Positions 1 to 47,672 of a stretch of DNA of 47,672 nt are shown here, in pieces. The notes under the pieces are model-generated. The model was not told the origin of the DNA and did no database searches. It saw nothing but the letters and a program-made list of their open reading frames with translations. This DNA is from an uncultured Aureispira sp. Lineage in GTDB: Bacteria; Bacteroidota; Bacteroidia; Chitinophagales; Saprospiraceae. Positions within the stretch are counted from its first letter, which is position 1, and each line of letters starts with the position of its first letter. The stretch is taken from contig CACVAQ010000010.1 of assembly GCA_902727865.1 (NCBI GenBank), positions 1 through 47,672 of the forward strand, in the 5' to 3' direction. A program made the position numbers and the translations under genes.

Positions 1-809
1 CGATGACAGAAGATTACCCAGAAGTTTCAGGGGTTAATCCACAAGAATTGACAGAACTACGTACGCTTGGACAAATTGTAGATTACTTGGCTGGTAAAGC
101 TGGTGCAACGACTTCCGCTCCTGCTGCGACCGTTCAAACTGCTCCTGCTCCTATTGCGACTCCTGTTGTTAATAACCTTACTAATAATAACAACAACAAC
201 ACGGGAGGAATTAGCACAAGCAAACTAGAAGAAATTCTACTAACTGTTGTTAGCGAAAAAACTGGCTATCCTACTGAAATGTTAGAATTAGACATGGACA
301 TGGAAGCTGATTTAGGTATTGACTCTATCAAACGAGTTGAAATTTTCGGTTCGATGACAGAAGATTACCCAGAAGTTTCAGGGGTTAATCCACAAGAATT
401 AACAGAACTACGTACGCTTGGACAAATTGTAGACTACTTGGCTGGTAAAGCTGGCGCAACGACTTCCGCTGCTCCTGCTGCTAGCGTTCAAACTGCTCCT
501 GCTCCTATTGCAACTCCTGTTGTTAATAACCTTACTAATGATAACAACAACAACACGGGAGGCATTAGCACAAGCAAACTAGAAGAAATTCTACTAACCG
601 TTGTTAGCGAGAAAACTGGCTATCCTACTGAAATGTTAGAATTAGACATGGACATGGAAGCTGATTTAGGTATTGACTCCATCAAACGAGTGGAAATCTT
701 CGGTTCGATGACAGAAGATTACCCAGAAGTTTCGGGGGTTAATCCACAAGAATTAACAGAATTACGTACGCTTGGACAAATTGTAGATTACTTGACTGAA
801 AAAGCAGGT
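1..809 (+). repeat. Intragenic tandem ACP repeats, 351/354-bp period
   Basis: ATGACAGAAGATTACCCAGAAG recurs at 3, 354 and 708; copies differ mostly at synonymous positions. Confidence 0.95.
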
Positions 810-830
810 AAAAAAAAAGTCCTAGCCTAA
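1..830 (+). CDS. pfaA: PUFA synthase PfaA-like subunit, 3' end with tandem ACP domains (5'-truncated by the window)
   Basis: Repeated ACP domains with the phosphopantetheine motif DLGIDSIKRVEI and ELRTLGQIV, joined by Ala/Pro/Thr/Asn-rich linkers; followed by KR-DH, KS-CLF-AT-DH and PfaD genes. Confidence 0.92.
   Translation, partial: MTEDYPEVSGVNPQELTELRTLGQIVDYLAGKAGATTSAPAATVQTAPAPIATPVVNNLTNNNNNNTGGISTSKLEEILLTVVSEKTGYPTEMLELDMDMEADLGIDSIKRVEIFGSMTEDYPEVSGVNPQELTELRTLGQIVDYLAGKAGATTSAAPAASVQTAPAPIATPVVNNLTNDNNNNTGGISTSKLEEILLTVVSEKTGYPTEMLELDMDMEADLGIDSIKRVEIFGSMTEDYPEVSGVNPQELTELRTLGQIVDYLTEKAGKKKVLA
810..818 (+). other. A9 run, candidate -1 frameshift / transcriptional slippage site
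   Basis: GGT AAA AAA AAA GTC; the -1 frame is open from 812 straight into the 851..3352 ORF. Confidence 0.5.
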
Positions 831-850
831 CAGAACGTACAAAAGAAACT

Positions 851-3352
851 GTGGAGGAAGATGTTACCGTAAAAGCTTACCCAAAAAACTTTACAACAAC
901 ATCTTCCTTTCATGGTGTTGAACGCAACGAAATTGGTTTAAAATACTTACCTAAACCAGATTATTTGGAATTTTCTTTGCCAAATACACACCTTGCACTA
1001 GTCACTAATGATGGTTCAGAATTAACACAACAAGTCGTCCAAGCTTTAGAGCAAAAAGGAAACAAAGTTGTTGTTCTGAACCTTCATCAAGTGAACAATC
1101 CTATCCAACACAACAGTGTGACTCTTTCTTCCAATACAGACGATGCCATAAAAGCCGCTATTGAAACGGTTCAAAATCAATATGGCGCTGTTGGAACTTT
1201 CATCCACTTACATCCTCATTTTGAATTCCAAAATGGCAACTTCACCCAACACTTTGCGGTAGAAAGAGACTTAGTAAAAGCCGTCTTCCTTATTGCCAAG
1301 CACATCCAACCTGCTCTAAATGAATTGGGCAAAACAAATCGGGCTAACTTTTTAAGTGTAACTCGCTTAGATGGTCAATCTGGCTTGGGCAAACGGGGCA
1401 ATACTTCTATTGTTGGTGGTGGTTTAAATGGCTTGGTCAAATGTTTAAATTTAGAATGGTCACAAGTCTTTTGTAGAGCAGTTGATATTCAACCCGAATT
1501 AAGCACAACAAGCATTGCAGCACATATTATCAGCGAACTACACGATCCGAATCGCTCGATTATAGAAACGACGATTAGTGAAAATGGTAGAGCAATGTTA
1601 ACAGCCAAAAAAGTAGTTGTAAAAGAACATCAAGAAATTGAAACGGCTGTTAGCAATGAATCTTTATTCTTAGTGAGTGGTGGTGCTCGTGGCGTAACGG
1701 CAAATTGTGTCATTGAAATGGCTAAAGCCTTCAAAGCTAAATTCATTTTATTAGGTCGCTCCAACTTTGAGTTTGAAGTGCCTGCTTATGCTCAAAATGA
1801 GTCCGATGATGGTGCATTAAAACGTTTGATTATGACCGATATGAAGAACAAAGGTCAAAAACCAAACTTGGCAGAAGTCAAAAAGACCTTTAACAGCATT
1901 GTTGCCAAAAAAGAAATTGAAGCAACGATCCAAGCGATTAAAAAGAATGGTGGAGAAGCGGTTTACATCAAAGGCGATGTAACGGATGTTAGAACGGTAA
2001 AACCACAATTACTAGCGATCACCAAACGTTGGGGAGCGATTACGGGCATTATTCACGGTGCAGGACGTTTGGCAGACAAATACATTCAAGACAAAGCGGA
2101 ACAAGATTTCTTAAATGTTTTGACGGTAAAATTAGATGGTTTGTTAACTCTGTTGCAATGTGTTAATATTCACAAACTAGAGCATTTGGTCCTATTCTCC
2201 TCTGTTGCTGGTTTTTATGGTAATGTCGGACAAACGGATTATGCGATTGCCAATGAAATATTGAGCAAAGCGGCTCACTTGTTTAGAACCAATCATCCGA
2301 ATACACAAGTATCTGCCATCAACTGGGGCGCTTGGGATGCTGGAATGGTTAGCGATGCCTTGAAAAAGAAGTTTAAAGAAATGGGGGTTGTTTTGGTCAA
2401 CAGTGAAGGTGGACCGGCTATGATGGTGAACGAAATGAACATTCAATATGCCAACCAAGCTCAAGTCATTATTGGTGGAACGTTGCCTGCTGGCATTTCG
2501 TATACCGAAGGTGCTTTGGAAACACATCGCATTCATAGAAAGATGCTTTTAGCTGAAAATCCTTTCTTGATGCATCACGTGATTCAAGGAAACGCTGTCT
2601 TGCCTGTTGTGAATGCAGTCGGTTGGATGACAAATACCTGTGAGCAAGTCTTCCCTGATTTTAGCGTGCATATTGTAAAAGATGCGAAGCTATTTAAAGG
2701 CGTTGTTTTTGATGGTTCGGAACCAATTGATTATATCATTGAATTGAAAGAAATTCAAAAAGATGCCGATACCATTTCATTAGAAACAACGATTCTAAGT
2801 CAAGCGCCTACTGCTAAATTACCAACCTATCATTACAAAGCTCAGGTGACTTTGATGGCTAAGAAAAACAAATTGGGCTTGCCTAAATTTCAAGCCGCAC
2901 TAAGTGGCCGATATACGCCTACTGATGGAGCTGTTTTGTATAAAAATGGGGCTTTATTTCACGGGGCTTATTTCCAAGGAATTGAGCAAGTTTTAGATTG
3001 GACCGAGCAACAAATTGTGCTAAAATGTAAAGCGCCTGAAGTGCCTGCTAAAGATCAAGGTCAATTTCCAGTGATTGGAGTGAATACCTTCTTCTCGGAC
3101 ATTCAGTACCAGGGCATGGTGATTTGGGTACAACAATACAATAAGGGGGCAAAATCATTGCCTTTGTCTACCGAATCTGCCACGGTTTACAAACCTGTTC
3201 CTTTTGGAAAAGAATTGTTTGTTCATATAGAAGTCGTAGAAAGTAACGAATTCAAAATGGTGGCCAATTGCACGACTTACGATGAAAATGGCGAAGTGTA
3301 TTTGTTTACTAAGAATGCTGCGGTGACCGTTTCTAAGGAATTACAATGGTAG
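851..3352 (+). CDS. PUFA synthase ketoreductase + PKS-type dehydratase subunit (equivalent to the C-terminal part of canonical PfaA)
   Basis: KR motifs SGGARGVT, IIHGAG, FSSVAG and YAIANE; DH motif HHVIQGNAVLP (HxxxGxxxxP); GTG start. Confidence 0.9.
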   Translation: MEEDVTVKAYPKNFTTTSSFHGVERNEIGLKYLPKPDYLEFSLPNTHLALVTNDGSELTQQVVQALEQKGNKVVVLNLHQVNNPIQHNSVTLSSNTDDAIKAAIETVQNQYGAVGTFIHLHPHFEFQNGNFTQHFAVERDLVKAVFLIAKHIQPALNELGKTNRANFLSVTRLDGQSGLGKRGNTSIVGGGLNGLVKCLNLEWSQVFCRAVDIQPELSTTSIAAHIISELHDPNRSIIETTISENGRAMLTAKKVVVKEHQEIETAVSNESLFLVSGGARGVTANCVIEMAKAFKAKFILLGRSNFEFEVPAYAQNESDDGALKRLIMTDMKNKGQKPNLAEVKKTFNSIVAKKEIEATIQAIKKNGGEAVYIKGDVTDVRTVKPQLLAITKRWGAITGIIHGAGRLADKYIQDKAEQDFLNVLTVKLDGLLTLLQCVNIHKLEHLVLFSSVAGFYGNVGQTDYAIANEILSKAAHLFRTNHPNTQVSAINWGAWDAGMVSDALKKKFKEMGVVLVNSEGGPAMMVNEMNIQYANQAQVIIGGTLPAGISYTEGALETHRIHRKMLLAENPFLMHHVIQGNAVLPVVNAVGWMTNTCEQVFPDFSVHIVKDAKLFKGVVFDGSEPIDYIIELKEIQKDADTISLETTILSQAPTAKLPTYHYKAQVTLMAKKNKLGLPKFQAALSGRYTPTDGAVLYKNGALFHGAYFQGIEQVLDWTEQQIVLKCKAPEVPAKDQGQFPVIGVNTFFSDIQYQGMVIWVQQYNKGAKSLPLSTESATVYKPVPFGKELFVHIEVVESNEFKMVANCTTYDENGEVYLFTKNAAVTVSKELQW

Positions 3353-3392
3353 TGTAGAGTATTTTAAATGGTAGTGTAGAGAATTTTAAATG
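3345..3392 (+). repeat. 22-bp tandem duplication spanning the KR-DH stop codon
   Basis: AATGGTAGTGTAGAGTATTTTA followed by AATGGTAGTGTAGAGAATTTTA, then AATG. Confidence 0.9.
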
Positions 3393-3447
3393 TTTAATTC
3401 TTAATGTTAAATGATTTAATGTTGGAATTAAAACTTAAAAATAAAAT

Positions 3448-3953
3448 ATGAAAGAAAATGTCGTTTTAGAAAAGTCTTTTACCTTCTCTTTGAAAATTAT
3501 AGCGTTGTATAAAACTAATACTCCGTTGATTTTTTAGTTTTTCTATGAAAAACATAAAAAAGCATCTTGCATTAGTTTGATTATCAGCTTTTTAATACTT
3601 TGGCAATTAAAAAATCATCTTGCTGATAATCAAACTAATACGATTTTTCAACGGAGTAATGTAAAACGTTACAAGCAGAAAAAGAATTTGTTATTTCAAA
3701 GCAGCTATTGCGCTCTGCTACCAGTATTGGTGCAAACGCAAATGAAGCATCTGCTGCTCAAACAAAGAAAGATTTTATTGCTAAAATGGCGATTTCTTCC
3801 AAAGAAGCTAGAGAAACACATTATTGGCTAAGACTATTACAAAAAAGCCAATTAGTACCTTTAGACTATAATGATTATATTTTACAAATAGAGGAATTAA
3901 TTCGAATTATAACAGCTATTGTAAAGACATCACAAAATAATCTAAAAAGGTAA
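3448..3953 (+). pseudogene. Four-helix-bundle protein (23S rRNA IVP / TIGR02436-like) disrupted by an insertion
   Basis: MKENVVLEKSFTFSLKIIALYK from 3448 hits TAG at 3535-3537; TLQAEKEFVISKQLLRSATSIGANANEA...KEARETHYWLRLL resumes after 3667; deleting 3516-3667 restores a 117-aa ORF. Confidence 0.88.
3516..3661. mobile_element. 146-bp non-autonomous MITE-like element (E1) with 6-bp target duplication
   Basis: Terminal IR TACTCCGTTGA (3519-3529) / TCAACGGAGTA (3648-3658); inner 18-bp perfect IR 3571-3588 / 3622-3639; TAAAAC direct repeat at 3510-3515 and 3662-3667; interrupts a recognisable gene. Confidence 0.85.
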
Positions 3954-4026
3954 AATGTTGATTTCTTAATGTTGATGTTTTTTCATAATTCAACATTAAA
4001 TTCAACATTAAACATTATAATAACAT
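3954..4026. repeat. AATGTT/AACATT short-repeat hairpin downstream of the four-helix-bundle gene
   Basis: AATGTTGA twice, then TCAACATT twice plus AACATT and AACAT; complementary AATGTT units also lie upstream at 3389-3423. Confidence 0.7.
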
Positions 4027-7000
4027 ATGAAAATAGCAATCATAGGAATGTCTGGCTTGTTTCCTGGGTCTTCTACCAATAAAGAATTTTGGGAGAACCT
4101 AGTTGGCGAGAAGAATTTAATAAAAATGGCGACAGAGGAAGATTTTGGCGTATCGCCAGATACCTTCTTTCAGTCCGACAAAGGCGTGGTTGATAAATGC
4201 TATTCGCTGCGTGGTGGTTATATTCGAAACTTTGAATTTGATCCTACGGGGTATAAATTGCCTAGTGACTTTGTTGCCAAGCAAGATAAGCTCTACCAAT
4301 GGTCTTTGTATGTTGCCAAAGAAGCTTTGAAAGATAGTGGTTATTACGATAGTAAAACAGCTTTAGAAAAATGTGGTTTGGTCTTAGGAAATCTTTCGTT
4401 TCCGACGGGCTCCTCGCACAAACTAATGTCTAGTGTTTATACACAAACGACCGAAAAAGCACTTCAAGAATTATTAGAGGATGATAATTTCAAAATAGAA
4501 TCGCATAAATACGAGCAGCCTGACAATGAAGTTTTGTGTGACACGCCTTCCAAAATGGTTTGTAAAGCGTTGGGATTGGGAGGCAATCATTATGCCTTAG
4601 ATGCCGCTTGTGCCACCTCTCTTTATGCTATAAAGTTAGCTTGTGATGATTTGATGACGGGCAAATCCGACTTGATGCTGGCAGGAGCCGTTTGTGCTTC
4701 TGACCAACTATTTATACACATGGGCTTTTCTATCTTCCATGCCTATGCACCGCACGATGAGAAATTTGCGCCACTGGACAGCAATTCTGGTGGTTTGGTT
4801 TCTTCTGAAGGGGCTGGAATCGTTGTCTTAAAACGATTGGACGATGCGCAATGGGATGGCGATAAGATTTTGGGAGTTATTGGGGGCATTGGTTTGTCAA
4901 ACGATGGTCGTGGTAAGTTTTTGCTAAGTCCGAATCCTAAAGGTCAAAAACTGGCTTTTGAGCGAGCTTATTTGAAAGACGATGTCTTGCCTAAAAACAC
5001 CAGTTACCTAGAATGTCATGCTACAGGAACGCCTTTGGGCGATGTAACAGAAATGAATTCTATTTCTGATTTCTTTCAACAACATCATGCAGCCCCACTT
5101 TTAGGTTCTGTCAAGTCTAACATGGGGCATTTGTTGACAGCAGCAGGAATGACTGGTTTATTCAAAGTCTTGTTGTCTATGGAAAAAGGCTTTATTCCTC
5201 CAAATGTAAATCTAACAGAAGCCGTTCAGACTGAAAATCAATTCATCAAGGACGAACATATTATCACAAGAGCCACCCCATGGAAAGGCAATCAAGCAGG
5301 GATTAATTCTTTTGGTTTTGGAGGAACAAATGCGCACATGGTGATTCAGGCTTATGAAAAAGAAAAACCAGCAGCTTATAAGTTGCTCAGCATGGAAGCG
5401 ATGTCTATTGTTGGAATGGAAGCTTATTTTGGAGATTGCACCAATTTAGATGATTTTTATGCGTCTATTTATAATGGCAAACAACACTTTAGAGCATTGC
5501 CCGCTGAGCGTTGGAAAGGATTTGATGCCAATGAAGCGCTCTTAAAAGAATACGGTTTCAAGAATGGAAAAGCGCCTAAAGGCGCTTATATTGATCGTTT
5601 TGAAATTGATTTGTTGCGTTATAAAATTCAACCCAAAGAAGCGGAAACTTTAGAACCTCAACAAGCGCTTATTTTGAGTGTGGCGGATAAAGCTTTGCAA
5701 GATGCAGGCATTGACGAAAGTCAAAACATTGCGGTTTTAATTGCCATGGAATCAGAATTAGCGATTCATCATTATTTATCTCGTTGGGATAGTGTCTGGC
5801 AAATCGAAGAAGCGATTGAACGCAGCAATATTATTCTAACTGAGGAAAAGAAAAAAGAGTTAAAGGAACAATGTAAAAACGCCTTATATTTCAGAGAAGG
5901 TGGACAAACGCCTAGTCAGCATACTAGTTTTGTTGGTAACATTATGGCAAGTCGAATTGCGGCTTTGTGGGATTTTTCTGGTCCTGCTTTTACGGTTTCT
6001 TGTGGTGAGAACTCTGTTTTCAAAGCACTAGAAGTTGCTCAAAATATGCTTTCCTTAGGCGAAGTCGATGCGGTCGTTGTTGGTGGGGTTGATTTTTGTG
6101 GTGGTTTAGAAAGCGTCTTATTACGCAATCAAAAAAATCCTGCGAGTACGGTTCCGAATCCAAGTTTGAGCCTCAATCAAAATGATGCTGGTTGGCTCGT
6201 CGGTGAAGGTGCTGGAGCGATTGTTCTCAAACGCAGCAAAGAGGCTAAAAAGGACAAAATTTATGCAACGATTGACCACATTGGTAAAGCAAAAACGGAA
6301 CTCAACATTGGCTATCAAGAATTGGTGGCGAGTGGTGTCGCAGCACAGGACACGCAAGAAATTGCACAATTATTAAAAACCAAACAAGAGCAAGAGGTTG
6401 CTTTGGGTTCGGTCAAAACATCTATTGGCAACACTTGTGCTGCCTCAGGAATTGCCAGCTTGATTAAGACGGCCTTGTGTCTTCACCATCGTTTTATTCC
6501 TGGTATTCCGAATTGGAAAGCACCTAAATTAGCAGAAGAATTTGCGGGAACCAATTATTACTTCCCTGCAAAATCTCGCCCTTGGCTGTTGAGTAACAAT
6601 CAAGAAAAGCGACGCGCAGCGATCAATGGTTTGGACGGCCTTCAAATTCAATTAACAGAATCGCCTGTTTATCAAGAAAAAGAAACGCCCTTAACCAACG
6701 GAAGAGTTACGAATATTATTCTGATAAAAGGGAATAGTGAAACGGCTCTGAATACGCAAATTCAGGTCTTAGAAAAAGCCCTTCTAGAGGGCAAAGCCTT
6801 AAGCCAAATTGCTGCACAGTCTTATGCCTCTACTAAGCAACAAAAATATACTTATTGTATTTCTATACTGGCTCGCAACAAAAAAGCCTTTGCACAAGAA
6901 TTAAAATTCATCAAGCTAGGTTTGCCCAATGCCATTCTAGAGAAAAAAGAAATTAAAACACCTAAAGGTTCTTACTTTACAGGAAATCCTCTAGGAACAA

Positions 7001-10000
7001 AAGGAAAAGTAGCCTTTGTTTACCCTGGTTCTGCGGCGGCATACAATGGCTTGGGGCAAGATATTTTCCAACTGTTCCCTCAACTGCACACGCATTTTGA
7101 AGAGAAGGTTCCTAATATGTCAGAATTTGTTGGCACTCAATATTTACATCCAAAAACACAAACAGCGGACACGGCGACGCCTAACATTCACAAAGATGCG
7201 ATTGCCATGATGTCCGCAGGTGTTTTTTCTTCGGCTATTTACACCCATATTTTACGTGCTTATTTCAAACTAGAGCCTCAAATCGCTTTTGGTTATAGTA
7301 TGGGAGAATCTGCCAGTATGTGGTATTCTCTAAATGTTTGGAGTCCGACAAGAACTAGTGTTTTCAAAAATTCAAGTCTCTTTCAAAACGAATTTTCTGG
7401 CGACTTAAATTTGCTAGCAAAAGTTTGGGATACCACTTCTGAAGAGGCAAAAGAACGTTGGGTAAGCCTCATTTTATTAGCGCCTAGAGCCAAGGTTGAA
7501 GCATTGGTTGCTCGTTATGACAAGACCTATCTCAGTTTTGTAAACACCAATAATGAGGTAATTATTTCAGGAGAAAAAGCGACTTGCCTATCTATTGTAA
7601 GCCAACTGAACTGCCATTCGATAGAAGTACCGTTTCAAAATGTGATTCATCATGACTTTTGCAAAATGGCTCATGATGACTTGATGGAAATGCACGAATT
7701 TTCGTTAGAAGAAAAACCTAACATTGATTTTTACTCTAGCCTTACTTTAGAAAAATTGCCTTTTGACAGCAATATAATTGCACGCAATTCATCCAAAATT
7801 TGCTATCAAGCAGTTGATTTCCCTAGAACAGTGGAAACTATTTATGACAAAGGCGCTAGAATTTTCATAGAATTAGGAGCCAATGCGACTTGCACTTCTT
7901 GGATTAAAGAGAATTTGGCAACGAAGGAGCATCTAGCGATTAGCATGAACAAAAAGGGCAAATCGGACGCACAAAACATCTTGGAAGCGATGGCGCAATT
8001 GCTCAGTCATGGTGTTGCTTTGGACTTGGATATTTTATATAAAAACATCCTATTAGAAGCCGAGCCTCGTTCGTTCAAAAAGGAAATTATCACAGGCGGA
8101 AAACGTATCTTTGATGTCTTGCTTAGCGAAACTAATAAAGCTAGCTTTGCAAACCTCCAACGAAAAGCAATCGCCAAAGAACCTACTTTAGCCGTAGTCG
8201 ATTCAGAAACAAACCTTGTAGCAACAAGGCTTGAATCGTCCAATACGAAACAAAAAAATATTTCAATAGCTCGTGCTCAGCAATTGTCTGAGACACAAAA
8301 ATCAATCGTCACCTTGGAAACAAAAACAGTTGAAACAATGCACAACAAAACCTCCAATCCAACGATTGGCGAAAACGGTTTGTTGCTTCAAGACTTTGCC
8401 TCTGGAGCGCAATTAAAAGGAAAAACTATTATCTTTTCTCAAGAAGACTTACAAGAATTTGCCGAAGGTAAAATTGGAAAAGTCTTTGGTCCTGATTACG
8501 ATATTATTGACAGTTATAGCCGACGAGTCATGCTGCCAATGGATCCCTATTTATTGGTTAGCCGTGTGACGGGTTTGAACGCTAAAAAAGGCGAATACAA
8601 GCCTTCTACCATGCAAACAGAGTATGACATTCCTTATAATGCTTGGTTTACGACTGATGGGCAAATTCCTTGGGCGGTTTCGGTTGAGTCTGGTCAATGT
8701 GATTTGTTGTTGATTTCTTATTTGGGGATTGACTTTGAAAACAAAGGCGATTTGGTGTATCGTTTATTGGATTGCACCTTGACTTTTGTAGACGACTTAC
8801 CATTTGAAGGGCAGACTTTGCGGTATGATATTTCGATCAATTCGTTTGTAAAAAATGGAGATAATCTATTGTTCTTCTTTAGTTATGACTGTTATGTAGA
8901 AGATCGCTTGGTCTTAAAAATGCGTGGTGGCTGTGCTGGTTTCTTTACCGACGAGCAATTGGAAGAGGGCTTAGGATTGATTTACACAAAAGAGGAATTG
9001 CAAGCAAAAGTAAATGTAAAAAAACCTAAATTTACGCCTTTATTAAACACTACCAAAACAAGCTTTTCTAAAGAAGATTTGCACCATTTGATTGATGGTA
9101 ATATTGAAAAATGTTTTGGCAATATTTCTTATTATGCGAATGGACGGAACCAGTCTTTGTGTCTGCCTTCGGAGCAAATTTTAATGCTCGACCGAATTAC
9201 TTCTGTTGATTTACAAGGCGGTGCTTATGGTTTGGGCTATATCGTAGCTGAAAAAGATTTGAGCCCGAACGACTGGTATTTCCCTTGCCATTTCCGTGAC
9301 GACGAAGTACTTGCAGGCTCTTTGCAAGCAGAAGGTGGTGGAAATTTGTTGCGTTTCTTGATGTTAATGCTTGGATTACAACGCTTGACGAAAGACGCTC
9401 GTTACCAACCGATCTATGATTTGCCTCAAAAAGTACGTTGTCGCAAGCAGGTGGTGCCAGGAAAAGATACCAAATTAGTGTACAAATTAGAAGTAAAAGA
9501 AATTGGCTTGGTTCCAAATCCGTATATTATCGCTGATTTAGAAATCATTTCTGATGGCGTGATTACGGTTCATTTTGAGAACTTAGGTTTACAATTAAGA
9601 GAAAAAGACAATCCTAAATACTTAGAGCAAGAAGCTGGTGTTAAAATTTCGCCCCGCTCTGAAGGCGCTCTGTTGAATGAGTTGGACATCACAAATTTTG
9701 CCTTAAGTGACTTATCCAAGGCTTTTGGTCCCGACTTCTCTTGTTATGATGGAAGAACGGTTTCTCGTCAGCCCAACACCGATTTACAATTGATTTCTAG
9801 AGTATTAAAAATAGAAGGAGAACGCTTGTATTTCAAGAAACCTTCTACGATTTATGCAGAGTATGATGTCCCTGTAGATGCTTGGTATTATGAGCAAAAT
9901 TCTACGAAGACCATGCCTTATTCTGTCTTAATGGAAATCGCTTTGCAACCTTGTGGTTTGTTGGGTGCTTATATGGGATCTACCTTGAAGTTCTCTGACA

Positions 10001-10818
10001 AAAACTTATTCTTCCGTAATTTGGATGGTGATGGAGAAATGTTTGACTTGCCAATGGGAACCGATTGGAGAGGAAAAACGATTCACAACAAATCTGTCTT
10101 AGTTTCTTCGGTCTCTTTGGCTGGAACGGTTTTGCAAAATTATACTTTCGAATTAAGTATAGATGGTCAGGTATTCTACAAAGGAAAATCTTCTTTTGGA
10201 TTCTTTCCTGGCGAGGCATTAGCGCAGCAAGTTGGGTTGGATAATGGAACAGATGTTCCTGCTTGGTATCAAAGTCAAAATTTACAAGCAAAGGATTATT
10301 TGTCTATTAATTTAGATTCTTTGTATGGTAAAATGAAGTTATTCAAAGCACCTGCGGACAAACCGCATTATCACTTGGCGGGAGATCAATTGTTATTATT
10401 AGATCAACTAAAGATTGTCAAAGATGGCGGAAAATATAGCAAAGGCTATGTTCATGCTAGTAAGATTGTCAATACGTATGATTGGTTCTTTACTTGCCAT
10501 TTCTACCAAGATCCTGTAATGCCTGGTTCTTTGGGGGTTGAAGCCATTCTACAAGCCATGCAAACCTTTGCTTTGCAACAAAATTTAGGTAAAGATTTTA
10601 AATCGCCTAAATTTGTGCAGTTAGACCACCACAAAACTTCTTGGAAATACCGTGGTCAAATCTTGTTGGGGGTAGAAAACATGCACTGTGAAGTGCATTT
10701 CAAAACCATTGAAAAACGAGGAAATACCTTGGCAATTATTGGCGATGCGTTTCTTTGGAATGAAGGAACTCGCATTTATCAAGTTACTGATTTAGCCTTG
10801 GGTATTGTGGAGGCTTAA
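4027..10818 (+). CDS. pfaC: PUFA synthase PfaB/C-type subunit: KS-CLF-AT-DH(FabA)-DH(FabA)
   Basis: KS triad DAACATS / HATGT / GHLLTAAG; second KS-like (CLF) domain; AT GYSMGE; two FabA-type DH motifs CHFRDDEVLAGSL and CHFYQDPVMPGSL. Confidence 0.93.
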   Translation: MKIAIIGMSGLFPGSSTNKEFWENLVGEKNLIKMATEEDFGVSPDTFFQSDKGVVDKCYSLRGGYIRNFEFDPTGYKLPSDFVAKQDKLYQWSLYVAKEALKDSGYYDSKTALEKCGLVLGNLSFPTGSSHKLMSSVYTQTTEKALQELLEDDNFKIESHKYEQPDNEVLCDTPSKMVCKALGLGGNHYALDAACATSLYAIKLACDDLMTGKSDLMLAGAVCASDQLFIHMGFSIFHAYAPHDEKFAPLDSNSGGLVSSEGAGIVVLKRLDDAQWDGDKILGVIGGIGLSNDGRGKFLLSPNPKGQKLAFERAYLKDDVLPKNTSYLECHATGTPLGDVTEMNSISDFFQQHHAAPLLGSVKSNMGHLLTAAGMTGLFKVLLSMEKGFIPPNVNLTEAVQTENQFIKDEHIITRATPWKGNQAGINSFGFGGTNAHMVIQAYEKEKPAAYKLLSMEAMSIVGMEAYFGDCTNLDDFYASIYNGKQHFRALPAERWKGFDANEALLKEYGFKNGKAPKGAYIDRFEIDLLRYKIQPKEAETLEPQQALILSVADKALQDAGIDESQNIAVLIAMESELAIHHYLSRWDSVWQIEEAIERSNIILTEEKKKELKEQCKNALYFREGGQTPSQHTSFVGNIMASRIAALWDFSGPAFTVSCGENSVFKALEVAQNMLSLGEVDAVVVGGVDFCGGLESVLLRNQKNPASTVPNPSLSLNQNDAGWLVGEGAGAIVLKRSKEAKKDKIYATIDHIGKAKTELNIGYQELVASGVAAQDTQEIAQLLKTKQEQEVALGSVKTSIGNTCAASGIASLIKTALCLHHRFIPGIPNWKAPKLAEEFAGTNYYFPAKSRPWLLSNNQEKRRAAINGLDGLQIQLTESPVYQEKETPLTNGRVTNIILIKGNSETALNTQIQVLEKALLEGKALSQIAAQSYASTKQQKYTYCISILARNKKAFAQELKFIKLGLPNAILEKKEIKTPKGSYFTGNPLGTKGKVAFVYPGSAAAYNGLGQDIFQLFPQLHTHFEEKVPNMSEFVGTQYLHPKTQTADTATPNIHKDAIAMMSAGVFSSAIYTHILRAYFKLEPQIAFGYSMGESASMWYSLNVWSPTRTSVFKNSSLFQNEFSGDLNLLAKVWDTTSEEAKERWVSLILLAPRAKVEALVARYDKTYLSFVNTNNEVIISGEKATCLSIVSQLNCHSIEVPFQNVIHHDFCKMAHDDLMEMHEFSLEEKPNIDFYSSLTLEKLPFDSNIIARNSSKICYQAVDFPRTVETIYDKGARIFIELGANATCTSWIKENLATKEHLAISMNKKGKSDAQNILEAMAQLLSHGVALDLDILYKNILLEAEPRSFKKEIITGGKRIFDVLLSETNKASFANLQRKAIAKEPTLAVVDSETNLVATRLESSNTKQKNISIARAQQLSETQKSIVTLETKTVETMHNKTSNPTIGENGLLLQDFASGAQLKGKTIIFSQEDLQEFAEGKIGKVFGPDYDIIDSYSRRVMLPMDPYLLVSRVTGLNAKKGEYKPSTMQTEYDIPYNAWFTTDGQIPWAVSVESGQCDLLLISYLGIDFENKGDLVYRLLDCTLTFVDDLPFEGQTLRYDISINSFVKNGDNLLFFFSYDCYVEDRLVLKMRGGCAGFFTDEQLEEGLGLIYTKEELQAKVNVKKPKFTPLLNTTKTSFSKEDLHHLIDGNIEKCFGNISYYANGRNQSLCLPSEQILMLDRITSVDLQGGAYGLGYIVAEKDLSPNDWYFPCHFRDDEVLAGSLQAEGGGNLLRFLMLMLGLQRLTKDARYQPIYDLPQKVRCRKQVVPGKDTKLVYKLEVKEIGLVPNPYIIADLEIISDGVITVHFENLGLQLREKDNPKYLEQEAGVKISPRSEGALLNELDITNFALSDLSKAFGPDFSCYDGRTVSRQPNTDLQLISRVLKIEGERLYFKKPSTIYAEYDVPVDAWYYEQNSTKTMPYSVLMEIALQPCGLLGAYMGSTLKFSDKNLFFRNLDGDGEMFDLPMGTDWRGKTIHNKSVLVSSVSLAGTVLQNYTFELSIDGQVFYKGKSSFGFFPGEALAQQVGLDNGTDVPAWYQSQNLQAKDYLSINLDSLYGKMKLFKAPADKPHYHLAGDQLLLLDQLKIVKDGGKYSKGYVHASKIVNTYDWFFTCHFYQDPVMPGSLGVEAILQAMQTFALQQNLGKDFKSPKFVQLDHHKTSWKYRGQILLGVENMHCEVHFKTIEKRGNTLAIIGDAFLWNEGTRIYQVTDLALGIVEA

Positions 10819-10850
10819 TGTTGATTGGTTGTTTGACAACTCAAAGACTC
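10816..10850 (+). repeat. 35-bp motif starting at the pfaC stop codon (copy 1)
   Basis: TAATGTT-N6-TTGTTTGAcAACTCAAAGACTC; 28/35 identical to 12514-12548. Confidence 0.75.
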
Positions 10851-10893
10851 AACTTATATCCAATTAAAAAAACAGATTAAACAATATAAAAAC

Positions 10894-12516
10894 ATGATTA
10901 CGTTCACAGGAATAAAGCAAAAGCTATATTGGAAAGGCTCGCCTAGAGCCATTTCTTTTGATGCTGCTGGCATGGAAACTAAATTAAAAAACACCGCAGA
11001 CAATTGTTTCGTGGTCTTAGATCATGCCAACCGAATTGGCGTTGCCAATGCAGGTGAATTAACGACAGAAGGCAGCGGTTTACAAGTTTTGGGCATGGTG
11101 GCTCCAATGACGGCACAACAACTCGGTGATACAACCTTTAGAAGAGATTATAATCTAAAGTATGCTTACAAAACGGGGGCAATGGCAAATGGCATTGCTT
11201 CTGAAGCCTTGGTTATTGCGATCGGAAAAGCAGGTTTGCTAGGTTCTTTTGGAGCAGCAGGCTTGGTTCCGAACCGAGTAGAGCAAGCAATTAATACCAT
11301 ACAAGATGCCTTACAAAATGAGTCTTATGCCTTTAATTTGATTCATAGCCCCAATGAGCCTGCACTAGAAGAAGGTGCGGTCAAGCACTTTTTGGCTAGA
11401 GGCGTTCATGTGGTAGAGGCTTCGGCATTTTTGAGTTTGACGATCAACATCGTGCATTATCGAGTGGCTGGTTTGAGCCAAGATGCAGATGGCAATGTTT
11501 TGATTCAAAACCGAGTGATTGCTAAAATTTCACGAAAAGAAGTTGCAAGTCATTTCATGCAGCCTGCTCCAAAAAAGTACTTGGATAAATTATTGGCGGC
11601 TGGAAAAATCACGCCTTTACAAGCAGCATTAGCAGCAAAAGTTCCAATGGCAGATGACATTACCGTAGAAGCCGATTCTGGCGGGCATACCGACAATCGT
11701 CCTTTGGTGGCCTTGTTGCCTTCTATCATTCGTTTGCGCAATGAATTGCAATTGGTGCATCACTTTGAAACGCCTATTCGCATTGGTGCTGCTGGGGGAA
11801 TTGGAACTCCAGAGTCTGCCCTATCTGCCTTTATGATGGGGGCTGCTTATATTGTCACAGGTTCTGTCAATCAGGCTTGTGTAGAAGCGGGTACGTCTGA
11901 GCATGTTCGTAAATTATTAGCGAAAGTTGCTCAAACGGATGTGATGATGGCTCCTGCCTCGGATATGTTTGAAATGGGGGTTGAATTACAAGTCCTCAAG
12001 CGTGGAACCTTGTTTGGTCCTAGAGCTAAGAAATTGCATGAGTATTACATGAAGTACGATTCTATTGATGACATTCCTACAGCAGAACGGGAAAAATTAG
12101 AAAAACAAACCTTTAGAAAACCTTTGGAAGATGTTTGGCAAGGTTGTATTGAGTTTTTCCAAGAGCGTGATCCACACCAAATTGAGCGTGCAAAAGGTAA
12201 TCCTAAACGAAAAATGGCTTTGATTTTCCGTTGGTATTTGGGCTTGTCTTCGAACTGGGCCAATGCTGGTGTTCAAGATCGCTTGACAGATATGCAAATC
12301 TGGTGTGGTCCTGCAATGGGTTCTTTCAACGACTGGGTGAAAGGAACGTATTTAGAAGCGTATGAAAATCGTACGGCTGCGGATGTCGCTGGACATATTA
12401 TGGCTGGCGCTGCTTATTTGTATCGTGTACAGGCCTTACAAACGCAAGGAATACACTTGCCAATAGATTGGGCTAGTTATGTTCCTTCAGAGAAATATAT
12501 TGCTAATTTAGTGTAA
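10894..12516 (+). CDS. pfaD: PfaD enoyl reductase (FabK/NMO-like flavoprotein)
   Basis: GAMANGIAS, VEADSGGHTDNRP, MAPASDMFEMGVELQVLKRG and QIWCGPAMGSFN are typical of PfaD. Confidence 0.95.
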   Translation: MITFTGIKQKLYWKGSPRAISFDAAGMETKLKNTADNCFVVLDHANRIGVANAGELTTEGSGLQVLGMVAPMTAQQLGDTTFRRDYNLKYAYKTGAMANGIASEALVIAIGKAGLLGSFGAAGLVPNRVEQAINTIQDALQNESYAFNLIHSPNEPALEEGAVKHFLARGVHVVEASAFLSLTINIVHYRVAGLSQDADGNVLIQNRVIAKISRKEVASHFMQPAPKKYLDKLLAAGKITPLQAALAAKVPMADDITVEADSGGHTDNRPLVALLPSIIRLRNELQLVHHFETPIRIGAAGGIGTPESALSAFMMGAAYIVTGSVNQACVEAGTSEHVRKLLAKVAQTDVMMAPASDMFEMGVELQVLKRGTLFGPRAKKLHEYYMKYDSIDDIPTAEREKLEKQTFRKPLEDVWQGCIEFFQERDPHQIERAKGNPKRKMALIFRWYLGLSSNWANAGVQDRLTDMQIWCGPAMGSFNDWVKGTYLEAYENRTAADVAGHIMAGAAYLYRVQALQTQGIHLPIDWASYVPSEKYIANLV

Positions 12517-12548
12517 TGTTTTAAGCTTGTTTGAGAACTCAAAGACTC
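12514..12548 (+). repeat. 35-bp motif starting at the pfaD stop codon (copy 2)
   Basis: TAATGTT-N6-TTGTTTGAgAACTCAAAGACTC. Confidence 0.75.
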
Positions 12549-12641
12549 TGCGTAGCTAATTTTTGCCCTAGCGGACTCTTTTTCATAGTAGGCTGACAAA
12601 AGGTTCAAAGAGCCTCTTTTGGGGGTAAACTTTTATAAAGT

Positions 12642-12720
12642 AGGCTATTTTTTGGGGGAATGTAGAACACTCTACTGTAGTGTTTATATAGCTTTCCTAA
12701 AAAAATAGCCTCTTTTTTTT
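12642..12720. terminator. Long hairpin with T-tract between convergent genes; core of a larger degenerate palindrome
   Basis: AGGCTATTTTTT ... AAAAAATAGCCT with inner AACACT/AGTGTT, followed by a T run. Confidence 0.55.
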
Positions 12721-12852
12721 GAGAAGTTGCGTTTTTTGATCTTGCTTTAAGAACTAGGTTCTTGTATTATATGATGCAAAGGAAGAAGTCCAAGCCATTT
12801 TCAAGGATTTTGCACTAGGGCTTTCGTTAGATCTTGGCACAAAAATTAGGCT

Positions 12853-13383
12853 CTATTCAAAAGTTGTTGTCCCTTCTTTTTTAAAATAGTTATTGTATAA
12901 ATCTTGAAGGTCTAAGGCTATAAATATTTGTTTACCCTTTCCAAATCTTTTTAGTCTATGTATCGCTGTGCTCTTTATTTTAGACTTAAATATAAAGAGG
13001 TATTTAGAGTCTATTGGGATTTCTGAGCCTAATAATACCCTAGAGCCATTAACCTTTTTCATAAGATCTTTCTCATGGATATTATTAATACTCTTACAGT
13101 TTAATTTATATTCACACAAAATAAAAGCATTTATTTTTCGATTTACTCTTTCTTGTACACCAAACCCAACATCCATTGTTGAATTTCTAGAAGATTTGTT
13201 CTTAGCTAATTCAACGGCATCTAAATTCAAAGCCATTTCATTAAAAAAGGGTGTTTTTATTTTTTTATCTGATTCTTGTTTCGTTATATCATCTAACAAC
13301 TCCAAACAACTTTTGTATTGTTCTGACAAAGGATGATTTTCAGTTGTTTCCAAACAATAAACCCATTTATTCGGTGTTGCCAT
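12853..13383 (-). CDS. Hypothetical protein with a PD-(D/E)xK nuclease-like motif
   Basis: STMDVGFG ... FILCEYKLN resembles the D...ExK core; ATG at 13383 overlaps the ATPase stop, suggesting coupling; the longer 13434 start lies inside the ATPase. Confidence 0.6.
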   Translation of the reverse strand: MATPNKWVYCLETTENHPLSEQYKSCLELLDDITKQESDKKIKTPFFNEMALNLDAVELAKNKSSRNSTMDVGFGVQERVNRKINAFILCEYKLNCKSINNIHEKDLMKKVNGSRVLLGSEIPIDSKYLFIFKSKIKSTAIHRLKRFGKGKQIFIALDLQDLYNNYFKKEGTTTFE

Positions 13384-14686
13384 ACAAATCCATTCTTTCA
13401 AAGGCAATATTGAAGGATTCAAAAATAGCTTCAATATCAGTTCCTAGTTCTTTGTAATTATATTTGAACTCTTCTCCTGTTTGTTCTGCTAGATAATAAT
13501 GTAATTTATCATCTACTTGCTCCTTTTCAGAGATATATTTAATCGCACTAACCATATCAGGATGATGACTTGCAATTAAAAAACGCACACCTACATGTTT
13601 GTGCAATAAGACAATCAATCGGGCGTACTCTACTACCCATTGTGGGTGCAAATGCGCTTCGGGTTCGTCTATTATTAATAAGGTTTTATTCGTTAAAAAG
13701 CCATTTTTGAATAATATTTGGAGGACTGCGAAAGATTTTATTCCTGTGGCGCATTCTAATAAATTGAATTCTTTTCCGTCTTTTCGTTTGTAAATAAACA
13801 TATTAGAAAGAAGTACTGTTTGTTCAGACAGATTAGCTTCTCCATTTAATATATCTTCCTTGAATATTTTATCTATATTCTTATCATTTATTCTAGTACC
13901 ATGCTTACTGAGAACACTGTTCAAATATTCCCAGTGTTTTCTTCTCCCTGTAAACTCAGAAACACCAAGCATCATAGGGCTATCTATATAAGCTGTATTT
14001 CTTATTGAATAAAATGGTGAAATATTTTTTTTATCTGGTTCTATTATCGCTTCTCCATATTCCTTTACAACATAATTATTAGGTGGCAGTGGATTATCGT
14101 AAAAAGCCAATTCTAACTCTTCATGCAAAAAAGTAACGGGTCTTGACTTTTTTAGATTTTCAGTATTTTGCCTTTTTTCAAGTACTGCTTTTCTTAGTTT
14201 TTCTAGTAGTTCTTTAACAGTATCTTTATCTTCTAACGCTTCCGATCTCAATACATCTCTTAGTATATACTTAATTCTAGGTATGTTTTTTACTTTTTCT
14301 CGACCAGAATAGCTTACTAGCGTATCTACCAAGTCATTAATTGTTTTAACTACTATAAGTATACCAAGACGGTCTAAGTTGACATCTACAATCAATTTTC
14401 TAAGCTCACTAAATTCATTTTCATTAATAACATTATAAGTAAAATGTAAATCTCTAAATAGTGTGATTAAGGTATTTGTTATTTCATGTAAGTATTCCTT
14501 TAACTTGCCCTCCACAATCGCATCAAACTCAATAGAAGTCTTAAAGATATAATAAGCCAATTTAGAAATCGTACTTTTCCCACAACCATTCTCTCCTGCT
14601 AATACCGTAATACCATCCAAGATGATATCTGCTTGTTCGATTGCACGGATATTCCTCAAACTTATTTTTAAATCGTGTTCTTTCAT
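13367..14686 (-). CDS. ABC-type ATPase (AAA_15/AAA_21; AbiEii/OLD/AriA-like)
   Basis: N-terminal LRNIRAI, Walker A GENGCGKST, helical insert, signature-like CATGIKS, Walker B IIDEPEAHLHP, H-loop IASHHP; no membrane segments. Confidence 0.88.
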   Translation of the reverse strand: MKEHDLKISLRNIRAIEQADIILDGITVLAGENGCGKSTISKLAYYIFKTSIEFDAIVEGKLKEYLHEITNTLITLFRDLHFTYNVINENEFSELRKLIVDVNLDRLGILIVVKTINDLVDTLVSYSGREKVKNIPRIKYILRDVLRSEALEDKDTVKELLEKLRKAVLEKRQNTENLKKSRPVTFLHEELELAFYDNPLPPNNYVVKEYGEAIIEPDKKNISPFYSIRNTAYIDSPMMLGVSEFTGRRKHWEYLNSVLSKHGTRINDKNIDKIFKEDILNGEANLSEQTVLLSNMFIYKRKDGKEFNLLECATGIKSFAVLQILFKNGFLTNKTLLIIDEPEAHLHPQWVVEYARLIVLLHKHVGVRFLIASHHPDMVSAIKYISEKEQVDDKLHYYLAEQTGEEFKYNYKELGTDIEAIFESFNIAFERMDLYGNTE

Positions 14687-14702
14687 TTAGCATTCTTTTT
14701 TT

Positions 14703-14710
14703 CAAAGATA
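14703..14710 (-). promoter_or_regulatory. Bacteroidota -7 promoter box for the ATPase
   Basis: TATCTTTG (TAnnTTTG) on the minus strand, 16 nt upstream of the ATG at 14686. Confidence 0.5.
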
Positions 14711-14741
14711 AATGATTTTTATAGATAAACGAAACTTCTTG

Positions 14742-15197
14742 CTACTGAGCAATATCCCGAATAATTTTCAAATGATGCTCGGTATGAATTTCCAAAAACA
14801 AAATGGCTTTGTCTCGACTCAATAAGCCAAAGAAAGGGTGTTCGAAGTACGCCTTAGGTTTTAAATGCACAGCTGTCTCTATTGACTTTCTTGACTTTTG
14901 GATAAAATCTAACAAAGCTTCCTCCCTTAGATCTTCGTCCACAGGGCTTACGGCTTTAGGGGCTTTTGCTTTACCTCTAGGAATTTTTTGGGTCGTCAAA
15001 ATGAACATTCTCATAAAGTTGAACTGCCACTTATATTCTTTAGGATTGGATTTTGCCATGCTTGTTGTCACAGCATTAATAACCTTCAAGACGTGGGCTA
15101 TTTGCCAACTAATCGTAGCCGTTGAAACCGCTTCGTTTGAAAGGTTTTTTTGACTAATATAAGATTCCAATTCGTCTATTGCTTTTAATAATTTCAT
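14742..15197 (-). CDS. DinB/DUF1569-like four-helix protein
   Basis: WQIAHVL near the N-terminus; HPFFGLL...HTEHHL at the C-terminus. Confidence 0.8.
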   Translation of the reverse strand: MKLLKAIDELESYISQKNLSNEAVSTATISWQIAHVLKVINAVTTSMAKSNPKEYKWQFNFMRMFILTTQKIPRGKAKAPKAVSPVDEDLREEALLDFIQKSRKSIETAVHLKPKAYFEHPFFGLLSRDKAILFLEIHTEHHLKIIRDIAQ

Positions 15198-15230
15198 TGA
15201 CTTCTATTTAAGGATGAATCGTTCGAACGG

Positions 15231-15938
15231 TTATACAAAATGACGTTGAATAAAAAATCGAACCAATAGCCCTAAAGTTAACAAAGTAAATAGAAAACCA
15301 ACAGCTAGGAACAGTAAATATGCTTCATGCAGAATCAAATAGTGCATTCCTGTATACGCCCAAAAGGTCGGAATAAAGGAAAAGGCGTATTTATAATCTG
15401 GCAAAAAGAAGGCCGCTAAGGGCAGCGAAACAATCAAGTTCAAGCCTTTGAACCAAGTCATTCCTTCAATTTTATTGTTTGCTAAAGCACCTACTGCTAA
15501 AGCTAAAATGGGCGCCAACAAACCAAATAAGCTCGCAAAGCTAAAACTACCTAAAATAGGTAAGGGGTACAGAGGTTGCAGCATTAAAATAACAAATGTG
15601 GTTAGGCTTGACAATAAATAAGGCGCTAACAGGCGGTTTAATAAAAATCCGCTTTTAGAGATGGGCAAAACGCCATACATTTTGGCAACTTCGGTATCTC
15701 GCTCATCCAAAAACACAATGCTATAGATAAATCCATACATCGTAGAAGCCTGCGTACAGGACATAATCACAATGTATATGATATAGGGTGCTATTTCTGG
15801 ATAGGTCGCTCTTAGATAGGGACATACAAAGCAAACGATTAATAAGATTAGGACGGGCATAAAGAGAAAGGCTCGTAAAGAAGGGTCTCTAAAAATGAGC
15901 TTAAAATCATTCACCGCAGTTATTAAGAATTGTTTCAT
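15231..15938 (-). CDS. ABC-2 type exporter permease (fluoroquinolone-export Rv2686c-like)
   Basis: About 6 hydrophobic segments; FLDERD and ANNKIEG motifs; in an operon with an ABC ATPase. Confidence 0.8.
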   Translation of the reverse strand: MKQFLITAVNDFKLIFRDPSLRAFLFMPVLILLIVCFVCPYLRATYPEIAPYIIYIVIMSCTQASTMYGFIYSIVFLDERDTEVAKMYGVLPISKSGFLLNRLLAPYLLSSLTTFVILMLQPLYPLPILGSFSFASLFGLLAPILALAVGALANNKIEGMTWFKGLNLIVSLPLAAFFLPDYKYAFSFIPTFWAYTGMHYLILHEAYLLFLAVGFLFTLLTLGLLVRFFIQRHFV

Positions 15939-15958
15939 TAGTTTATTTTTTTATAGTA

Positions 15959-16663
15959 CTAAGATCGAACGGACCTATAAAAAACCTTGAAAGCTCCCCA
16001 ATACAACACTCCAATCCAAAGGAACATGGAACCATAGGCCCAAAGCAAATCTAAAGTAGCCAAAGGCGTTTCGTAAGAACTAATCAGCAAATCTGTTGCT
16101 CCTTGCGTCGGTATTATTTTGAACCAAGCGATGTCTGTTAGCTTATAATAATTTAATAAAGGCAAACTGAGCAGCAACATAACAGGTATGGACAGCAGCA
16201 TATAGTTTAAAAACTCATTGGTATAGCTGATTAGAAAAACGCCTGCTAAACTAAAAATAAAGCAAATCCCAATTACGCCAAACGAAAAATGCAGCCAATT
16301 AAAGGAAAAACCTAAAGCCGCAATGGTCATTCCCAAAGCACAAAGCCAACCAATAATCGTTAAGGCAATCGTTCTTGACAACAAATAATGATGGACGCTC
16401 ATTGGCGTTACTAAAAAAGCAGACAAGACTTGTTGATTTTTTTCCAAAATCACCGCCAGTCCAAAAAACAGCAAACCAATTAAACTTGGATCGTTGTAAA
16501 CCAACAGCGTCAAGACTTTTTCCATATAGGCAAAGTCCTTAAAAAAGTAGAAAATAAGCGCGTACATCGCTGTAATTCCAAGGCTAATATTAATTAGGTT
16601 GTTTCGATGCAAAATGACAAATTGCCATTTTAACTCTCGTCCCAATTGCTTTAAATTTTCCAT
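15959..16663 (-). CDS. ABC-2 type exporter permease (Rv2687c-like)
   Basis: Hydrophobic; ILEKNQQVLSAFLVTP motif. Confidence 0.8.
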   Translation of the reverse strand: MENLKQLGRELKWQFVILHRNNLINISLGITAMYALIFYFFKDFAYMEKVLTLLVYNDPSLIGLLFFGLAVILEKNQQVLSAFLVTPMSVHHYLLSRTIALTIIGWLCALGMTIAALGFSFNWLHFSFGVIGICFIFSLAGVFLISYTNEFLNYMLLSIPVMLLLSLPLLNYYKLTDIAWFKIIPTQGATDLLISSYETPLATLDLLWAYGSMFLWIGVLYWGAFKVFYRSVRS

Positions 16664-16667
16664 CCGT

Positions 16668-17519
16668 TTAGATTTTTAGATTCGTCCCCGTTACTTGAAT
16701 AAATACCTCTTCCAAACTCGCTTCCAAGGTTTCAATTTTCATCAAGTCCTCTTGCTTAATCAAGTTTAAAAAAGCTTGATTATAACCAATGTCTTTTACT
16801 GGAAATTCGGTCTTCTCCAAGTTATTCATCGTCACTTGAATACATTCTTTCCCGTATTTATGTTTTAAGGTAGTAGGCGTATCGGTCAACACAATTTTAC
16901 CATCGACAATAAAAGAAATTCGATCGCACAACTCATCTGCGGTTGCCATATCGTGTGTGGTAATAAAAATCGTTTTCCCTTTTGCTTTCAAGGCTTTAAT
17001 TTCCGCTTTAACTTTGTGGGCATTGGTTGGATCTAAACCAGAAGTTGGTTCGTCAAAAAAGATAATATCTGGATTGTGCATAATTGAACGAATGAAGTTC
17101 AGTCGCATTTTCATTCCTTTGGAGTAGTCCTCTACCCTTTTGTCAATGTGCGCTTCCATTCCGACCATAGCAAATAAGCTTTCTAAATTTTGCAATTTTT
17201 CTTTCGGATAAAAAGAACCAAACAGCGTTAAATTTTCTCGTGCAGTTAGTTTCATATAGTGATTGGGCAGCTCAAAACCAACTCCAATTCGAGCGTAATA
17301 ATCTTTGCCTAGACGATCTAGAGATTGACCATCAATCAATACTTCTCCTTGGTAATTGGTCAATATTTTATATAGAATTTTTTGTGTGGTACTTTTACCA
17401 GAGCCAGAAGGTCCCAGAAATCCAAAAATTTCGCCACTTTCTATTGCAAAATTAAGTTGCTCTAAAGCAAAATTGCTTGATTTATTATAACGATAGCTAA
17501 GGTTCTTTACTTCAATCAT
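16668..17519 (-). CDS. ABC exporter ATP-binding subunit
   Basis: GPSGSGKST, YSKGMK signature, FFDEPTSGLDP, TTHDM. Confidence 0.93.
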   Translation of the reverse strand: MIEVKNLSYRYNKSSNFALEQLNFAIESGEIFGFLGPSGSGKSTTQKILYKILTNYQGEVLIDGQSLDRLGKDYYARIGVGFELPNHYMKLTARENLTLFGSFYPKEKLQNLESLFAMVGMEAHIDKRVEDYSKGMKMRLNFIRSIMHNPDIIFFDEPTSGLDPTNAHKVKAEIKALKAKGKTIFITTHDMATADELCDRISFIVDGKIVLTDTPTTLKHKYGKECIQVTMNNLEKTEFPVKDIGYNQAFLNLIKQEDLMKIETLEASLEEVFIQVTGTNLKI

Positions 17520-17525
17520 TCCTAA

Positions 17526-18188
17526 TTATTTTTTAAAATCTAAGGCTCCTTTTAGTAACACGATTTGCTCGTCAACGGCTTCCATCAAAGCCTCTTTATC
17601 CAAGGCAAAAACAGGTTTTCCATCTTTGATATTTTCATCAAAATCAATAAGATACCGATCTCGCAAAACATCTCCAATGCCCAGACTTACAGAAACCAAA
17701 AAATAAGTCATTGCCGCTGCTGATATGTCCTTTCTGAAATTCCCTTGATCTATTTCTGCTTGAATAAGGCTTATATAGGCTTGAATGGCTTGTTGTTTCC
17801 ATTCTTTCATAAAGCCTCGCAACACCTCAGAACTTTCCTTCTCTCCTATTCGATATAAAAATTGACTCTCCAAGGGATGTTCCAAATCGAATTGAATGCC
17901 TGCTTCGTACTGTGTTCTGTAGTACGCCCAAAAAGTAGGATACTCTTCTCGCTTAATTCCCAATACATACTGCATTTTTATCCTTTCGCAAAGCGATTTC
18001 AAATACAAGTACAAATCCAATTTATTCTCAAAGTATTGATAAACAGAACCTTTGGCTATGTTTAACTTTTTGACCACAACCGACACAGAGGCCTTGTCGT
18101 AATTATTGGCCGCAAACTCTTTCAAGAAGCCTTTGAGGAATGCTTCTCGTTTTGAATTAGGTAGTTTTTCGAATGTTGGTTTTGGCAT
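17526..18188 (-). CDS. TetR/AcrR family regulator
   Basis: HTH SVSVVVKKLNIAKGSVYQYFENKLDLY. Confidence 0.92.
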   Translation of the reverse strand: MPKPTFEKLPNSKREAFLKGFLKEFAANNYDKASVSVVVKKLNIAKGSVYQYFENKLDLYLYLKSLCERIKMQYVLGIKREEYPTFWAYYRTQYEAGIQFDLEHPLESQFLYRIGEKESSEVLRGFMKEWKQQAIQAYISLIQAEIDQGNFRKDISAAAMTYFLVSVSLGIGDVLRDRYLIDFDENIKDGKPVFALDKEALMEAVDEQIVLLKGALDFKK

Positions 18189-18208
18189 ATCGTTTCAATT
18201 TCACACAA

Positions 18209-18238
18209 TGACTACAAAGTCACATGACTTTGTAGTCA
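18209..18238. promoter_or_regulatory. Double palindromic operator, probably bound by the adjacent TetR
   Basis: TGACTACAAAGTCA-CA-TGACTTTGTAGTCA: two TGACT-N4-AGTCA sites forming a 14-bp perfect IR, 20 nt upstream of the tetR start. Confidence 0.8.
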
Positions 18239-18302
18239 CAATAGTAGTTTATAAATTATACAAAAGCAAGTTTTTGCGTTTTTTTCTCAAAAATTTTCGG
18301 AC

Positions 18303-18336
18303 AAAAAAAAATGCCAACAAATTTGTTGGCATTTTT
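18303..18336 (-). terminator. Intrinsic terminator after the secreted-protein gene
   Basis: A9-TGCCAAC-AAATTT-GTTGGCA-T5. Confidence 0.8.
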
Positions 18337-18372
18337 ATGGCAAATGGATCGTTAAAATCGTTTAGAGCAGCA

Positions 18373-20634
18373 CTAATTGGTGCCATTCTCCTTATAATTT
18401 TTATCTACTATAGCGCCTGCTTTTAACATTTTAATCGGATACTTATTACTTAAATCCGCTTTAAAATTGCTTTGCTCCCATTTCCCTAAATCTCCATACC
18501 AAAGCACTACCGTTTTTTTATTTTGAGTATTAACCAGCTTTATTCTAATATTATCTTCTCGATTTACCAGCACCTTTTGAGCAAATTGCTCTTTTAGTGT
18601 CTTAGCGTCCAAATATTTAGACAAAGGCTTTTCGATGAGCACATCATCCGCCACTTCTACAACATAATTCCAAGGGAAAATAGTATCCACCAAAGGCTCT
18701 TCAAGGGTTTTTGCGTCAAACTTACAAGCCTTCAAAACAACTTCGATCGTTGTATTAAACAACTCTTTCGGTGCTTTCCAGTCCCACTCAATCACCTCAC
18801 TCATCACAGATTCTCCCTTCAAGTTAGTGACCGAAGCATTCAAAGACCAACTAGTGCCACTTTTAATATTTCTGTGCGGAAATATAACATAAACACGCCC
18901 ACTATCTTCTTTTAAAACAAAATCACCCTTTGGATTTTGTAGGATTCCGTCCAACAAGAAATCGTGTGTTGCTTTTCCATTTTTCTGAACGGTTAACTTT
19001 AATTTCGTTTTATTTATAAAAAAAGTTGGAATTTCTAATTTCAACTCTACCACTTGACCATAGTTATCTGACCTAAAACGTCCTCCAGCACTAGCCAATT
19101 CCAATAAAATTTCCTGTCCTCTGGAACGATTGGAAAGTTGTTTGGTGTATGCTTGCAAAATATTCATGGCTACATCTGGCACCAAATCCATCTGAACAGC
19201 AATAATTTCATCGGTCAAACTAGCATAAGGAATAAAATAAAACAATCTATCACTTATTCTAGGGTTCTTCGTAACGTGTTCTTTTCGAATCGTTCTAGAT
19301 AAATCAGGTCCTATAATGTGATAAATTGGAAAAGGCAACACATCGCCATTCGCATTATAAAACTTAACATACAAGGGGGCGTTCTCATAAACACTCGTCA
19401 ATTCATAACTCAGCTCAAGGCGTATTCCCTTAGCTCCTTTATAAACAAAATCTTCCTCGACCTTCATTGCTGCATCAATAACCCAGTCGTCAAAGTGAAT
19501 GGGTTCGTGAAGCGTATGTCGTGCCGCCTGTATCTGCTCTTTCGTTTCTTCTAATTCAAAATAGAATTCAATATTTGCAGCAGCTTCTTTCCATACATAA
19601 AAGGGAATAAAATACTTTAGTTTGCCCTTTACATTTAAATCTACTATGGCCTTTGGATCTGGCGCACCTTCTACAGGGTACAAAACGGGTACATCCAACT
19701 GAATTCCATTTTTATCATAACAGTTTAGGTGAATCGATGCTTTTTTTCCTGCATAAGCTTTCGCCAAATCGTATTCTATAGTTACAGCAACGCCATTTTT
19801 TTGCATGCACACATAATTAGCATCACTATAAATCGAAATGGACTGTCGAGCTTGTGCACGCTGTGCATAATCAAAATCAAGGTTTTTAATCCTGTCAAAC
19901 ATTTGCCCATAGACTTCATCACTATACTCTCCTTTAGGATTGATTTTGGTGTAGGTTCCTAAAAGCTGATCTTTTTCACCATCTCTATCGTAAAAAGACC
20001 ATTTTAACTGCTCTCCCTCCAATAAATGAAAAGAGAATTTCTTTGGCGCTAAATTATAACTGTTTGGATACACAATAGAACGATAAACCGCTTCTGTTCC
20101 TTCGTTCGTGGTAAATACATAATAAACATCTGGCAGCCACTCCTTTGGATTGGAACTTTCATCGTACTGCAACAATTGCTCTTTGACACCTCCACCTTTT
20201 AAGTCAATGTCAACCATATAACGAAGGGGTTGTTGATACGTTAAGGTCCCACCATAATCCAATAAATCCTTTAAACCAAAATTCAATTGTACGCCTTCAT
20301 GCAAACCATTTAACAAGTCAATCTCACGATAAGGCACAAAAATTTCTGCTTTTGACCAGGCATTAGTAGACAAGACCAAAAGCTTGGTTTCATCCAAATA
20401 AACTTCCATCCCATTTTTTTCTAGGGTCACCTGTGGCACAATTGGCATTAAACGACTTTTGGAATTATTATACAAATAATCAAACGTCAACAGTAAGCCT
20501 TTTGTGCCATAATCGGCACGATAAACATCTTTTTGGAGTTGAGGGTTTTTAAATTCAAAATCAGGACTAAGGGATTGCCCAAAAAGGGCAACAAAGGGGA
20601 TCAATAACAATAAAATGCATAAAGTTTTTTTCAT
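18373..20634 (-). CDS. Secreted hypothetical protein with repeated beta-rich modules and a C2-like segment
   Basis: Signal peptide MKKTLCILLLLIPFVALFGQ (start moved to 20634); LPDVYY...FYDRDGEKDQLLG. Confidence 0.7.
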   Translation of the reverse strand: MKKTLCILLLLIPFVALFGQSLSPDFEFKNPQLQKDVYRADYGTKGLLLTFDYLYNNSKSRLMPIVPQVTLEKNGMEVYLDETKLLVLSTNAWSKAEIFVPYREIDLLNGLHEGVQLNFGLKDLLDYGGTLTYQQPLRYMVDIDLKGGGVKEQLLQYDESSNPKEWLPDVYYVFTTNEGTEAVYRSIVYPNSYNLAPKKFSFHLLEGEQLKWSFYDRDGEKDQLLGTYTKINPKGEYSDEVYGQMFDRIKNLDFDYAQRAQARQSISIYSDANYVCMQKNGVAVTIEYDLAKAYAGKKASIHLNCYDKNGIQLDVPVLYPVEGAPDPKAIVDLNVKGKLKYFIPFYVWKEAAANIEFYFELEETKEQIQAARHTLHEPIHFDDWVIDAAMKVEEDFVYKGAKGIRLELSYELTSVYENAPLYVKFYNANGDVLPFPIYHIIGPDLSRTIRKEHVTKNPRISDRLFYFIPYASLTDEIIAVQMDLVPDVAMNILQAYTKQLSNRSRGQEILLELASAGGRFRSDNYGQVVELKLEIPTFFINKTKLKLTVQKNGKATHDFLLDGILQNPKGDFVLKEDSGRVYVIFPHRNIKSGTSWSLNASVTNLKGESVMSEVIEWDWKAPKELFNTTIEVVLKACKFDAKTLEEPLVDTIFPWNYVVEVADDVLIEKPLSKYLDAKTLKEQFAQKVLVNREDNIRIKLVNTQNKKTVVLWYGDLGKWEQSNFKADLSNKYPIKMLKAGAIVDKNYKENGTN

Positions 20635-20671
20635 AGCTAATTTGGTATTCTTCAGATTTTGAGCGTTTAGG

Positions 20672-21649
20672 TTAAGAATATACATGTTCTACCTCATCTA
20701 ATAAATCAAGCACCATCGCAGCGTTACCGGCTTGAACCAATTGTGCTCGATAGGCTTTCACCCCTTTTAAGCCTTTAAAATAATTGGTATAATGCCTACG
20801 CATTTCTAAAATTCCTAATTTTTCTCCTTTCCAGATCACGGATTTTTCCAAATGCTCTCTAGCAGCATCTACTCGCTCTTTAATTGTTGGTGGCGGTAAA
20901 AGTTCTCCTGTTTTGAAATAATGTTTGATTTCTCTAAAAATCCAAGGATAACCAATTGCTGCCCGTCCGATCATAATACCGTCTACGCCATACTTGTCTC
21001 TATACAAGGCGGCTTTTTCTGGACTATTAATGTCTCCATTTCCAAAAATCGGAATTTTAATTCTTGGATTGTTTTTGATGTTTCCTATTTGAGTCCAATC
21101 AGCCTCTCCCTTGTACATTTGTTTTCGGGTACGACCATGAATAGACAAAGCCTGTATTCCTACATCCTGCAAACGCTCTGCTACATCTTCAATAAAAATA
21201 GAATTGTCATCCCACCCCAGACGAGTTTTAACTGTAACAGGCTTGTTCGTTGCTTTTACGACAGCCTCCGTCAATTTAACCATTCTAGGAATATCTTGAA
21301 GAATTCCAGCTCCAGCCATTTTACAAACTACTTTTTTTACTGGACAACCAAAATTAATATCAATGACTTCTGGATTGGCTTCTTCTACAATTTCGGTTGC
21401 ACGAATCATAGAATCCAAGTTCGCTCCAAATATCTGAATTCCAATTGGGCGTTCATAGTCAAAAATATCTAATTTCTCCACACTTTTTGTTGCATCCCGA
21501 ATCAATCCCTCTACAGAAATAAACTCAGAGTACATCATGTCGCAGCCTTGTTTTTTGCACAACGCACGAAAAGGAGGATCACTAACGTCCTCCATTGGTG
21601 CCAACAAAAGTGGAAAATCCCCTAATTCTACATCTCCAATTTTAACCAT
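20672..21649 (-). CDS. dusB: tRNA-dihydrouridine synthase
   Basis: LAPMEDVSD, DINFGCPVKKV, HGRTRKQMY, GIMIGRAAIGYPW. Confidence 0.93.
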   Translation of the reverse strand: MVKIGDVELGDFPLLLAPMEDVSDPPFRALCKKQGCDMMYSEFISVEGLIRDATKSVEKLDIFDYERPIGIQIFGANLDSMIRATEIVEEANPEVIDINFGCPVKKVVCKMAGAGILQDIPRMVKLTEAVVKATNKPVTVKTRLGWDDNSIFIEDVAERLQDVGIQALSIHGRTRKQMYKGEADWTQIGNIKNNPRIKIPIFGNGDINSPEKAALYRDKYGVDGIMIGRAAIGYPWIFREIKHYFKTGELLPPPTIKERVDAAREHLEKSVIWKGEKLGILEMRRHYTNYFKGLKGVKAYRAQLVQAGNAAMVLDLLDEVEHVYS

Positions 21650-21675
21650 TATTATATTTTATTACTACTAATAAA

Positions 21676-21792
21676 TAATAGTTCGGTAATTTTCTATTTT
21701 TAAACAAAATCAAAAAACACCATTCTATCAAATTGATTTACAAACACTAAGTAGTTACAAATCAATCGAATCAGGTTTTTACCGAACGAATG
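21676..21792. mobile_element. MITE-like structured element (E2), related to E1 and E3
   Basis: Terminal IR GTTCGGTAA (21681-21689) / TTACCGAAC (21779-21787); shares AAATCAAAAAA..TTGATTTACAAAC with E3; outer TAA...ATG ends as in E1. Confidence 0.65.
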
Positions 21793-21827
21793 AACAACTG
21801 CAAACAAATTTTATTCTACAAAGACAT

Positions 21828-21988
21828 TTAAGTAGCTGGGCTTAGGTAATTGTCATTTTGGGGCGAAGTTCTTTTTGCCAACCGAAGCCTTTTTTTAGTA
21901 ATAACAGCGTTATCACTAAAAAAACAAGGAAAGATGGCGAAAAAATAGCCTTTTAAAAATGGAACAATTATTTAAGATTATTACTTAA
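21828..21988. repeat. ~160-bp nested imperfect palindrome (REPIN-like)
   Basis: TTAAGTA/TACTTAA, TAATTGT/ACAATTA, GCCA/TGGC, TTTTTTAGT/ACTAAAAAA and ATAAC/GTTAT nested around one centre. Confidence 0.6.
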
Positions 21989-22086
21989 GTACGAAGATAC
22001 AAAGTTTTCTAGTCCTTTCAAAAATTAGTGATCTCCTGCCATTATTAGTTTTGCCAAGAAATAGAAAAACCTGCTCTTTTTTTTGC

Positions 22087-22131
22087 AAAAAAAAAGATAA
22101 GCTCAACACTTTATAGTGTCAAGCTTATCTT
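22087..22131 (-). terminator. Intrinsic terminator after the VWA gene
   Basis: AAGATAAGCT ... AGCTTATCTT stem with an adjacent A run (U run on the minus strand). Confidence 0.7.
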
Positions 22132-22171
22132 CTACAATCTATTTTTGGTCTTCTTCTTTATGCTAATTTTA

Positions 22172-23416
22172 TTACTCTACTAATTGCGTTGCTGGTTGCG
22201 TTGATTCTGTAATAATACGTGCCAACAACTCATTCAAATACTCTACTCTATACTCTCCTACAGTTGGCTCTACATGACCGTTTCCAACACCACTATGATC
22301 TGTCATAAAGACATAAGAACCATTTGTAGTCAAAGAAAAGAAACGCATTAAGAGTTCTGTTTTTTTGTCGATTCCACTAGAAGCAATAGGAATTAATTTA
22401 ACGCCTTTTTCTGCTGCTTTAGCGATACTTTTTTGAATACTTTCGATACTTTTTGCATCATGGTGTGGAGGTGCATCCAACATCAAGAAAACAATACGAG
22501 TTCTAGCAGATGCCGACCACCCTTGCTGGCTAATCGCTTCATCTAGTGCTGCATCAACAGCTTCAGGATAATCTCCACCACCATCTGCCGATTGATTATT
22601 AATAAAATTAATCGTAGCATCTGTATCCGCAGACAAAGCACTTGAACGGGTTACGTATTTATCCCCTTCGTCTCTATAAAACACCGAACCTATTTGAAGT
22701 GATAAAGCGGGTTGTTCTGTTTTAACTTGTGCCACAACATCTTCCAATTCTTTCTTCAAATAAGCAATTTCATCCTCCATTGACCCCGTTGCATCGACCA
22801 CAAACATCACGTCTGCACGATTGTCTGGCATCGTGGTCGTCTCTTTCAATTCAAAATTATTAATTCCTTCGATAATTGTTTGAGGAGATTTTAGTTGGTG
22901 TTTTTTTCCTTTGTAACTTATTATAATTTCATTATTTAAGTTTTTATCAATAGAAAAAGGTTGGGCCCACAATTCTGCGATTCCAGAATTATTTGTTTTT
23001 GCTTTCCAAAGTTTGCTTTTGTTATTCCCTACTAATTCTACAGCACAATCCATGACAGGTTGTCCCATCGCATCTGTTACTCGAACAGAATAACGTTGAG
23101 AAGGAAAAAATTGCCATTCTTCTTGATATTCCGAAAAGTTTTTCTTTTGCATCAACGATTGCCAAAACTTCCAATTATTCAAATCATTCCACTCTCCCGC
23201 AGTTAGCGTCCCTGCTTCTGCATTCATATCATCTTCTGAAACGGCTCCATTATTACCATTATCCACCGCAACATTATCATCTCCATTCCCACGAATCGTT
23301 AATGTTGTTACGTCATAAGGGTCAACAGCAACTTCTGTGCTAGGGCTCTCTGTATTCATACAACTTACGGAAGAAAAAAGAGCGATACCACTTATTAAGT
23401 ATTGTATTTTTTTCAT
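22172..23416 (-). CDS. VWA-domain lipoprotein
   Basis: Lipobox-like SSVSC; MIDAS VVDATGSM; GGGDYPEAV; LDAPPH. Confidence 0.85.
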   Translation of the reverse strand: MKKIQYLISGIALFSSVSCMNTESPSTEVAVDPYDVTTLTIRGNGDDNVAVDNGNNGAVSEDDMNAEAGTLTAGEWNDLNNWKFWQSLMQKKNFSEYQEEWQFFPSQRYSVRVTDAMGQPVMDCAVELVGNNKSKLWKAKTNNSGIAELWAQPFSIDKNLNNEIIISYKGKKHQLKSPQTIIEGINNFELKETTTMPDNRADVMFVVDATGSMEDEIAYLKKELEDVVAQVKTEQPALSLQIGSVFYRDEGDKYVTRSSALSADTDATINFINNQSADGGGDYPEAVDAALDEAISQQGWSASARTRIVFLMLDAPPHHDAKSIESIQKSIAKAAEKGVKLIPIASSGIDKKTELLMRFFSLTTNGSYVFMTDHSGVGNGHVEPTVGEYRVEYLNELLARIITESTQPATQLVE

Positions 23417-23889
23417 AACAAGGTATTGTTTATTTTATCGGGTTCATCTATTCTGTTCATTTTAGAGTCTTTGCCTTTATTATGATAAAAAAATTAATAT
23501 TTAAGTAGTAGAAACAAAGCATCAAAACTCTAAAACAAAGTTTTACTTATACGAAAGTATATGACTTGAATCTTTCAAATGTTACCATTAATATTAAAAA
23601 AAGCAAAAAAACTTTTTTTCCGAAATCACCTTTTTACATCTTTTTTGTGTTTTATTGTATTGTATAGTCCTATTTATTGCACTATTTTTGTTAAAAAGTG
23701 CTTTTTCCAAAATTAACAATTGTAAAATGTGCATCGGAAGATACATTAAACTTACGAAAAAAAATTATATACAAATGTATTTTTAAGTACTAATTCTATT
23801 TTTTTAGAAAAAAACTTAGTCCATGACAGCACACTTTTCGTTGTAAAAGAAAGCATTACAAATAAAACAGCCCAAAAACCAAGAATATA

Positions 23890-24699
23890 TTGGAGTTTAA
23901 ACATTATCAGATTGTACAAATTAGAACAAGTGCAAAAGATCGAGACTTAGAACCGCATCGCCATACGTTTTATGAACTCTTCTTCTTTTTTGCAGGAAAT
24001 GGCAGCCACCTTATTGATTTCAAAGATTTCAGTATTGCGCCTCCTAGCATTCAATTGGTTGGTCCTCACCAATTGCATCAACTCAAACATTCTAAAGACT
24101 CTCAAGGCTATGTTATCAAAATTCAACCCACCTTAATTACATCGAATCCTTTCTTGAATAATTTTTTCAATTTCATTCAATACAACCAACATTTTGAGGC
24201 TGGTGTCGCCATTAGCCCAGAAGAGTCCAGTCTGTTAAAAAGTAGTTATTTATTCTTAAAATCATACCACAACGACAATTCAGATGATTCTGTTTTTGCT
24301 GCTTTATCTGCCCTTAATTTATATATTTCAATTCTCAAAAAACATCAAAATCTAAGTCAACAATCTGAAAAAAGCCCGAATAATGAATACTTCAATCAGT
24401 TTCTGGATTTGGCAGAACAAAATTATCAAATTGAAAAAAGTGCCGATTTCTACACTAAAACCATGAATATTTCTCTTAATCGACTCAACAATATTGTAAA
24501 GGAACGAACAGGCATGACGGCTAAAAAATTCTTAATCAACCGTGTTTTGCTAGAAGCGAAGCGCCTAATTATACACAGTGAAAAAACAGTAAAAGAAATT
24601 GCCTATCAATTGGAATTTTTAGAACCTGCTCATTTTTCTAATTTCTTTAAAAAGCACTTGGGCATTACACCTAGTACTTTCAGGATGAACTTTCGATAA
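23890..24699 (+). CDS. AraC family regulator with a cupin N-domain
   Basis: PHRHTFYE cupin; C-terminal VKEIAYQLEFLEPAHFSNFFKKHLGITPSTFR. Confidence 0.9.
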   Translation: MEFKHYQIVQIRTSAKDRDLEPHRHTFYELFFFFAGNGSHLIDFKDFSIAPPSIQLVGPHQLHQLKHSKDSQGYVIKIQPTLITSNPFLNNFFNFIQYNQHFEAGVAISPEESSLLKSSYLFLKSYHNDNSDDSVFAALSALNLYISILKKHQNLSQQSEKSPNNEYFNQFLDLAEQNYQIEKSADFYTKTMNISLNRLNNIVKERTGMTAKKFLINRVLLEAKRLIIHSEKTVKEIAYQLEFLEPAHFSNFFKKHLGITPSTFRMNFR

Positions 24700-24741
24700 A
24701 AAAATTACACCTTTGAACATTGCACTAAACGAATCAACTTT

Positions 24742-25815
24742 ATGGGATCTATACCAACAAAATTATACTGCATTAACTGCTTGTGGTTCGTTCTTGCTTT
24801 CGGCTCTTGCAAAGGCCCCAACTCCTCTAAATCAGTAAAAATAAACGAAAGAACAATTGGTACGATTGTTTCTCAATTTGATGGAAAAGTAAGCGTTGTT
24901 TTTCAAGACAAACAAAACAACTTTTGGTTTGGTGGGCACGAAAAAGGGGTTTATAAATACAATAACACCGATTGGACGCTTTTTACAAGCAAAGATGGTT
25001 TGTGTAGTGCTGCTGTGATTGGAATACAAGAAGATAAGTTGGGTAACCTTTATTTTGACACCCCAGAGGGCATTTCTAAATTTGATGGACAAAAATTCAC
25101 AACATTAGACATTGCAAAACAAGACGCCTCCAAAAATCAATGGCAGTTAAATCCAGATGATTTGTGGTTTAGAATGGGCTGGAACCAAAAAGGGCCTTAT
25201 CGTTACGATGGACAAATGCTTCACTATTTAGAATTTCCAAAACCTAGTTTGGCAGATGAATTTTATGCTCAATATCCAAACGCCTCTTTTAGTCCTTATA
25301 GCATTTATTCGATGTACAAAGATCGTAAAGGGCATCTTTGGTTTGGAACAAGCTCTCTTGGTGCTTGTCGCTTTGATGGGAAGTCAATTCAATGGTTGTA
25401 TGAGCAACATTTGTCGGAAACGCCCAGCGGTGGAAACTTTGGTATTCGTTCCATTTTTGAAGATAAAAATGGGCAGTTCTGGTTCACCAATACACGGCAT
25501 CGTTATACCATCGCCTCCGATAATGCTTCCGATTCTATTTCTTATCAAAAAGAAAGAGGAATTGAACGGGCAAGCGATCTTTATTTTATGTCTATTGTAG
25601 AAAGCGATCTTGGAGATTTATGGCTGGCAACTTATGACGATGGTGTTTGGTGCAAAAAAGGAAATGAATTTATACACTATCCAATTAAAGAAGGGGAAAA
25701 AGACGTTTTACTCTTTTCTATATACAAGGACAATGAGGGAGCGCTTTGGCTGACCACACAAAATGCAGGCCTTTACAAATACAATGGACAAGGCTTTGAA
25801 AAATTTACCCCTTAA
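24742..25815 (+). CDS. Beta-propeller (Reg_prop repeat) lipoprotein
   Basis: Lipobox-like AFGSC; repeated DxxGxLWxxT blades (QDKQNNFWFG, KDRKGHLWFGT, EDKNGQFWFT, KDNEGALWLTT). Confidence 0.82.
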   Translation: MGSIPTKLYCINCLWFVLAFGSCKGPNSSKSVKINERTIGTIVSQFDGKVSVVFQDKQNNFWFGGHEKGVYKYNNTDWTLFTSKDGLCSAAVIGIQEDKLGNLYFDTPEGISKFDGQKFTTLDIAKQDASKNQWQLNPDDLWFRMGWNQKGPYRYDGQMLHYLEFPKPSLADEFYAQYPNASFSPYSIYSMYKDRKGHLWFGTSSLGACRFDGKSIQWLYEQHLSETPSGGNFGIRSIFEDKNGQFWFTNTRHRYTIASDNASDSISYQKERGIERASDLYFMSIVESDLGDLWLATYDDGVWCKKGNEFIHYPIKEGEKDVLLFSIYKDNEGALWLTTQNAGLYKYNGQGFEKFTP

Positions 25816-25993
25816 AAAAATATCCATCCATTTTTTGTAAGCCTTAGCCTGTTTTTTGTATCGCACGCTCTTTCTTATTCACATACCTTTGTTCAAGCTT
25901 ATTATGAGTTAAATACAAATCTGTCAAGGCTTCTAAATGACCTAAAGAGTCGGGCAACTCTTTCAGCTTGTTCTCGCTAAAAGACCTTTCTCT

Positions 25994-27799
25994 TTACCTA
26001 AATAATTCCTTCGGAACAATCTCCATTTTACGCATCAAAAACGTAGCATTTTTATTCTTAGCAATTCCTCGATTCAATTTATAATCAAAGCTCAATTCGT
26101 CCTTTTCGATGATACTTTCAAAGCATAAATTTTCTACCTTCCCAGGTAATTCATCTTGCATATTTCCCAGTTCCAAATCATGTGTTGCGACCATTGCCAA
26201 ACAATTAAAATCTAAGAAGTGCCGTACCAGTAATTCAGACCCCAATAGCTTATCTTCTGAATTGGTTCCTTTTAGAATTTCATCCAAAATAATAAAGGTT
26301 GGCTTGTTTTCTTTTAACGTTCTGATAATATATTGCAAGCGTAATAATTCTGCTTGAAAATAAGACGTTTGCTGACTGATAGAATCTTGTACTCGCATAG
26401 AAGTCATAATGTCCATCAACGAACTTTTGAAAGAAGTCGCACAAACAGGCGCACCGCATTTTGCCAAGAGTAAATTGAGTGCCACACAACGCAAAAAGGT
26501 ACTTTTGCCTGCCATATTTGATCCTGTTACTACAAAAATCTTGTGTTGGCTGCCCAATTTTGTGTCGTTACAAACTCTTTCAGAAACGGGGATTAAAGGA
26601 TGTCCTAGGGCTTCTGCATGAATAAACAACTCGTCAGATTTCTCTAACTGAGGAAAATTTAATTCAGCATTATTATAACTAAAAGTAGCTAAACTTATCA
26701 AGCCATCTAACTCTGCCACGGTGTCCAGCCAATTGGTCAAAAACTGCTTGTGTTTTTTCTTCCAAGCTTCCAACGCAAACAAGCATTGTACATCGTATAA
26801 GATTAATAAATTCAAGCCCAAGCCCACAAAAATATTCAAGCGTTGGTCAAAATAATCTACAATTTTAGAAAGGCGACCAAAGCCAGATTGTGCTTCTTTA
26901 GCCGTTTTTTTAATTTCATTGAGAATGCTAGAGTCTCCAAAATCTTCTTGATTTGCCAAATTTAACAAAGAAACATACATTTTTAAAATCCCTTGTCGTT
27001 TGCCAATTTCGGTGTGTTCTTTTCCTACATATTTGCTTTTGATTCCCAACAAGGCAAAATTCAACATTCCCATTAACATCAAAGGAAGATGATTAAAAGT
27101 GATGATAAAATAAACCAAGGCAAGAATAGACAATAAGGGCAAAACCACTCTAGTTATTTTCCAAGGCGTAGAGTCCAAAAATGCAGCAGGAGCTGCTGTC
27201 CAAGCTTGCAAATAAGCGATGTCCTCCAAAGTATCTTCTGTAATACGGCCATTTGCCATAAAGGCTTGACGAAAATCAATCTTTGGATTCAATACCTTAA
27301 CCGCCTCTTGTTGAGTATAAATAGCAGCAACGTCATCTAGCGGTGCTTTAAATAAATTCGCTAAACGCTCCTTCCCTTTTGCGGTAGACGTTCGGTTGAC
27401 AAAAGCAAAGATTCCTGCCGAACCAAACAAATCTAAATCCGAACAATAATCGTGATTCGGGTCGTCAAACTCTTGTCCTCCATCAAATGCTGGCTGGTTG
27501 CTTTTTAAGATCTTCAACTCTTTTTCATTGATAACAATCAGTTCGTCAATCCTTTGTTTTTCATCAAAAAAACCTTGATACAGTCTTAGAAAAACGACAA
27601 AAACAGGAATAACAGCCAAAAAGCACCACCACCAAAACATGACTTCAAATTCTGTACTAAAAAATTGAAACAAAAAATAAATCATTAAGACAAACAAAAT
27701 GACTCGAACATTGCCAATTTGAAACATCTTACTCGTTTTTTCTTTTTGCTGTTTCAAGAAAGCATCTAAGCGTTCTTGATATATTTTTTCTAAATTCAT
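25994..27799 (-). CDS. Membrane-anchored MutS-related ATPase (MutS domain V)
   Basis: N-terminal hydrophobic helices; TGSNMAGKST, SYFQAEL, LDEILKGTNS, ATHDLEL. Confidence 0.88.
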   Translation of the reverse strand: MNLEKIYQERLDAFLKQQKEKTSKMFQIGNVRVILFVLMIYFLFQFFSTEFEVMFWWWCFLAVIPVFVVFLRLYQGFFDEKQRIDELIVINEKELKILKSNQPAFDGGQEFDDPNHDYCSDLDLFGSAGIFAFVNRTSTAKGKERLANLFKAPLDDVAAIYTQQEAVKVLNPKIDFRQAFMANGRITEDTLEDIAYLQAWTAAPAAFLDSTPWKITRVVLPLLSILALVYFIITFNHLPLMLMGMLNFALLGIKSKYVGKEHTEIGKRQGILKMYVSLLNLANQEDFGDSSILNEIKKTAKEAQSGFGRLSKIVDYFDQRLNIFVGLGLNLLILYDVQCLFALEAWKKKHKQFLTNWLDTVAELDGLISLATFSYNNAELNFPQLEKSDELFIHAEALGHPLIPVSERVCNDTKLGSQHKIFVVTGSNMAGKSTFLRCVALNLLLAKCGAPVCATSFKSSLMDIMTSMRVQDSISQQTSYFQAELLRLQYIIRTLKENKPTFIILDEILKGTNSEDKLLGSELLVRHFLDFNCLAMVATHDLELGNMQDELPGKVENLCFESIIEKDELSFDYKLNRGIAKNKNATFLMRKMEIVPKELFR

Positions 27800-28024
27800 C
27801 TTTATTTGTTATTATGCTGTTGTTGTAATCCTTTGATAATTCATACATTTAAACGCTTCAAAATAGCTCACTTAAACCCTAATCTTCAATAAATTACAAA
27901 CAAGCATTTGATTTTTATTCTTTTCTACGCATCGCCAAATTGTATTCAAACCTTCCAATTTGCCTGTTTTCAAATCTTAATACTTCGCTACTTTATATTT
28001 TAAAAGTCCTCAATATCTCAAAAC

Positions 28025-29167
28025 ATGCTTATACCTACAAATATTATCACCGAAACTATTCAAACTCGTCGTCACTTACACCAATACCCAGAGCTAGGTT
28101 CTGAGGTGTACCAAACTGTTGCCCTAGTCGAAAAACAACTCCGAGCCTTGGGTTTAGACGTGCATCCTAATATTGGAAAAAATGGTTTGTATGCAGATTT
28201 GAATGTTCCAAATGCTCAAAAAAGAATTGCGTTGAGAGCCGACATGGACGCCTTGCCCATACAAGAACTAGGGCAAAAGGACTATCAATCTACAATCAAT
28301 GGCCTTGCACATATGTGCGGACATGATGCCCACACGGCTATGCTTTTGGGGGCTGCTAAATTAATTGTACAACATAAAGACCAACTTCAACACAACATTC
28401 GATTTGTATTTCAGCCCGATGAAGAAAATATTCCTGGCGGTGCGCTTCCTATGATTAAAGACGGTGTTTTGGATGGCGTAGACAAGATTTACGGGCAGCA
28501 CGTTTGGCCAACTTTAGATACAGGTGTCATTGGACTCTGTTCGGGTCCTGCGATGGGACAGCCAGATGTTTTGAAAATCCTAATTACAGGTAAGGGAGGA
28601 CATGCCGCTTATCCACACAGCACGATTGATCCGATTGTTATTGCAGCGCAATATATCAATGCCGTCCAAGCCATTGTTGCCCGAAATGTTCCTGCCTTGG
28701 ATGCTGCCGTTGTTTCTTTTACCATTATCGAAGCAGGCACAGCGCACAACATCATCCCAGAAAGCATTCAACTCACGGCTTCTATCCGAACCTTGTCTTT
28801 AGAGGTTAAAGCCAATTTAAAAAAGCGTTTACACCAATTATTAGAGAGTATTTGTGCGGCACATGCTGCTAGTTTTGATTTCAATTATATTAATGGACAT
28901 GCTTTAACGTACAACGATCCTGCGCTTGCCAAGGATTTAGCTAATTTATTGGAGGCAGATAAATTGGTTTTCCCACATCCGCCTTCTATGGCAGGGGAAG
29001 ATTTTGGCTATTATTCTCAAAAAATTCCTGCTTGTTTTATTTTCTTAGGTTGTAGAAACGAAGCGAAGGGAATTACAGCGATGTTGCACAGTCCGCATTT
29101 TGATTTGGATGAAGCTTGCATAGAAACTGGAATTGGTCTTTGGTATACGATTGCTATGCAAGATTAA
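28025..29167 (+). CDS. M20D family amidohydrolase
   Basis: LHQYPELG, LRADMDALP, HMCGHDAH, FQPDEE, GGHAAYPH, GEDFG. Confidence 0.93.
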   Translation: MLIPTNIITETIQTRRHLHQYPELGSEVYQTVALVEKQLRALGLDVHPNIGKNGLYADLNVPNAQKRIALRADMDALPIQELGQKDYQSTINGLAHMCGHDAHTAMLLGAAKLIVQHKDQLQHNIRFVFQPDEENIPGGALPMIKDGVLDGVDKIYGQHVWPTLDTGVIGLCSGPAMGQPDVLKILITGKGGHAAYPHSTIDPIVIAAQYINAVQAIVARNVPALDAAVVSFTIIEAGTAHNIIPESIQLTASIRTLSLEVKANLKKRLHQLLESICAAHAASFDFNYINGHALTYNDPALAKDLANLLEADKLVFPHPPSMAGEDFGYYSQKIPACFIFLGCRNEAKGITAMLHSPHFDLDEACIETGIGLWYTIAMQD

Positions 29168-29240
29168 CAAGAACAAATGTTCTACCCAAGAAGTTGTTTT
29201 CCTTCATTTTTACCATTGCTCAATGCGTTAACAAAAAAAG

Positions 29241-29249
29241 TTATCCACA
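29241..29249 (+). promoter_or_regulatory. DnaA box
   Basis: TTATCCACA, perfect consensus, intergenic upstream of nrdB. Confidence 0.65.
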
Positions 29250-29391
29250 TTCCAAAACGATACTATTTTCTTTCCTAAAAAAAAGTTTCAAAAAAAAAGT
29301 AAATATTTTTGTTTTACAACTTCTTTTTGACTACGAACTAAATTAAATAATTTGAAGCTAAAAACGGCTAAAAGCCTAGTATTAACAAGGT

Positions 29392-29436
29392 ACGAAGTCA
29401 CTTATTAACAAAATAACTGTTGATAAGTGACTTCGT
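29392..29436. promoter_or_regulatory. Inverted repeat carrying two inverted DnaA-box-like 9-mers
   Basis: ACGAAGTCACTTAT / ATAAGTGACTTCGT 14-bp perfect IR; TTATTAACA at 29402 and TGTTGATAA at 29418. Confidence 0.6.
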
Positions 29437-29628
29437 TATTTTTTATTTTTAACAAAACAACATCTACTTAATAATCAATAAGATATGTTCTTTTATTACA
29501 AAAACACTAAAAGTCCATTTGGGCGATTGAAATAAAAACTTTAAATTCGTGGAGCACGTAACTTAAGCCTAAAAAATATCTATTAAATGCCCTTTTTCAA
29601 CCTCTTCACAAGTAGGTTCTCTGGGTAC

Positions 29629-29637
29629 TTATCCACA
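29629..29637 (+). promoter_or_regulatory. DnaA box
   Basis: TTATCCACA 19 nt upstream of the nrdB ATG. Confidence 0.65.
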
Positions 29638-29656
29638 ACAAATTGTTTCAAAATAG

Positions 29657-30631
29657 ATGAATAATAAAGAATTAATTCTTACAGAAAGTGACGATCGTTT
29701 TGTTTTATTTCCAATCAAGCACGATGCCGTATGGGAAATGCGAAAACAGGCTTTAGCTTGTTTTTGGACAACAGATGAAATTGATCTAGAAGCAGATATT
29801 ATTGACTGGAATGAAAAATTAAATGACAATGAACGTCATTTCATTAAACATGTATTGGCCTTTTTTGCGGCTAGTGATGGGATTGTTAATGAAAATTTAG
29901 TTTTAAATTTCTATAAAGATGTTCAAATTGCAGAAGCCCGTTCGTTCTACGCTGCTCAAATTCAAATTGAAGACATTCACGCAGAAGCATATAGTCTTTT
30001 GATTGATACGTACATTAGAGACACGGCAGAGAAAAATGCCTTATTCAAGGCAATGGATACGCTTCCTTGTGTTCAGAAAAAAGCAACATGGGCTTTGAAA
30101 TGGATTGACGAAGCACCTTCATTTGCTCATAGATTGATTGCTTTTGCAGCGGTAGAAGGTATTTTCTTCTCTGGTAGTTTTTGCGCTATTTACTGGCTCA
30201 AGAAACGTAGTTTAATGCCAGGTTTGACATTCTCTAACGAGCTAATTAGTAGAGACGAAGGCATGCACTGTGATTTTGCTTGTTTGTTGTACTCTATGTT
30301 AGAGCATCCTTTAGACAAAAAAGAAGTAGAAGCTATTATTACAGAGGCGGTTGTCTTTGAAAAAGAATTTGTAACCGATGCCTTGCCTGTTTCTTTAATT
30401 GGGATGAATTCTAGCTTGATGAACGAATATATTGAGTTCGTTGCAGATCGTCTATTGGTTTCTTTAGGAAATGAAAAGGTGTACAACACCGCAAATCCTT
30501 TCCCTTGGATGGATTTGATTTCCTTACAAGGCAAAACAAACTTCTTCGAAAAACGGGTTGGCGATTATCAAAAAGCAGGTGTTATGGCTAATCGGGACAA
30601 ACAAACGTTTTCCTTAGACGAAGATTTTTAA
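29657..30631 (+). CDS. nrdB: Class Ia ribonucleotide reductase beta subunit
   Basis: [21 protein letters not shown] (radical Tyr), [26 protein letters not shown]. Confidence 0.97.
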
Positions 30632-30647
30632 GTTTTATACCATCTTA

Positions 30648-30844
30648 CGAAGTAAGTACTGTGAGGGTTTGCAGAATAGGCTATTTTATAAGCTTAAATC
30701 GGAAGGTACGTTTTAAATGGAAAGCCATATTGATTTGTTATGACAAAAAAACATACGCCTTTCTACTTAGAAATTACGACTCCTATGGTTCGATACATTA
30801 GTCCTTATTAGTCCTTAATTCATACGATCCTACAATTTACTTCG
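30648..30844. repeat. ~200-bp degenerate palindromic insert between nrdB and nrdA
   Basis: CGAAGTAA ... TTACTTCG ends with imperfect inner pairing (AAGG..GTTTT / AAAAC..CCTT). Confidence 0.5.
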
Positions 30845-30917
30845 GGTGCATTATAGAATAAATTAGTTCCACGAAAATGCCTGCGTGAGGAAGCGCATGG
30901 ACATTAAAACAAAAAAA

Positions 30918-33278
30918 ATGCAAGTATTAAAAAGAAATGGAAAAACAGAAGAGGTCTCTTTTGATAAAATCAAAAAGCGCATTGAATATCTATGCAATGG
31001 CTTGGACCTTCGTTATGTAGATTCTATTGAGATTTGTAAAAAAGTTATTCAAGGTTTATACGATGGTGTTAGCACCACTATTCTAGACAATTTGGCTTCT
31101 GAAACGGCCGCTACGATGGCAACCCAACATCCTGATTATGCGATTTTGGCTGCCCGTATTTCGGTTTCGAACCTACATAAAAACTCAAACACGTCTTTCG
31201 CCAAAACAATGAAAGCCTTGCACGAGTATATTGACCCTAAAACAGGAGAAAACGCCCAATTAATTTCGAACGAAACGTTTGCAACGATTTGGAAAAACCG
31301 TAAGGTATTTGATACCGCCATCAAGCATGAAAACGATTATGAGTTTGATTATTTTGGCTTCAAAACCTTGGAGCGTTCTTACTTGTTGCGTATGAATGGC
31401 AAAATTGTAGAGCGTCCTCAATTTATGTTGATGCGTGCGGCAATTGGTATTCATGGAAACGACATTGTTTCTGCGATTCAAACCTATAGCTTGATGTCTG
31501 AAAAATGGTTCATTCATGCTACGCCTACCTTATTTAATGCTGGAACGCCAAAACCACAGTTGTCTTCTTGCTTCTTGTTGAGCGCTACAGATGATTCTAT
31601 TTCTGGTATTTTTGAAACCTTGACCCGTTGTGCTAAAATTTCTCAGTCTGCGGGAGGGATTGGTTTGAGCATTCACAATATTCGGGCACAAGGTAGTTAC
31701 ATCAAAGGAACAGGTGGAATGTCTAATGGGGTGGTTCCAATGTTGCGTGTATTTAATGATACGGCTCGTTATGTAGACCAAGGTGGTGGAAAGCGCAAAG
31801 GTGCTTTTGCTATTTATTTGGAGCCTTGGCATGCCGATATTTTTGACTTCTTGGACTTGAAGAAGAATCATGGTAAAGAGGAACAGCGGGCTAGAGATTT
31901 GTTCTATGCCATGTGGATTTCTGATTTGTTTATGAAACGGGTAGAAGACGATGTCGAATGGACCTTGATGTGTCCGAATGAGTGTCCTGGTTTGTACGAT
32001 GTTTATGGCGAAAATTTTGAAAAACTATACTTAGAATACGAAGCAGCAGGAAAAGGAAGAAAGACGATTAAAGCGCGTGAGTTGTGGACTAAAATCTTAG
32101 AATCTCAAATCGAAACGGGAACGCCTTATATGTTGTATAAGGATCATGCGAATCAAAAATCAAATCAAAAAAATCTAGGTGTTATCCGTTCTAGTAATCT
32201 CTGTACAGAGATTATGGAATATACGTCTAAGGATGAAGTAGCGGTTTGTAATTTGGCTTCTATTTCGTTGCCGAAATTTGTCATCAATGGCAAGTTTGAT
32301 TTTGATAAATTATATGAGATTACTAGAATTGTGACTCGTAACTTAAACAAGGTAATTGACATCAATTATTATCCTGTTGTAGAAGCTCGCAATTCTAACA
32401 TGCGCCACCGTCCTATTGGTATTGGGGTGCAAGGTTTGGCTGATGCCTTAATTTTGATGCGTTATCCTTTTGACAGTACAGAAGGTAAGCTATTGAATAG
32501 AGCGATTTTTGAAACGATGTATTATGCAGCGGTAACCGAATCGTCTGAATTGGCAAAAGAAGATGGTCCTTACCAATCTTACGAAGGTTCTCCGATCAGC
32601 AAAGGCATTTTGCAATTTGACTTGTGGAATGAAACGCCTTCTTCTAGATGGGATTGGGATAAATTGCGGGCGAACATCAAGGAACATGGCGTGCGTAATA
32701 GTTTGTTGTTGGCTCCTATGCCAACGGCTTCTACTTCTCAGATTCTAGGTAATAACGAATGTTTTGAGCCTTATACCTCTAATATTTATACGCGTAGAAC
32801 ACTTTCGGGGGAGTATATTATTGTGAACAAACATTTGCTGAAAGATTTGATTGAATTGGGCTTGTGGACGGAGGATATTAAGGAGCAATTAATGGCTGCT
32901 AATGGTTCTGTTCAAGACGTAAAAGAAATTCCAGACGACATCAAAGCGTTGTACAAGACTTCTTACGAAATCAAACAACGTCATATCATTGATATGTCAG
33001 CAGATAGAGGCGCATTTATTTGTCAATCTCAAAGCTTGAATTTGTTTGTCGAAAATCCAACCTTTGCGAAGCTTACGTCGATGCATTTCTACGCTTGGAA
33101 AAAAGGACTTAAAACGGGTATGTATTACTTGAGAAGTAAGGCGGCTGTTGATCCAATCAAATTTACCTTGTCGTCTAAGCATCAAACTAAATTTGTGAAA
33201 GCGGATGCCGCAAATACAGAGGAAGGGATTGCTTGTAGCATAGACAATCCAGACGATTGTTTGATGTGTGGTTCTTAG
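30918..33278 (+). CDS. nrdA: Class Ia ribonucleotide reductase alpha subunit with ATP cone
   Basis: [11 protein letters not shown] cone (start set at 30918), [28 protein letters not shown]-terminal CLMCGS. Confidence 0.97.
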
Positions 33279-33307
33279 GAATTACGGTTACAATTAAAAT
33301 ATAGATT

Positions 33308-33341
33308 AAGCGAATGACTCTTGGAGTTGTTCGCTTTTTTT
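33308..33341 (+). terminator. Intrinsic terminator after nrdA
   Basis: AAGCGAATGACTC-TTG-GAGTTGTTCGC followed by a T run. Confidence 0.85.
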
Positions 33342-33464
33342 GTTTGGAATTATTGTTCTGTTCTTCTTCTAGTCAACACAAAGGAATTTCATCCCCTTTC
33401 GGAACCTTTTAACGCTCTTATACATTAAGTAAAAGTACGTCTTAAAAATCAACCTAAAAAACTC

Positions 33465-34415
33465 ATGTTTCAATCCGAAGTAAAAAGCCAAATCAACGAA
33501 GACATCTCTATTTTAGTGCAGCTAGACAATCATCCTTGGAACTACATTTGCGAGTGTGGCGACGCTAGTAATTGGACGGTGAAGGAAGTGCAAAATGCCA
33601 ATGCTGTTTTTATTAGTCATACGCACATTGATCATTTTGTGAATTTTGATATGGTGATTCGACATCAAATTGGAATTCAACGAAGGGTTGTTATTTGTGG
33701 CCCCAAAGGAATTGCGGCACAGGTTCAAGCCAAGCTAAAAAGCTATACTTGGAATTTAATTCAAAAAGGAGCGATTCTTTACGAAATTCGAGAAATGGTT
33801 TCTGAAAATGAAATCAGAGTATTTGAAATAGAGCCGCCTGTTTGGGAATTGATTGAAAAACCGATACTTAAAAGCAATGTCCTTTTTCAAGAAAAAAACC
33901 TTGTCGTCACAGGCATTTTATTGGATCACAAAACGCCAACTTTAGCCTATAAATTTAAGGCAGCGGATACCGTCAAGATTGACATTCAAGCGAGTGGCTT
34001 TCGGGGTGGCAAATGGGTCAAGGAGTTAAAAGCAGCTTTTGAGCAAAACACGCCTGAACAATCTATTAGCATAGAAGAAAAAACCTATTTAGCCAGCGAT
34101 TTATTTCATTTATTAAAACGACAAAAGGGCGACTCTGTGGGCATTATCATGGATCATGCGGCCAATTCAGAGAACCATGCTAAAATTCTTCAACACTTCT
34201 CCAATTGCCAAAAGGTGTTTATAGAGTCTTTTTATAAAAACGAAGATCAAGCCTTTGCAGCAGCCAATTATCATAGTTATGCCGCAATGTCTGGCAAAAT
34301 CATGCGAGAAGCAAAGGTTTTAAATCCTGTTCCTGTGCATTTTTCTAGGAAGTATGGGGCGGAAGAAATTGAAGCCTTGGTCAAAGAGTTTGAAGTAGCA
34401 TTAAAGCATCAATAA
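33465..34415 (+). CDS. Metallo-beta-lactamase fold protein, RNase Z-like
   Basis: FISHTHIDH (HxHxDH), ICGPKG, LDHKTPTLAY, FIESFY, PVHFSRKY. Confidence 0.75.
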   Translation: MFQSEVKSQINEDISILVQLDNHPWNYICECGDASNWTVKEVQNANAVFISHTHIDHFVNFDMVIRHQIGIQRRVVICGPKGIAAQVQAKLKSYTWNLIQKGAILYEIREMVSENEIRVFEIEPPVWELIEKPILKSNVLFQEKNLVVTGILLDHKTPTLAYKFKAADTVKIDIQASGFRGGKWVKELKAAFEQNTPEQSISIEEKTYLASDLFHLLKRQKGDSVGIIMDHAANSENHAKILQHFSNCQKVFIESFYKNEDQAFAAANYHSYAAMSGKIMREAKVLNPVPVHFSRKYGAEEIEALVKEFEVALKHQ

Positions 34416-34473
34416 AAGAACTTGAATACGATGAATCCTTTGTTTGATAAATCGTCAACTAGTCTTTAAAATC

Positions 34474-34569
34474 ATGAACTTGTAGAGCATTATAACCTAC
34501 ATATACTGAAGGATCTATTTTATTCCAGATGATTACAAAATGAAATTTCTGGTGGCTCTACAAGTTCAT
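34474..34569. repeat. ~96-bp element bounded by a 15-bp perfect inverted repeat
   Basis: ATGAACTTGTAGAGC ... GCTCTACAAGTTCAT, extendable to 19/20; between convergent genes. Confidence 0.75.
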
Positions 34570-34647
34570 CATTTAGAGGTATAGGAATATAGGATATTTT
34601 GGTTAATAATTTAACCTTCTCATTTGAATAACGTTTTTCAAGCTCTA

Positions 34648-36072
34648 CTAATACTCAAACTCCATATTAGGCTTCGGGAATCCAAACAAGTGTTTTTCTC
34701 GAATGTGTTTAGCCACTTTTTGAGAAACCGATTTTGTCCATTCTTTTTTGTTCTCTCGAAGCAATTCCAGCGTATCCATAGCATGAATTTTCAAAAACTC
34801 CTCCTTGTAGCCTTCAATATCTACAACATGCCTATTTTCGACAATATGCTTGTACAAATAACGGATGCCATCAGGAATCGGCAAGTTGCGGCAAGTCATT
34901 AATTCGCTTCCGCCCTCGTTATACGCAGGGTAAACATAGACTCGAACATTTCGTGTAAAAATCTCTCCATAAGAAGCAATTAAGCGACCATCTTTATTTC
35001 GGTAGTACTTACTATTAACAATATCCAGTAAGCCTTTGGCACTAATCACAATACCTAGTTTTGCTATTCTATAATCTGCTAAGTAATTAATTAAACGCTT
35101 GTACTGGTTGCAGTTTGTAATCATAACGCACTTTCCAAGATGATTAAGCAAAGAGGCACGATCCATAAAATCTTGCTCTTCTACTTTTCCTGTATCTAGA
35201 CACAAATCTTTGAGTGTAATTTCTGCCAATACACTTGTTCCTCTTGAGGACAAGTCTGATTCTGTTTCAAACTGTTTTGAAGCGGACTCAAAACGGTCTA
35301 AGGTTCTCAAGGTTGCAGGTCTAAAACTCCCTCGCACCACCAAGACATTCCGCTTATACATAAATTCGGAAGGATGCACAGGATTGCCATTGCTATTAAA
35401 CATGGCAACATCAGTCATTCTTTGTTTCACCAACTCTAAGGTAACCAAGCGATTATCAATATTAATAAATTGAGGTCCTTTGATTCGTAACATATCAATT
35501 TTCACTCGACTTCGAATCCCTTCTAATAAGGAAGCCATTAGTTTGCTATAATCCCCATAGTAATAATACGCTGCATAAACTAAATTCACGCCCAAGATAC
35601 CAACCGCTTGTTGTTGCAAAGAAATATCATTATCCAACAATTCGATGTGCATTACAATTTCGTTGGGTTCTGCTTGAGGATGCAATTGAAAACGCAAGCC
35701 AAGCCAACCTTGCCCTTTGTTTGTTTTGTGGTAATTAATCGTTTCGACCGTATCGGCAAATGCAAACAAACGGGATTCTGGTCGTTCAGCACTCAAACGA
35801 TCTAGCATCAAATCGTATTCATGGTCCAACATTTTGTACAATCGAGATTCACAAACGTAACGGCCCGATTTTTCGACCCCATAAATATCGTCACTGACTA
35901 GTTTATCGTAGGCTGAAATTGTTTTTGCAATTGTTCCTGAGGAAGCCCCAGCCTTAAAGAAATACTGTGCGACTTCCTGTCCAGCACCAATTTCGGCGAA
36001 AGAGCCATAAATTTTACTATCTAAGTTTATTTCAAGCGCTTTTTGGCGGGTTTCAAGGATTTGTATTGGCAT
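34648..36072 (-). CDS. Conserved Bacteroidota protein with a C-terminal nucleotidyltransferase-like domain (NMN/NaMN adenylyltransferase-like)
   Basis: YGSFAEIGAGQEVA, KTISAYD and ESRLYKMLDHEY conserved blocks; RGSFRPAT resembles the GSFxPxT nucleotidyltransferase loop; function uncertain. Confidence 0.65.
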   Translation of the reverse strand: MPIQILETRQKALEINLDSKIYGSFAEIGAGQEVAQYFFKAGASSGTIAKTISAYDKLVSDDIYGVEKSGRYVCESRLYKMLDHEYDLMLDRLSAERPESRLFAFADTVETINYHKTNKGQGWLGLRFQLHPQAEPNEIVMHIELLDNDISLQQQAVGILGVNLVYAAYYYYGDYSKLMASLLEGIRSRVKIDMLRIKGPQFINIDNRLVTLELVKQRMTDVAMFNSNGNPVHPSEFMYKRNVLVVRGSFRPATLRTLDRFESASKQFETESDLSSRGTSVLAEITLKDLCLDTGKVEEQDFMDRASLLNHLGKCVMITNCNQYKRLINYLADYRIAKLGIVISAKGLLDIVNSKYYRNKDGRLIASYGEIFTRNVRVYVYPAYNEGGSELMTCRNLPIPDGIRYLYKHIVENRHVVDIEGYKEEFLKIHAMDTLELLRENKKEWTKSVSQKVAKHIREKHLFGFPKPNMEFEY

Positions 36073-36181
36073 AAATAAATTTGTAGTTTGTTTGATTGCT
36101 TAATATTCCCGAATATACTAAAATAAAACCGCTTCTAAAATCACTTGTTTAAGAAATCCTTATTAAATAGAAAAAAGCTTA

Positions 36182-36341
36182 CTCTACGAAGTAAAATCAG
36201 CTTGAATGGTCATTTTTTAAAACCATTATTAGTATTTATTTTAAGGACTCGGTTTCTTTTCTCCGCTATGGTTTCCTTATAAATGCGCCAGCAATTCCTC
36301 CGACTACTTTTTCAACCACTCCTTAGAAATCACTTCGTGAG
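36182..36341. repeat. ~160-bp degenerate palindrome in a divergent intergenic region
   Basis: CTCtACGAAGT ... ACTTCGTGAG ends; inner TAAGGA/TCCTTA. Confidence 0.5.
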
Positions 36342-36496
36342 AACAGTTATCAAACAACCTTTTTTTTAATTCAGTAGTTGGTGTTTTTTATCTCTTTATC
36401 ACAAAAAATGGGACTAGGCAAATGGCTTGCCGTAGAAATAAGACCGTTTAATTCTTAGAACAGGTCTAGTAGGTTTTATTTTTCCTAAAAAATAAA

Positions 36497-36504
36497 TAAC
36501 TTTG
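36497..36504 (+). promoter_or_regulatory. -7 promoter box for rnhA
   Basis: TAACTTTG, 38 nt upstream of the ATG. Confidence 0.5.
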
Positions 36505-36542
36505 TTCGTTGACAATTTTTTATTAGAACAAAAAAAGCACAA

Positions 36543-37166
36543 ATGGCAAAAAAGACCAAATTCTACGTAGTCTGGGAAGGCAATAAAACTGGGATTTTTA
36601 AAACTTGGAAAGAGTGCCAAAAACACATCAAGGGATATAGTGGTGCTAAATACAAATCCTTTGGTAGTATGAGAGAAGCAGAAGATGCTTTTTCGGGCAG
36701 TTATTTTGATGCCATTACGCCAACCAAAAAGAAACAAATTGACCCTAGCCTAGCGGGCATTCCTGTTTGGAAAAGTATTGCTGTAGATGCTGCCTGTAGT
36801 GGTAATCCTGGCTTGATGGAATATCAAGGGGTGGACACGAGTACAGGCAAACGCTTGTTTCATTTAGGTCCTTTGCAACATGGCACCAACAACGTTGGGG
36901 AGTTTCTAGCCTTGGTTCATGGATTGGCTTTTTTGCAACAGCACAAAAGTACCCTGCCAATTTACACCGACTCTAAAATTGCGATGGCTTGGATTAAAGC
37001 CAAAAAATGCCGTACTAAATTGGCTAAGTTGCCTGCAAATACTAAACTGTTCGAATTAATTGCACGGGGCGAAAAGTGGTTGAAAAACAATACTTTTGAC
37101 ACCGAAATTCTAAAATGGGAAACGAAAGCTTGGGGAGAAATCCCTGCCGACTTTGGTCGAAAGTAG
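36543..37166 (+). CDS. rnhA: Ribonuclease HI with an N-terminal hybrid-binding (Cauli_VI) domain
   Basis: KFYVVWEGNKTGIFKTWKEC...GAKYKSF; VDAACSGNPG, GTNNVGEFLA, IYTDS, GEIPADFGRK. Confidence 0.93.
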   Translation: MAKKTKFYVVWEGNKTGIFKTWKECQKHIKGYSGAKYKSFGSMREAEDAFSGSYFDAITPTKKKQIDPSLAGIPVWKSIAVDAACSGNPGLMEYQGVDTSTGKRLFHLGPLQHGTNNVGEFLALVHGLAFLQQHKSTLPIYTDSKIAMAWIKAKKCRTKLAKLPANTKLFELIARGEKWLKNNTFDTEILKWETKAWGEIPADFGRK

Positions 37167-37251
37167 CTGATTATCTAGCTTTTAAGCTGAATCAAAATTA
37201 TTCCCTCTCAAACTAGCACTCTATAGACGGTGCTTTTCATTTCTTTTTTAG

Positions 37252-37259
37252 TATATTTG
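37252..37259 (+). promoter_or_regulatory. -7 promoter box for the TetR gene
   Basis: TATATTTG matches TAnnTTTG. Confidence 0.4.
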
Positions 37260-37357
37260 GACTTTACTGTCTAAGAATTGGCTTGTTACTTTTTTTAGTA
37301 ATTCTGCCTATTTACACACACAATAACGCTAGTTAATAGAAAGTTGATACAAGATTT

Positions 37358-38041
37358 ATGATTGCTATACAAATCCAACTGAACGCCAACTTATACCTTC
37401 GAGATCCTCAAGAAACAAAGTTAGGCAAACGAATTATTGAACATAGTATTATCTTAATAGATAAACTAGGGTTCGAAAAATTCACGTTCAAAAAACTAGC
37501 TACTGAAATAGAATCTACAGAAGCATCTATCTATCGATATTTTAAGAACAAGCACAAACTCTTAATTTATTTGGTTTCTTGGTATTGGGAATGGATGAAA
37601 TATCAAATTGATTTTAATACCATGAACATTGAAGATGTAGACAAACGCTTAAGAATTGCCTTGTCTGTCTTGGTTGAATCTTCTCGTAAAAATCCTGCAA
37701 TTAGTTATGTCGATGAGAATCTATTGCACAATATCGTGGTCGCTGAATCGAGTAAGGCTTATCATACTAAATTAGTGGACAAAGAAAATAAAGAGGGTTA
37801 TTTTGCCAACTACAAAGTGCTTTGTGAAAGTATTTCTAAGATCATTTTGGAAAAAAGCCCTTCTTATCCCTATTCAAAAGCGCTCGCTTCTACTCTCATA
37901 GAAATGGCAAATAATAATATCTATTTTGCACAGCATTTGCCTGCACTTACCGATGTTCAAGTAAAAGACAATGGCGACTTAGAGGAAGTTCAACGTTTGT
38001 TGGAGCACTTTGCCTTTGCTTCTATTACTAGTGCGGTTTAA
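37358..38041 (+). CDS. TetR/AcrR family regulator
   Basis: GFEKFTFKKLATEIESTEASIYRYFKNKHKLL. Confidence 0.9.
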   Translation: MIAIQIQLNANLYLRDPQETKLGKRIIEHSIILIDKLGFEKFTFKKLATEIESTEASIYRYFKNKHKLLIYLVSWYWEWMKYQIDFNTMNIEDVDKRLRIALSVLVESSRKNPAISYVDENLLHNIVVAESSKAYHTKLVDKENKEGYFANYKVLCESISKIILEKSPSYPYSKALASTLIEMANNNIYFAQHLPALTDVQVKDNGDLEEVQRLLEHFAFASITSAV

Positions 38042-38075
38042 GCATTTGGAACAACTTAATCGTAGATCTTTCTAC

Positions 38076-38119
38076 AAAAAAATCACGACCGGCATTAAGC
38101 TGGTCGTGATTTTTTTTTT
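38076..38119. terminator. Bidirectional intrinsic terminator
   Basis: A7-TCACGACC...GGTCGTGA-T10 between convergent genes. Confidence 0.85.
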
Positions 38120-38225
38120 GGTAACTAGGTTCAATATAAATACTGCTCTTTACTATTTGAATTATTGGTTTTTACAAAAAAAATCAATGCGCTACAATTC
38201 CCCAACAAAAACAAGCCCTGCAACC

Positions 38226-38504
38226 CTATTGATACACAAACCAATAAAGATACAACAAAATAAGTTGCAAAGTTACAATGCTATAAACGGGTAATTTAAA
38301 CGCCCATTTTTGTGTTTTGTGTCGCCAAACTTGCATTCCGAGCAACACGCCTAAACTACCCCCAATGGCCGCAGCAATAAAAAAATGTTTTTCGGACGTA
38401 CGCCATTCTTTCTGATTGGCTTTGCGCTTGTCCCATCCCATTCTAAAAAAGGTGTACAAAGAACAAATTCCAATCCATGCTAAACTACCTGTTAATACAG
38501 TCAT
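38226..38504 (-). CDS. DUF1294 family membrane protein
   Basis: MGWDKRKA...WRTSE...GGSLG...WRHKTQKWAF. Confidence 0.85.
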   Translation of the reverse strand: MTVLTGSLAWIGICSLYTFFRMGWDKRKANQKEWRTSEKHFFIAAAIGGSLGVLLGMQVWRHKTQKWAFKLPVYSIVTLQLILLYLYWFVYQ

Positions 38505-38575
38505 TTGTTGCGTTGATTTTTTTGTAAAAGAAGACGCTGTCTAATAGATTTCCAACTATTTAATCCCCAAGGAAA

Positions 38576-39112
38576 TTAATCATCAATCTCTGATTCATCA
38601 TAATCCAACAAACCCTCTGGCAAATCCATGACAACTATTTTTTTATCTTCATCAACAGATAAAATCCATGCAGTTCTCAAAGGCACTAAAAATGATTTTC
38701 CACCTTGTTTTACGGTAGCCATTTCTTGCTGTGGATATTCCTCTACCGCTTCTATCCTACCAAACTTTCCGAGCTCTTCGACATGCAGTTCATATCCCTC
38801 CAAATAGCTAAACTCTAAACCCGTATCGTTAATCTCTTCTTCACTCAAATTAATATCACTTCGACGCAAATACAAAGCCTTGCTTGTAAACAAACTAGCA
38901 TCCTCTTTTGTATTAATGTCTTCAAACTTCATAATCAACGTCCCTTTTCCTCTTAGATAGTCAATAAAGTACGGTGTTTTTTCGCTCTTAATCTCTACAA
39001 AAAAAGCATCTACCTCAGCGACATCGTCCCAAAAACGTTCGTCAATATCTCCCTTCACTTCGCCACTTAAACCATGAGGCTTTCTAATTCGACCAATTTC
39101 AACGTAATCCAT
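38576..39112 (-). CDS. rimM: Ribosome maturation factor RimM
   Basis: IGRIRKPHGLSGEV; PRC-barrel C-terminus LVP...VMDLPEGLL. Confidence 0.92.
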   Translation of the reverse strand: MDYVEIGRIRKPHGLSGEVKGDIDERFWDDVAEVDAFFVEIKSEKTPYFIDYLRGKGTLIMKFEDINTKEDASLFTSKALYLRRSDINLSEEEINDTGLEFSYLEGYELHVEELGKFGRIEAVEEYPQQEMATVKQGGKSFLVPLRTAWILSVDEDKKIVVMDLPEGLLDYDESEIDD

Positions 39113-39164
39113 TTACTTATATAATTTTCTAAAACCTTTCTATTTGTTTTTTTGTTAGTATAAT

Positions 39165-39292
39165 TGATAATTCGGTAATGCTTTGCTTAAAAATCAAAAA
39201 AGCATCATTTTATTAGCTTGATTTACAAACCTTTAAAAAAATCAACTCAACATCTATGAATCCATCTAATAAAGGTTTCTGCCGAACTACTC
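39165..39292. mobile_element. MITE-like structured element (E3) with a 6-bp flanking duplication
   Basis: TAaTTCGG ... CCGAAcTA terminal stem; AAAAAAGCATC..ATTAG.TTGATT shared with E1; inner stem TTATTAGCTTGATT / AATCCATCTAATAA; TATAAT direct repeat at 39159-39164 and 39293-39298. Confidence 0.68.
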
Positions 39293-39325
39293 TATAATCA
39301 AACACAAAGATTAAAAATACTTGTG

Positions 39326-39333
39326 TATCTTTG
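39326..39333 (+). promoter_or_regulatory. -7 promoter box for ytxJ
   Basis: TATCTTTG, with a second match TACTTTTG immediately after. Confidence 0.45.
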
Positions 39334-39413
39334 TACTTTTGCCTGATTAAAATCAGAATTAAATTATGTTCAAATTATATAAAAAGATATTTCAACCCAA
39401 AACAAGTAATCAA

Positions 39414-39737
39414 ATGAAGTGGAAAGAGCTCAATAGCATCAATGATTTAGAAACTGCTTTAAAGGCATCACACGAACAACCCGTCGCGTTATTCAAACAC
39501 AGTACTCGTTGCTCTGTTAGCTTAATGGCAAAAAAGAGTGTCGAACGTTTTTGGGATTTAGATATTGATGCCTACTACCTAGATTTGATTGCGCATAGAG
39601 ATGTCTCGAATTCAATTGCCGAGCAATTAGAGGTACAGCACCAATCGCCCCAAATGGTTTTAGTCAAAGACGGCAAGGCAATTTACAATGCCTCACATGG
39701 TTCTATTGATGTAGATGCGATGGGAGAATTATTATAA
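39414..39737 (+). CDS. ytxJ: YtxJ/BrxC-like monothiol thioredoxin-fold protein (DUF2847)
   Basis: FKHSTRCSVS, YYLDLIAHRDVSN, VQHQSPQ, ASHGSI; start set at MKWKEL. Confidence 0.88.
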   Translation: MKWKELNSINDLETALKASHEQPVALFKHSTRCSVSLMAKKSVERFWDLDIDAYYLDLIAHRDVSNSIAEQLEVQHQSPQMVLVKDGKAIYNASHGSIDVDAMGELL

Positions 39738-39831
39738 CGAAACATCTAAAATCGCCCTATAAAGCAAGCCCTGAAGTCAATTTAAGAAAAAGCAACTTTT
39801 ATAGACGACAGCACACTGCCCTTCGAATAAA

Positions 39832-39866
39832 AAAGGGGGTACTCAACAATTGCTGAGTACCCCTTT
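39832..39866. terminator. Terminator hairpin between convergent genes
   Basis: AAAGGGGGTACTCA...TGAGTACCCCTTT. Confidence 0.75.
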
Positions 39867-39888
39867 ATATATTGTTAGAGCCTATGTT

Positions 39889-40635
39889 TTACTTAATTAC
39901 CGTTACTGTCAAGTCTTTGAAATAAGCATCCGTAGACGTACCAATCCATAGAGCAACTTTACCGCTGTTGGTCACTGAAAATTGGTTATCAACTGTCATT
40001 GAAGGAGCTGGAGCATTGTCAATATAAATAGCCGTTGTACTTTCGCCTATAACATATTTGTAATGGTGCCAAGTATCAATAGCAATACTTGCTGGCTTTT
40101 CATACACTTCAGGATGAGATGCTCTTAGCGCTAAAAAGTGGTAATTAGGTTCAGAAAAATACTGTAGCCCATGTATCACTTGTGTTGCACTTGGGAATGG
40201 ATCGTTCAACAATCCGTTTGTTCCCCTTGCATAAATTCCTTCATAAGTAACGCCATCATCTTGTAGCCTATATGCCAATCCTGCAAAGCCTCTAGAAAAA
40301 GGATTCGCATATTGATTTAACTGAATAGCCATATCAAATTCAACTATTCCTGTGTACATTTCTACCGGCAAAGTTGCATATGCCTCTGGTCCTATCATAG
40401 TTCCAACAGCCATAGAATCATCCACTGCTTGCTGGCGTGCAGGCGTTACATTTACTTTTGTTGCTGCTGCTCCCAAATAAGTAACATCGGTAAGATCAGT
40501 ATTTTTAGCTGTTAAATTTGCTGCTGCAATATCAATACTTTCCATCACTGGCTCTGGAGTGATTACCTCCTCAGTACAGGATGAGAATAATAAAATAGTA
40601 CCAATCATACTATACAATAAAATAATGTTTTTCAT
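39889..40635 (-). CDS. Lipoprotein with a concanavalin-like (DUF1080-like) beta-sandwich
   Basis: Lipobox LFSSC; GFAGLAYR, DTWHHYKYVI, SGKVALWIG, AYFKDLTV. Confidence 0.7.
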   Translation of the reverse strand: MKNIILLYSMIGTILLFSSCTEEVITPEPVMESIDIAAANLTAKNTDLTDVTYLGAAATKVNVTPARQQAVDDSMAVGTMIGPEAYATLPVEMYTGIVEFDMAIQLNQYANPFSRGFAGLAYRLQDDGVTYEGIYARGTNGLLNDPFPSATQVIHGLQYFSEPNYHFLALRASHPEVYEKPASIAIDTWHHYKYVIGESTTAIYIDNAPAPSMTVDNQFSVTNSGKVALWIGTSTDAYFKDLTVTVIK

Positions 40636-40729
40636 CTTTTAAGTTTTAATCTGTGATTTTACTTGCTTTTAAATTCACTTTTAGACTTTTAGGACCTTTT
40701 ACACTGGCTCTAACAGGTGGGGTATGCTC

Positions 40730-40779
40730 TTTGGTAAAGTGTAGCGTCCTACCTCTTTACCAAATGGCTTGCAAACATA
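40730..40779 (-). promoter_or_regulatory. -7 box plus 5'-leader hairpin of the lipoprotein gene
   Basis: TATGTTTG (40779-40772), then the 10-bp perfect stem TTTGGTAAAG/CTTTACCAAA with inner GTAG/CTAC. Confidence 0.5.
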
Positions 40780-40825
40780 GTATTTTTTTATTAAAAAAAA
40801 ATAGATTCATAGTTCTAATAAATCG

Positions 40826-40993
40826 TACTCCCTTGTTTTTTAAAATTTTTACTTAGCTACGCTGCTACTTCGTTACTTACGTGAAGTCACTTTGTTAGTC
40901 GCTAAGCTCCTGAGCGCTGCGCTTTAGTTCCCTTCCTTCGGGTGCTATAATTTGCCACAGCGGACTTTTTTTCTTTTTAAGAACAATAGGAGT
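40826..40993. repeat. IR-bounded element with GC-rich REP-like cargo
   Basis: TACTCCcTTGTTtTTTAAAA ... TTTTAAGAACAAtaGGAGT ends; internal mini-palindromes such as AGCGCTGCGCT. Confidence 0.5.
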
Positions 40994-41354
40994 TTATCAG
41001 CCCAAAAAAATCGCTATATTCTTAGCCTGCAAGATAGCTGATTATTATATAGTTACACAAAAAAAAATGCAGCATGTAACAAGCATACAAATATTTGTAA
41101 CGACCGTACAACTTTTGACAAAAATAAGTTGCTTATATCTTTTTTCGATAGTCACTTATTTTAGCCTTCTGTTTGTAGATGGTTTTGAAAAGAAAAGAAG
41201 CAGATAGAAAAACAAAACATAAGTACTTACCTATTGTTGGTTTTCAAAATCAGATAAAAGGATCTGGAAGAATTCAACCAGCAAGATTGAACTTTCTAGA
41301 TTCTTATCTCCCTTGCTCAAACAAAAAAAGGAGCGCTGAAAGTTTTACACCGTC

Positions 41355-42164
41355 TTACATCCCTTCCGAAAATAAAAAATCTGGCACATCTGCTTTTTTC
41401 ATCAAAACCAGTTTACCAATTTCATTCTCATGCACCAAGACCATTCCTTCATTAGGTCTCTTCCTCAATTCTTGTGTTAAGTTATGCGCCACAAAAACGA
41501 CTTCTTGGTTCACCAATTCAGTCAATTTATACAATTTACCGATTCTACTAATCGTTGTATACTCCTTCCCATCTGCAAGAAGTGTTAATTGCACAAAACG
41601 CTTTGTTCCGCTAACTTCTTTCGCATCAATAATTCGTCCAGCCTTAAAATTCACCTCCGCATAATAATCGGCATTAATAGCACGTCGGATAGGATAATTT
41701 AATTTTCGAGTCAGAACTTCCTGTTGCAACCACAAATCTTTTAGTTGCTGCTCTGGCGTTTTACTGTTACAAATTACACGTACAGGGAAACCGCTTGGCA
41801 CATAAATCTGTGCAAGAACTTGATCCGTCAATGGAATTCCTTGTATAGTTATGGCATGATCTATTTCTGGCATGTGAATCCGAATAATTTGATCTTTCCG
41901 CTTTCCTTTAACACTATAACGTCCATTTTGAGCTAACTTTCGCAATAGTTCATCTGGCATGCTAAAGGATTCTATTTGTGTAAACACTCGCACCGTTTTC
42001 CGATCCCAATCAATGAGTTCATAAGGGATTTGCAAATCAATCAAAATCGTATCACTAGTCCTCAAAGAGAAAGAGCGCACATATTCTCTTAAGAATTTAG
42101 ATTGGGCAAATCCCATTTCATTCAATAAACATAAACTAAGGAGAATCAAGAAAACCTTTTTCAT
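41355..42164 (-). CDS. Signal-peptide protein with a C-terminal tRNA-binding OB-fold (Trbp111/CsaA/MetG-C-like)
   Basis: MKKVFLILLSLCLLNEMGFAQ signal; C-terminal VNFKAGRIIDAKEV...NEGMVL aligns with the IDFRVGTITAAEKI...SQGMVL domain of the adjacent MetG. Confidence 0.7.
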   Translation of the reverse strand: MKKVFLILLSLCLLNEMGFAQSKFLREYVRSFSLRTSDTILIDLQIPYELIDWDRKTVRVFTQIESFSMPDELLRKLAQNGRYSVKGKRKDQIIRIHMPEIDHAITIQGIPLTDQVLAQIYVPSGFPVRVICNSKTPEQQLKDLWLQQEVLTRKLNYPIRRAINADYYAEVNFKAGRIIDAKEVSGTKRFVQLTLLADGKEYTTISRIGKLYKLTELVNQEVVFVAHNLTQELRKRPNEGMVLVHENEIGKLVLMKKADVPDFLFSEGM

Positions 42165-42221
42165 GTTAGAGTTTTATATTTTGGAGTAAGAAGTTGTTAC
42201 AAATAGTTTTGGGACAAATAC

Positions 42222-42353
42222 GATTCGCTTTCTTGTAGCGTTTTGCAGAACAATAAGAAATTCTTTAAATGTAGTACAACAAAATGTTTATTTTGGAGAC
42301 ACCTCCACTCTGAACCACTTAAGCAAGCAGGCAAAACGCTACAGAAAAGCGCT
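42222..42353. mobile_element. 132-bp IR-bounded element with a 6-bp flanking direct repeat
   Basis: TGTAGCGTTTTGC (42234-42246) / GCAAAACGCTACA (42331-42343) 13-bp perfect IR, 19/21 when extended; AAATAC at 42216-42221 and 42354-42359. Confidence 0.6.
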
Positions 42354-42397
42354 AAATACAGTTAAACGAACAGTTCAGCTATCAAATAGTTCATTCC

Positions 42398-44605
42398 TTA
42401 ACGAATCGCTCCACCGTTAATTGCAAGCTCTTGCGGGCCAACAAAGATCAATTTACCTTCTTTATTTTCTGCCATTAAAACCATTCCTTGCGACTCAATA
42501 CCCATCATTTCTCGTGGAGCCAAGTTTGCGACCAAGGTTACTTGTTGTCCAATAATTGCTTCTGGCTCATAATGCAAGGCAATCCCCGAAACAACCGTTC
42601 TAGTTTCAAAGCCTAAATCTATCGTTAGTTTTAATAATTTTTTTGCTTTTTTAATTTTTTCTGCGGCTGTAATTGTTCCTACACGGAAATCTATTTTTGT
42701 AAAATCATCAAAGGTACAAGCTTTTTTTATCGCCTCAGGTTCTTTTTCTTCTTGCGCTTTTGCCGCAGCCATTTTTTTCTTCAATACTTCTAATTTTTCC
42801 TTCTGAAGATCAATCAAAGCCAATCTAGATTTATCTTTTCGGTCGTTGATTTTAGCGAACAACAATTCTGGTGGATTGATTTTATGTCCAGCAGAAATCA
42901 AATCGCCGCCGTCTCTCAAGACTTCTTTTAAGACCTCAAAATCACCTGCTTGTAAAGGCTCTAAGGCTAATAAGTTCCTTAATTTTGCAGAAGTAAACGG
43001 CAAAAATGGCTGACTTGCCACACTTAAAATAGTTGCAATTTGCACACTTAGATTCATAATGCCTTTTACCAAATCAGAATCTGGCGCTCCTTTCCAAACT
43101 TTCCAAGGCTCATTTCTTTGTAATAAGACATTAGCATAAGCAGAAATGTCCATCAAAGCCTGTATCCCATTCTTAAATTCATACTTTAGAATACAAGCCT
43201 CTAAGAGTTCTACCTTCGTGAGTAAAACCTTCGTCGCTTCACCCAAAGTAGTCGTTGTCCCTTCTTCTACATCTTTGATACGAATCGAAGCATCTGCTGC
43301 GGGCACTTCTCCTTGATAATAATTTTGTGTTAGATTAATGACCCGATTTACTAAATTTCCTAAGTTGGCAACCAATTCATTATCATGCAAAGCAACAAAC
43401 TCGTCCCATTTAAAATCACCGTCTTTATTTTCTGGCAAGGTACGAATGAGGGCATAACGCAAGGCATCCTCCTTGTTTGGAAAGGCCTCAAAGTCTTTCA
43501 AATATTCGTGTTGCTCAATCACCCATCCTTTCGATTTAGAGAACTTGCGCCCTTCTAAGTTGAGAAATTGGTTGGCAGGCACCGCTTTAGGCAAGGCATA
43601 ATCGCCATGAGCATGCAACATCGCAGGAAAGACAATACAGTGAAAGACAATATTGTCTTTTCCAATAAAATGGACTAATTCTACATCATCTCCTTTCCAA
43701 TACGATTCCCAATCCTTGTTGTTTTCCAAAGCCCATTGCTTGGTGGCCGAAATATAGCCAATTGGCGCATCAAACCAGACGTATAACACTTTCCCTTCTC
43801 CACCTTCGACAGGTACAGGAATCCCCCAGGTCAAATCACGCGTAATTGCTCTAGGCAGCAAGCCACCTGATTCTTCTCCAGTCTCTTTATTAACTTTCTT
43901 TTCTAACCAAGAATTACATTGACCAATGACATGCGCTTTCCAAGTAGCAGGGTCATGCAATTTTTTGCCGTCTACGGTTCCATTATTCACCCATCCTTTC
44001 AACCATTCGCCATGCTTATCTAGTCTAAAATACCAATGTTTTGTTTTTCTAAGGACAGGTTTTTTTCCACTCATCGTTGAGCGAGGCTCAATTAACTCAG
44101 TTGGAGACAAGGTCGTTCCACAACTCTCACACTGATCGCCATAGGCCTCTTTATGTCCACACTTTGGGCAAGTACCAATAATGTAACGGTCTGCCAAAAA
44201 CTGGTCAAATGCTTCGTCGTAATACTGTTCCGATTCTTTCACCTCAAACTCGTCCCCTTTTTCCACCAACTTCTTAAAGAAATCCTGTGCGGTTTTGTGA
44301 TGCAGCGGGTTGCTAGTACGGTCATATTGATCAAAAGAAATCCCCAAACGTTCAAAGGTCTCTTTGTTTAAATTATGATAGGTATCTATAATATCTTGAG
44401 GGGTTCTCCCTTCTTGTTTGGCACGAATGGTAATGGCAGCACCATGTTCATCTGATCCACAAACAAAGACCACATCTTTTCCTTGTAAACGTAAAAAGCG
44501 GGCATAAATATCGGCTGGCAAATAAGCGCCTGCCAAATGCCCTAAATGCAATGCCCCATTAGCATAAGGTAAGGCTGCTGTTATTGTATGTTTCTTCGTA
44601 TTCAT
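42398..44605 (-). CDS. metG: Methionyl-tRNA synthetase
   Basis: ALPYANGALHLGH, GSDEHG, Zn knuckle CPKC...CESC, YVWFDAPIGY, KFSKS, C-terminal tRNA-binding domain. Confidence 0.97.
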   Translation of the reverse strand: MNTKKHTITAALPYANGALHLGHLAGAYLPADIYARFLRLQGKDVVFVCGSDEHGAAITIRAKQEGRTPQDIIDTYHNLNKETFERLGISFDQYDRTSNPLHHKTAQDFFKKLVEKGDEFEVKESEQYYDEAFDQFLADRYIIGTCPKCGHKEAYGDQCESCGTTLSPTELIEPRSTMSGKKPVLRKTKHWYFRLDKHGEWLKGWVNNGTVDGKKLHDPATWKAHVIGQCNSWLEKKVNKETGEESGGLLPRAITRDLTWGIPVPVEGGEGKVLYVWFDAPIGYISATKQWALENNKDWESYWKGDDVELVHFIGKDNIVFHCIVFPAMLHAHGDYALPKAVPANQFLNLEGRKFSKSKGWVIEQHEYLKDFEAFPNKEDALRYALIRTLPENKDGDFKWDEFVALHDNELVANLGNLVNRVINLTQNYYQGEVPAADASIRIKDVEEGTTTTLGEATKVLLTKVELLEACILKYEFKNGIQALMDISAYANVLLQRNEPWKVWKGAPDSDLVKGIMNLSVQIATILSVASQPFLPFTSAKLRNLLALEPLQAGDFEVLKEVLRDGGDLISAGHKINPPELLFAKINDRKDKSRLALIDLQKEKLEVLKKKMAAAKAQEEKEPEAIKKACTFDDFTKIDFRVGTITAAEKIKKAKKLLKLTIDLGFETRTVVSGIALHYEPEAIIGQQVTLVANLAPREMMGIESQGMVLMAENKEGKLIFVGPQELAINGGAIR

Positions 44606-44921
44606 CGTTATTTTTTTTCGTTGATTCGTCTAGGCTTTGGAAAATTAGTTTCAAGTATATTTCAATCAATTCATACCCTTCAACAACTAATTTAGTTCCC
44701 CTAAGAACAAAAATAAACACTAGGCTTAAAAAAGCTAGTGTTTATTGTATTTTTTATATAAAAATCTTGTTTTTATATCTGTTTTGTATGTTAATAATTA
44801 AGTCGTCCAATGAAGCAGATGCGAAAACACTCCCTACCTACTGTTATGAAAAAGAAAAAGAGTAGGCTGTGGCAAAAATCAGCTGCACTGCGTCTTTAAG
44901 TTGTCAAAGACCCTTAAATAT

Positions 44922-46415
44922 TTATCCCATCATTCTTGCATGTACAAAAGAATAACCGCTAATAATAGAGTAGCCTAAAAATACTAAAATATGAAAAGGC
45001 AACATTCCTACAATACCGTAATAAATAGAAATCACAATAGTAGATAAGAACATCAAGGCGAATAATAATTCTACTTTAGCAATTGGGCTAACGCCTTTAG
45101 ACATATATTTATTTGCCGACCAACCTTTTTTCTGTTTGGCATCTTCCAAGTTAAATTTTGGTGTACGAACGAAAGGCGTTTTCTTTCCAATATAACCTTC
45201 GACAGCAGCCATCGCATTGTGCAAGCCCATTCCCATAGACAAAGCTAAAAAGAAAGGGAAGCGAATGATAAAAGAGAATAAATTTTTAATAGAAAAACCG
45301 CCTCTTGTATGCTCGTAAGACAACCAGAAAAATAAAGAAACCATAATCATATTCAAAGAACCTAAAGCAGCATATCCTAACACATCATTATAGATAGAAG
45401 TATCTCCTTGATGAACATATTGTACCCAAACCAATGGAATACTACTCAAAGAAAGCATTAAAATACAAATAAAAATACCTGTATTCATCAAATGCGAAAT
45501 CGCATGTAACTTATCTACAAGCCCCATTTCTTTAGCTTTCATGACCCTAGGCAAGTTTTTAATAGCACATTCCGCAGCACCTTTAGTCCATCTAAATTGT
45601 TGGCTTTTAAACGCATTCATAACGACAGGTAATTCAGCTGGAGTTGTTACATCCCCCAAATATTTGAAGACCCAACCTTTCAATTGTGCACGATAACTCA
45701 AATCTAAATCTTCCGTCAATGTATCCGAAGACCAACCACCAGCATCTTCGATACAAGCACGTCTCCAAAGACCAGCCGTACCGTTAAAGTTGATGAAATG
45801 CCCTGACATGTTACGCCCCATTTGTTCGACCACAAAATGCGCATCTAATGCTAAAGCTTGCATTTCTGTCAAGAAAGAATAGCCTTTGTTCATGTGTTCC
45901 CAACGGGTTTGAACCACACCAATGTTAGCCTCTTTAAAATAAGGAATGGTGCGCTTCAAAAAGTCGGTATGAGGAATAAAGTCGGCATCAAATACAGCGA
46001 CAAATTCACCTTCTGAAATGGTCAAGCCATAAGCCAATGCGCCCGCCTTGAAACCAACACGCTCTGGACGACGCACATGCTTGATGTCCCAGCCGTAAGA
46101 TTCTAAAGCCTTAATTTTATTTGCAATAATTTGAACGGTTTCGTCCGTAGAGTCATCCAATACTTGAATTTCTACTTTGTCTTTTGGATAATCTAACAAA
46201 ACGATTGCATCCAAAAGGCGTTCTATTACATAAAGTTCGTTGTAAACAGGTAACTGTATCGTTACGGTAGGTACAAAGTCGTCCGTCATTACAGCATTAT
46301 TGTTCTCTTTTCGGCGTCTCCACCAAAAGCTAATAGCAAGGTGCAGTTGCACACAACTATAAAGAAAAATAAAAATGAGGGGAAGCACATATAATGTAAT
46401 AATGAATATTTCCAC
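44922..46415 (-). CDS. GT2 processive glycosyltransferase (cellulose synthase-like / CslA-like), membrane-bound
   Basis: QLPVYNE, LDDSTD, FDADF, TEDLDL, QQFRW (D,D,D,QxxRW) plus transmembrane helices. Confidence 0.9.
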   Translation of the reverse strand: MEIFIITLYVLPLIFIFLYSCVQLHLAISFWWRRRKENNNAVMTDDFVPTVTIQLPVYNELYVIERLLDAIVLLDYPKDKVEIQVLDDSTDETVQIIANKIKALESYGWDIKHVRRPERVGFKAGALAYGLTISEGEFVAVFDADFIPHTDFLKRTIPYFKEANIGVVQTRWEHMNKGYSFLTEMQALALDAHFVVEQMGRNMSGHFINFNGTAGLWRRACIEDAGGWSSDTLTEDLDLSYRAQLKGWVFKYLGDVTTPAELPVVMNAFKSQQFRWTKGAAECAIKNLPRVMKAKEMGLVDKLHAISHLMNTGIFICILMLSLSSIPLVWVQYVHQGDTSIYNDVLGYAALGSLNMIMVSLFFWLSYEHTRGGFSIKNLFSFIIRFPFFLALSMGMGLHNAMAAVEGYIGKKTPFVRTPKFNLEDAKQKKGWSANKYMSKGVSPIAKVELLFALMFLSTIVISIYYGIVGMLPFHILVFLGYSIISGYSFVHARMMG

Positions 46416-46417
46416 GT

Positions 46418-47104
46418 TTATTTATATTTGAATATTGTTGTAATAATTTTATAACCTGCTAAAATAGTTCCTTTAATAGTTCCTGAAATTTTAGATTTGC
46501 CAACTCGTACTCGATAAGAGACTGGAATTTCAATAGATTTTAGTCCTTGCTTTGCAGCTTTGACTTGCATTTCTACGGTCCATCCATAAGTTTCATCACA
46601 CATATTCAAGTCTATCAGTCTGTCGTACTTTATTGCTCGAAAAGGGCCTAAGTCAGTATAAATCACTCCATAAAACCACTTAATGAGCTTTGTTGCTAGC
46701 CAATTGCCAAAAACTTGTTGAGGTGTCATCGAACCACGTTCTTTGTCTCCCAAAGCTCTTGAACCAATCACTAACTCTACATCGTTTTCCAAAATTGGTG
46801 CCACGATTTGCGGCAACTCTTCGGGATGATCTGAATAATCAGCATCCAGAAAAACGACAATATCTGGTTTGCATTCCATCTTTTTTAAATAGTCAATCCC
46901 CTTTAGACAAGCAAAACCATAGCCCTGCCGTACTTCGTCCAGAACAGTAGCTCCTGCTTCTTTTGCTACAATTGCGGTCTGGTCATTTGAATTATTGTTT
47001 ACCACAATCACTTCTTTGACCAAACTTGCAGGAATATCTTGTATGACACGTCCTACTGAATTTTCTTCATTATAGGCAGGAATGATTACAACTATGTTTG
47101 TCAT
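46418..47104 (-). CDS. GT2 glycosyltransferase (DPM-synthase-like)
   Basis: IIPAYNEE, GYGFAC, FLDADYSD, GSR, TDLGPFRAI. Confidence 0.9.
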   Translation of the reverse strand: MTNIVVIIPAYNEENSVGRVIQDIPASLVKEVIVVNNNSNDQTAIVAKEAGATVLDEVRQGYGFACLKGIDYLKKMECKPDIVVFLDADYSDHPEELPQIVAPILENDVELVIGSRALGDKERGSMTPQQVFGNWLATKLIKWFYGVIYTDLGPFRAIKYDRLIDLNMCDETYGWTVEMQVKAAKQGLKSIEIPVSYRVRVGKSKISGTIKGTILAGYKIITTIFKYK

Positions 47105-47254
47105 CTGCGTAATTTAATGTTCTTTCAAGGGACTCTAAAAAGCACTTTTTATCGTTCAAAAACTCAACTAACACACTATCTAGTAATGTGTTACAAAATT
47201 TAAAACAAGAACAAACACCTCTCATAATTCCCTGAAAATGGTTTAAATGTGCCG

Positions 47255-47262
47255 CAAAAGTA
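47255..47262 (-). promoter_or_regulatory. -7 promoter box for the GT2 operon
   Basis: TACTTTTG on the minus strand, 150 nt upstream of the start. Confidence 0.4.
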
Positions 47263-47672
47263 GTATAAATAAAACAGTTTGCAATAAAAAATTAATCTTT
47301 TCTAAGGATTCTTACAAATAATAGCAAAGCTTGATTTTTTCGGTGCCTAGATTTGAATCTAAAAAATAGGATTTATACCGTTTTAAGTAAAAATAAAAAT
47401 GGATAAAAAAATAATTTCATTTTTTCTACGCTGCTATCTATTAGAAAGTAAATCGTTTATTCCTAAATTCGGTATCAAATTTAGCCTATAAGGCATTTCA
47501 ATCTGTCTTAAATAGGTCGATCTAAATATTATTCTTTAACTTTATGACCTAAGTACAAGGCAACTCTTCTTGTGAGCCAATTTTATGATAATATTTAAAA
47601 TAGCTTGTCATTTTTGAGCGTTCCGTTTTCTTCCTTTATATTTAGAATCCGTAAAAGGAATCCAACACCCTA

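Follow-up and report, generated by a model that had tools for sequence, protein, structure and literature searches.

A gene in the window (the whole 47,672-nucleotide stretch analysed here, from an uncultured Aureispira sp.) is interrupted by a 146-bp element. This element belongs to a high-copy family of non-coding MITEs whose terminal repeats are imperfect and 14 bp long and whose target duplications span 5-7 bp. Very probably it is moved in trans by a DDE transposase, that of an IS2621-like insertion sequence (IS) with matching ends. It is short and has no transposase ORF, it has terminal inverted repeats and a target duplication with an empty allele, and it is dispersed in multiple copies, all of which are features of MITEs. 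It is an undescribed member of a well-known element type, the IS-derived MITE, because its ends and its 5-7-bp duplication are common to a DDE IS group; no published description of it was found in a literature search that was thin in subscription journals.

The element and the gene it interrupts

TAAAAC direct repeats at 3510-3515 and 3662-3667 bracket a 146-bp non-coding element at 3516-3661, as the sequence-only reading had described. The features of the site are the following:

3448-3953, + strand: interrupted gene of the four-helix-bundle type, Pfam PF05635 (23S_rRNA_IVP), encoding 117 aa where the insertion is absent
3510-3515, + strand: target duplication TAAAAC, left copy; T at -10 (3506) fits the target motif
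3516-3661, + strand: 146-bp MITE, subfamily F1 backbone without inserted modules (from copies, ends and empty allele)
3516-3529, + strand: left terminal inverted repeat TAATACTCCGTTGA; 108 exact copies, match to the IS end profile
3530-3560, + strand: A/T-rich subterminal hairpin (from the fold)
3571-3588, + strand: left arm of the 18-bp inner inverted repeat (from fold and copy comparison)
3582-3594, + strand: candidate match to the IHF consensus WATCARNNNNTTR, predicted only, at element positions 67-79, the element centre
3622-3639, - strand: right arm of the 18-bp inner inverted repeat (from fold and copy comparison)
3648-3661, - strand: right terminal inverted repeat, read inward CATTACTCCGTTGA; 109 exact copies, 16 of its first 18 bases identical to an IS left end in the same genome (G000, C329:4098)
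3662-3667, + strand: target duplication, right copy; A at +3 (3671) fits the target motif

Both stems of the earlier description are present, an 11-bp terminal stem (3519-3529 with 3648-3658) and a perfect 18-bp inner stem (3571-3588 with 3622-3639). The terminal stem does lie 3 nt in from each end, but these outer nucleotides are not simply unpaired: in left TAA and right CAT position 2 pairs while positions 1 and 3 differ, so that each end is one arm of a 14-bp inverted repeat with two mismatches. Similarly, the A/T-rich arm exists but is itself a hairpin. The terminal TAA and CAT are fixed in subfamilies F1 and F2 alike. The element strand folds at -38.9 kcal/mol (z = -9.9), which 0 of 200 shuffles equalled, and an Rfam search of the element returned sub-threshold miRNA matches only, with no family above threshold. 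Donation of a start or stop codon by the terminal ATG or TAA was considered and rejected because it is rare among copies: a long ORF stops at this TAA in 2 of 137 left ends and starts at this ATG in 3 of 140 right ends.

The host gene opens at 3448 (MKENV...LYKT) and now terminates inside the element after 29 codons; the reading frame is open from 3663, as KTLQAEKEFVISKQLLRS..., until the stop at 3953. In another genome of the genus (G012) the orthologue (L027, 1501-1854) keeps an intact ORF of 117 aa, in which TAAAAT is present once in the same place, and its alignment with the window has one 152-bp gap (146+6) and no further gap in the coding region. The insertion thus truncated the host gene to 29 codons, and the empty allele of a relative has the in-frame gene that the sequence-only reading had expected. 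Its word "recent" stands in a relative sense only. The two TAAAAC copies are identical, the closest other copies of the element are 4 of 146 bases away and the G012 site is empty, but no empty allele appeared in contigs of the three runs that contain this strain, and no contig joint skipping the element was found in runs X1-X4 (contigs drop rare variants).

The neighbours of the host gene are pfa-type fatty-acid synthase genes (851-3352 and 4027-10818). Among 15 genomes, a four-helix-bundle gene was found at this site in G000 and G012 only, with a weak 23-aa query, and this gene may be an accessory cassette within the pfa cluster. Short repeats of the TTAATGTT / TTCAACATTAA type border it (3385-3425 and 3955-4015), and a 21-bp tandem duplication that is missing in G012 lies at 3350-3392, directly after the stop of the upstream pfa gene. 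Additionally, comparison with L027 showed that the first half of the host gene is clearly diverged and that about 250 bases over its second half (window 3741-3997) are identical; this difference suggests that the G000 and G012 lineages have recently recombined.

Copies, target sites and subfamilies

A genome search of G000 found 108 exact left ends and 109 exact right ends, and the 11-bp core was counted 241 times, whereas 100 shuffled cores averaged 1.9 (maximum 14). A 5-7-bp duplication flanks 68 of the 88 paired copies (6 bp in 51, 7 bp in 12 and 5 bp in 5), whereas 1000 re-pairings of the flanks gave a mean of 1.0 duplications and a maximum of 5. The 51 six-base targets define the motif T-N3-[6]-N3-A, with T at -10 in 92% and A at +3 in 78%, and an A/T preference recurs ten bases further out on both sides of the target; the window site fits this motif. 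Copy lengths range from 32 to 622 bp. Minimal 32-bp copies, which are the two ends alone with a duplication, occur in three genomes (G000 C88:1294-1325 and C223:125-156; L008 2436-2467; L013 734-765) and could have arisen by in-place deletion or be mobile.

The left end was counted 33 times in G005, 69 in G009 and 51 in G012, and zero times in 11 other genomes of the genus and 26 further relatives. When one mismatch was allowed, only G000, G009 and G180 were clearly above control among 401 genomes of the family. G180, from another genus and with 50 matches, was rejected as a carrier since its motif is internal to a different repeat: loci L030-L059 are copies of a multicopy repeat with an internal motif, YAATACTGCGTTGAAAAG, near the MITE end. 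Among the matches listed, paired ends with duplications were found only in Aureispira-named records (80 loci examined). The G000 and G012 lineages gained copies separately, because all 13 of the G012 copies with collinear flanks in G000 lack an element end there; this comparison covered 30 of 38 G012 matches, of which 10 had no collinear pair and 7 no right end in the locus. A stricter base-level test of 30 G012 copies scored 1 site as empty, 3 as unclear, 19 without a paired hit and 7 without a right end.

The sequence-only reading had claimed mobility for an element without coding capacity and had suggested looking for further copies, an empty allele, the duplication length and target motif, and longer copies that enclose a transposase. 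Copy number, duplications (5-7 bp, mode 6), target motif, the empty allele and lineage-specific sites all agree with mobility, but no transposase-bearing long copy exists among 91 end pairs. In G005 two ends 1.4 kb apart enclose an sbcD-like gene, but this candidate for a longer, gene-bearing copy was rejected together with 19 other unpaired ends, all of which proved to be separate short copies with no shared duplication.

Two sister subfamilies have the same 146-bp backbone as F1. F2, in G000, has 125 left and 102 right 13-mers forming 79 pairs with ends TAATACTTCGTGGG / CATTACTTCGTGGA (for example at C29:7617 and C71:6869), and has backbone length, modules, duplication and target in common with F1; its duplications are of 6 bp in 47 copies, 5 bp in 14 and 7 bp in 8, with T at -10 in 47 of 47. 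Seven apparent F1/F2 hybrids were seen, none with a clean duplication. F3, in G009, has ends TAGTAGTTCGTTGA / CAATAGTTCGTTGA and a 6-bp duplication in 21 of 28 fetched copies. Contig C1 of that genome holds 131 TAGTAGTTCGTTGA ends and 156 YAATAGTTCGTTRA ends, one of these ends being the IS consensus. In addition, an IS-type right end closes the same 146-bp body in the G009 copy L018, and G009 also has a whole subfamily with such ends. Elsewhere in the window, at 21676-21792, a relative of 117 bp with ends TAATAGTTCGGTAA...TTACCGAACGAATG has decayed and lost its duplication; about ten old copies like it occur in G000, and their ends resemble those of IS loci L253-L256. Three further places, 12520-12590, 40850-40990 and 44835-44925, hold copies of another repeat family that is unrelated to the MITE, with 70-90 BLAST hits each.

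Longer copies carry modules inserted into the backbone. In 53 gap-free F1 copies with an A/T backbone, inserts occupy four places, after base 14-16 (12 copies), 24-25 (18), 116-117 (24) and 129 (9). The inserts are seamless, with zero loss of backbone bases, and the common units are 20, 21 and 22 bp, which nesting lengthens to 42, 51-53, 78 bp and more. One 22-mer is found at backbone position 15 in F1 and at 130 in F3, and the same GC-rich hairpin modules also lie within an unrelated repeat at window 40850-40950, the window's own 146-bp copy being module-free. Modules could have spread by independent mobility or by recombination between copies.

The probable partner insertion sequence and the proposed route of mobilisation

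Partner candidates were inventoried for the PF01609 and PF01797 families. A motif search of PF01609 loci found a whole 1312-bp IS of the same genus (L173, G003:C154) with a 418-aa transposase ORF and ends TAATAGTTCGTTGA / CAATAGTTCGTTAA. At contig breaks of G003, four left and four right IS ends pair one-to-one by manual reading, with duplications of 7, 6, 5 and 5 bp. The IS group is found in 56 of the 401 family genomes. Of 110 loci examined, 92 gave ends, with the consensus CAAT(A/G)(G/C)T(T/C)CGTTAA; the end pattern used to find them came from a preceding comparison that slightly favoured ends beginning with [TC]A[AT]. Among the 81 loci with both flanks, the duplication is 5 bp in 8, 6 bp in 15, 7 bp in 4, 4 bp in 1 and 3 bp or less in 53, and none is longer; 54 of the 81 thus have no 5-7-bp duplication, and short contigs may join flanks from different copies. 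The target motif of the IS is weaker than that of the MITE (T at -10 in 8 of 15, A at +3 in 12 of 15).

The MITE and this autonomous IS have ends and duplication in common. Against a profile built from 139 IS ends, the element's ends in the window reach 14.2 and 11.4 bits, values attained by 7e-6 and 2e-5 of random genome 14-mers (about 1 in 40,000-150,000), MITE ends themselves included. The earlier objection that the ends are atypical of IS-derived MITEs therefore failed: they score within the end family of a DDE IS with the same 5-7-bp duplication, and loose terminal bases are tabulated for IS4 and IS701 elements, where first or third bases are loosely conserved in IS4 subgroups and three terminal bases are undefined in IS701 (De Palmenaer et al., PMC2266710, the end descriptions of section 6 and Table 1). 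In G000 itself, contig C329 terminates in an IS left end, CAATAGTCCGTTGA (last 83 bases), that differs from each MITE end by two bases. This IS end lies three bases from a MITE copy (C329:3908-4180) and seemingly landed in the left duplication of that copy. Runs X1-X3, from one study that may be the source of this DNA, contain 95-97% of the window's words, their contigs cover most of the IS body, and X3 contains the C329 IS/MITE junction.

The transposase has domains PF01609 and PF13546 and 2485 homologues, and residues D104, D190, E319 and Y312-R315-E319-K326 are invariant in 50 of 50 aligned sequences. Its predicted structure (pLDDT 84.8) has Tn5 transposase structures as best fold matches (E 5.8e-10); a sequence search of solved structures gave no match, nor did a first metagenome scan with one protein as query. 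Among NCBIfam models the transposase falls below every cut-off, the best being NF049999 (IS701_3) with 99.6 against 170 bits, and the best IS4 model reaches 39 bits against cut-offs of 115-250.

In the proposed mechanism, a transposase dimer would bind both MITE ends and the element would be cut out in the manner of Tn5, in keeping with the DDE and YREK motifs and the best fold match. Insertion would then proceed with a 6-bp stagger, at times of 5 or 7 bp. More tentatively, with ends only 146 bp apart, synapsis may also need a sharp bend. Several observations bear on the other side. Assemblies gave no intact transposase of the IS group in G000 and, in G009 (two contigs, nearly complete, with hundreds of MITE ends), zero matches to the transposase profile; G005 has a deleted relic only and G012 a fragment only, and in G003 the IS is present and MITE ends are not above control. 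Furthermore, none of the IS ends is identical to a MITE end; the nearest, found at 3 of 92 loci, are 2 of 14 bases off. Nearly all IS ends (99%) begin with C, but T is invariant at the first position of one MITE end. The helper gaps and end mismatches fit an old burst after which the helper was lost, a common history for MITEs, but they leave the helper enzyme as one that we infer.

A sharp bend for synapsis would account for a backbone of fixed length, an IHF-like motif at its centre and surviving inserts that tend to add about two or three helical turns. Scored against the IHF consensus, 39 of the 146-bp copies (40 in the two subfamily sets) have the motif at bases 67-79, as do 105 of 122 backbone copies, compared with 5% of shuffles. 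Of the two HU/IHF-like genes in G000, neither scores above an IHF cut-off. In 123 gap-free F1 and F2 copies with a duplication, 56 of the 82 that lie outside 145-147 bp fall within 1.5 bp of 146 + 10.5n, where one third would be expected, and the same test by distinct length gave 28 of 50. When F3 was tested afterwards, the fixed 10.5-bp phase failed (9 of 28 distinct lengths), its own peak being at 10.8 bp; all three subfamily sets, which have a few modules in common, peak at 10.65-10.85 bp. After lengths within 1 bp were merged, P was 0.36-0.40 in a free scan and about 0.05 for periods of 10.2-11.4, so the periodicity of 10.6-10.9 bp is suggestive only and borderline after correction. Helical phasing of transposon ends has been shown in vitro on short engineered transposons. 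A reading in terms of transpososome geometry is possible but less likely than not: a 146-bp backbone of about 14 helical turns with an exactly central bending-protein site would keep 20-22-bp mobile hairpin modules mainly if they add whole turns, and lengths would be quantised at about 10.6-10.9 bp to hold the ends in register.

We consider it unlikely that a different, related transposase, for example of a true IS701 family member, moved the MITE and that the likeness to IS2621-like ends comes from common ancestry. Both MITE ends do fit all seven defined positions of the IS701 end signature, ---YACT-Y--YR in Table 1 of PMC2266710, with C at position 6 in only about 30% of IS ends, and G009 has no IS2621-like transposase. 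However, IS701 elements duplicate almost exactly 4 bp according to that paper, against 5-7 bp here, and the family has an incomplete YREK; moreover, the six multicopy PF01609 IS groups examined in G009 all have unrelated ends, and an IS2621-like end two bases off the MITE end lies within G000 itself.

A REPIN/REP-type origin, in which a RAYT (HUH/Y1) enzyme would move the element as a single-stranded hairpin, would suit the very stable fold and the many small GC-rich hairpin modules of the longer copies, and G012 has one PF01797 gene. This explanation is nevertheless largely refuted and highly improbable. PF01797 genes number zero in G000, G005 and G009, and one each in three element-free genomes, the five PF01797 loci have no element end, and no IS200 transposase was found in G000, G005 or G009. 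The stems have no strand bias (13 G-T against 13 A-C cells over 25 pairs in 70 distinct copies, two reversed duplicates included), and double-stranded recognition is therefore favoured. Staggered duplications at a symmetric target, such as the 5-7-bp ones found here, indicate a DDE dimer, and none are described in the portions of the REPIN literature consulted. Very little probability likewise attaches to a repeat maintained by the host as an RNA structure, regulator or nucleoid-organising site, with incidental mobility. The 146-bp length, inner repeat and central motif are kept in three subfamilies, and the stems have compensatory changes between them at several pairs, but we attribute conservation of the backbone to the needs of transposition. 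Against host maintenance, G000 and G012 do not share insertion sites, the insertion in the window disrupts a gene, few of the terminal TAA and ATG triplets act as a stop or start, and no Rfam family reaches threshold. Mobilisation in trans by the IS2621-like transposase thus remains the reading we prefer.

Relation to known systems

The closest named relative of the partner IS is probably IS2621. Locus L352, on Deinococcus radiodurans plasmid MP1 (NC_000958), is 1322 bp long with 19-bp perfect inverted repeats starting CAATGGTTCG and a 7-bp duplication, and its transposase is 29% identical over 407 aa to that of L173. Its size and repeat length match those given for IS2621 in the relevant portion of PMC11219805, and IS2621 is reported to be transpositionally active; we take L352 to be IS2621 on the basis of size, repeat length and host rather than of a named annotation. 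In the literature searched, no description of a MITE of the IS2621 group was found. The partner transposase has the D(60-110)D(100-150)E and Y(2)R(3)E(6)K spacings by which section 6 of PMC2266710 defines the IS4 family, but IS4 target duplications measure about one helical turn, 7-13 bp by subgroup, and the 5-7 bp of the partner IS (mode 6) does not fit this. From IS701 it differs in its 5-7-bp duplication and full YREK. The text of the 11 supplements of PMC2266710 does not contain the name IS2621, and pictorial end logos there may bear on family assignment; ISDra1 is an IS10-subgroup entry in the same source.

The MITE superfamily is very abundant, with several hundred ends per genome in 4 of 15 genus genomes, and the IS group linked to it stays below the cut-off of every curated NCBIfam model. 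More than 100 natural MITE insertions define the duplication range and target motif, the family is ready for annotation, and the window copy cleanly knocks out its host gene, for which an empty allele is available. Should the quantised lengths and the bending site at the centre prove real, they would be evidence on a genome scale that helical phasing acts on natural MITEs and selects the nested modules that persist.

Prokaryotic MITEs such as Correia, ERIC, RUP and Nezha are likewise short and A/T-rich, have terminal inverted repeats shared with an IS, a duplication and a strong fold, and occasionally disrupt genes, and an IHF-type motif is reported for Correia elements in the passages of PMC3049150 and PMC3184786 that describe them. 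The present family differs in its ends and partner, and has a variable 5-7-bp duplication, a fixed 146-bp backbone and four seamless insert sites. BOX elements of Streptococcus pneumoniae and S. suis, as outlined in part of PMC3049150, are modular and MITE-like, 67-637 bp long, with terminal repeats, a target duplication and a proposed IS mover. By description they resemble the family studied here (32-622 bp) in being modular, but they are boxA-(boxB)n-boxC tandem arrays, whereas here distinct modules enter four fixed sites and nest, which is not the BOX layout. The small dispersed repeats (SDR) of Nostoc, which Elhai et al. reportedly described in 2008, are said to be 20-27-bp independently mobile units without duplication. 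Compared by description, they resemble the inner modules, which are 20-22-bp GC-rich hairpins that sit seamlessly at varied sites in different backbones.

Follow-up and report, generated by a model that had tools for sequence, protein, structure and literature searches.

Two overlapping genes lie on the minus strand of the window, by which we mean the whole 47,672-nt stretch of DNA that was analysed. The first (13367-14686) encodes an ABC-type ATPase of 439 aa that carries ABC motifs and matches Pfam AAA_21/AAA_15, and the second (12853-13383) encodes a small basic protein of 176 aa, reading from MATPNKW, with a predicted restriction-endonuclease-like fold. This start was preferred over a 193-aa version from an in-frame TTG at 13434 because three of the four closest homologues begin MAT-x-NKW, and a plus-strand ORF (12968-13336) was set aside as an antisense shadow of the partner gene. 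The end of the ATPase gene overlaps the start of its partner by 17 nt (13367-13383, minus strand), which likely reflects translational coupling, and the pairs at homologous loci mostly overlap or lie no more than 10 nt apart. Upstream, 16 nt before the ATPase ATG, stands a TATCTTTG promoter box (14703-14710, minus strand) that matches TAnnTTTG, which we take to be the consensus of the Bacteroidota -7 promoter box, with an imperfect TTTC 20 nt further upstream. A lone box of this kind carries little weight because TAnnTTTG occurs 78 times in the window against 69 expected. Among 75 homologous loci, 43 carry the motif in the 105 nt upstream of the ATPase gene, whereas shuffling gives 6.7 and the reverse strand 10, and the claim that the pair has a TATCTTTG box of its own is thereby upheld.

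The pair also differs from its surroundings in composition. The GC content of 12853-14710 is 0.306, compared with 0.371 for the genome, a value as low as this being found in 0.9% of 2500 equal-sized blocks, and the pair falls below its flanks in 57 of 59 homologous loci; the AT-richness noted in the original prediction is therefore real. Both genes sit in a variable interval of 2225 nt (12517-14741) between pfaD (10894-12516, plus strand; Pfam PfaD_N with FabD insert) and a DinB/DUF1569-like gene (14742-15197, minus strand), on which pfaD converges. The stretch up to this point (3-12516) is a pfa-type polyunsaturated fatty acid synthase cluster, with pfaD as its last gene and the others judged from their ORF sequences. 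An imperfect hairpin repeat of ~60 bp, REP-like and outside the cassette, was observed at 12520-12584, just past the pfaD stop, and again at 44854-44918, with ~80 copies genome-wide (blastn).

A comparison with 14 same-genus genomes, 10 of which carry the DinB-like gene, reveals an empty site in four (G002, G003, G006 and G007), where pfaD and the DinB-like gene are separated by a gap of ~160-490 nt that contains no gene. Because two further genomes, G005 and G009, hold unrelated inserts of ~4.4 kb and ~1.2 kb at this position, the site may be an insertion hotspot; the arrangement differs in G001, G013 and G014, and the contig ends in G012. The low GC together with the empty site in four relatives supports the view that the pair is foreign to its surroundings, and we conclude that it is an insertion into a variable site, a horizontally moved cassette. 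Single-protein queries, for which few first-look candidates were scored, did not find the partner in the 14 same-genus genomes and found it in 1 of 40 relatives. The ATPase profile had no match at E<=1e-60 in 120 family genomes, and the partner profile none in 400 other genomes of the phylum; because no more than a few first-look candidates are scored in such searches, they do not prove absence from relatives. A distant ATPase paralogue was seen among housekeeping genes in one of the 14 same-genus genomes (G002, L157:1504-3448), accompanied by a different partner of ~200 aa with the pattern D...SKSCD...GEMK...D-x-K. IMG/VR and the phage and plasmid collections yielded no match to the partner, and the ATPase appears in viral, phage and plasmid collections only as distant relatives.

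The ATPase has the complete motif set of an ABC ATPase of the OLD-like defence type, comprising a Walker A (G31-ENGC-GKST, G31-T39), a signature ATGIKS (313-318; family form ATG-x-KS), a Walker B/D-loop IIDEPEAHLH (338-347; family form DEPE-x-HLHP at 340-348) and an H-loop histidine, H374. It is soluble by its GRAVY of -0.29, matches AAA_21 (E=1.4e-16) and AAA_15 (E=8e-16), and ends in a conserved family tail, IF-x-SFNIA-x(2)-R-x(3)-YG. Of 7999 candidates that were scored, at least 2189 are homologues at E<=1e-30, and its best PADLOC matches are defence ATPases, with HEC-02A on top. The ORFs, the Pfam matches, the motifs and the partner's pI of 9.2 thus agree with the initial description of a soluble 439-aa ABC ATPase overlapping a basic protein of ~176 aa.

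The partner belongs to no Pfam, NCBIfam or PADLOC family, one chance row aside. Searches with TOPRIM and HNH models from Pfam, PADLOC and NCBIfam gave no partner match, which bears out the earlier statement that neither motif can be recognised; the PADLOC models of AriB, PtuB and AbiLii matched 0 of 141 partner members at E<=0.01, and no Pfam family of these kinds was matched by the members either. The MD-x(n)-ILCEYK pattern reported for the protein is present as M70-D71 and ILCEYK (88-93). In the partner alignment, D71 and K110 are invariant (141/141 each), D55 is found in 140/141 and E58 in 128/141, position 91 is E or D in all 141 (D in 20), and position 93 is K or R in all 141 (K in 99, R in 42). 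S114 is also conserved, and these acidic and lysine residues form the most conserved columns of a protein whose mean column identity is 25%.

An AlphaFold2 model built from the 141-sequence alignment (pLDDT 94.6) places strands at 50-53, 72-78, 85-92, 124-131 and 154-157 and helices at 104-118 and 134-147, in the strand-helix order of the restriction-endonuclease core. The PD-(D/E)xK layout can be followed in this model, with D71 ahead of strands 72-78 and 85-92, then E91-x-K93, and then helix, strand, helix and strand. VIA-align over 48161 chains ranked Upx first (Z 6.3, rmsd 3.8, 119 aligned), below both the Z 7-8 typical of chance-level best matches for this tool and the bar of Z 8, followed by Can2 (Z 5.1), N.BspD6I, FokI, Cdn1, EcoO109I, Hna and Card1. 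Upx and Hna are described as PD-(D/E)xK systems in the available part of bioRxiv 10.1101/2025.07.10.664194. TOPRIM and HNH folds are absent among the VIA-align rows listed and may still occur beyond those rows. Foldseek of the model against PDB and BFVD returned nothing at E<=0.001 (best E=0.069), the partner profile against PDB sequences gave one chance row, and the named Atlas clusters stayed at or below 0.80 (PDDEXK_11 0.79, MunI 0.76), to be taken as leads only. From its topology, the placement of the motif and the consistent top VIA-align rows, the partner is predicted to have a PD-(D/E)xK-like fold. The proposal of a PD-(D/E)xK-like small protein is thus favoured by a confident model, with weak structural matches.

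As to the extent of the family, the partner profile detects 369 representatives at 50% identity clustering, and the ATPase search confirmed 256 stretches in GTDB species genomes, with locus statistics resting on the best 80 of these 256 loci (by record title, 72 from Bacteroidota and 7 from other phyla). The ORF next to the ATPase matches the partner profile in 78 of the best 80 loci, and in the other 2 the contigs end within 163 nt; pairing was assessed mainly from the ATPase side, and four of the 78 neighbouring partners are short, at 77-119 aa, and could be broken. There is no conserved third gene, every other family being present in at most 9 of 80 loci (integrase-like genes in 8 of 80), and no methylase is co-conserved with the pair among the neighbour families of the 80 loci. 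The pair is accordingly co-conserved as a two-gene unit, as had been anticipated. Longer partners of 261-272 aa also exist, and both loci located from this long form carry the ATPase upstream. The long form more broadly spans ~260-290 aa (e.g., P0246, P0264 and P0274) with ~100 aa extra at the C-terminus, and it sits behind the same ATPase family (L152:364-1230, L153:1444-1899).

The pairwise identities of ATPase and partner co-vary (Spearman 0.69 over 70 full-length pairs, reached in 0 of 500 permutations), a value that is inflated by kinship. Across 10 hand-picked close pairs, dN was below dS for both genes in all 10, and the pair is under purifying selection. In an ATPase tree of 32 rows, 15 of them family rows drawn from a subset of loci, the family forms one group with a support of 93/100, just below the starred bar, and stands apart from the HEC-02A-like, prophage-borne and WonA rows, the branches of WonA and AbiLi being long and unsure. 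Copies from other phyla are nested among those of Bacteroidota, and the starred subclade that holds the window copy is not the one that holds an Aureispira copy. Judged from the names of homologues and from kinship rows, the host is probably a member of the Saprospiraceae close to Aureispira. Such findings describe a large family, found in marine, soil and gut Bacteroidota, that is not called by the tested PADLOC 2.0, Pfam and NCBIfam partner models.

The genomic context of the family was investigated by taking the two closest called genes to either side of the pair at the 80 loci (274 of 278, after 4 overlapping antisense calls were dropped), with a PADLOC threshold of E<=1e-15; the control genes came from 5 further genomes of the phylum, sampled at 20 fixed positions. 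PADLOC matches were not enriched among the neighbours, at 19 of 274 (6.9%) against 10 of 147 (6.8%) in what is a crude test with a small control, and the expectation that homologues lie close to defence genes was not borne out. The 19 matching neighbours, which are spread over 16 of the 80 loci, include AbiEii, type I, IIG and IV restriction genes, PD-T4-3, a NucC-like gene and AbiL, and also generic helicases and ATPases. The family suggests that not every candidate defence cassette lies within a defence island.

We interpret the pair, at a probability of about 0.6, as a self-contained cassette that is likely an abortive-infection system of the WonAB/HEC-02 type, in which the ATPase gates the predicted nuclease. 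The anti-phage function is inferred by analogy with WonAB, for which the accessible part of the report describes a defence that needs both genes and both active sites, a complex predicted at the ATPase's C-terminal extensions, and an activated WonB that stops translation and leaves DNA intact, with tRNA or rRNA proposed as its target (PMC12137116). By the same analogy, the ATPase would act as a dimer, bind the small predicted nuclease at its conserved C-terminal tail and gate its activity, until a phage cue triggers the ATPase and releases the nuclease. The activated partner would then cut host nucleic acid through a predicted active site formed by D71 and (E/D)91-x-(K/R)93 on adjacent strands, with D55, E58 and K110 possibly assisting. 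Its target may be RNA (tRNA or rRNA, as for WonB), which we consider somewhat likelier than DNA because no methylase accompanies the pair. Counting against this mechanism are the R that replaces the motif lysine in 42 of 141 partners, the weak structural matches, the lack of enrichment among neighbours and the lack of a close prophage or plasmid relative.

A broader and more tentative possibility is that ABC-ATPase-gated nucleases make up a larger superfamily, still unnamed, to which the pair belongs as a widespread branch in Bacteroidota. The superfamily would share a D...D...E-x-K...K site, with a second invariant lysine standing in for part of the classic motif. The branch would move as solitary cassettes with their own promoter outside defence islands, where guilt-by-association screens would therefore miss them, and would abort infection by cutting a host RNA.

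Other explanations were weighed against the gated-nuclease reading. The pair could be a toxin-antitoxin or addiction cassette in which the ATPase sequesters a toxic nuclease, with selfish persistence or a stress role and no phage role. Its solitary insertion among housekeeping genes, its own promoter box, its patchy spread and the lack of defence-gene enrichment would all suit such a cassette, which we nevertheless consider unlikely, since searches of plasmids, the place where addiction modules accumulate, gave no copy of the pair, and since simple sequestration was ruled out for WonAB, whose ATPase is needed for toxicity according to the part of PMC12137116 available. Direct restriction, in which modified or foreign incoming DNA would be cut by an NTPase-driven nuclease in a cell that survives, is consistent with the DNA nucleases among the closest solved folds, with the basic character of the partner and with the lack of a co-conserved methylase, which suits modification-dependent cutting. 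This explanation appears doubtful, however, given that a 176-aa partner is too small for a separate recognition domain and that the closest assayed analogue acts on translation rather than on DNA (PMC12137116, same part). There is only a slim chance that the partner lacks catalysis and serves as an adaptor with a nuclease-like fold, the effector being the ATPase or a host factor; the D at position 91, the R at position 93 and the weak structural matches speak for it, but K110 and four acidic positions show little or no variation in an otherwise divergent protein and therefore fit a metal-binding active site. A housekeeping DNA-repair or RNA-processing pair, to which the weak similarity of the ATPase to SMC_N, Rad50 and RecF models might point, is scarcely credible beside the empty searches of 400 phylum genomes (partner) and 120 family genomes (ATPase), the foreign GC and the empty site in relatives.

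The original prediction of an undescribed ATPase-gated module stands only in part: no partner model of a named system matches, but the pair is not undescribed as a kind, because pairs of an ABC ATPase and a PD-(D/E)xK protein have been published and phage-tested, as WonAB (PMC12137116) and HEC-02 (bioRxiv 10.1101/2024.01.29.577857). The comparators named at that time, PARIS, Septu and AbiL, are also less close than these two. Together with Menshen, they share the logic of an ABC ATPase sensor with an effector, and the family ATPase matches the PADLOC models of NsnB, AriA, PtuA and AbiLi in the core only; no partner matches the AriB, PtuB, AbiLii or Menshen models. Menshen, in the part of PMC12065111 available, has a third gene, NsnA (ParB-DUF262), and an inPIN-containing NsnC, whereas at the family loci every neighbour family is confined to 9 of 80 or fewer. 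Membership of these four systems thus fails on the partner or on the third gene.

PD-T4-4 and PDC-M47 also combine an ABC ATPase and a predicted PD-(D/E)xK partner. The family ATPase matches PD-T4-4_A partially (57.8 bits, residues 267-380), but 0 of 141 partners match the PD-T4-4 models in this comparison at the level of models. PDC-M47B, likewise compared by model, matches 1 of 141 partners (E=5e-4), and searches for PDC-M47B and PD-T4-4_A loci gave no match in 201 genomes each, the controls giving none either. Purified PD-T4-4 is reported to have cut none of the DNA substrates assayed (bioRxiv 10.1101/2025.07.10.664194, in part). A prophage-borne sister family from IMG/VR (L085-L097), also without a PADLOC name, has ATPases of 442-478 aa that can be aligned to the present family across 367 columns (probability 99.9) and partners of 203-248 aa that carry D...D...E-x-K...K in register with D55, D71, E91-K93 and K110 (probability 55.8, E=1e-4); it differs in an ATPase identity of ~25% and in forming a separate clade. 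The partners of this sister family read KSPD...F(I/V)EFKEG...KIHEG, and the sister family was also seen on an Acinetobacter plasmid.

WonAB shares the two-gene design of an ABC ATPase with a small PD-(D/E)xK-type partner, which in WonB is a variant nuclease with the order D...D...E-x-K (PMC12137116, in part). The pair is nevertheless not a member, because the family signatures (HLHPQW, ECATG, PDMVSA, PDMISA, HPQWIV and DEPEAHL) occur 0 times in supplementary tables 4-5 of that report, sought in the first 400 characters of each table cell, before which limit the motifs fall, as against 265 occurrences of the control EEPEAHL, and because the profiles barely align. The partner profiles align at 0.7% (hhalign), WonB has Q where the family has K110 in the register we infer, and the family ATPase aligns with WonA over 41 N-terminal columns only. 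A counterpart of the essential R182 of WonA (IPA-x-R) is also absent, the presumably equivalent family strand reading YID(S/T)P instead.

HEC-02 is the nearest named system. As described by Payne et al. in the accessible part of bioRxiv 10.1101/2024.01.29.577857, it consists of an ABC ATPase followed by a PD-(D/E)xK protein of ~170 aa, the gene order of the present pair, and its defence requires both genes. Its HEC-02A is the top PADLOC match of the family ATPase (84 bits, residues 277-400), the ATPase profiles align with probability 99.5 over 133 C-terminal columns, and the D, E-x-K and K of HEC-02B-like proteins stand in register with D71, E91-x-K93 and K110 of the family. In contrast, the partner profiles align with a probability of 1.2% (E=0.044, with a 10-sequence HEC-02B-like profile), PADLOC gives no HEC-02B match among the 141 partner members, and membership was rejected on the ATPase, since HEC-02A-like proteins of 339-380 aa score 190-494 bits over the full length of the model and form a separate clade, compared with the partial stretch matched by the 439-aa window ATPase. 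PADLOC PDLC04146, which is labelled HEC-02B, matches the ATPase and not the partner; the label may be swapped in that copy. Neither a name nor an experiment for the family was found in the literature, mostly open-access text, no PADLOC 2.0 partner model gives it a name, and the available part of PMC12137116 places WonAB itself among wider operons of the type 'OLD-ABC ATPase + novel REase', citing Krishnan et al. 2020. The pair is likely an unnamed family of known architecture, which Krishnan et al. 2020 may list among ABC-ATPase operons, and its kind is the known design of an ABC ATPase with a PD-(D/E)xK nuclease that WonAB, HEC-02 and PD-T4-4 share.
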